Positions 1 to 26,479 of a stretch of DNA of 26,479 bases are shown in pieces; position 1 is the stretch's first letter, and every line of letters starts with the position of its first letter. Origin of the DNA: an uncultured Desulfurococcaceae archaeon (lineage in GTDB: Archaea > Thermoproteota > Thermoprotei_A > Sulfolobales > AG1). The notes under the pieces were generated by a model. That model was not told where the DNA came from. It saw only the letters and a program-made list of their open reading frames with translations, and did no database searches. The stretch covers positions 1 through 26,479 of the forward strand of contig CAZFDB010000001.1 in assembly GCA_964517475.1 (NCBI GenBank), in the 5' to 3' direction. The position numbers were made by a program, and so were the translations under genes.

Positions 1-1673
1 GACATAATCAATATATTCAACTCGAAATGAATCTCCTCAACACCCTTGATAGGTAAAGTAATTAGAACCACGCGAGCAAAATAATTATAGCCAAACATCC
101 AGAACAACCCAATTAATACCGAGCAGATAGCCAGAGTAAGATAAGGAATATACATAACAGGACTAGCCTCATGAGCCTCGTGAACATGATGCTCCTCATC
201 AGATCTCATGAATAAGTAGCCTACAGCTCTTATAGAGTAGAAAGATGTCAAGAAAGCCGTCACAAGTAGTAGAACAGGGATCATTGAATAACCCGCTAGA
301 ACAGAGACATCGATCACGAGATCCTTACTCCAGAAACCTGCTAGAGGAGGCACCGCAGCCAAAGATAAGGCTGCTAAGTAACTAGATAAAATAGTTATTC
401 TCATATAACTCGCTAAACCCTTCATATCATTTATATATCTGCTATGAACAGCATGGATCAGGGCACCAGCACTGAGGAACAATGCTGCTTTAAAAACAGC
501 GTGGCTGAGAAGATGAGAGAACCCGGCAACAATACCGAGTCCAGGCTCACTGATCAAACCAGATAAAGCCGTTGCAACAAACATGTAACCTATCTGCGAA
601 GCCGTGGAGAAAGCCCATATAAGCTTAAGCTCTCTAGCAACCACAGCCATTGTAGCCATCATAAAAGCTGTGAAAGCCCCTATCGAAGCAATAATAAGAA
701 AATACTCTCTGACTTGGAGAAGAGCTATATCACCACTTATAGACGCAACAGATATGAATATAGGCGAGAACCTCAACATAAAGTAGACACCGGCTTTAAC
801 CATAGTCGCAGCATGAATAAGAGCTGAAACACTCGCAGGACCAGTCATCGCCGTAACCAGCCACTCATGCAGAGGAAATTGAGCACTCTTAGCCAGAGCA
901 CCTAAAGTGGTTAGCAATAGAAATATTGTTAAGAAACCACTGGAAGACAAGTCTCTGAAGACCGAGGCCAAAACATTATTCGAGTATAAATCAGGTATAA
1001 AACTTGTTCCAGTAGCAAATATCATGTATCCTAAACCCAGCAAGAGACCAATATCAGCAACACCAGTCATCAAAATAGCTCTCACACCAGAGTGACTAGG
1101 TGAGAAAAACATCGATTCACCAAACACAACCCTCCCTCTATCCCCAACATAGGTGGGTTCATCATCATCTCTATACCAATGACCAATAAGCGCATAAGAA
1201 GCAAGTGAAGTCCCCTCCCAACCAATTATGAATAGAAGAAGATCACCAGTCATGACAAGTAGAAGCATTGAACCTACAAAAAACGTGAAGAAGACCCAGT
1301 ATCTATGCTCACCATAATCATTCTCCATATACTTAAGACTATAGATAGCGATGAGTAGAGATATCCATGCAACCATTAGAGACATTATAGATGATAAACC
1401 ATCTATATAACTCGTGAATCTAAAGATTATTCCACTCTCCCGAGAAAGAGGAATAGTGAACCATACAGAGTCTCTTGAAATAATTATCGTCGAAGGATTA
1501 CTCCAAATAATTACTAGTATAGGTATCGTAAGTATGGCTGAGACAGCTATCGAGAATACTCCTATGAACCCAGATAATCTCTTCTTAAACAACCCTACTA
1601 ATCCAGCTATCGCGGCCCCCACAAAAGGTGTTATCCATACAAGATCAATCCACCAAATAATCTGTGTACTCAT
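1..1673 (-). CDS. nuoL: NADH-quinone oxidoreductase-like subunit L (antiporter-like), 3'-truncated by window edge
   Basis: Not in the ORF track because it has no stop in the window. Hand translation from ATG 1673 (RBS GGTGAGG upstream) gives MSTQIIWWIDLVWITPF..., with the NuoL motif AKSAQFPLHEWLVTAMTGPASVSALIHAATMVKAGVY. The frame appears open to position 3. Confidence 0.92.
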   Translation of the reverse strand, partial: MSTQIIWWIDLVWITPFVGAAIAGLVGLFKKRLSGFIGVFSIAVSAILTIPILVIIWSNPSTIIISRDSVWFTIPLSRESGIIFRFTSYIDGLSSIMSLMVAWISLLIAIYSLKYMENDYGEHRYWVFFTFFVGSMLLLVMTGDLLLFIIGWEGTSLASYALIGHWYRDDDEPTYVGDRGRVVFGESMFFSPSHSGVRAILMTGVADIGLLLGLGYMIFATGTSFIPDLYSNNVLASVFRDLSSSGFLTIFLLLTTLGALAKSAQFPLHEWLVTAMTGPASVSALIHAATMVKAGVYFMLRFSPIFISVASISGDIALLQVREYFLIIASIGAFTAFMMATMAVVARELKLIWAFSTASQIGYMFVATALSGLISEPGLGIVAGFSHLLSHAVFKAALFLSAGALIHAVHSRYINDMKGLASYMRITILSSYLAALSLAAVPPLAGFWSKDLVIDVSVLAGYSMIPVLLLVTAFLTSFYSIRAVGYLFMRSDEEHHVHEAHEASPVMYIPYLTLAICSVLIGLFWMFGYNYFARVVLITLPIKGVEEIHFELNILIM

Positions 1674-1677
1674 ACCC

Positions 1678-3213
1678 TCACCACCCCCTCACGAAACTTA
1701 AAATAATTTTTAGATAAAGTATCTCTGGAGATCCGCTAAAGATATTCAGGACATAACCTATTAATACAAGCATTAGGATAGATATGAGAGAAACTGAGAA
1801 TGTTGATAACGAGATCTGTGGAGGAGACTCTTGTATCACTTCCTCAGATCTTCTTTGACCAAAGAATATTCTCCTCATGGTTACGAAGCTATAAGCAATT
1901 GTTAAACCAAATCCTAAGAAACCTAATATGATGAAAATTATTACTTGAGAAATATTATTGATTCGAGACATTATATATAGAATGAATCCTGATACGATAA
2001 AGAATTTACTCACAACACCCATCGTAGGAGGTAGCCCAGATATCGATAAGAAACCCAGCAACGCTGAACCTGCCGTGAAATTCATTGTGGAGGCTAAACC
2101 ACCCATTCTCCTCATATCTCTTAAACCATGACCACTCACTATTATACTTCCAGCGGACATGAACAACGCCGCTTTACCAAGCGCATGTGTTAGGTAGTGT
2201 AGAACAGCACCTATTAAACCAGCAGGTGTTAATGTAGATACTCCCAGCAACACATATCCCATCTGAGAAATACTACTATATGCCAAGAACCTCTTATAAT
2301 CATTCTGGAACAAAGCGACTAATCCTCCATAGATCATTGTTAACAAAGCCCATAGAATCAGGTAGTATTGGATAGAATAATAGACTTGGGGGAACAGGGT
2401 CACTAATACACGTATCAAACCTAAACCTGCTAAACCAATCAAATTGGGGCTCAGCAGAGCTGATATAGGAGTAGGCGCCTCAGCATGAGCATAGGGAAGC
2501 CATATATGGAATCCTAGAGCAGGTAACTTGATCATGAGACCAATTAATATGAGTAGAAAAACTATGAATTGTATCCCCTGAACACCTAGAAACTTTTCAC
2601 CATAGCCAGTCATGTAGTAAGGCTTTGTCGGTGAGATAAAATCAAAAGTCCCTGTGTTAATCCCGTATATCAAGGATCCTAGTAGGAATAATAGTGCTCC
2701 CATATGAGTCCATATAAAATACATCACACCAATCCTAATTCTCGCGCCGTAGCCGTATAGAGCAATGAGTATAAACGATGTTATTAGAGAGATCTCGAGG
2801 AATACGTAGAATTCTAGTAAATTAGTTGATAAAGCGACACCATTCATTGAGAAAGAGAACAATAGATAATTAACATAGTAAGTTCTCCAAGACCCGTAGC
2901 CTAGCTCCTTAAATCTATGCTCCATGTACGGGTGCGAGTAGAGAGATACTATCGCTGTAACCAATGATACTCCTAGGAGAAATGGTATATTGTATGCGTC
3001 TATGAATAATCCGAAGGTTCCTATAGAGGCTGCCTCGAAAAGAGCTTCGTAGTATGGAACACCGTATCTCACAGGGATCAATACATAGATTAGTAGACTA
3101 TAGATCATGGCTATGAATGATGCTATAGAACCTAGTCTACCTGATATCTTTGGTGAAGAAGCTATTAAGAGGGTAATTAATGCAGGGATCAATATAGTGC
3201 TTAGAAGAATCAT
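1678..3213 (-). CDS. nuoM: Complex I-like subunit M
   Basis: 511-aa hydrophobic protein with FYVFLEISL, IKLPALGFHIWLPYAHAEAP and YSSISQMGY motifs; operon position. Confidence 0.9.
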   Translation of the reverse strand: MILLSTILIPALITLLIASSPKISGRLGSIASFIAMIYSLLIYVLIPVRYGVPYYEALFEAASIGTFGLFIDAYNIPFLLGVSLVTAIVSLYSHPYMEHRFKELGYGSWRTYYVNYLLFSFSMNGVALSTNLLEFYVFLEISLITSFILIALYGYGARIRIGVMYFIWTHMGALLFLLGSLIYGINTGTFDFISPTKPYYMTGYGEKFLGVQGIQFIVFLLILIGLMIKLPALGFHIWLPYAHAEAPTPISALLSPNLIGLAGLGLIRVLVTLFPQVYYSIQYYLILWALLTMIYGGLVALFQNDYKRFLAYSSISQMGYVLLGVSTLTPAGLIGAVLHYLTHALGKAALFMSAGSIIVSGHGLRDMRRMGGLASTMNFTAGSALLGFLSISGLPPTMGVVSKFFIVSGFILYIMSRINNISQVIIFIILGFLGFGLTIAYSFVTMRRIFFGQRRSEEVIQESPPQISLSTFSVSLISILMLVLIGYVLNIFSGSPEILYLKIILSFVRGW

Positions 3214-3566
3214 TACTCCTCACCCTTCAGAGCTAGATCCTTAATAATTCTCTCCTCGGTATCTATCCTCCTCAACACACCATATCTAATTAATGCAATA
3301 AGGATCGAGAATGTGACTACTATCTCGCTAACAGCCAGCAATATAGACACTAAAATAAGAGAAGATACAAAACTAACAGAGTCGCCTATCAACACAGCAC
3401 CGCCTAAGTATTGATAGATATATGAGAAAATCCCTAGTATTATTAGAATAAAAGCATTGAACATCACCTCAGCCGAGATAAGTATCCTAGCAATATTTCT
3501 ACTAGATAATATCCCGTAGATCGATATAGCCAATAATAGAGAAGCTGTTAAGAGCACATAATTCAT
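3213..3566 (-). CDS. nuoK: Complex I-like subunit K (4L)
   Basis: 117 aa, three TM helices, ILISAEVMFNA and AVSEIVV with the conserved glutamates. Confidence 0.88.
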   Translation of the reverse strand: MNYVLLTASLLLAISIYGILSSRNIARILISAEVMFNAFILIILGIFSYIYQYLGGAVLIGDSVSFVSSLILVSILLAVSEIVVTFSILIALIRYGVLRRIDTEERIIKDLALKGEE

Positions 3567-4048
3567 TTTCTCACCATCTTCATAGCGATTAGTAAAGATA
3601 CGAATAAAGACAAAGCACTCACAGAAGCAATCACGAGAATAAGCGTGAAATAGTTAGCAACTAAATAATTAGCAATATAGACATAATCAGGTTTATCAAG
3701 AATAATAACACTATTCTCGGTTCTTAACGAGATATAGATCAGGGGAGAAGCTGATAGCACAGCTACGAGAAGAGCAGGGATCCTGAGACCTCTAACCTCC
3801 CTGGGAAACTCCTCTCTTAGAAGAAGCGTGGTCATGACAATAAAGAGAACACCAGCACCCACATAAACAAGAACATGCACAACGCCTAGAGTAGGCAGAC
3901 CTAGCAAAGCTATTAAGGAAGCAACTAGGAGACCTAGAATAGATAAATACACCGCTGCATACACCAGATTCCTCGCCAACACCGTCATCAATCCACTCAA
4001 TACCGCGAAGAAGCCTATGATCGCAAATAACTCATTGATATAATCCAT
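3563..4048 (-). CDS. nuoJ: Complex I-like subunit J
   Basis: 161-aa membrane protein with RNLVYAAVYL and VHVLVYVGAG motifs; lies between nuoI and nuoK. Confidence 0.88.
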   Translation of the reverse strand: MDYINELFAIIGFFAVLSGLMTVLARNLVYAAVYLSILGLLVASLIALLGLPTLGVVHVLVYVGAGVLFIVMTTLLLREEFPREVRGLRIPALLVAVLSASPLIYISLRTENSVIILDKPDYVYIANYLVANYFTLILVIASVSALSLFVSLLIAMKMVRK

Positions 4049-4052
4049 ATAC

Positions 4053-4616
4053 TCACCCTATAGCCTCGTACCTCAAACCTCTATTCTCATCAATAACAAC
4101 CCTAAACTTTTTCCCAACAATTTTTCTCGGAGGCACATACTCATCGGGTCTCTTCGTAAACTCCTCCAATGTTGTTAACATATCCTCAAATCTATAGAAT
4201 GCCACGTCATGGATCTTGTATGTCTCGAAAGCCTCGACAGGGCAAATATCAACACAGTAGTAGCAGAAGATACATCTCCCCCAATTAATCGTAGGCACCT
4301 TCTTCTTATCTCTCAACACCAGTCTTATAGCATCAGCTGGGCAAACAACATCACATAAGCTACAGCCTATGCACTTATCAGCGTCTACCCGAAACATTCC
4401 TCTGTATCTATCTGGGTACTCAATATCTTTGTAAGGATAATCAATAGTCATTCTCATAGGCTTTGTCAAATATCTGAACCCTGTTGCTAGAGCATCAATA
4501 TTCCTCTGAACAGATCTGCTCGGAGGAGGAGTTTTTACGTTAAGCACCCTCACTTTATCAACTCCTTTATTAATTAACTCCTTTATCCTAGGATCCAGAT
4601 CCTCTCGAGAAGACAT
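4053..4616 (-). CDS. nuoI: Complex I-like subunit I, 2x[4Fe-4S]
   Basis: Two ferredoxin motifs, CIGCSLCDVVCP and CIFCYYCVDICP, preceded by TIDYP...RYRG. Confidence 0.93.
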   Translation of the reverse strand: MSSREDLDPRIKELINKGVDKVRVLNVKTPPPSRSVQRNIDALATGFRYLTKPMRMTIDYPYKDIEYPDRYRGMFRVDADKCIGCSLCDVVCPADAIRLVLRDKKKVPTINWGRCIFCYYCVDICPVEAFETYKIHDVAFYRFEDMLTTLEEFTKRPDEYVPPRKIVGKKFRVVIDENRGLRYEAIG

Positions 4617-4620
4617 ATTC

Positions 4621-5649
4621 TCACCTTAACACATATGATAATGCAAGAGACCAGATCATTGATACGATGGATAAGAAAAAGATCTGGGACCAACCTAATC
4701 TAATAGCTTGATCAACCCTATATCTAGGATAAACAGATCTTAGGAAAACCGAAATTAACATTAAGATAGATGTTTTAATCAAGATAATCAATCCTCCGAT
4801 CAAATATGATGATACAGGATCTCCTGATACAAGCGGAAGCCATCCTCCTAAAAAAACTATTGAGAACAGCATGGAGTAAATATACAATTTAATATACCCT
4901 ATACCCATAGAAACACCATACATCAAACCACTATACTCAGTATATGGACCCATAACAAGCTCCGACTCAGCCTCAGAGATCTCGAACGGGAATCTCCCAG
5001 TAATTCTTATAATAGCGATATAAGCCACCAACGCGGCCGATGGATTAAGTAATATACCCGGTAAATATCTAGCTTGAAAATCTACTGCGCCGCTCATATC
5101 CAGGGATCTGTATAATAGAGCCATTGATAATATTGAGATAATAAAAGGTATCTCGTAAGAAATCATTAGAAAAGCCTCTCTTAATGAGCCTATGAAAGCA
5201 AATTTATTATCTGAAGCATACCCTGTCACTATGATGAAGATAGGCGCTATAGATAATAGAGCTAGAACAACCAGTATATTAGAAGAGATATATATAGGAG
5301 GCTCAACATAAGGTGTAACAGGAATAAATGCTACGGGAATAATAGAGAAGATAAGTGCTAGTGCAGGACCTGTTAAATAAGCAATCCTATCTACATTGCG
5401 TGGAACTATGAATTCTTGAAAAGAATATCTAATGAGATCAGCAACTAATTGAAGAATTCCACCAAATCTCCTAGAGACATGAAGAGGACCGTATCTCAAC
5501 TGGATAAGACCCGCCATTTTTCTCTCCGCCCAGATAATCAATATAACTAATACTAAAACCGCCCCGAATCCTGGTAGAATAAATATGTGGAGAAAATCAT
5601 ATATTAATCTACCAGGTATCTCGAAAGGACCTATGACCACAGCCATCAT
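4621..5649 (-). CDS. nuoH: Complex I-like subunit H
   Basis: ERKMAGLIQLRYGP, RFPFEISEAESEL, TEYSG and PRYRVDQ motifs. Confidence 0.95.
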   Translation of the reverse strand: MMAVVIGPFEIPGRLIYDFLHIFILPGFGAVLVLVILIIWAERKMAGLIQLRYGPLHVSRRFGGILQLVADLIRYSFQEFIVPRNVDRIAYLTGPALALIFSIIPVAFIPVTPYVEPPIYISSNILVVLALLSIAPIFIIVTGYASDNKFAFIGSLREAFLMISYEIPFIISILSMALLYRSLDMSGAVDFQARYLPGILLNPSAALVAYIAIIRITGRFPFEISEAESELVMGPYTEYSGLMYGVSMGIGYIKLYIYSMLFSIVFLGGWLPLVSGDPVSSYLIGGLIILIKTSILMLISVFLRSVYPRYRVDQAIRLGWSQIFFLSIVSMIWSLALSYVLR

Positions 5650-6890
5650 CTATCAGCCTCCGGAGGGAAGTAATCAAGAGATCCGTATATAGCTGGTATA
5701 TCAGCCACTCTATGCCCAGGTATCAGATATTTGAATAAGATCACGTTTCTGAAAGATGGTGTGACGAACCTGAATCTATAGGGGTTCGTAGATCCATCGC
5801 TCACGACATGAAATAAAGCCTCCCCTCTACCAGCCTCAACACGAGCCATAGCCTCACCTTTCGGAGGCTTCAAAGTAGCCATTAAACTTGGTAATTTAAC
5901 TCTTCTCTGCTCAGCATAGATCTTCTTCATCAAAGGATTGAAGAGCCTTGATATCTGTGGAGAAATAATTTCTCCATCAGGAATCTTCTTAATAGCTTGT
6001 CTAATAATATTGATGCTCTGCTCAATCTCCTTAAACCTAATTAATCCCCTAGCATAACTATCTCCCTCCTCAGCAACAGGGATCATGAAATCAATCTCAT
6101 CATAAGCCTCATAAGGCTCAACCATTCTAACATCATAATCTATGCCTGAGGCTCTCACATTAGGTCCCGTCACACCAAGCATTCTCGCAACATTAGGCTT
6201 AAGAATACCTACATCCCTAAGTCTTCTCTCTACAACAGGATTATTCAAAAAGATCCTCTCCCAATCCTTAAGCCTCTTCTCAATATATCTAAGACCTTTT
6301 TCAACAGCATCAGGAAAACTCTGAGGCATATCTCTCCTAACACCACCAGGTATAGCATATGCGTAAGTGATCCTTGCACCCGTAAGCATTGTTGCGAGCT
6401 CTATCATAACCTCTCTATCCCCGAAAGCCCACATAAACCCTGTTGAGTGCCCCAGAAATATCGCGAGGATACCAATACCATAGAAGTGACTAGCAATCCT
6501 CGTAATCTCGGCCAAGATCGTTCTAAGATACTTAGCCCTCGGAGGAACATCTACTCCCATAAGTTTCTCAACAGCATTTACGTAACCAATAGTCATTGGG
6601 GTAGTATCTAGTAAACTAGGTCTCTCAACAAGAGGTATGGTCTTTATATAAGCTCTATTCTCACTAAGTTTCTCAATAGTTCTATGCACAAACCCTATAT
6701 CAGGATCACATCTAACCACAACATCCCCATCCACCCAAGCAAGAATCCTCATATGCCCAGACCCTGGGTGGGTAGGACCTATCTGAAGCTCAATTAATCT
6801 CTCACCCTCCTCCTTAATCCCTGTCTCAACCACTCTGAACATCTCCTCGGATAACTCCTGAGTAATATCCTGAGAACCTGCTACTTCCAC
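5646..6890 (-). CDS. nuoD: Complex I-like subunit D (49 kDa), no NiFe ligands
   Basis: GPTHPGSGH, IGFVHRTIEKL, RVEAGRGE and C-terminal GSLDYFPPEADR; lacks both CxxC motifs of NiFe hydrogenases. GTG start. Confidence 0.93.
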   Translation of the reverse strand: MEVAGSQDITQELSEEMFRVVETGIKEEGERLIELQIGPTHPGSGHMRILAWVDGDVVVRCDPDIGFVHRTIEKLSENRAYIKTIPLVERPSLLDTTPMTIGYVNAVEKLMGVDVPPRAKYLRTILAEITRIASHFYGIGILAIFLGHSTGFMWAFGDREVMIELATMLTGARITYAYAIPGGVRRDMPQSFPDAVEKGLRYIEKRLKDWERIFLNNPVVERRLRDVGILKPNVARMLGVTGPNVRASGIDYDVRMVEPYEAYDEIDFMIPVAEEGDSYARGLIRFKEIEQSINIIRQAIKKIPDGEIISPQISRLFNPLMKKIYAEQRRVKLPSLMATLKPPKGEAMARVEAGRGEALFHVVSDGSTNPYRFRFVTPSFRNVILFKYLIPGHRVADIPAIYGSLDYFPPEADR

Positions 6891-7399
6891 GGAGCCTCAG
6901 CCTCACCTGCTTTACGAGTAACTATTCTAAAATCTTTACGCATAGGCCACTTACCCTCAAACTCCTCTGGAAGAAGAAGTCTCCTAAGATCCGGGTGATT
7001 CTCAAAATAAACACCAAACATCTCCCATGTCTCTCTCTCATGAAACTCTGCACTAGGCCAAACACTTGTTAGAGTAGGAACTCTAGGATTATCTCGATCA
7101 AGAGATGATTTTATCACAATCGTATATTTCCTAACAACTCGTAGATAAGAACCTACGTGAACCATAAGTTCTAATCTTTTCTCCCGCGGATAATCTACTG
7201 CTGAGACAGACTTCACATGATCAAAGCCTAAGTAAAATAGTTTCTTAGCTAGATCCGTGATTCTCTCCTTAGCAACCTCAATATAAATTACCTTCTCAGT
7301 CTTATCCGCATAGATCTTTGATACAAGTTCTTTAAGCTCATCATTCAAAATACTTAAGAGACTATTTAGATCAGGATCCTTTATACCTGGCTGAGACAT
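6881..7399 (-). CDS. nuoC: Complex I-like subunit C (30 kDa)
   Basis: ERETWEMFGVYFENHPDLRRLLLPEEF...PMRKDF signature. Confidence 0.93.
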   Translation of the reverse strand: MSQPGIKDPDLNSLLSILNDELKELVSKIYADKTEKVIYIEVAKERITDLAKKLFYLGFDHVKSVSAVDYPREKRLELMVHVGSYLRVVRKYTIVIKSSLDRDNPRVPTLTSVWPSAEFHERETWEMFGVYFENHPDLRRLLLPEEFEGKWPMRKDFRIVTRKAGEAEAPWK

Positions 7400-7412
7400 C
7401 TAGACAGCCTCT

Positions 7413-7961
7413 TCACACCTGTTTCTTAACATACTTCTTCAAGATCTCTATATCCTCTCTAGATACACCAACACTCCTGATCTTGTCCTGGAGCATCAGA
7501 ATAGCTCTCGCAAGCCCCTCGGGTCTCGGAGGGCAACCAGGTATGTACACATCTACAGGAATAACTTCATTAGCTCTCACAATATTATAGCTGTTCCAGA
7601 ATAACCCACCATCAATAGCACAAGCACCCATAGCAATAACAAATTTTGGATCAGCCATCTGCTCCCATGTTATCCTAGCAACCCTAGCCATCTTAAGAGT
7701 TAGAGTACCTTCTACAATAATAAGATTCGTCTGCCTAGGAGAGACAAAAGGTAAAGAACCATATCTCTCAAGATCATATCTAGGTGAGTAAGCACCAGCT
7801 AACTCAACACCACAGCAACTAGTCATTAGATGAACAGGCCATAACGAATATGAGATAGCCCACTCCATAATATCTCTGACAGGCCTCTTCTCCAACAAGG
7901 ATCTTATTAATTTTTTCACGAACACATCTATTTCTCCAATAAAAACTACGCCTCTCTCCAT
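7413..7961 (-). CDS. nuoB: Complex I-like subunit B (N2 cluster)
   Basis: SCCGVE, MGACAIDGG and IPGCPPRP motifs. Confidence 0.94.
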   Translation of the reverse strand: MERGVVFIGEIDVFVKKLIRSLLEKRPVRDIMEWAISYSLWPVHLMTSCCGVELAGAYSPRYDLERYGSLPFVSPRQTNLIIVEGTLTLKMARVARITWEQMADPKFVIAMGACAIDGGLFWNSYNIVRANEVIPVDVYIPGCPPRPEGLARAILMLQDKIRSVGVSREDIEILKKYVKKQV

Positions 7962-8320
7962 AGATCCAGAACCTCCGCGTATTTATAGACTATATATAAA
8001 ATAGGGAGAATAATTATGAGACTCACAACCAATACGTAGGAGACTAGGTTAAGGAGATCATAAGGAGACAAAAGAATAAATATGAGGAGAACCACTAATG
8101 GCTCTAATGAGGAGAACATTAAGAGAAAAGGATAATACTGCATTATGAAGAATCCCCTAGATCTCCCAGATCTAGGATTCCCACTCTCGAATCTCTCTCT
8201 CTTCATCACATACTCTACATCAGGTGAAACAGCGATTGAGATATAGTAGGCAGCCACAGGAATGAGTAACGATACAATCACGAGTAAAATAATCATGGCA
8301 ATAGCGTATATATCAACCAA
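7946..8320 (-). CDS. nuoA: Complex I-like subunit A
   Basis: 124 aa, three TM helices, RFESGNP loop and QYYPFLLMF. TTG start with GGTG 7 nt upstream. Confidence 0.88.
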   Translation of the reverse strand: MVDIYAIAMIILLVIVSLLIPVAAYYISIAVSPDVEYVMKRERFESGNPRSGRSRGFFIMQYYPFLLMFSSLEPLVVLLIFILLSPYDLLNLVSYVLVVSLIIILPILYIVYKYAEVLDLWREA

Positions 8321-8339
8321 AACAGAACACCATTAATTA

Positions 8340-8359
8340 AATTAATCCTAGGATTAGTT
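8340..8359. promoter_or_regulatory. Palindromic candidate operator upstream of nuoA
   Basis: TAATCCTAGGATTA (8343-8356) is a perfect 14-bp palindrome, extending to 20 bp with one mismatched pair. It lies between the putative TATA element and the nuoA RBS. Confidence 0.4.
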
Positions 8360-8370
8360 ATCAGAGAAAG

Positions 8371-8388
8371 CTTTTAAATATATATAAG
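8371..8388 (-). promoter_or_regulatory. Putative TATA element of the nuo operon
   Basis: Minus strand reads CTTATATATATTTAAAAG, about 50-70 nt upstream of the nuoA start. Confidence 0.45.
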
Positions 8389-8561
8389 CGGTAAAAGATT
8401 AGGTATATCAATAATTAAATCAGATAGATTAGATATAAGTTATCAACATATTTTTTGTACCTATAAAAATATTGCCTCGGGATCAAAGATACTTTAAATG
8501 TATATTAAATAAACTATTAAACTAATTAGAACATAATTACTCTAGGAGGATAAGAGGTTAT

Positions 8562-10124
8562 TTGAAAAGAGCATTTGAAAACATATATGTGATAGATCAA
8601 ACAACTTTATTAGAAGATTTTGATCTAGTTAAAGAAGTGATAGAGAAAAGAATCGGGTCGGGAGAGATCCATGTATTGAAGCAAGTTATAGAGAAATTCG
8701 AGAAAGGAGTTAGAGAAGGAGATCCTCAGGCTATGAGAGGATTAGAGAATATTGAGAGATTAAGAGAATTAATAAGTGGTAGAGAGGATCTTGAGTTAAG
8801 AATCGTGAATATTCAAGAGAAAATAACTCCTGAAAAAACACTAGAGCAAGTAATTAGAGACTATACACTAGAGATCGGTGGGATCTTAATAACATCAGAT
8901 CCTCTGCAAAAAAGAATTTCTCAAGCAATTAATATAGAAGTGATCGAGGTGTCTAAGAAGAAATCTGGGTTGTTATTCGAGAAATACTTTGATGCAGAAA
9001 CAATGTCTATCCACCTGAAAGCAGGGGCTCCTCCAAGAGCTAAGAAAGGTTCACCACTCAAATGGTTTTTTGAGTATCTAGATAATAAACCTCTTACAGA
9101 GAAAGATCTGGAGGATATTATAAATGATATCTTGGAGGAGATCAAGATTAGAAGAAGAGGATTTATAGAGATTGAGAGACCTTACTCAATCATAGCTCAG
9201 ATAGATATCTACAGAATCGTTATTGTGAAACCACCACTGAGTGATACATCAGAAGTAACAATCACGAGACCTATAGCCTCACCGTCTCTCGAGAGTTATA
9301 ATCTAAGACAAGATCTTGTTAAGAGATTACTGGAGAAGGCAGAGGGTATACTTATCGCTGGAGCACCGGGGATGGGTAAAACAACATTTGCTCAAGCACT
9401 AGCGAAATTCTACATGGAGAAAGGAAAAATAGTGAAGACTGTTGAGAGTCCACGGGATATGCATTTACCAGATGAAATCTCTCAGTACTCAAAGAGTAAA
9501 GGAACATCTGAAGAGCTACACGACATACTTCTACTTAGTAGACCTGACTACACGGTTTTCGACGAGATGAGAGATGATGCTGACTTTAATCTATACGTGG
9601 ATCTCAGATTAGCAGGTATTGGAATGATTGGCGTGGTCCACGCAACATCACCTATAGATGCTGTACAGAGATTCTTGAGAAGAGTAGATTTGGGAATGAT
9701 CCCAAGTATAGTAGATACCGTAATATTCATTAATAAAGGAAGGATAGAGAAGATCTATGAATTAGAATTAACGGTCAAGTTACCGACAGGATTAAGAGAA
9801 ATAGAATTAGCCAGACCCGTAGTCGAAGTCAGAGATTTAGAGACGGGGGAGTTAGAATATGAGATATATACATTCGGCGAACAAACAGTCATTGTCCCTG
9901 TGAAGAGACTAGGCTCATTAGATGAGAGGGATAGGAAGATTTATCAAGAGATCAAGAAACAATTCCCGGAAGCAGATATTGAGCGAGAAGGGGAGGTTGT
10001 GTGGATCAAGATCCCTAGAAACAGAATAGGTGGTGTAGGCAAGAACTTTCTTAGATTAAAGAAGAAGCTTGAGAAAAAATACAATATAGTACTAAGAATA
10101 AAATTAGGTGAAGAGACCACGTGA
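8562..10124 (+). CDS. PINA: PIN domain + P-loop ATPase + KH domain (Holliday junction branch-migration ATPase family)
   Basis: N-terminal PIN-like region (IYVIDQTT...LITSD), Walker A GAPGMGKT, VFDEMRD Walker B, GVVHATS motif, C-terminal KH-like region; adjacent to hjc. TTG start. Confidence 0.88.
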   Translation: MKRAFENIYVIDQTTLLEDFDLVKEVIEKRIGSGEIHVLKQVIEKFEKGVREGDPQAMRGLENIERLRELISGREDLELRIVNIQEKITPEKTLEQVIRDYTLEIGGILITSDPLQKRISQAINIEVIEVSKKKSGLLFEKYFDAETMSIHLKAGAPPRAKKGSPLKWFFEYLDNKPLTEKDLEDIINDILEEIKIRRRGFIEIERPYSIIAQIDIYRIVIVKPPLSDTSEVTITRPIASPSLESYNLRQDLVKRLLEKAEGILIAGAPGMGKTTFAQALAKFYMEKGKIVKTVESPRDMHLPDEISQYSKSKGTSEELHDILLLSRPDYTVFDEMRDDADFNLYVDLRLAGIGMIGVVHATSPIDAVQRFLRRVDLGMIPSIVDTVIFINKGRIEKIYELELTVKLPTGLREIELARPVVEVRDLETGELEYEIYTFGEQTVIVPVKRLGSLDERDRKIYQEIKKQFPEADIEREGEVVWIKIPRNRIGGVGKNFLRLKKKLEKKYNIVLRIKLGEETT

Positions 10125-10585
10125 GTGGTGAACAAAAAGAACTCCTAAGAATAAGAAGAAGAGCATTTCAGAGAGAAAGAGATCTTGCCCAGAGACTATG
10201 GAGATTAGGATTCGCGGTGGTTAGAGGACCCGCCAGTGGAGCCAAGGCGAAGAGAGTCATATACCCAGATCTCGTTGCGATTAAAAATAGAATCATATAT
10301 ATATTCGAGATTAAAACAAAGGAGAAGGAGGATCATATCTATATCGATGAGTACCAAATAATTAAGTTAAGAGAATTTGAGAAAAGATCTGGTGGGAGAG
10401 CTTATATAGCTATTAAAGTTGTTGATGAAACAGACTGGAGATTTGTTCCCATAGAAGCTCTTGAAAAAACAGGTGGTGGAAGATATAAAATAGACAAAAA
10501 GTTTTTCAGAGAAGGATTATCATTGGAAGATCTCTATAGAGAAGCCTCAGGGGATAAACCCCTAACCCAATATTTTAAAGCGTAG
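10121..10585 (+). CDS. hjc: Archaeal Holliday junction resolvase
   Basis: ERDLAQRL..GFAVVRGPASG..PDLVAIK..FEIK (PD-(D/E)xK nuclease). GTGA overlap with the PINA stop. Confidence 0.92.
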   Translation: MSGEQKELLRIRRRAFQRERDLAQRLWRLGFAVVRGPASGAKAKRVIYPDLVAIKNRIIYIFEIKTKEKEDHIYIDEYQIIKLREFEKRSGGRAYIAIKVVDETDWRFVPIEALEKTGGGRYKIDKKFFREGLSLEDLYREASGDKPLTQYFKA

Positions 10586-10619
10586 AGTTCTAGACATAGA
10601 ATCTCTTCATTTAAAAATC

Positions 10620-10627
10620 TTTATAAA
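10620..10627 (+). promoter_or_regulatory. Putative TATA box of SPFH-nfeD operon
   Basis: TTTATAAA ending 30 nt upstream of ATG 10658. Confidence 0.45.
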
Positions 10628-10657
10628 CATAATATTAAATGATAGAGGGTTAGTGTA

Positions 10658-11485
10658 ATGGATGGTATAATATTCCTTATACTAGCCATAATATTCATAG
10701 TGATCCCGTTCTTAGCCGCCTCAATAAAAATTGTGCGGGAGTATGAGCGAGCTGTGATATTCAGATTAGGTAGATTAAAAGGAGCTGCTGGACCCGGCAT
10801 ATTCTTCATCGTCCCAATCGTAGATCAATTCTTTAAAGTGGATCTCAGAATAAATACAGTGGACGTTCCACGCCAAGCAGTTATTACCAAAGATAACGTG
10901 TCCGTATCTGTTGATGCTGTAGTTTATTACAGAGTAGATGATCCTATTAAATCAGTAGTTAAGGTAGCTAATTACAACTACGCCGTAACACAACTAGCAA
11001 TGACTACTCTCAGAGATGTTATAGGGACAATTGAACTAGATCAGCTACTCTCACATAGAGAAGAGGTGGGTAAGAGAATACAAGAAATACTAGACGAAAC
11101 CACAGAGGCTTGGGGTGTTAAAGTTGTTGCTGTAAGAATCAAAGATATAGTGCTGCCCGAGGAATTGGTCAAGGCAATGTCTCTACAAGCCCAGGCAGAG
11201 AGAATAAGAAGAGCCAGAGTAATCGAGTCAGAGGGTGAGAGACAAGCCGCTGCGATAATAAGAGAAGCCGCTCAAATGTACCAAGAATTTCCCATAGGGA
11301 TAAGATTAAGAGAGCTACAAACATTCGTGGAAGTAGCTAAAGAGAGAGCTTTAATAATCGTCACCGACACTAGTAGGGGAGACACAGCATCTTTGATACC
11401 CGCACTAACAACAGCACTAACACAATTAATTAGTCAGAGAACAAGTTCTTCAAAAGTGATCTCTGAGGAGAAGAAGGGCTCTTAA
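10658..11485 (+). CDS. SPFH/band 7 (stomatin-like) membrane protein
   Basis: N-terminal TM followed by IKIVREYERAVIFRLGR, ITKDNVSV.VDAVVYYRV and AERIRRARVIESEGE. Confidence 0.93.
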   Translation: MDGIIFLILAIIFIVIPFLAASIKIVREYERAVIFRLGRLKGAAGPGIFFIVPIVDQFFKVDLRINTVDVPRQAVITKDNVSVSVDAVVYYRVDDPIKSVVKVANYNYAVTQLAMTTLRDVIGTIELDQLLSHREEVGKRIQEILDETTEAWGVKVVAVRIKDIVLPEELVKAMSLQAQAERIRRARVIESEGERQAAAIIREAAQMYQEFPIGIRLRELQTFVEVAKERALIIVTDTSRGDTASLIPALTTALTQLISQRTSSSKVISEEKKGS

Positions 11486-11486
11486 C

Positions 11487-12890
11487 ATGATTATTTTACC
11501 ACTAAAAAGAGTTGCTTCGCATGGTAATCTAAACAGGATCTTTACTATATTCATCATCTCCACTCTTTTGATAACAGCCATATTCTTCCTATACGCTCAA
11601 CATAGAGTAGATATTTCTAAAACGTATTTCTCTACGTATAATCTTCAACAAACACAAGAGATCATTGTTACAAAAGCATATGTTCTCTATATTAGAGGAA
11701 CAATAGATCAGGGCGTTAAGAACCATGTGGATATAGCTCTTAGGAAAGCCTCAGAAGATGATGCCGCGTTAATCATAGATGTGAATTCACCTGGAGGCTT
11801 CTTAGGAGACACCTTAGATATCACAGACATGATCTTCAAATCAACCATACCAGTAATAGGCTTCGCCTCCGGAGATAGTTTTAGTGGAGCGACATTGATT
11901 CTAGTACCAGTTAATATACTTGCTGTTGCTCCATATGCTCATATAGGAGATGCACAACCAGTTACGATAGGCCCCACAGGTCAGATACAACCTATCACGG
12001 AACCAAAGATCATTAATCCCTTAGTTAAGAAATACGAGGATATAGCTTTAGCGAGAGGCAGAAATACTTCTCTAATTAAACAATTTATAATTAACGCAAC
12101 AGTTATAAATGGCGTTGAGGCTGTCGAGTATCATTTCGCGGATCTTAACGCAAACTCACTTAACGACTTGGTTAGTAAACTATATAATAAGAGGGTTGTT
12201 ATTGGTGAGAAAAGTTATGTTCTCAGAATCTCTTCTTTAGAGAGATCTCCTGAGTGCTATATTTGCACAATCCTAAGTTTATTATCTGATCCCACTGTAA
12301 GTGGTTTAATGATAACAATAGCTGTCTTCTCAATAATATTCTCAATATCCTCAGGACACTTCATAGGTATACCAATAGCGTTGATATTCCTTTTCCTAGG
12401 ATTAATAGGCTCAGGATTCAACGTAGGGTTACTATCGATTATCATGATACTACTAGGAATAGCTTTTCTAGCAGGAGGAGTAGCTCTAGGAGGTAGTGAG
12501 GGAGGTATACTTATCATAGCAGGTCTTCTCTTAGCGGGATTAGGAGGCATGTTCCTACCTATTATCGGGAGAGAAATAATGATCTCAGGATCAGAGGCTA
12601 TAGTATCAAGCTTCTACTATGCTTCTCTTGGAATAGGTATAGGCACTGGCTCTGTAGGGGCATATATAGCTATTCAACTAATAAAATTGAGAAGAGTGAG
12701 ACACAGAATCTTTGAAATAGTGGGGAAAGAGGGATTAGCTAAAGACGAGATAACACCAGAGAAAGAAGGTTTTGTATTAATAGAAGGTGAACTTTGGAGA
12801 GCAATCTCAGAAAGAGATGTTATTAAACCAGGAGAACATGTCATTGTTGTGAACAGAAAAGATTTCTTACTAATAGTGAGAAGAGTGTAG
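11487..12890 (+). CDS. nfeD: NfeD/STOPP membrane-bound ClpP-class serine protease, long form
   Basis: Protease domain (DVNSPGG, FSGATLI, IGDAQP, ARGRN), TM bundle and C-terminal OB fold (GFVLIEGELWRA); adjacent to the SPFH gene. Confidence 0.88.
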   Translation: MIILPLKRVASHGNLNRIFTIFIISTLLITAIFFLYAQHRVDISKTYFSTYNLQQTQEIIVTKAYVLYIRGTIDQGVKNHVDIALRKASEDDAALIIDVNSPGGFLGDTLDITDMIFKSTIPVIGFASGDSFSGATLILVPVNILAVAPYAHIGDAQPVTIGPTGQIQPITEPKIINPLVKKYEDIALARGRNTSLIKQFIINATVINGVEAVEYHFADLNANSLNDLVSKLYNKRVVIGEKSYVLRISSLERSPECYICTILSLLSDPTVSGLMITIAVFSIIFSISSGHFIGIPIALIFLFLGLIGSGFNVGLLSIIMILLGIAFLAGGVALGGSEGGILIIAGLLLAGLGGMFLPIIGREIMISGSEAIVSSFYYASLGIGIGTGSVGAYIAIQLIKLRRVRHRIFEIVGKEGLAKDEITPEKEGFVLIEGELWRAISERDVIKPGEHVIVVNRKDFLLIVRRV

Positions 12891-12952
12891 AAGTGTTAAG
12901 GTGAGATGATCAGGCATCTACAAAATTCTCCTCCTCGGGACTTATAGAGTTA

Positions 12953-12988
12953 TTTTTATAAGCTACCTAAACCCGAATAAAATGGTGA
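12953..12988 (+). promoter_or_regulatory. Putative TATA box and RBS of the acidic microprotein gene
   Basis: TTTTTATA at 12953-12960 and GGTGA at 12984-12988, 4 nt before ATG 12993. Confidence 0.5.
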
Positions 12989-12992
12989 ATAT

Positions 12993-13151
12993 ATGGTACC
13001 GAAACCTCTGAGATTTGAAGAAGAGGAAGAGGAGTGGGAAGAAGAGGAAGAAGAAGAGGAGGAATGGGAAGAAGAAGATCTAGAGTGGGAAGAAGAGGAG
13101 TGGGAAGAAGAGGAAGAAGAGTGGGAAGAGGAAGAGGAGGAGGAAGAGTAG
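12993..13151 (+). CDS. 52-aa Glu/Trp-repeat acidic microprotein, function unknown
   Basis: Hand translation: MVPKPLRF-E6-W-E9-W-EEEDLE-W-E4-W-E6-W-E8-stop. It has its own TATA, RBS and downstream T-tract. GAA/GAG codons alternate and TGG stays in frame. Below the ORF track size cut-off. Confidence 0.8.
   Translation: MVPKPLRFEEEEEEWEEEEEEEEEWEEEDLEWEEEEWEEEEEEWEEEEEEEE
13017..13148 (+). repeat. Low-complexity GAR/TGG homopurine tract
   Basis: 132 nt with only 8 pyrimidines on the + strand (five TGG codons plus GAT CTA). Confidence 0.9.
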
Positions 13152-13159
13152 CCCAGCTA

Positions 13160-13178
13160 TAAAAACATCTAGTTTTTA
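13160..13178. terminator. Putative bidirectional terminator
   Basis: TAAAAAC-ATCTA-GTTTTTA inverted repeat giving a T5 tract on each strand, between convergent stops at 13151 and 13186. Confidence 0.55.
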
Positions 13179-13185
13179 CAAGAGA

Positions 13186-13947
13186 TCAGGGAATAATAAT
13201 TAAATCAAGATCTTTTACGAGAAAAGATCTCTCAAATAATTTTCTGGCTTCTAAGATTATTTTCTCCTCATCTCGATATCTAGAGCTTATATGATATAGA
13301 TATAATCTTTCAGCCTCTGATTTTAAAGCTATTTCAACAGCCTCTGAAACAGTGCTGTGTCCCGAGATCACAGCCTCTTCTAGATCCTCTGAAGAAAATG
13401 TGGCGTCATGAATCAATATATTTGCTTTTTTACAGTGATTCACAACTTCATCGCATGGTCTCGTGTCTCCTGTGTAGCATATTTTGTAGCAATCTCCTCT
13501 ATGACTAATCTCTATCACGTATCCAAAACTCTCAATTGAGTGACATACTCTGAATCCTTTTATACGGATCTTGTTGAAAACATGTGTTTCCTCAGGATCT
13601 CTATACTCTAATTCAAAAGATAATTTATGTCGCGACACATTTAGGAAAATATTTATCAGATCTCTTATTTCTCGGGGGGCTATTACGTAGAGAGTATCTC
13701 TTCTATTAAAGAGGGTCATTGATTGTAGAAGAGGTAGTAATCCTATGAAATGATCACCGTGGAGATGTGTTATAGCAATAAATCTTATTTTGAGTGGTGA
13801 TAAACCTATTTGTTGAAGTCTTATCTGACAACCCTCGCCACAGTCTAGTAATCCTATCTCTTTATTGATCTCAATCGCTATTGAGGGATGCCAGCGACGA
13901 TTATTTGGAGAAGCTGCTCCACTACCTAGAAAATAGATCTTGATCAT
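13186..13947 (-). CDS. rnz: Ribonuclease Z (tRNA 3' endonuclease, MBL fold)
   Basis: FLGSGAA, DCGEGCQ, THLHGDHFIG, YTGDTRP, LIHDATF, GHST and YHISSRY. Confidence 0.93.
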   Translation of the reverse strand: MIKIYFLGSGAASPNNRRWHPSIAIEINKEIGLLDCGEGCQIRLQQIGLSPLKIRFIAITHLHGDHFIGLLPLLQSMTLFNRRDTLYVIAPREIRDLINIFLNVSRHKLSFELEYRDPEETHVFNKIRIKGFRVCHSIESFGYVIEISHRGDCYKICYTGDTRPCDEVVNHCKKANILIHDATFSSEDLEEAVISGHSTVSEAVEIALKSEAERLYLYHISSRYRDEEKIILEARKLFERSFLVKDLDLIIIP

Positions 13948-14813
13948 ATCCTCAGGACCTCTACATCGATTTTTTCAGCGAGATTCTCTAAGAGCCTTAA
14001 TTTATCTGATGTGAAAGATTTCTTTTCTACAACAACTAAATTTATTTTCTCATAAGATCTCTCAATACTATCCAGGAATATTCTCAGAAGATCATCGCTA
14101 CTCAATTCCTTGATAGAGTGCTTAGATATGATGTGACCGAAGCAGATCTTATCCTCAATACTCATTCTAGTGAATTTCTCCGAGTAATGAGGCCCCCCGA
14201 AACCCACCGCGAATTTTCTACAAAAGAAATTTTCACTGGATAAAGTCATCTGAATAGCTCTTAACCAAGCCTCGTGGAGAGCCTCATCTCTCCACTCCCT
14301 CTCTGTGGAACCTATCTCAACAAATATAACAGGTTTCTTATTACTCGTTGGACCATGATGAGTAGCCTCGAAACTAATTTCGTAATTTGATAAACCAGAT
14401 TCTTGAGCCACCTCATATATATTTCTTAGAAGAGTTGTTGATAGAGAGGGTTTGGTATATGATAACTCGAGTGGTCTTCCACCATGTGAAGTGTCTCTAC
14501 GTGGATTACCTGGGTAATGAACTGTTAGGCTAGGGATGGAAGCCGATGAGCTATGTCTCGATAAAATTATTATTGATTCACTTAATAAGAAGTATTGATC
14601 TAGGTATTCTAAATAGATAACATCATCCGAGAAAGCTCCTAGGAACTCTATATTATAAGAACTATTCTCATCAGATCTACACATGATCTTGAGCCTAGGA
14701 TCATTGTAATCAAAGCATTTCAGCTCTAGATCCTTAATTAATTTATGGGCTATACCACTACCAGCTAAATCATTTAAACTATACGCGAAACCGTATCTAT
14801 TCATCTCAACCAC
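13944..14813 (-). CDS. dtdA: Archaeal D-aminoacyl-tRNA deacylase (DTD2)
   Basis: SRHSS..PSLTVHYPGN, EATHHGPT, FVEIGS, VGFGGPHY and GHIISK. Start is GTG 14813 or ATG 14804. Confidence 0.9.
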   Translation of the reverse strand: MVEMNRYGFAYSLNDLAGSGIAHKLIKDLELKCFDYNDPRLKIMCRSDENSSYNIEFLGAFSDDVIYLEYLDQYFLLSESIIILSRHSSSASIPSLTVHYPGNPRRDTSHGGRPLELSYTKPSLSTTLLRNIYEVAQESGLSNYEISFEATHHGPTSNKKPVIFVEIGSTEREWRDEALHEAWLRAIQMTLSSENFFCRKFAVGFGGPHYSEKFTRMSIEDKICFGHIISKHSIKELSSDDLLRIFLDSIERSYEKINLVVVEKKSFTSDKLRLLENLAEKIDVEVLRI

Positions 14814-14865
14814 GATATACTCTATATATACAATAAATCTCTTGTTAAAAAGAAATAATCTTGGA

Positions 14866-14922
14866 TAAAATGATGATACACGCAGGAGCTGATTATGATG
14901 AAGCCCCGCATCACTGATGATT
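14866..14922 (+). ncRNA. Box C/D 2'-O-methylation guide sRNA
   Basis: C box ATGATGA 14870-76, 12-nt guide TACACGCAGGAG, D' box CTGA 14889-92, TT spacer, C' box ATGATGA 14895-901, 12-nt guide AGCCCCGCATCA, D box CTGA 14914-17. All four boxes are consensus with canonical archaeal spacing. Ends are approximate. Confidence 0.92.
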
Positions 14923-15536
14923 ATAAAAAGACTTTGGCCGAGACCCTCAGAAAAAAGATCTCTGAGCTGGATAAAAGAGATTTGATTAGGGAGAATGTTA
15001 TTAGGATCTCTAGAGACTTGATTAGATGCTCTGGTAAAGTAGTATCAAGTATATTAGCAAATAACATAGATGAAGCTAAAAGAGAAATGGGTAGTTGCAG
15101 TGACTTGTTAGAGGATCTCGCGAAACACTACTATGAGGCCCCAGATCTAGTGAGAGGGATCGCTACACAAGCATTCACAGAATACTGTGAAGCTCTACTA
15201 CTCCTTAAAATATTCTCGGGAGATACTGAGGAGTGCGGTGATAAGATCCCTCCGGAGAGTGTGGTGCTTGGAGTACTAGATCTCACAGGAGAATTAAGGA
15301 GAGTAGCTATAAAACTACTAGGTGAATGGGATCTTGATACGGTGAAAGAGATAATAGATCTTATAAAAAACATATATCTAATCCTAAGCCCACAAGATTA
15401 TTCAGATGCCATAGCACCTGGGTATAGGCATAAAATAGATGTTTTGAGAAGAAATATTGAGGATCTAGAGACACTATATAGCGATATTAAAACTAGGAGA
15501 GATCTTATAGAGTCGCTGAGGAAAATCACTCTATGA
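14895..15536 (+). CDS. Translin/TRAX (C3PO)-family RNA-binding endoribonuclease
   Basis: All-helical protein with QAFTEYCEA and GVLDLTGELRR motifs. Start is uncertain (ATG 14895/14898 inside the C' box, or TTG 14934). Confidence 0.85.
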   Translation: MMKPRITDDYKKTLAETLRKKISELDKRDLIRENVIRISRDLIRCSGKVVSSILANNIDEAKREMGSCSDLLEDLAKHYYEAPDLVRGIATQAFTEYCEALLLLKIFSGDTEECGDKIPPESVVLGVLDLTGELRRVAIKLLGEWDLDTVKEIIDLIKNIYLILSPQDYSDAIAPGYRHKIDVLRRNIEDLETLYSDIKTRRDLIESLRKITL

Positions 15537-16139
15537 GATAATTCCGCAAGAACGCCCCAAGATCCTCTCTAATAAACCAATAATTAATCTCTTCAACGTG
15601 TCCATATCAATATCTTCATTAACAATCATATAATCAGCTAATGCTATAACCGAGCCTAACCCAAATGATAATTCCTGTAGATCCCTCGAAACAAAATCTT
15701 CCCAAGCCCTAGGATCATCTTCTCTACTACGTGAATAGATTCTTTTGAACCTGGTACTAGGACTTGAATGAATAGCTACTAAATAGATCTTCTCAAAAAT
15801 TTTTTTGAAGTAATTAACTTCATCAATTGATCTAACACCATCAATAATTATATGACTACTCAAATTATCACTTAAACAAATTTTTCTATGGGTCAGAATA
15901 GCCACAGCCTCAGAACCTAACTCTTCTCTCAATTTCATTGAGACAGATCTACTCGTCTCATAATTAATGATTAGACCTCTCCTAATAATTTCTTCTCTAA
16001 TGATATCACCCATGACAAAAACAGAGAGACCACATAATCTAGCGACCTCAGAGAATAATCCCTTCCCTGATCCTGGCATTCCGGCAACTAGTATAGCTTT
16101 ATACCTCCCAAGATCCTTTTCACATATCATATCTCTCAA
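15531..16139 (-). CDS. UPF0200 / dephospho-CoA kinase-like P-loop kinase
   Basis: ILVAGMPGSGKG, MGDIIREE, IIIDGVRSIDE and MIVNE. Start is TTG 16139 or ATG 16130. Confidence 0.8.
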   Translation of the reverse strand: MRDMICEKDLGRYKAILVAGMPGSGKGLFSEVARLCGLSVFVMGDIIREEIIRRGLIINYETSRSVSMKLREELGSEAVAILTHRKICLSDNLSSHIIIDGVRSIDEVNYFKKIFEKIYLVAIHSSPSTRFKRIYSRSREDDPRAWEDFVSRDLQELSFGLGSVIALADYMIVNEDIDMDTLKRLIIGLLERILGRSCGIIS

Positions 16140-16281
16140 TAAAACTACTCAGTAATACACTCATATCTTTTTCAATTTATATGAATATATGAAATTCCAA
16201 CCTCACTATTCGATTTGTTCTGGATATTATTTTTATACTTTCCTAAACAAGTTTTAGTATAAGGGAATTATCACTTCCCAC

Positions 16282-17637
16282 ATGATATACAGCCCATGTG
16301 TCTTTGATTTAAGATACGGCTCAGATGAAATGAGGAAAATATTTAGCTATGCTAATATAATTGGAAAATATATTCTTGTTGAAAAATCACTGGTAAAGGC
16401 TCTCGGAAAAACTGGTTTTATTGATAATAAATGCTTAGAGAGTCTTGAACAATGCTTAGATAAAATAGATCTAGAGATGATATCTGGAGAAGTTATCGAG
16501 ACTGAAAAGATAGTAGGACACGAGATCACAGCATTAATCTATGTACTCGAGAAGAGATGCGGATCCTGCGGCAGGTATATACATTTCGGAGCTACTAGCA
16601 ACGATATCATAGATACCTCCTGGGCATTAATTATCAGAGAAGCTCTTGGGTTAATTAAGAAGAAATTAAGTTATATGATTCATAGATTAATAGATCTTAT
16701 AGATCTATATGGGAATTACTTAATGATAGGAAGAACACATGGGCAACACGCCCTACCTATCACACTAGGATTTAAGTTGTCTAACTACATTTACGAGCTT
16801 GCGAGAAGCTACGAGAGATTATGCGAGACTGAGAGAAGAGTTGTGAGAGGAAAAATGTCGGGGGCTGTGGGTACAATGGCTGGTTGGGGAAGATCTGGAT
16901 TATTGATTGAGAGAGAATCATTGAAAGAGCTTGATCTAGAACCTCATCTAATATCTACTCAGATAGCTCCTAGAGATGGTTTTGCTGAAGTATCTTTGGT
17001 GTTAGCTATATTAGCCTCGCAATTAGATAGATTTGCTCTAGAAGTAAGAGAACTTAGTAGACCTGAGATAAACGAGATCTATGAAACAATTAAGAGAATT
17101 GGTAGTAGCACTATGCCTCATAAAAGAAATCCTGTTACAGCTGAGAGGATCTCGGGATTAGCTAGAGCAACAAGATCCTTAGCATCTTCATTCTTAGAGA
17201 ATATTGTTCTTATGCATGAAAGAGATCTTAGTAACAGTAGTTTTGAGAGATACTCTATACCGCATCTATTTCTACTAATCGATCAGATATTAATTGATAT
17301 GCAGAATCTGCTGAGTAACATATGGTTTAATAAAGAATCAATGATTAGGAACCTGGAATCATCTAAGAAGACTGTATTGAGTGAAAGGATCCTTTTAGAA
17401 CTAATTAGGAGAGGGGCCTCAAGAATAGAAGCTCATCAAAGATTATCTAAACTATCCAGAGAATCCTTAGAGAAAAACATTTCTTTTGAAGAGGTTCTGG
17501 AGAAAGATGATTACGTAACAAAATACTTAAGTAAAGAAGAGATCAAAGCATTACTCAATTACGATTACCTAGGCTCATACAAAGAATTAATAGATCGAAC
17601 AATAAATTACGCGAAGAAAACCCTGGGTAATTGCTGA
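16282..17637 (+). CDS. purB: Adenylosuccinate lyase
   Basis: HFGATSNDI, GRTHGQHA and the GSSTMPHKRNP fumarate-lyase signature. Confidence 0.95.
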   Translation: MIYSPCVFDLRYGSDEMRKIFSYANIIGKYILVEKSLVKALGKTGFIDNKCLESLEQCLDKIDLEMISGEVIETEKIVGHEITALIYVLEKRCGSCGRYIHFGATSNDIIDTSWALIIREALGLIKKKLSYMIHRLIDLIDLYGNYLMIGRTHGQHALPITLGFKLSNYIYELARSYERLCETERRVVRGKMSGAVGTMAGWGRSGLLIERESLKELDLEPHLISTQIAPRDGFAEVSLVLAILASQLDRFALEVRELSRPEINEIYETIKRIGSSTMPHKRNPVTAERISGLARATRSLASSFLENIVLMHERDLSNSSFERYSIPHLFLLIDQILIDMQNLLSNIWFNKESMIRNLESSKKTVLSERILLELIRRGASRIEAHQRLSKLSRESLEKNISFEEVLEKDDYVTKYLSKEEIKALLNYDYLGSYKELIDRTINYAKKTLGNC

Positions 17638-17638
17638 G

Positions 17639-18667
17639 GTGGCCGAGTTGCCGTTAACAATAATTGTCGGAGGATTCTTCGGAGATGAAGGGAAGGGTAA
17701 AATATGCGGCTACTTAGCCTTAGCAGATAATCCAGACATAGCTGTTAGAGGAGGATCCGTAAATGCTGGACACACAGTTATTTATGACAATAAGCAGTGG
17801 AGACTTAGGATAATACCATCATTCTTTATTAATAAGAGGACAAGATTATTCATAGCCTCAGGAGCCTTAGTAAGACTAGATGTATTATTCAGTGAAATAG
17901 AAGAGACCGGGACTAGAGGCAGAGTATTTGTTGATAAGAATACTGGTGTTATCGAAGATATTCATGTGAAAGAGGAGAGAGAAGATCATTACCTCGCAAA
18001 AACAGTGGGATCCACGCTACAAGGTGTTGGAGCCGCGATGAGGGATAGAGTGATGAGGAGATTAAGGACAGCTAAGGATTTCCAGGAGTTGAGAGAGATG
18101 ATAATTGATGTTAGTGAAGAAGTTATTGAGGCTCTAGACAAAGGTGAGAGGATATATATTGAGGGTACTCAAGGAACATTTCTTAGTCTTTATCATGGGA
18201 CATACCCATATGTGACTAGTAGAGACACAACAGCCTCCGGATTCGCCTCTGAAGTAGGTGTAGGTCCTAAAAGAATTGATGATGTAATCGTGGTATTCAA
18301 ATCATATGTGACACGTGTAGGAGAAGGTCCGCTACCAAATGAATATACGTTAGAAGAAATTATGAGAAAAGGATTGTTAGAGAGAGGATCTGTTACAGGG
18401 AGAATTAGAAGAGTAGCGCCATTCAATATAGAGTTGGCTAAGAAATCAATAGCTATAAACTCTGCTACCCAGATCGCGATAACTAAATTAGATGTATTAT
18501 TCCCAGACAACCGTGGCGTTAGAGAATGGAGTAAGTTGAGTAGCGAGGCTAGAAAATGGATTGAGGATCTAGAGAATTATCTCAAGACACCTATCACAAT
18601 TATTGGAACTGGAGAGGATATCAAAGCAACAATTGATCGGAGAAGAGAGTTGGGGTTGTTGAAATGA
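17639..18667 (+). CDS. purA: Adenylosuccinate synthetase (short archaeal type)
   Basis: GGFFGDEGKGK, NAGHTV, EGTQGT, GTYPYVTS and TKLD. GTG start. Confidence 0.95.
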   Translation: MAELPLTIIVGGFFGDEGKGKICGYLALADNPDIAVRGGSVNAGHTVIYDNKQWRLRIIPSFFINKRTRLFIASGALVRLDVLFSEIEETGTRGRVFVDKNTGVIEDIHVKEEREDHYLAKTVGSTLQGVGAAMRDRVMRRLRTAKDFQELREMIIDVSEEVIEALDKGERIYIEGTQGTFLSLYHGTYPYVTSRDTTASGFASEVGVGPKRIDDVIVVFKSYVTRVGEGPLPNEYTLEEIMRKGLLERGSVTGRIRRVAPFNIELAKKSIAINSATQIAITKLDVLFPDNRGVREWSKLSSEARKWIEDLENYLKTPITIIGTGEDIKATIDRRRELGLLK

Positions 18668-20106
18668 GTAGGTATTATGATGTAGTCATAGTAGGTGCTG
18701 GACCAGCAGGATTGTTTGCAGCGTATGAATTAGTCCTCAGATCAAATAATAAGAAGATAAGGGTAGCGATAATTGACAAGGGTGCACGAGCGATCCATAG
18801 AAGATGTCCTATGATGGATCTTGTTAAGAAAGCTAGGGTGATTGAGTGTGTTAATTGTAGACCTTGTCACATAATGCATGGTTTAGGTGGGGCGGGAGCC
18901 TTGAGTAGCGGGATCATAAATTTGAGACCTGATGTAGGCGGGGACCTAGATAAACTTTTGGGTAGTTGGGAAGAGGCATATGAACTTATTAAATACATAG
19001 ATTCTGTCTTCGTGAGTTTCGGAGCTCCGAATAATATATATAGAGTAGATGAAGAGACAGCTTCAGAACTAGAACGATTAGCAGCTAAGGCAGGAGCTAA
19101 GTTTATACCTACTCCACAGAGACATATAGGTTCAGAGAATACTCCTCAGGTAATAGAAAGATTAACGGAGTATTTGGAGAAGAGTAATGTGTCCATTTAC
19201 ACATATACTGAAGCCGTGGATATTACTTATGAAAACAATAGATTCTTCAAAATTATCACTACTAGAGGAGAGGTTTATGGAGAATACATTGTTTTGGCTC
19301 CTGGGAGAAGTGGTTCTTCTTGGTTAGCGGAGATTTCTAGGAGGATCGGTATTGAGATTGTTCCAGGACCACTAGACATAGGTGTGAGGATCGAGGTTCC
19401 ATCATATGTCACTGAACCTATAACTAAGATTATCAGGGATCCTAAAATAATAATGTATACAAAAACCTATGATGATATGGTGAGAACATTCTGTACAAAT
19501 CCTAATGGTTTTGTTGTTGAGGAGAAATATGATGATGGTACAGTAGGTGTTAATGGGGAGAGCTACACTAGTATTAGATCAAAAAATACTAATTTTGCTC
19601 TTCTAGCAACAATTAAATTAACAGATCCCTTAGAAGATACGATAGCATATGGGAAACACATATCTATGCTAACCACCAAATTAGGTGGTGGAAAACCTAT
19701 TATTCAGAGACTAGGGGATTTAATAGCTGGTAGAAGAAGTACTTGGTATAGAATAGATCGAAGCACCGTGGAACCTACTCTAAAAACAGTTACTCCAGGA
19801 GACATAAGTATGGCGTATCCCTACAGAGTAGTTGCGAATATTATTGAGGCTCTTGAGAGATTAGATACCTTAATGCCCGGGGTAGCATCACATCAAACAC
19901 TACTCTATGCACCGGAAATAAAATTCTATAGCGTTAAAGTTGTTGTGAATAAAGATTTAGAGACAGCGAGAGAGAAAATATTTGTAGCTGGAGATGGTGC
20001 AGGGCTCTCTAGAGGAATAAATGTTGCGGCTGCTACCGGGGTATTAGCCGCTAGAGGAATATTAAAGAAACTTGGAATCGATTTTGAGAAGAGTTTCTTC
20101 TCATAA
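18664..20106 (+). CDS. Uncharacterised FAD-dependent oxidoreductase (COG2509-like) with N-terminal Cys cluster
   Basis: DVVIVGAGPAG Rossmann motif, RCP...CVNCRPC, VRTFCTNP.G.V and AGDGAGLSRGI. ATGA overlap with purA. Confidence 0.85.
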   Translation: MSRYYDVVIVGAGPAGLFAAYELVLRSNNKKIRVAIIDKGARAIHRRCPMMDLVKKARVIECVNCRPCHIMHGLGGAGALSSGIINLRPDVGGDLDKLLGSWEEAYELIKYIDSVFVSFGAPNNIYRVDEETASELERLAAKAGAKFIPTPQRHIGSENTPQVIERLTEYLEKSNVSIYTYTEAVDITYENNRFFKIITTRGEVYGEYIVLAPGRSGSSWLAEISRRIGIEIVPGPLDIGVRIEVPSYVTEPITKIIRDPKIIMYTKTYDDMVRTFCTNPNGFVVEEKYDDGTVGVNGESYTSIRSKNTNFALLATIKLTDPLEDTIAYGKHISMLTTKLGGGKPIIQRLGDLIAGRRSTWYRIDRSTVEPTLKTVTPGDISMAYPYRVVANIIEALERLDTLMPGVASHQTLLYAPEIKFYSVKVVVNKDLETAREKIFVAGDGAGLSRGINVAAATGVLAARGILKKLGIDFEKSFFS

Positions 20107-20146
20107 TAATTCTTAATTTTATTTTCTGTGACAATTATTTCGTGGA

Positions 20147-20455
20147 TTGATTGATGTGGCTCAATCTCTCAGAGATCTTGTTAAGAGGAGTATTGCTCTA
20201 TCCATGATCAATTTTGATGAGAGAGATCTCGATAACTTCATCATTGAATTATCTCATTTAATGGATCTTGTGAAGAGACTTGATGAGATTAATCTAGAGA
20301 ATATTGAGCCGCTATTCTATATCTGGGAGGAGCATGGTTCTTTGAGAGAAGATGAGGTGGAGGAGAGAGGTGATGAAATGATTCATTGGTTGGGAAAGAG
20401 CAGCTTGGTTGAGAATAGATTTGTTAAAGGACCCAGGACCTTGGAGGAGAAGTAG
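20147..20455 (+). CDS. gatC: Asp/Glu-tRNA amidotransferase subunit C
   Basis: About 100-aa acidic protein immediately upstream of gatA, with LDEINLENIEPL..LREDEV and FVKGPR. Confidence 0.82.
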   Translation: MIDVAQSLRDLVKRSIALSMINFDERDLDNFIIELSHLMDLVKRLDEINLENIEPLFYIWEEHGSLREDEVEERGDEMIHWLGKSSLVENRFVKGPRTLEEK

Positions 20456-20456
20456 T

Positions 20457-21905
20457 ATGAGGAGAGTTAAGGGGTTGTATGAGATTATAAATGATTTTAG
20501 GAATGATCCTAGTGAGGTTGAGGAGGAGGTTCACAGGATCTATGAGAGAATTATGAGATACGAAGATCTGCTCCACGCATACGTTACTCTGAAACCATTG
20601 GAGAAAGTATTAGAGGAGGTAAGATCTGTTCAGAAAATAAATAGTTTCTTAAGCGGAGCTCTAGTAGCTGTTAAAGACAATATATCCACCAAGGATCTCA
20701 CAACAACATGCGCATCAAAAATGTTGGAGAATTACACACCTCCCTACGACGCAACTATTATAAAGAGGATCAGAGATGCCGGTGGAGTTATTATTGGGAA
20801 AACAAATTTAGATGAATTCGCTATGGGTTCATCAACAGAGACAAGCTTCTTCGGACCATCAAGAAATCCTTGGAACCCTGATCATGTACCTGGTGGGAGC
20901 TCAGGAGGATCAGCTGTTGCTGTCTCAGCATATATGGCTCATGTAGCTTTAGGAACAGATACTGGAGGATCTATTAGAAACCCTGCTTCATATACAGCTA
21001 TTATTGGTTTTAAACCCACATATGGTTTCGTGAGTAGATTTGGTATTATAGCCTATGCATCATCCCTGGATCAAGCTGGTCCTATGGGGAGAAACACTCT
21101 TGATATAGCTGTTATGATGGACATTATATCTGGGAAAGATCCTTTAGATGCAACAACAATTAATCATGGTATAAGAAGCTTCAGGGAGGTTATTGAGAAG
21201 ATCACTCCTGATTACATTAAGGGTAAGAGAGTTATTCTACTAAAGGAGATGTGGAGTAGCATTGATAGAGACGTTGCAAATACACTAAGCGATTACCTAA
21301 ATAAATTATCCTCTGAAGGACTAGTGATTGAAGAAAGATCTTTGCCAGAGATATCCTACGCGTTATCAGCATATTACACAATAGCGACTGCTGAGGCTAG
21401 TTCTAATCTAGCTAGGTTCCAAGGCATATTATATGGTTTAAGAAAAGATCTTGAGAATAAGCATTGGTCTGAATATATCTCAATGATAAGATCAGAGGGA
21501 TTCGGTAAGGAGGTTAAGAAGAGAATTATTATCGGATCACATGTTTTGAGCGCAGCCTACTACGACCAGTATTATTTGAAGGCTCTTAAGCTAAGAAGAG
21601 TTTTGAGGAATAAAATAAGAGAATTATTAAGAGACGCTGTCGCAGTTGTTTCTCCAACAACGCCTTTCACAGCTCCTAGACTAGGTGAAGCTATAAAAGA
21701 TCCTTTAAAACTATACATAGCGGATCTAGAAACCGTTGTAGCTAACCTAATCGGTGGACCAGCTATTAGTATACCTGCTGGATTCATAAATGGTCTTCCT
21801 ATAGGGATCCAATTCTTCTCTTACCAAGGAAGAGATCTCGATATATTATCAATTGCCAGAGCATCGGAGCTTGCAACTGGGTTATACAACATAGCTCCTC
21901 TTTAA
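20457..21905 (+). CDS. gatA: Asp/Glu-tRNA amidotransferase subunit A
   Basis: Amidase signature (VAVKDNI, GKTNLDEFAMGSS, PGGSSGGSA, LGTDTGGSIRNPA). Start reassigned to ATG 20457, which follows GGAGGA and the gatC stop. Confidence 0.95.
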   Translation: MRRVKGLYEIINDFRNDPSEVEEEVHRIYERIMRYEDLLHAYVTLKPLEKVLEEVRSVQKINSFLSGALVAVKDNISTKDLTTTCASKMLENYTPPYDATIIKRIRDAGGVIIGKTNLDEFAMGSSTETSFFGPSRNPWNPDHVPGGSSGGSAVAVSAYMAHVALGTDTGGSIRNPASYTAIIGFKPTYGFVSRFGIIAYASSLDQAGPMGRNTLDIAVMMDIISGKDPLDATTINHGIRSFREVIEKITPDYIKGKRVILLKEMWSSIDRDVANTLSDYLNKLSSEGLVIEERSLPEISYALSAYYTIATAEASSNLARFQGILYGLRKDLENKHWSEYISMIRSEGFGKEVKKRIIIGSHVLSAAYYDQYYLKALKLRRVLRNKIRELLRDAVAVVSPTTPFTAPRLGEAIKDPLKLYIADLETVVANLIGGPAISIPAGFINGLPIGIQFFSYQGRDLDILSIARASELATGLYNIAPL

Positions 21906-21966
21906 ATTAAATATTATTAAATACTTATTAGACGCATCAAACCCTTTATAATCCGAGGAGTATGGT

Positions 21967-23412
21967 ATGAGTGTTAGTGATGTAGTAATTGGTTTAGAGA
22001 TCCATCTTCAGGTTACTAGCTCAAAAACCAAGATGTTCTGCTCATGCTCAAGCGACTACAGAAATTCTCCGCCGAACACCAATATATGCCCAGTATGTCT
22101 AGGTTTACCAGGTGTTCTTCCCAGACCTAATAAATATGTTATTGAGAAAGCATTGCAACTAGCTATTGTATTAGGCTCCGAGATCAGTCAGGATCTTGTT
22201 TTTGTTAGAAAACATTATTTCTACCCAGATCTTCCTAAGGGCTACCAAATATCTCAGTTCAGCATAGGTAGATACACAGCCCTTGCCAAAGGAGGTTTCC
22301 TAGAGATCTCTTCAAGAGGTGGTAGGAAGATTATTAGGATTAGAAGAGTTAATATTGAGGAGGATCCTGCCAAGATAATTTATCCTGAGAAAGATCCTTG
22401 GAAAAGCCCGTATGTTCTTATTGACTACAATAGATCTGGTATACCACTTATAGAGATAGCTACGGAGCCGGATATGGAGAGTGCTGAGGATGCTGTAGCT
22501 TTTGTTGAGAAACTACTTGAATTAGCTGATCATCTCGATATAACAGATCCATCATTAGAAGGATCTTTTAGAGTAGACGCCAATATATCACTTAGAGGTG
22601 GTGAGAGAGTTGAGATAAAGAATATTGGTTCTTTAAAAGATCTTGGTAAAGCAATTAATTTCGAGATAATTAGACAGAGAAGACTTCGAGAGATCGGTGA
22701 GAAGATTGTTAGAGAAACCAGGCACTGGGATCCTTTGAGAGGAGCAACAGTCTCAGCTAGACATAAGGAATTTGAGGAGGAGTATAGATATATGCCTGAC
22801 CCCGATATACCTCCGGTTAAGATATCTGGTGAATACATAGAGAAGCTGAGAAACACGCTACCAGAACTTCCATGGGTTATGAGAAGAAGATTTGTTGAGA
22901 AATATGGCTTGACTGAGTATGAAGCCGGGGTAATAGTCTCTAGGAAGTGGTTAGCTAAATTCTTCGAGGAGACAGTTAAATTCTATGATAAACCTGATAA
23001 AGTAGCTGATTTACTAATAAATGATTTTCTGGGTAGAATAAATGAGGTTGGTGGTAGAATAGATCTTGTTAAGACGGAGCCTAGGCAAATAGCTGAGTTG
23101 CTAAGACTTCTCGATGAGAAGATTATTAGTGTTAAGATCCTTAAGGAGATACTTCCACGAGTAATATTTAATGGAGAGGATCCTGATAAAATCGTGAGAG
23201 AAATGGGTTTCACAGTTATTTCCGAGGATGCTTATTTGGAGGAGTTGGCCGAGAAGGTTATTAGAGAGAATCCTAAGGCTGTAGAGGATGTTAAGAGGAA
23301 TCCTAAGGCAATAAACTTCTTGGTTGGACAAGTAATGAGGCTCACCAGAGGAAGAGCTGATCCTGAGAAGATTAATAGGATTATTAGGAGAAAATTAGGA
23401 TTAGGCGTATAA
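21967..23412 (+). CDS. gatB: Asp/Glu-tRNA amidotransferase subunit B
   Basis: IGLEIHLQ, RKHYFYPDLPKGYQISQ, DYNRSGIPLIEI, YRYMPDPDIP and FLVGQVMR. Confidence 0.96.
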   Translation: MSVSDVVIGLEIHLQVTSSKTKMFCSCSSDYRNSPPNTNICPVCLGLPGVLPRPNKYVIEKALQLAIVLGSEISQDLVFVRKHYFYPDLPKGYQISQFSIGRYTALAKGGFLEISSRGGRKIIRIRRVNIEEDPAKIIYPEKDPWKSPYVLIDYNRSGIPLIEIATEPDMESAEDAVAFVEKLLELADHLDITDPSLEGSFRVDANISLRGGERVEIKNIGSLKDLGKAINFEIIRQRRLREIGEKIVRETRHWDPLRGATVSARHKEFEEEYRYMPDPDIPPVKISGEYIEKLRNTLPELPWVMRRRFVEKYGLTEYEAGVIVSRKWLAKFFEETVKFYDKPDKVADLLINDFLGRINEVGGRIDLVKTEPRQIAELLRLLDEKIISVKILKEILPRVIFNGEDPDKIVREMGFTVISEDAYLEELAEKVIRENPKAVEDVKRNPKAINFLVGQVMRLTRGRADPEKINRIIRRKLGLGV

Positions 23413-23417
23413 TTTCT

Positions 23418-24023
23418 ATGTGTAGAGTTATTGGCGTCTCGGGAACACCTGGTGTTGGTAAGAGCTATGTGGCTAGGAGAGTGGCTGAGAGATTAAATGT
23501 CTTGTACATAGATCTATCCTCCAAAGTTATTGAAGAGGAGCTTTACCAAGAATACGATGTTTCCCGCGACTCCTATGTAGCTGATCCTGATAAAGTGAAT
23601 ATGTTTATCGATAAATTATGTCGTGAGAGATTAGGTGAGTATATTGTTGTTGATAGTCACTATGCCGAGATCATAGATCCCTCCTATATCCACAGGATCT
23701 TTGTTCTAAGAGCAGATCCCGAGACCTTGGTAAGGAGATTATGTGGTAGGGGGTGGTCTTATGAGAAGATATTGGAGAATTTAGAAGCTGAGATCCTGGG
23801 GATCTCTCTATATAACGCGTTGGAGGAGCAGGATCCTTATAAAGTGTGCGAGATCTATGAGAAGGATCTTGATAAAGCTGTTGAGAAGATCCTGGGTATA
23901 ATTGAGGGTAGAGAGGAATGTGATTTACTCTATATAGACTGGGTAAATCTCCTTGAAAAAGAGTCTCCTAGTGAGCTTGTGAGGAGAATTTGTGAGGAGA
24001 CTAGATCTTCGAATTATAGCTAA
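23418..24023 (+). CDS. Fap7/AK6-type archaeal adenylate kinase
   Basis: GVSGTPGVGKS, VVDSHYAE, VLRADP...RGW..EKILENLEAEIL. Confidence 0.85.
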   Translation: MCRVIGVSGTPGVGKSYVARRVAERLNVLYIDLSSKVIEEELYQEYDVSRDSYVADPDKVNMFIDKLCRERLGEYIVVDSHYAEIIDPSYIHRIFVLRADPETLVRRLCGRGWSYEKILENLEAEILGISLYNALEEQDPYKVCEIYEKDLDKAVEKILGIIEGREECDLLYIDWVNLLEKESPSELVRRICEETRSSNYS

Positions 24024-25536
24024 GATTCGCGAAGAGGTATTTGAGGAGAGTATGGATGAGTTCTCTAAACCATCTAGACAAGATATATAGGATCGATGCG
24101 TATATTAGAAGAGATATTATTGATAGAGTAAATAGGATCGGTGTATCTCTGGTTATTGATAAAATCTCGATCTCCCAGGCTCCCGTGGCGATGAATATTA
24201 AGCTTGATATTGACGCGGATATTAACATATATATTATCTCGCGAAAATCTATTTCAAGGGATCTGTGCATAGATAATTCCTTAGTAAGATATGATATATA
24301 AGATAATGTTAAGATTAAGAGTAGTAGTGAGATCACGACAACAACTTGTGTGGCTGAGACATTAACTAGTTTTAGTTTCATAAATATAATTATTGAGTAG
24401 ATAAATGTTGCTAACCCAAAGATTAATGCTCTAGAGAAATTTATTAATTGGATCCTCCCAATAGATGTCTCAATTAATTCTCTCAATGATTTCGCAACAA
24501 GATCTCTTCTCTCAAGACCGTAGATGATGCCAGTGAAAACATTAGCTAATCCGCTCAAGAACCCTTCTATAACTACTAAGAAAATAACTGAGCTCATCTC
24601 AACATAATATGGGTTTAGGAGAGATACAAGTGGTTTTGATAGAACTATTGAGAATATGAGAACCGGTGAGGAGAATAGAAACACCATATAAATAACGTCT
24701 CTAGGAGAATACCTGATCTCCTCTAATAATTTGGCGTAGACCACTGATGCAGGGGTTGATGACACCTGCGCTACAATCCCTCTTATCGAGTATGCTACAC
24801 CGAGGTAAGAAACTGCTTGTGTTGCTTTTGCAACTAGTGTCATGAAGAATCTATCTGAGTTCCAGAGGAACCTGGCTAAAGAATCTATTAATCCGATAAC
24901 CGACATCTTCAAAAGAATCTTGATCTCTTTTATTATACCCTTGGTAGATATGATCAGTTGATTATTTCTCGAGAGTAGATAGAAGATGAATGTTGAGGAG
25001 ATAAGAGATGCGAGAGCCGGGGACACGATCGCTCCTGAGATCCCTGTCCCCAGAATCCTCACCAGTACAAAAGCTATCATGACCCGGGATAATTCAAAGA
25101 CTGTTGTTGATGATAAACCTATATCAGGTCTGAGAACATTAGCTAAGTTAACGGCTATACTCACCAGAGCATTAAAGATATTATTAACAATGAATAACAG
25201 AAGATATCTGTAGACGCCACCGAGAAGATCCTCTATATAGATCGAGGCAAAAAATAATGTTAATGAGGAAAATATCATATACACAATATTGAGAATCGTA
25301 GCCGCGACCAGAGATGATCTGATCCCTAGAGCGTATCTACGAGCAAAAGCCCATCCCCACAAATCATATCCTATAGAAATAATTGGGAGAATAGAGAATC
25401 CGAAGATCCAGACAGCGAATTCTTGAGGAGATAAGTATCTCACAACCAGGATCGTGAATAGAAATGCTGAGAAGAATCTTATGAGTAGAGAGGAGTATCC
25501 AACAATAATAGAGAAACGGACCCTGACCCTACTCAA
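24001..25536 (-). CDS. MOP/Wzx-like polysaccharide or lipid-linked glycan flippase, putative
   Basis: 511 aa with about 12-14 hydrophobic segments and a VRYLSPQEFAVW N-terminal pattern like Wzx-type exporters. TTG start. Confidence 0.6.
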   Translation of the reverse strand: MSRVRVRFSIIVGYSSLLIRFFSAFLFTILVVRYLSPQEFAVWIFGFSILPIISIGYDLWGWAFARRYALGIRSSLVAATILNIVYMIFSSLTLFFASIYIEDLLGGVYRYLLLFIVNNIFNALVSIAVNLANVLRPDIGLSSTTVFELSRVMIAFVLVRILGTGISGAIVSPALASLISSTFIFYLLSRNNQLIISTKGIIKEIKILLKMSVIGLIDSLARFLWNSDRFFMTLVAKATQAVSYLGVAYSIRGIVAQVSSTPASVVYAKLLEEIRYSPRDVIYMVFLFSSPVLIFSIVLSKPLVSLLNPYYVEMSSVIFLVVIEGFLSGLANVFTGIIYGLERRDLVAKSLRELIETSIGRIQLINFSRALIFGLATFIYSIIIFMKLKLVNVSATQVVVVISLLLLILTLSYISYLTKELSMHRSLEIDFREIIYMLISASISSLIFIATGAWEIEILSITRDTPILFTLSIISLLIYASILYILSRWFRELIHTLLKYLFANLSYNSKI

Positions 25537-25574
25537 CTATTCTCAAAGAATAATTTTGGTAGCACCAAGATAAA

Positions 25575-26018
25575 CTATTTCTCCTCAGCAACAACATATA
25601 TGTAGTAGGCACGCCCAGATAATGAGATTAGAGAAATTGTGTAGCCCACACCGGGACTAAGAGAACAGTTCTCGAACACGACAACAAGATCTTTTCTCTC
25701 ACCAGGTCTCAGAACATTACCGTCACCAAACACATTGGAAAGATCCTTTGAGAGGCATGAAAAAACCTCCTTAACAAAGATCTTTGTAAAAGATATATTA
25801 ATGGTACCACTATTCCTCATAGAAACACTGAAAATAACAGTATTATTACCACTAATAACTATTAACCTAGGATCCGAATAATCAAATTTCTCAATATACC
25901 CAGGATACACATTAGATAACCCATAGATCCATAGAAAAACAATAAAACCAATCACCACAACAACACTCATAAGAACAATGACAGAGATCAAAGAAGAAAT
26001 CGCAGCCCTAATCAACAA
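25575..26018 (-). CDS. Archaeal type IV pilin-like protein
   Basis: Class III-like N-terminus (IRAA-ISSLISVIVLMSVVVVIG...WIYG) and a beta-rich globular domain; full-length similarity to the upstream pilin. Confidence 0.78.
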   Translation of the reverse strand: MLIRAAISSLISVIVLMSVVVVIGFIVFLWIYGLSNVYPGYIEKFDYSDPRLIVISGNNTVIFSVSMRNSGTINISFTKIFVKEVFSCLSKDLSNVFGDGNVLRPGERKDLVVVFENCSLSPGVGYTISLISLSGRAYYIYVVAEEK

Positions 26019-26040
26019 AGACTAACCAAAATTTCATAAG

Positions 26041-26050
26041 GGAAAAAAGG
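26041..26050 (-). terminator. Possible oligo-T terminator after the upstream pilin
   Basis: CCTTTTTTCC on the minus strand about 36 nt after the stop at 26086. Confidence 0.3.
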
Positions 26051-26085
26051 TAATTTTATTTTTACCCTATCACCTTTTAACTATT

Positions 26086-26479
26086 TTAGCCTTGCTCAGC
26101 AGTCACTGGAACACTATAAGCCTGTCCACCACCAGTTAAGATTACCACAGTGTATGTAATACCGGGTTCAACACTACAAGAAGTTCCAAAATCAACGTCT
26201 AATCTAGCAACAGCGCCGGGTTGTAGGTTACTTAGCGGATTATCTTTTGAACAAACAGGAACTTCCTTTATATAAACTTTCTGGATTGATACGCTGGAGG
26301 TTCCTATGTTCTTTACTGTTACATTAAAAACCACTCCGCTACTTTTATTTACTAGTCTGGCGTCTTGGAATATTTGTAGTTTTTCTGTTGGTCCTGCTGT
26401 TGATCCGAAGATACCGTAGATCCATGCTACTACTATTACTGCTATTGCTATTGTTACTGCTATGAGGATTATTGTTGCT
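26086..26479 (-). CDS. Archaeal type IV pilin, 5'-truncated by window edge
   Basis: The frame stays open to the window end, reading ATIILIAVTIAIAVIVVAWIYGIFGSTAGPTEKLQI.... The ORF track start at 26334 is internal. Confidence 0.88.
   Translation of the reverse strand, partial: ATIILIAVTIAIAVIVVAWIYGIFGSTAGPTEKLQIFQDARLVNKSSGVVFNVTVKNIGTSSVSIQKVYIKEVPVCSKDNPLSNLQPGAVARLDVDFGTSCSVEPGITYTVVILTGGGQAYSVPVTAEQG

Follow-up and report, generated by a model that had tools for sequence, protein, structure and literature searches.

Several described systems resemble in part the glutamate-rich micro-ORF that we analyzed. DSS1 is found in proteasome-lid and BRCA2 complexes, and the DSS1/Sem1 proteins (PF05160) are small and disordered; they are very acidic, and their few Trp residues anchor on the basic surfaces of partners. 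In repair, DSS1 is an acidic partner that has been proposed to imitate nucleic acid (PMC6954417). The C-terminal tail of the aP1/aP0 stalk is a flexible acidic stretch with hydrophobic anchors, which binds NBD1 of ABCE1 as well as translational GTPases (PMC6125642). Through a C-terminal Trp, Lto1 brings Rli1/ABCE1 into contact with the machinery that inserts Fe-S clusters, and this Fe-S targeting signal requires a free C-terminal Trp or Phe that is preceded by an acidic residue (PMC4523923). Finally, MgtL-type leader peptides, which destabilize the ribosome, are short ORFs that are rich in acidic residues near the start (for the phenomenon, PMC9718836).

The micro-ORF lies in the window, which is the whole 26,479-nucleotide stretch of archaeal DNA analyzed here. 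Its product combines traits of these systems without qualifying for them. It may work like the DSS1/Sem1-type acidic adaptors, by analogy. DSS1/Sem1 is eukaryotic, however, whereas the window peptide is archaeal and far more extreme in composition (71% Glu), and membership was rejected because Pfam gave no PF05160 match (E ≤ 0.1). Like the stalk tail, the microprotein is acidic and hydrophobically anchored, and ABCE1 is the usual neighbor of its family; a stalk-tail homolog was nevertheless rejected, as the microprotein has neither a GLxALFG-type motif nor a ribosome-anchoring domain. In the genome's own aP1/aP0 tails, Lys and Glu are mixed and the final residues read EGLAALFG or EGLSALFG. The Lto1 analogy is attractive for the canonical members of the family, most of which end in an acidic residue plus Trp beside ABCE1, but is inapplicable to the window variant, which has only an internal Leu-Glu-Trp; a Lto1-type signal was rejected here because the peptide continues for eight residues beyond its last Trp, Trp44. 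To our knowledge, no counterpart of the eukaryotic cytosolic Fe-S assembly targeting complex has been described in archaea. A LysW/ArgW carrier was also rejected: without Cys the peptide cannot have the CxxC...CxxC zinc ribbon, it lacks the C-terminal EDWGE, and its gene lies between nfeD and an RNase Z-like gene, with no lysX/J/K nearby.

The locus

The ORF runs from an ATG at 12993 to a TAG at 13149-13151 (52 codons), and no alternative in-frame start codon lies between the preceding stop and this ATG. The features of the locus are the following:

12950-12963, + strand: archaeal promoter with TATA box, core TTTTTATAA at 12953-12961, about 36-40 nt 5' of the ATG
12984-12988, + strand: Shine-Dalgarno sequence GGTGA (-9), 4 nt 5' of the microprotein ATG
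12993-13151, + strand: very probable coding sequence, with its stop codon, of the 52-aa Glu/Trp microprotein (ten distinct in-frame orthologs and codon-position statistics)
12993-13016, + strand: codons of the genus-specific octapeptide MVPKPLRF (6/6 genus genomes; synonymous variation)
13065-13088, + strand: most conserved core, Trp25-x4-Leu30-Glu-Trp32 (WGEEELEW in relatives), with W25, L30, E31 and W32 invariant
13125-13148, + strand: C-terminal poly-Glu tail beyond the last Trp, 8 Glu here and 10-12 in the nine other distinct orthologs
13161-13177, no strand assigned: A5-N7-T5 between the convergent genes, from its sequence a likely oligo-T terminator for both (T5-T6 in relatives)
13186-13947, convergent to the micro-ORF: gene for an RNase Z-like metallo-beta-lactamase protein, its stop 34 nt from that of the micro-ORF

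The encoded peptide contains 37 Glu, five Trp (residues 15, 25, 32, 37 and 44) and no Cys, with a net charge of about -36. A previous sequence-only reading had correctly given its length, its Glu and Trp counts and the MVPKPLRF start, but its Glu runs of 4-9 need revision: after the octapeptide, the runs measure 6, 9, 3, 1, 4, 6 and 8, with Trp15, Trp25, Asp29-Leu30, Trp32, Trp37 and Trp44 as the spacers between them. Glu codons are mixed (GAA 21 times, GAG 16 times), and Trp is encoded by five TGG codons. The 1.23-Mb assembly (72% complete) contains no other hyper-acidic ORF, no companion Lys/Arg-rich micro-ORF and no other protein that carries the octapeptide motif.

On the 5' side, the micro-ORF is preceded on the same strand by stomatin and NfeD1b genes, with an Hjc gene farther upstream. 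On the 3' side, the convergent RNase Z-like gene and a DTD2 deacylase gene are followed by a translin-like gene, purB, purA and gatA/gatB. The translin-like gene (14895-15536, + strand) encodes a 213-aa protein with a match to the Translin family (Pfam PF01997, E 1.2e-9), and forms a small tRNA- or RNA-related cluster with the adjoining DTD2 deacylase and RNase Z-like genes.

Conservation within the genus

We searched for the N-terminal motif by pattern and found it in all six genomes of the window's genus, an uncultured genus of hot springs, and in none of the 319 other genomes of the order; four MAGs titled Sulfolobales or Desulfurococcales archaeon and seven metagenome contigs carry it as well. 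Five assembled genus genomes, including that of the window, hold a complete copy, and the sixth copy is interrupted by a gap. The order stomatin, nfeD, micro-ORF, convergent RNase Z-like gene, DTD2 is kept throughout the genus. While the flanking proteins share 54-92% identity, the octapeptide and the W-x4-LEW core remain invariant or almost so: M1, P3, P5, L6, R7, F8, W25, L30, E31, W32 and W44 are identical in all ten orthologs, and the poly-Glu tail and the position of the stop are conserved along with W44.

The lengths of the Glu runs, and even the number of Trp residues, vary among strains with identical flanks. Specifically, in one species-level group with such flanks (L031, L091, L094, L095 and L096), the microprotein measures 58, 58, 59, 60 and 67 aa, with a Pro-Trp-Glu5-Trp-polyGlu module duplicated internally in the longest variant. 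These runs of Glu behave like a hypervariable triplet repeat. This repeat also breaks assemblies. A run of N lies inside the gene in one genus genome (L033/L087, G004 contig 74), and Logan contigs from two metagenome runs terminate exactly at window position 13014; genes of this kind will often be absent from MAGs. Public sequencing runs that match the locus comprise two hot-spring DNA runs and one marginal one; none of those listed is an RNA run.

Evidence for protein coding

The ten distinct orthologous coding sequences span 52-67 codons, and the frame is kept in all of them. Because a period-three repeat slips in threes, frame retention by itself is weak evidence. Two further observations are independent of this caveat. 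First, among the 427 purine-only codons of the ten orthologs, position 1 is G in all 427 and position 2 is A in 419 (98%), while position 3 is A in 251 and G in 176. Had the purine tract been selected as RNA or DNA, each of the three positions would vary, so this codon-position bias indicates coding. Second, the octapeptide codons show eight additional synonymous codon types across the orthologs, against two conservative replacements (V2A and K4R). In addition, stop codons occur in the two other sense frames of nearly all copies, and the antisense Leu/Phe frame is interrupted by a stop in the window. A structured RNA at the locus was rejected, as Rfam gave no match and the transcript folded no better than its shuffles (z = +0.2). 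The micro-ORF is therefore, with high confidence from sequence comparison, a real protein-coding gene. The sequence-only reading had argued for selection at the protein level; the fixed first and second positions, the free third position, the almost purely synonymous octapeptide and the homologs found in frame in all genus genomes bear it out.

Expression signals

The promoter block TTTATAAGCT is present in every genus ortholog at an equal distance from the ATG, and the TATA box of the window's stomatin gene is similar. The sister genus g2 has a similar TATA, TTATATAAGC, at -38 of its own micro-ORF. The Shine-Dalgarno sequence is kept as GGTG in all microprotein orthologs, and the identical GGTGA motif recurs with the same spacing upstream of operon-internal nuo genes of the window. 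These genes belong to a complex I-like nuo operon at 3-8320 on the minus strand, in which GGTGA sites precede the internal genes; it encodes homologs of chain 3, of the 20 kDa, 30 kDa and 49 kDa chains, of NADHdh, of a Fer4 subunit, of chains 6 and 4L, and of two antiporter-like subunits.

All ten orthologs end in a stop codon that adjoins a T tract, which in relatives is a T5-T6 directly 3' of the stop. In the window, the T5 at 13173-13177 would serve the micro-ORF and the complement of the A5 at 13161-13165 the RNase Z-like gene, both as putative terminators. Since this A5-N7-T5 can terminate both convergent genes, the microprotein unit is monocistronic. The TATA box, GGTGA site and T-tract terminator that had been read from the single sequence thus recur at conserved positions in the orthologs and match the signals of real genes in the window.

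A wider Glu/Trp family linked to ABCE1

That the family had not been recognized agrees with our searches: no curated Pfam family covers the microprotein at E ≤ 0.1, and an exact look-up among 15 billion proteins did not find it. The ESM Atlas does contain the exact sequence, and the look-alikes there are weak (best score 0.84) and without structure. We found no paper on such peptides in the literature searched, which is not proof of absence.

To find relatives, we used a core pattern of three Glu, Leu-Glu-Trp and four Glu, with one mismatch allowed. This yielded further tiny Glu/Trp ORFs, including a 51-aa ORF starting with MITF in the sister genus g3, with one such micro-ORF per genome, and, in another family, ORFs of 27-28 aa in three genera. 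Each of the six genomes of the sister genus g2 has one Glu/Trp ORF of 30-51 aa, which starts with MKRF, has Trp, Phe and Leu spacers, ends in 10-11 Glu and a Trp, and is preceded by the TATA at -38. A second pattern, for this terminal Trp (four Glu, Trp, then a stop or second Trp; no mismatch), matched 194 of 325 genomes of the order (74/97 genera) and, in a phylum-wide sample, 124 of 301; when reversed as a control, it matched only about 20 and 15 genomes, respectively. The unreversed pattern matched all six genomes of g2 and none of the six of the window's genus, so that the form of the window's genus and the canonical form are complementary in distribution. Some families nearly lack the pattern (f8 with 9/67, f19 with 0/50 and f30 with 0/19 genomes); the gene may be absent there, or present as a variant that the pattern misses, as in the window's genus.

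We observed that ABCE1 (Fer4_RLI plus ABC_tran) is the recurrent neighbor of these micro-ORFs. Within the order, it lies within 1.5 kb in 13 of the 19 loci displayed, either co-directional or divergent, and cgi121 often flanks the micro-ORF on the opposite side; Nop5 or unrelated enzymes are other neighbors of the relatives. Outside the class, 12 loci were fetched and 10 displayed a micro-ORF, which in all 10 ends in Trp and has ABCE1 downstream; in eight of these, the two genes are co-directional and about 50-150 nt apart (e.g. locus L125, with the micro-ORF at 1423-1518 and ABCE1 from about 1572). On the basis of these positions, a micro-ORF just upstream of ABCE1 looks like the ancestral arrangement. 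Several of the ABCE1-linked micro-ORFs in other classes also carry WGEEE cores, which resemble the WGEEELEW of the window's genus. A nearby lyase gene was considered as a sign of synteny between g1 and g2 and rejected, the two lyases being paralogs of 28% identity.

A word-indexed protein search returned 1560 candidates, none of which was scored by HMMER because its composition correction removes low-complexity candidates, and the family relationship thus has no E-value. Homology is instead argued from composition and promoter layout, from the single copy in each genome and its complementary distribution, and from the short WGEEE-type core. Judged by these sequence features, the window's ORF is likely to be its genus's version of the ABCE1-linked family. 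The varying neighbors in sister genera and the recurrence of ABCE1 likewise point to a derived member of a wide family, not an orphan.

How the window's version differs

Shared with the family are a tiny ORF of 20-60 codons that is mostly Glu, spaced Trp/Phe/Leu residues, a TATA box and Shine-Dalgarno sequence of its own, a single copy per genome, and an N-terminal cap, short and either hydrophobic or aromatic, ahead of the first Glu run. The differences concern both ends of the peptide and its position. At the N-terminus, the window's genus has MVPKPLRF where the sister genera have MKRF or MITF, i.e. an eight-residue extension with two Pro and two basic residues. At the C-terminus, all ten orthologs have 8-12 Glu beyond the last Trp, and the terminal Trp typical of the family has therefore been lost; the poly-Glu tail stands in its place. 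The gene adjoins neither ABCE1 nor cgi121. ABCE1 is missing from the window's 72%-complete assembly, and elsewhere in the genus it lies 18-21 kb from the micro-ORF, preceded by an eS26 gene and a 60-nt spacer with its own TATA (locus L052:2746-3100); no acidic ORF is found in this stretch, where other lineages carry one. The linkage is lost throughout the window's GTDB family. As all ten orthologs keep the derived state, it is a stable derived form and not decay.

Physical nature of the peptide

AlphaFold2, run on the genus alignment, predicted a single helix over residues 6-51 (pLDDT 91), which is a generic outcome for any poly-Glu. The phase of the hydrophobic residues along the helix is not conserved (resultant 0.03-0.44, all p > 0.17), and an amphipathic helix or coiled coil was rejected for this reason. 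From this and from the Glu-run lengths that vary between strains, we picture the peptide as a flexible polyanion with spaced aromatic anchors and not as a folded domain.

Proposed function and alternatives

We propose that the microprotein is encoded by a stand-alone, translated gene, a relocated and remodeled member of the Glu/Trp family, and that it acts in trans as a polyanion on a basic, nucleic-acid-binding surface, most likely in translation or ribosome recycling. We give this proposal as a whole about an even chance of being correct. According to it, the ancestral gene would have stood directly upstream of ABCE1 and encoded a peptide ending in Trp; in the genus, it would have moved into the gap between nfeD and the convergent RNase Z-like gene, gaining the MVPKPLRF extension and the poly-Glu tail beyond the last Trp. 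The Glu runs could imitate a phosphate backbone or the acidic ribosomal-stalk tail, with the spaced Trp, Leu and Phe residues serving as anchors, so that many weak electrostatic contacts plus these anchors would give multivalent binding to a basic surface that normally binds nucleic acid, in particular RNA. The bound surface would belong to the translation or ribosome-recycling machinery. The partner is placed there because ABCE1 is the family's conserved neighborhood, and on this neighborhood evidence we assign it to translation only tentatively, with somewhat less than even confidence. Sequence comparison supports the reality of the gene, its conservation and its family relationship, whereas translation in vivo, partner and effect are inferred. 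In addition, efficient synthesis of the full microprotein is not assured, since bacterial and eukaryotic translation is aborted by long N-terminal Glu runs (PMC9718836).

Two alternatives have some standing, and we consider each of them unlikely to a similar degree. In the first, the polyanion would be a DNA mimic or chaperone, as the sequence-only reading had already suggested, and would sequester Alba, Cren7 or Sul7-type proteins or inhibit the nearby nucleases, Hjc or the RNase Z-like enzyme. Its composition is that expected of DNA mimics and DSS1-like proteins, even though no Pfam DSS1 match was obtained, and both nuclease genes are nearby. The link to these neighboring nucleases is not supported, however, since the nfeD/RNase Z neighborhood is conserved within a single genus, and the relatives in sister genera and beyond adjoin cgi121, ABCE1, Nop5 or unrelated enzymes, with ABCE1 recurring across the order and the phylum. 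Moreover, the RNase Z-like gene is convergent and hence not co-transcribed with the micro-ORF. The general idea of that reading, a polyanionic binder or mimic anchored by Trp, is still what we consider the most plausible guess.

In the second, the act of translation would itself be the function: the poly-Glu ORF would destabilize or stall ribosomes and thereby sense the status of ribosomes, Mg2+ or charged tRNA, as acidic leader peptides do, and the window's gene would be the relic of an ABCE1 leader. The abortion of translation at N-terminal D/E runs in bacteria and eukaryotes (PMC9718836) is in line with this, as is the usual co-directional position 50-150 nt upstream of ABCE1 across the phylum. 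Against it, the micro-ORF is divergent from ABCE1 in several families, ABCE1 lies 18-21 kb away in the window's genus, and what follows the micro-ORF is a T tract and a convergent gene and not a gene that it could regulate in cis. Selection also extends to W44, the poly-Glu tail and the stop, whereas a sensor needs the first codons only. A leader peptide of the MgtL type was rejected on these grounds: no regulated gene downstream on the transcript, a terminator of its own, and selection over the whole peptide.

Much less probable is a cation, polyamine or metal buffer, i.e. a cheap, highly expressed polyglutamate that binds Mg2+, Ca2+, Fe or polyamines in an archaeon of hot springs. With 37 carboxylates per 52 residues, and a consensus-like promoter and Shine-Dalgarno sequence that suggest high expression, the peptide might suit such a role, but small molecules are much better buffers than a single peptide of 52 aa, and the conserved Trp and Leu positions, the octapeptide and the ABCE1 link would be left unexplained. 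Least probable of all is that the ORF is incidental to a polypurine (GAR)n repeat acting as a non-coding RNA or DNA structural element, for although the low-complexity purine tract breaks assemblies and shows tandem periodicities of 15, 21 and 36 nt, its codon positions 1 and 2 are fixed with position 3 free, its octapeptide evolves synonymously, its start, Shine-Dalgarno sequence and stop are conserved, and neither the folding z-score nor Rfam points to an RNA.

For the proposed peptide acting in trans, the absence of a downstream gene, the terminator of its own and the conservation to the last codon are arguments, and the purifying selection that persists despite separation from ABCE1 and loss of the terminal Trp favors it over an ABCE1 leader. 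If the peptide is made, few of the protein-coding genes that archaeal annotations still omit would be as widespread as this one: the family occurs in the majority of the order's genomes and in many phylum-wide, usually touching the gene of ABCE1, an essential recycling factor. The window's version would then mark which features are dispensable (position, terminal Trp and Glu-run lengths) and which are retained (aromatic anchors, the W-x4-LEW core and the extreme charge). The locus also illustrates that genes of this type escape gene callers and HMM filters and defeat assemblers. We further speculate, as a bolder idea that we hold to be rather improbable, that the Glu/Trp microprotein is an unrecognized, phylum-wide trans factor of translation or recycling that works with ABCE1 or with stalk-docking factors. 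The genus would then be a natural unlinking experiment, in which cis-linkage and a free C-terminal Trp prove inessential and MVPKPLRF takes over as a docking peptide; the octapeptide, which the sequence-only reading had put forward as a basic docking motif, is conserved but specific to the genus.

The pattern search also surfaced, solely through a tail that ends in four Glu, an ORF ending at about 1744 on the plus strand of contig C91 (genome G000). It encodes a 110-aa zinc-ribbon protein, very basic at its N-terminus and with an acidic tail of Glu and Gly; we take this protein to resemble an Elf1-type elongation factor.

Follow-up and report, generated by a model that had tools for sequence, protein, structure and literature searches.

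A probable box C/D guide sRNA overlapping the start of a translin-family gene in an uncultured Sulfolobales archaeon

Between a D-aminoacyl-tRNA deacylase gene and a translin-family gene of an uncultured hot-spring archaeon lies a short run of motifs that resembles a box C/D guide sRNA, the second half of which is also protein-coding. Is this a working RNA gene, and if so, which RNA does it guide modification of? An earlier note, written from the sequence alone, had described a C/D guide sRNA here with four boxes and two 12-nt guides. The window analysed, a 26,479-nt stretch of DNA, is contig C1 of a MAG (G000; 72% complete, 236 contigs, 38% GC), for which a DNA metagenome from a hot spring is the one sequencing run on record. 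We consider positions 14870–14917 of the plus strand very likely to be a working archaeal box C/D sRNA gene that had gone unannotated, with one conserved guide and a probable action on rRNA.

Box anatomy and RNP machinery

The features of the locus are as follows.

14814–14869: AT-rich intergenic region, common to the sRNA and the divergent deacylase gene
14870–14876, plus strand: C box, ATGATGA; RTGATGA is kept in the same-genus genomes G001–G004
14877–14888, plus strand: D′ guide, TACACGCAGGAG, 12 nt, putative orphan; identical in G001 and G002
14889–14892, plus strand: D′ box, CTGA; invariant in five genomes
14895–14901, plus strand: C′ box, ATGATGA; contains the ATG codons of the reading frame at 14895 and 14898
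14902–14913, plus strand: D guide, AGCCCCGCATCA, 12 nt, conserved guide; also codes for K-P-R-I
14914–14917, plus strand: D box, CTGA (codons ACT GAT); invariant in five genomes, lost from G005
14895–15536, plus strand: translin-family reading frame (Pfam PF01997 Translin, E = 1.2e-9), overlapping the 3′ half of the sRNA

The plus-strand letters of 14870–14917 bear out the anatomy first described: all four boxes have canonical C, D′, C′ and D sequences, both guide spacers are exactly 12 nt, and a 2-nt linker (TT) joins the D′ box to the C′ box. The span originally given, 14866–14922, comprises the boxes with short flanks and matches the Rfam span (14866–14920), and the N+5 nucleotides had been read correctly, with the D′ guide facing U and the D guide facing G. 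A length of about 50–55 nt is probable for the mature RNA.

The 1.23-Mb genome contains a single match to the strict four-box pattern, where the analytic chance expectation is 0.0002, and the pattern was absent from all 20 first-order Markov simulations. The generic archaeal C/D model RF00095 (snoPyro_CD) aligns over its full length (14866–14920) with 32.4 bits and E = 2.4e-5 in E-value mode. This falls below the gathering score of 45, which is why the Rfam scan of the window at gathering thresholds gave no match. Several Sulfolobus and Pyrococcus sR families followed RF00095 in E-value mode, with sR5 reaching 27.5 bits. The RNA alone folds no better than its shuffles (z = 0.01) and displays no competing fold, which is expected because the guides must stay single-stranded; no terminal stem is evident in the element. 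Compared with archaeal box C/D sRNAs in general, the element shares the C, D′, C′ and D boxes, the guide length, the size and the geometry of the N+5 rule; one of its guides has candidate complementarity to same-genus rRNA. It differs by its sub-gathering Rfam score, the lack of an evident terminal stem and its one orphan guide.

The genome encodes two of the core proteins that such an RNA would need, with a fibrillarin gene (PF01269, E = 1e-103) adjoining a Nop5 gene (PF01798, PF21572) in an operon on contig C62. Upstream of the element, the divergent deacylase gene (Pfam PF04414) occupies 13944–14813 on the minus strand, and the AT-rich spacer between the two contains TATA-like runs at 14823–14830 and 14832–14839. 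Judged by its composition, this spacer may be the promoter of the sRNA. Transcription would then start from the spacer, L7Ae would bind the C/D and C′/D′ motifs, and Nop5 and fibrillarin would assemble on the RNA, as in established C/D RNP biology. The guide would pair with rRNA, and 2′-O-methylation would fall on the nucleotide that faces the fifth position upstream of the D box. Anatomy, conservation and the Nop5–fibrillarin operon together support the original identification as a C/D guide sRNA.

The same genome holds at least ten further unannotated C/D sRNA candidates, on contigs C128, C10, C7, C9, C41, C43, C94 and others, with 10–11 bp of complementarity to same-genus rRNA; in several of them the D′ box reads AUGA and the C′ box AUGAUUA. 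Two groups of near-identical C/D-like elements of 46–49 nt are also present in 3–5 copies on different contigs (C43, C105, C57, C205 and C7; C80, C81 and C187). The copies of one group start with ATGATGATATC and end with GATCTCTGA, and those of the other start with GTGATGAGGGG and end with GGGTTAGTCCTGA. From their sequences, these look like duplicated or mobile sRNA genes.

Overlap with the translin-family gene and conservation within the genus

The C′ box, D guide and D box double as the start codon and first codons of the translin-family reading frame, an overlap that the earlier note, although right about the anatomy, had not mentioned. The frame encodes 213 residues if read from 14895 and 212 if read from 14898. 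The C′ box opens with A, G or T depending on the species; the second ATG (14898), invariant even in G005, is the likelier start codon. Translin orthologues are present in 30 of 31 related genomes.

A complete sRNA occupies the same place in four of the five same-genus genomes (G001–G004). Across these four and G000, a 22-nt stretch running from C′ box to D box is identical at 21 positions, synonymous codon sites included, and the sole difference is a C/T change within the D guide that still allows pairing with G. The translin proteins of the same five genomes are only 49–75% identical, and the codons just downstream of the sRNA span differ at most synonymous sites. In the fifth relative, G005, the peptide M-K-P-S-I-T is still encoded, but mostly synonymous changes have destroyed the C, C′ and D boxes. 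Because the 22 nt are frozen at synonymous sites while the proteins diverge, and because G005 retains the peptide without the boxes, the alignments provide strong evidence of selection on the RNA as well as on the protein. In G003 and G004, unrelated sequences stand in place of the D′ guide, such that the genus contains three unrelated D′ guides.

These observations bear on whether there is an RNA gene here at all. Both ATGATGA and CTGA are built from the letters of common start, stop and Asp codons, and the 3′ half of the element is coding, so the boxes might reflect chance or a constraint on the N-terminal peptide M-K-P-R-I-T-D. The chance expectation given above argues against the first of these. 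A peptide constraint is at odds with the conservation of the boxes in the non-coding 5′ half, with synonymous sites that are frozen only within the sRNA span, with the peptide of G005 persisting without boxes, and with the occurrence of the same guide outside any reading frame elsewhere. We therefore regard the absence of an RNA gene as scarcely credible, and treat the element as an sRNA gene.

Overlaps of this kind have been described in other archaea, and the element fits into the known class of 5′-overlapping sRNAs. Archaeal C/D sRNA genes often overlap the ends of reading frames, and Tripp et al. 2017, as summarized in PMC7994747, put 5′ overlap at 7% of these genes. In Pyrobaculum, Lui et al. 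2018 (PMC6009581) defined a ‘category 1’ in which sRNA and gene overlap in sense and the start codon falls within the C′ box or D guide. They reported that 88% of such overlapping guides were without targets, took 8 bp as the minimum pairing, and discussed excision versus a block of translation by L7Ae. Our element resembles category 1 and the 7% class in having its start codon in the C′ box, in the expected co-transcription with the mRNA, and in the two possible fates as sRNP or mRNA. It differs from Pyrobaculum category 1, where the free guide keeps its function, in that here the overlapping D guide is conserved and the free D′ guide is the orphan. One shared transcript could thus give either an sRNP or a translatable mRNA, and maturation of the sRNA would compete with translation of translin.

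A guide family across the order

A search of 301 genomes of the order for the D-guide core GCCYCGCAT in C′/D context gave matches in 20 of them, from six families, with 0 control matches; relatives were collected with patterns in which a portion of the guide was fixed, and for this portion the apparent conservation is to some extent circular. Three Ignicoccus genomes have the core (GCCYCGCAT/CCCCGCAT) as well. Some 40 nt separate the sRNA from the downstream translin start in G019 and G029, with stops in all frames, hence the guide is conserved there independently of coding. D′ guides in other families are GAAACCCCGG-like, and the D′ guide is not common to the family. From these comparisons, the sRNA appears to be one member of a guide family with representatives in several families of the GTDB order Sulfolobales, among them IHOsR205 of Ignicoccus hospitalis.

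IHOsR205 is listed with RNA-seq read counts by Dennis et al. 2015 (PMC4644070, supplementary file 1). We located it at its published coordinate in G031 and found the same guide in two further Ignicoccus genomes. Its D guide, AACCCCGCAUCU, is identical to the AGCCCCGCAUCA of our element at 10 of 12 positions and is followed by a CUGA D box. The remainder differs, with GAAACCCCGGUA as the D′ guide, CCGA as the D′ box and UGUGGA as the C′ box. Unlike our element, IHOsR205 overlaps no coding gene, sitting instead within a cluster of sRNAs or following a tRNA gene.

A looser pattern returned the same guide family together with a distinct one aimed at 16S rRNA near position 375. The D guide of this separate family, UUUCCCGCAUU(A/U), is complementary to 16S CAAUGCGGGAAA, and it was found in G019, G029, G097, G139, G145, G157, G175, G187 and G076, coexisting with the guide studied here in the first two of these.

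Members of the studied family adjoin the translin gene in several families, at loci L056, L058 and L063–L065 (genomes G233, G018, G019, G029 and G044) and at L033 (G016). The arrangement varies: the sRNA lies upstream on the same strand in f7, is convergent at the 3′ end of the gene in f6 and f8, and lies downstream on the same strand in f12. In f4, a decayed copy is found inside the translin start.

The geometry of the overlap raises the question of whether the element acts mainly in cis, as a K-turn/K-loop platform at the 5′ end of the translin mRNA. Such a platform would recruit L7Ae, perhaps with Nop5 and fibrillarin, block the start codon and thereby set translin levels, with guiding in trans secondary or absent. 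An invariant ATG inside the C′ box (a matter of geometry alone) and the adjacency of sRNA and translin gene in several families are compatible with this, and L7Ae represses translation through K-turns in 5′ UTRs in Sulfolobus (Daume et al. 2017, PMC5539422). Lui et al. raise the idea for sRNAs that overlap a gene's 5′ end in sense (PMC6009581), and in the work of Tripp et al., as summarized in PMC7994747, a reporter placed downstream was expressed less when there was a 5′ overlap. Our element is similar to the elements of Daume et al. in that translation could be repressed by L7Ae bound to a motif at the start site; those mRNA elements are single K-turns without guides, whereas here the sRNA is complete, with two guides, and its L7Ae binding is predicted. 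A pure L7Ae platform would not need a guide that is itself invariant at synonymous sites, and the relatives in f7, f8, f9, f10 and f12 overlap no start codon but keep the same guide. We thus consider a mainly cis-acting element unlikely, noting that the two roles can coexist, and favour a guide that acts in trans.

Candidate rRNA targets and the pairing with translin

No rRNA was found in the 72%-complete assembly, so we searched for targets in the 16S and 23S rRNA of the same-genus genomes G002 (identical sRNA), G003 and G005, and of other sRNA-bearing genomes. For calibration, the duplexes of other clear sRNAs of G000 with G002 rRNA are 10–11 bp long and begin at position 2 counted from the D box. 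Some relatives have rRNA genes far longer than the models, with 16S genes of up to 3001 nt and 23S genes of up to 4971 nt (G003:C44, G010:C14 and G188:C35; loci L013, L044, L045, L069, L071 and L072), and rRNA introns are therefore indicated.

In 16S rRNA, the D guide forms 8 contiguous Watson–Crick pairs with CGAUGCGGGCUA at positions 2–9 from the D box, placing N+5 at G777 (G002 numbering), which we take to be about E. coli G821. Six genomes contain the sRNA together with a 16S gene, and in every one of them positions 2–9 pair at this site, as they do in the 16S rRNA of the Ignicoccus genome G021; in G085 there are 9 pairs, one of them G–U. Runs of 8 pairs are attained in 59% of trials with shuffled guides, which puts the 16S match at chance level. 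The 16S segment that the earlier note proposed, with mismatches and a bulge, exists in the same-genus 16S rRNA and pairs with the D guide without a bulge, but over a length that chance would supply.

The D guide also pairs with GGAUGUGGGGUU in domain I of 23S rRNA, where positions 2–12 are matched (11 positions, two of them G–U pairs) and N+5 is G312 (G002 numbering). This match has a shuffle P of about 0.03, and positions 2–12 are paired in both G002 and G003; in this genus, a G–U pair lies next to the methylated position. The homologous site in f8 and f9 reads AGAUGAGGGGU(U/C) and pairs with the guides of those lineages at 10–11 of 12 positions, the pair types at positions 1, 11 and 12 changing between lineages. 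A G–A mismatch is present there at position 6, next to the methylated nucleotide. By the usual rules, a mismatch in this place would impair methylation. A guide with U at position 6 (CCCCUCAU) would compensate the A of the f8/f9 site, and most matches to this variant were coding false positives; one is a likely sRNA, in G039, a genome without assembled rRNA, and the 23S rRNA of G177 has the f1-type site.

The conserved D guide most likely acts on rRNA. The 23S site is at least as good a candidate as the 16S site: ∼G312 of 23S rRNA has close to an even chance of being the target, while ∼G777 of 16S rRNA is possible and rather doubtful, the remaining odds falling to both sites or neither.

Several other matches were considered. 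A 16S site near position 597 (CUGCGGGGCU) forms 9 Watson–Crick pairs in G002 and G003 only, and was rejected as a family target: it has mismatches at positions 2–3, and other sRNA-bearing genomes read CUGCCGGGCU there. A perfect 12/12 complement of the D guide at G000:C77:2615–2626 (plus strand) was also rejected, being antisense to a reading frame whose mRNA carries the guide's own sense. That frame, of >1087 residues, resembles a surface protein, and the match is probably chance. Other genome-wide near-matches of both guides lie in coding-like sequence at background frequency. The 12 assembled tRNAs contain no usable target, with tRNA-Met pairing with the D guide only at positions 5–12, from N+5 outward. 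For IHOsR205, Dennis et al. 2015 predicted 23S G1229 and G2139 as D-guide targets, which differ from the candidates here, and none for its D′ guide (PMC4644070). We found no convincing pairing near 1229 in I. hospitalis 23S rRNA and did not reproduce G1229/G2139, although the numbering of that paper may differ.

A C/D-like sRNA on contig C44 of G000 (∼336–396, plus strand) has a D guide containing CCCACCGAC, complementary to 23S GUCGGUGGG. This sequence is immediately 5′ of the candidate 23S site, and the region may be a small cluster of guide targets.

The D′ guide behaves differently. Its best run in same-genus 16S or 23S rRNA scored 6.5, below the shuffled mean of 7.25; it matches none of the 12 assembled tRNAs, and its near-matches across the genomes G000, G001 and G002 are at control level. 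We take the D′ guide to be a lineage-specific orphan.

This result bears on the two interpretations first offered for the locus. In one, both guides would address adjacent 16S stretches (about E. coli 805–826) of a divergent rRNA. The 8-bp pairing of the D guide with GAUGCGGG lies in that segment, and the sequence on either side of the D′ guide is loosely similar to the complement of the adjoining GUCCCAGCUGUA. In G002, which has an identical sRNA and a complete 16S gene, the D′ guide forms at most 6 contiguous pairs in 16S rRNA, N+5 is unpaired at the proposed D′ site, and the swapping of the D′ guide in G003 and G004 adds to the case against it. With a D′ guide that does not pair with the adjacent stretch (6.5 versus 7.25), a dual 16S guide is not supported and we judge it highly improbable. 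The other interpretation, a drifting or orphan guide, describes the D′ guide well but not the D guide. What we retain is a single conserved guide, with candidate sites in both rRNAs.

Our understanding of C/D RNPs is unchanged by this finding. It brings to light a non-coding gene, missing from the annotation, in an uncultured Sulfolobales archaeon from a hot spring, and ties the gene to an sRNA that has been detected in Ignicoccus. The 22 nt that are at once guide RNA and coding sequence provide a clean natural case of double constraint, for which the sister species G005, having lost the RNA function and kept the peptide, serves as a natural control. The locus departs from the reported tendency of 5′-overlapping guides to lose their targets, and offers a testable instance of competition between sRNP assembly and translation of the host mRNA. 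More speculatively, and with a low probability in our estimation, the sRNA and the translin gene may be a conserved functional pair, in which sRNP assembly would choose between guide and translin protein and one guide may serve both GAUGCGGG (16S) and GAUGUGGGG (23S). If so, the long-lived adjacency of the two, as a 5′ overlap in f1, a relic in f4, an upstream copy in f7 and a 3′-end neighbour in f6, f8 and f12, would reflect a coupling between the guide RNA and a gene whose product is an RNA-binding, nuclease-like protein.

Follow-up and report, generated by a model that had tools for sequence, protein, structure and literature searches.

A box C/D guide sRNA gene that runs into the start of a TRAX-type nuclease gene in an uncultured Desulfurococcaceae archaeon, and the linkage of the two across the order

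The window considered here (the whole stretch of DNA that was analysed, 26,479 nt) is contig C1 of G000, a metagenome-assembled genome that is 72% complete, 1.23 Mb long and 38% G+C. On its plus strand, a small RNA gene of the box C/D guide class runs directly into a gene for an archaeal nuclease of the TRAX (C3PO) type. The two genes have 23 bases in common, and the start codon of the protein gene lies inside the C′ box of the sRNA. The features of the locus are as follows (boxes, guides and spacers are read from the sequence, TATA-like blocks were called by eye and their promoter role is putative):

13944-14813, minus strand: D-aminoacyl-tRNA deacylase (PF04414, identified by Pfam), the divergent neighbour, with a 56-nt intergenic region shared with the sRNA
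14831-14838, plus strand: TATA-like block P1 (CAATAAAT)
14846-14853, plus strand: TATA-like block P2 (TTAAAAAG), at -49 from the ATG at 14895
14870-14876, plus strand: C box ATGATGA, RTGATGA in five congeners although non-coding
14877-14888, plus strand: D′ guide TACACGCAGGAG, 12 nt, an orphan, carrying the SD-like AGGAG at 14883-14887
14889-14892, plus strand: D′ box CTGA, the same in five congeners whose D′ guides differ
14895-14901, plus strand: C′ box ATGATGA, two bases after the D′ box, including ATG 14895 and ATG 14898
14902-14913, plus strand: D guide AGCCCCGCATCA, 12 nt, doubling as the K-P-R-I codons
14914-14917, plus strand: D box CTGA, inside the codons ACT GAT
14895-15536, plus strand: archaeal TRAX (C3PO-type) nuclease gene, 213 aa (Pfam, PDB alignment and 24 homologues)
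14934-14936, plus strand: TTG, once proposed as an alternative start, in frame, 16 nt after the D box; rejected
15180-82, 15189-91, 15279-81 and 15291-93, plus strand: codons of the catalytic residues E96, E99, D129 and E133 (by alignment)

The arrangement at 14870-14917 is that of a textbook archaeal box C/D guide sRNA, with all four boxes in place and both spacers exactly 12 nt long. A regular expression for this strict four-box pattern finds one match in the 1.23-Mb assembly and zero in 10 shuffles. At gathering thresholds Rfam gives zero matches for the sRNA; in a permissive Rfam search of a 106-nt stretch, about a dozen archaeal C/D families match over their full length, on the plus strand only and with the same boundaries, the top match being snoPyro_CD (32.4 bits, E 1.2e-5 for the 106-nt search, under the cut-off of 45). 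The sub-threshold score does not count against the C/D class, because the models represent sRNAs of Pyrococcus and Sulfolobus specifically. Both non-coding boxes, C and D′, which lie upstream of the start codon, are kept in five congeners, and the upstream flank and the D′ guide around them diverge. The predicted fold of 14858-14930 is no more stable than shuffles (z = 0.13), as expected for a K-turn RNA and hence uninformative, and beside the C and D boxes only a weak terminal stem is seen. Judged by its boxes, its 12-nt spacers, the full-length Rfam matches and the conservation of the non-coding boxes, 14870-14917 is a genuine C/D guide sRNA gene, and the sRNA that an earlier note on this DNA had called is real.

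The ORF at 14895-15536 matches the Pfam family Translin (PF01997) with 38.9 bits, above the threshold of 25.9, and its best solved relative is the TRAX of Archaeoglobus fulgidus (3zc1; E 5e-18, query residues 16-202). Four acidic residues, E96, E99, D129 and E133, are invariant among 24 homologues from 13 families; they are the E-x-x-E and D-x-x-x-E set that had been picked out by eye in the earlier note, correctly as it turns out. The set aligns with A. fulgidus TRAX; D129 and E133 correspond to D193 and E197 of human TRAX, and D129 to the Asp that is Ala in the mutant 3zc0. By these residues the ORF belongs to the catalytic (TRAX-like) branch of the Translin/TRAX superfamily, and nuclease activity, in that branch the Mg2+/Mn2+-dependent RNase activity of an octamer, is predicted for its product. 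We know of no cellular role or substrate for archaeal TRAX/C3PO. On the opposite strand, both genes at 13186-14813 are tRNA-related: next to the deacylase lies a possible RNase Z, a 253-aa protein of the metallo-beta-lactamase fold with an HxHxDH motif. This deacylase/metallo-beta-lactamase neighbourhood is conserved within the genus only.

The D guide finds a target in tRNA. In the congeners G001 and G002, whose guide is identical to that of the window, it forms 11 bp with nucleotides 23-33 of tRNA-Gln, and G26 sits opposite the fifth D-guide position upstream of the D box. C/D guides direct methylation of the nucleotide that pairs with this fifth position; by that rule the D guide looks like a working one, which would direct 2′-O-methylation of G26 in tRNA-Gln and, in its variants, in tRNA-Pro. 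The 10-mer GATGCGGGGC, or its variant GATGCGAGGC, matches one and the same position of tRNA-Gln(UUG/CUG) and tRNA-Pro(UGG) in five of five congeners. Each of them has the 10-nt core in tRNA-Gln(UUG), in tRNA-Gln(CUG) and in one intron-containing tRNA, and a one-base variant of it in tRNA-Pro(UGG). Such tRNA sites make up five of the six non-self 10-mer matches in G001 and G002, and the Gln(UUG) and Pro(UGG) identities of the target tRNAs were confirmed with ARAGORN. Further afield, the sequence in tRNA-Gln targeted by the D guide is unchanged in families f7 and f10. In G003 and G004 the guide carries a change from CCC to CCT that is silent for the protein and removes a C-A mismatch, so that tRNA-Pro is matched perfectly, and tRNA-Gln remains paired with this variant via G-U. 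In the window's own 72%-complete assembly ARAGORN finds 13 tRNAs, tRNA-Gln being absent (as are 16S and 23S rRNA), and the tRNA-Gln target is therefore demonstrated solely in congeners with an identical guide.

Other searches gave no further target. The sole perfect 12-mer match in the window's own genome (C77:2615) lies inside a coding region and was judged a chance match. Neither guide matches the 16S or 23S rRNA of the congeners G002, G003 and G005 with one mismatch or fewer. For the D′ guide, exact and G-U-tolerant genome searches returned matches in coding regions only, and it is treated as an orphan; an 11-mer target search with one mismatch was too noisy and was set aside. Several target-bearing tRNA genes contain introns (L039, L043, L047, L048, L056 and L057: Gln-CUG, one Gln-UUG and a probable Pro), some at non-canonical positions directly after nucleotide 32-38; ARAGORN misses them without its intron option. 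With introns in its target genes, the guide could act on pre-tRNA. A separate observation concerns rRNA: the matches in G003 far exceed the Rfam models (23S, 4971 nt; 16S, 3001 nt; L033 and L036, G003:C44:45735-53873), which suggests large rRNA introns or insertions.

Where the sRNA and the protein gene overlap, the ORF opens ATG ATG AAG CCC CGC ATC ACT GAT (MMKPRITD), so that the D guide and the D box read K-P-R-I-T-D. The first 32 codons were compared, one at a time, with those of six relatives that belong to genera g1 and g3. At the second ATG of the C′ box (14898), every g1/g3 relative compared (six or seven) has ATG as well, and the codon at the first position is ATG, GTG or TTG, with the exception of ATC in G005. 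The TRAX homologues of the sister genus g2 have a similar N-terminal length. Upstream, AGGAG (14883-14887) lies 7 nt before ATG 14895, at -12, on the genome-wide SD peak, and it is complementary to CCUCCU at the 3′ end of 16S rRNA (GGAUCACCUCCU). Across 197 well-defined starts in G000, the peak of SD-like tetramers lies at -13..-10 and that of TATA-like hexamers at -47..-36, and a leaderless peak is absent. With an SD peak and no leaderless peak, the lineage appears to use short SD-containing leaders, in which it is unlike Sulfolobus and Pyrobaculum; a leaderless mRNA beginning at the C′-box AUG was down-weighted on the same grounds. G005 has lost the C and D boxes, yet it retains ATG AAA CCT AGC ATT ACA (MKPSIT), which differs from the N-terminus in the window by four synonymous changes and one non-synonymous change. 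A peptide kept through synonymous changes reflects selection for the protein sequence itself once the RNA was no longer a constraint, and an N-terminus kept without the sRNA boxes indicates that the overlap is dispensable for TRAX. Translation of TRAX thus very probably begins in the C′ box, at 14895 or 14898. The earlier note had taken ATGATG of the C′ box as the start of this ORF, with the D guide and D box coding within MMKPRITD, and the comparison confirms it: this is the only start conserved in relatives.

Beyond the genus, members of the same sRNA family (C box, conserved GGAACCCCGG element, C′ box, guide GCCCCGCAU and D box, in that order) are found in most families of the taxonomic order. 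The sRNA adjoins TRAX in 7 of 13 families and in 14 genera, in four geometries. By family, its position relative to TRAX is:

f1 (g1, g3): sRNA overlaps the TRAX 5′ end
f7 (g9, g25, g29): sRNA 30-70 nt upstream of TRAX, same strand
f12 (g14, g21): sRNA 56-72 nt downstream of TRAX, same strand
f2 (g45, g52, g53, g55): sRNA downstream at a distance of about 330 nt, a small ORF separating it from TRAX
f6 (g8) and f8 (g50): convergent with overlapping 3′ ends, the end of the D guide lying opposite the TRAX stop codon on the other strand
f4 (g6): degenerate sRNA remnant upstream of TRAX

The linkage is therefore conserved in relatives, which had been put forward as a check on the pairing. The sRNA is not linked to TRAX in f9, in f10, in parts of f2 and f8 and in the one f5 genome in which the sRNA was confirmed. 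The four protein genes that flank TRAX in the window are next to it solely inside genus g1; outside the genus all of its protein-coding neighbours change, while the sRNA link persists. Family f7 is of particular use in reading the overlap. In six of its genomes the spacer between sRNA and TRAX contains an SD-like GGTGA or GGTGG and is too short for a promoter, and in three the D guide is already in the TRAX frame (..PRITD..) with the start codon absent. Given this arrangement, the overlap in the window looks like a secondary fusion of an older sRNA-TRAX pair. A search with a sequence model of the family returned only the TRAX-overlapping copy in G000-G004 and, in G005, a copy at another locus.

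Several further features of the family and its surroundings deserve mention. The G005 copy (L120:1255-1310, minus strand; G005:C3:60754-60809) follows an unrelated ORF of 253 aa at a distance of 50 nt, and its guide, GGCCUUGCAUCG, pairs with tRNA-Gln/Pro via G-U pairs. In the long, ancestral form of the family, GGAACCCCGG stands just after the C box (L014:1366-1444, L024:2154-2227, L078:1424-1490 and others); this element is lost in g1. Its complement is found in the T arm (CCGGGGUUC, nucleotides 48-56) of tRNA-Gln, the very tRNA targeted by the D guide. Because the element is too distant from any D′-like box for the fifth-nucleotide rule, it may be an accessory pairing region. In f2, the small ORF between TRAX and the sRNA is conserved (about 100 aa, LRGLWRRH.AEETGY; L091:911-1234, L121:950-1243, L118:310-612 and L023:2117-2428), with its stop codon in the C box of the sRNA; a homologue of it was not found in the window's genome.

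In a listing of sequencing runs, the locus occurs in two hot-spring metagenomes, both of DNA. Upstream of the sRNA, the two TATA-like blocks could bear on how the two genes are transcribed. They are by-eye calls calibrated on genome-wide positions, ambiguous and unconserved across G003, G004 and G007. An 11-mer from the P1 region (ACAATAAATCT) is identical in G000, G001 and G002. P1 would predict a transcription start near 14860, some 6-10 nt ahead of the C box, as suits a promoter of the sRNA or of a co-transcript; it may equally be the promoter of the divergent deacylase (DTD) gene. P2 would predict a start at or inside the C box and could be a separate mRNA promoter, and the two products would then be uncoupled. 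In G002, an 11-nt insertion shifts the P2-like block, moving the predicted start to about 10 nt upstream of the C box, so that the same block would there yield a full sRNA-mRNA co-transcript. G005 has a TATA-like TTTTATATAG at -43..-34 from the conserved ATG.

The reading we prefer, at a probability of roughly 0.6, is that of a dual-use locus: a predicted G26-guide sRNA, its 3′ half fused with the 5′ end of TRAX, on a shared transcript. Ancestrally, as in f7 to this day, the sRNA would have preceded TRAX on one strand with a gap of about 30-60 nt; the ancestor of g1 and g3 would then have lost this spacer, and its ORF would have grown into the sRNA. A single transcript from P1, starting near 14860 upstream of the C box, would carry both functions. 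If L7Ae, Nop5 and fibrillarin assembled on this transcript and its flanks were trimmed, the start codon and the SD-like AGGAG would be buried or removed; if ribosomes loaded before them, the transcript would act as an mRNA. It follows from the geometry that the two fates would be mutually exclusive on any one molecule; a regulated switch built on this, as the earlier note proposed, is hypothetical. A wider suggestion would place the sRNA and TRAX under joint selection in one pathway, TRAX either acting on tRNA-Gln/Pro precursors or fragments or trimming the sRNA from the transcript, as the earlier note also imagined. In the genus of the window the fusion would add a competition between sRNP and ribosome, which could link the level of the nuclease to the availability of L7Ae, Nop5 and fibrillarin. 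This suggestion is speculative, and we consider it unlikely as things stand; the only hints of a functional tie are the conserved linkage and the precedent of Neurospora, whose C3PO degrades 5′ pre-tRNA fragments (as cited in PMC5100593).

The main competitor of a shared transcript is a pair of independent, overlapping units, with P1 driving the sRNA and with P2, or an A/T-rich block adjacent to the C box, driving a TRAX mRNA that would start within the sRNA gene. There would then be no common precursor, no competition and no coupling to L7Ae, except possibly via the internal C′/D′ motif. The spacing of the two TATA-like blocks, 15 nt, would allow such separate 5′ ends, and P2, 49 nt before ATG 14895, falls close to the genome-wide TATA-like peak given above; the G005 gene, which has no boxes, also has its TATA-like element ahead of the same ATG. 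What speaks for the shared transcript is the G002 insertion, which puts the start predicted from the P2-like block before the C box rather than within it, together with the f7 spacer, which holds an SD and leaves no room for a promoter; the TATA calls themselves, made by eye, are the ones that fail to recur in G003, G004 and G007. On this balance two independent units seem somewhat unlikely.

Two other explanations would each remove one half of the dual-use locus, and both fare much worse. Were TRAX to start at TTG 14934, as the earlier note had allowed, the sRNA would lie wholly in the 5′ UTR and MMKPRITDDYKKT would be untranslated. The codon is indeed in frame, and the alignment with A. fulgidus TRAX begins only at query residue 16. 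The aligned codon, though, is a start codon in none of six relatives (TTA, TTA, CTG, TTA, CTT, CTA), and among the first 32 codons of G005, G003 and G007 there is no other ATG, GTG or TTG. An SD-like motif is absent before 14934, and G005, although freed from the RNA constraint, has retained K-P-(R/S)-I-T across four synonymous changes, which speaks against an untranslated leader. A start at 14934 is accordingly very improbable. Equally improbable is a relic, an sRNA no longer made or functional in the genus whose motifs persist as coding sequence only. The D′ guide without a target and the weak terminal stem would fit a relic, as would the rarity of predicted targets among the 5′-overlapping guides of Pyrobaculum (2 of 17; PMC6009581). 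Coding constraint, however, does not reach the C and D′ boxes, which precede the start codon and are invariant in five congeners amid variable bases; the D guide retains 10-11 bp of complementarity to tRNA-Gln; and G000-G004 have no second family member that was found, whereas the box-less G005 has a copy elsewhere.

The locus matters in several ways. We know of no route by which the ribose methyl of m2,2Gm26 arises in most archaeal tRNAs, and the locus would supply a candidate guide RNA for Gm26 on tRNA-Gln/Pro across an order of hyperthermophiles. It would be a rare case of a guide under RNA and protein-coding constraint at once. The conserved gene pairing is a starting point for testing whether TRAX acts in tRNA or sRNA metabolism, and the fusion is a clean natural test bed for the published proposal that sRNP assembly and translation would compete on sRNA-mRNA fusions, G005 having already reversed it.

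Parts of the arrangement resemble systems that have been described. The protein shares its family, its length and its ExxE...DxxxE set with the archaeal C3PO/TRAX homo-octamers (A. fulgidus 3zc0/3zc1; Nanoarchaeum equitans, PMC5100593), and E-x2-E / D-x3-E is the two-metal catalytic site of the N. equitans C3PO (PMC5100593); in contrast to both, the window protein adds a 9-residue, sRNA-derived N-terminal extension. For the RNA, thermophilic archaea are known to carry ribose-methylated m2,2Gm26 in their tRNAs, and in Pyrococcus furiosus C/D guides have been predicted for tRNA G26 (Wolff et al., 2020, PMC7668247). The predicted outcome here is alike, ribose methylation of tRNA position 26 via a C/D sRNP, but the targets are Gln and Pro rather than the Val and Gly of Pyrococcus, and the sRNA is of a different family with no sequence relation shown. 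A precedent for control by L7Ae is the l7ae 5′ UTR of Sulfolobus acidocaldarius, where EMSA and reporters demonstrated autoregulation by L7Ae through a K-turn (Daume et al., 2017, PMC5539422). In both loci an L7Ae-type motif, putative here, lies beside the SD or start codon, where binding would mask initiation; the l7ae motif is a simple K-turn in a dedicated leader, whereas the motif here belongs to a complete guide sRNA and is recognised by its sequence and its position relative to the SD and start codon.

The closest parallel comes from Pyrobaculum. Lui et al. described 17 sRNAs that overlap ORF 5′ ends in sense (category 1), the ORF starting in the C′ box or the D guide. They suspected co-transcription and had already proposed that such RNAs are either excised or translated and that L7Ae, Nop5 and fibrillarin interfere (Lui et al., 2018, PMC6009581). 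Work by Tripp et al. (2017) is also tied to Pyrobaculum sRNA/ORF overlaps, as cited in the same paper. By its published definition the window locus belongs to category 1: it shows a sense C/D sRNA-ORF 5′ overlap that goes beyond the D box and takes in the D guide, and translation would begin in the C′ box. With the type of arrangement and the regulatory idea both published, the finding is not a new mechanism. The earlier note's statement that the pairing had not been described consequently stands for TRAX as the partner (none in the literature searched, and no paper combining 'translin' with 'box sRNA') but not for the mechanism, which is in PMC6009581. The Pyrobaculum cases differ in two respects. 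The overlapping guide is an orphan in 15 of 17 of them (PMC6009581), while here the orphan is the D′ guide, which does not overlap, and the overlapping D guide keeps a target conserved across the order; and neither a TRAX partner nor an order-wide linkage is described there. What is new, as far as sequence comparison carries it, is thus TRAX as the partner, an overlapped guide that has been retained and looks functional, and an association of sRNA and TRAX that extends across the order.
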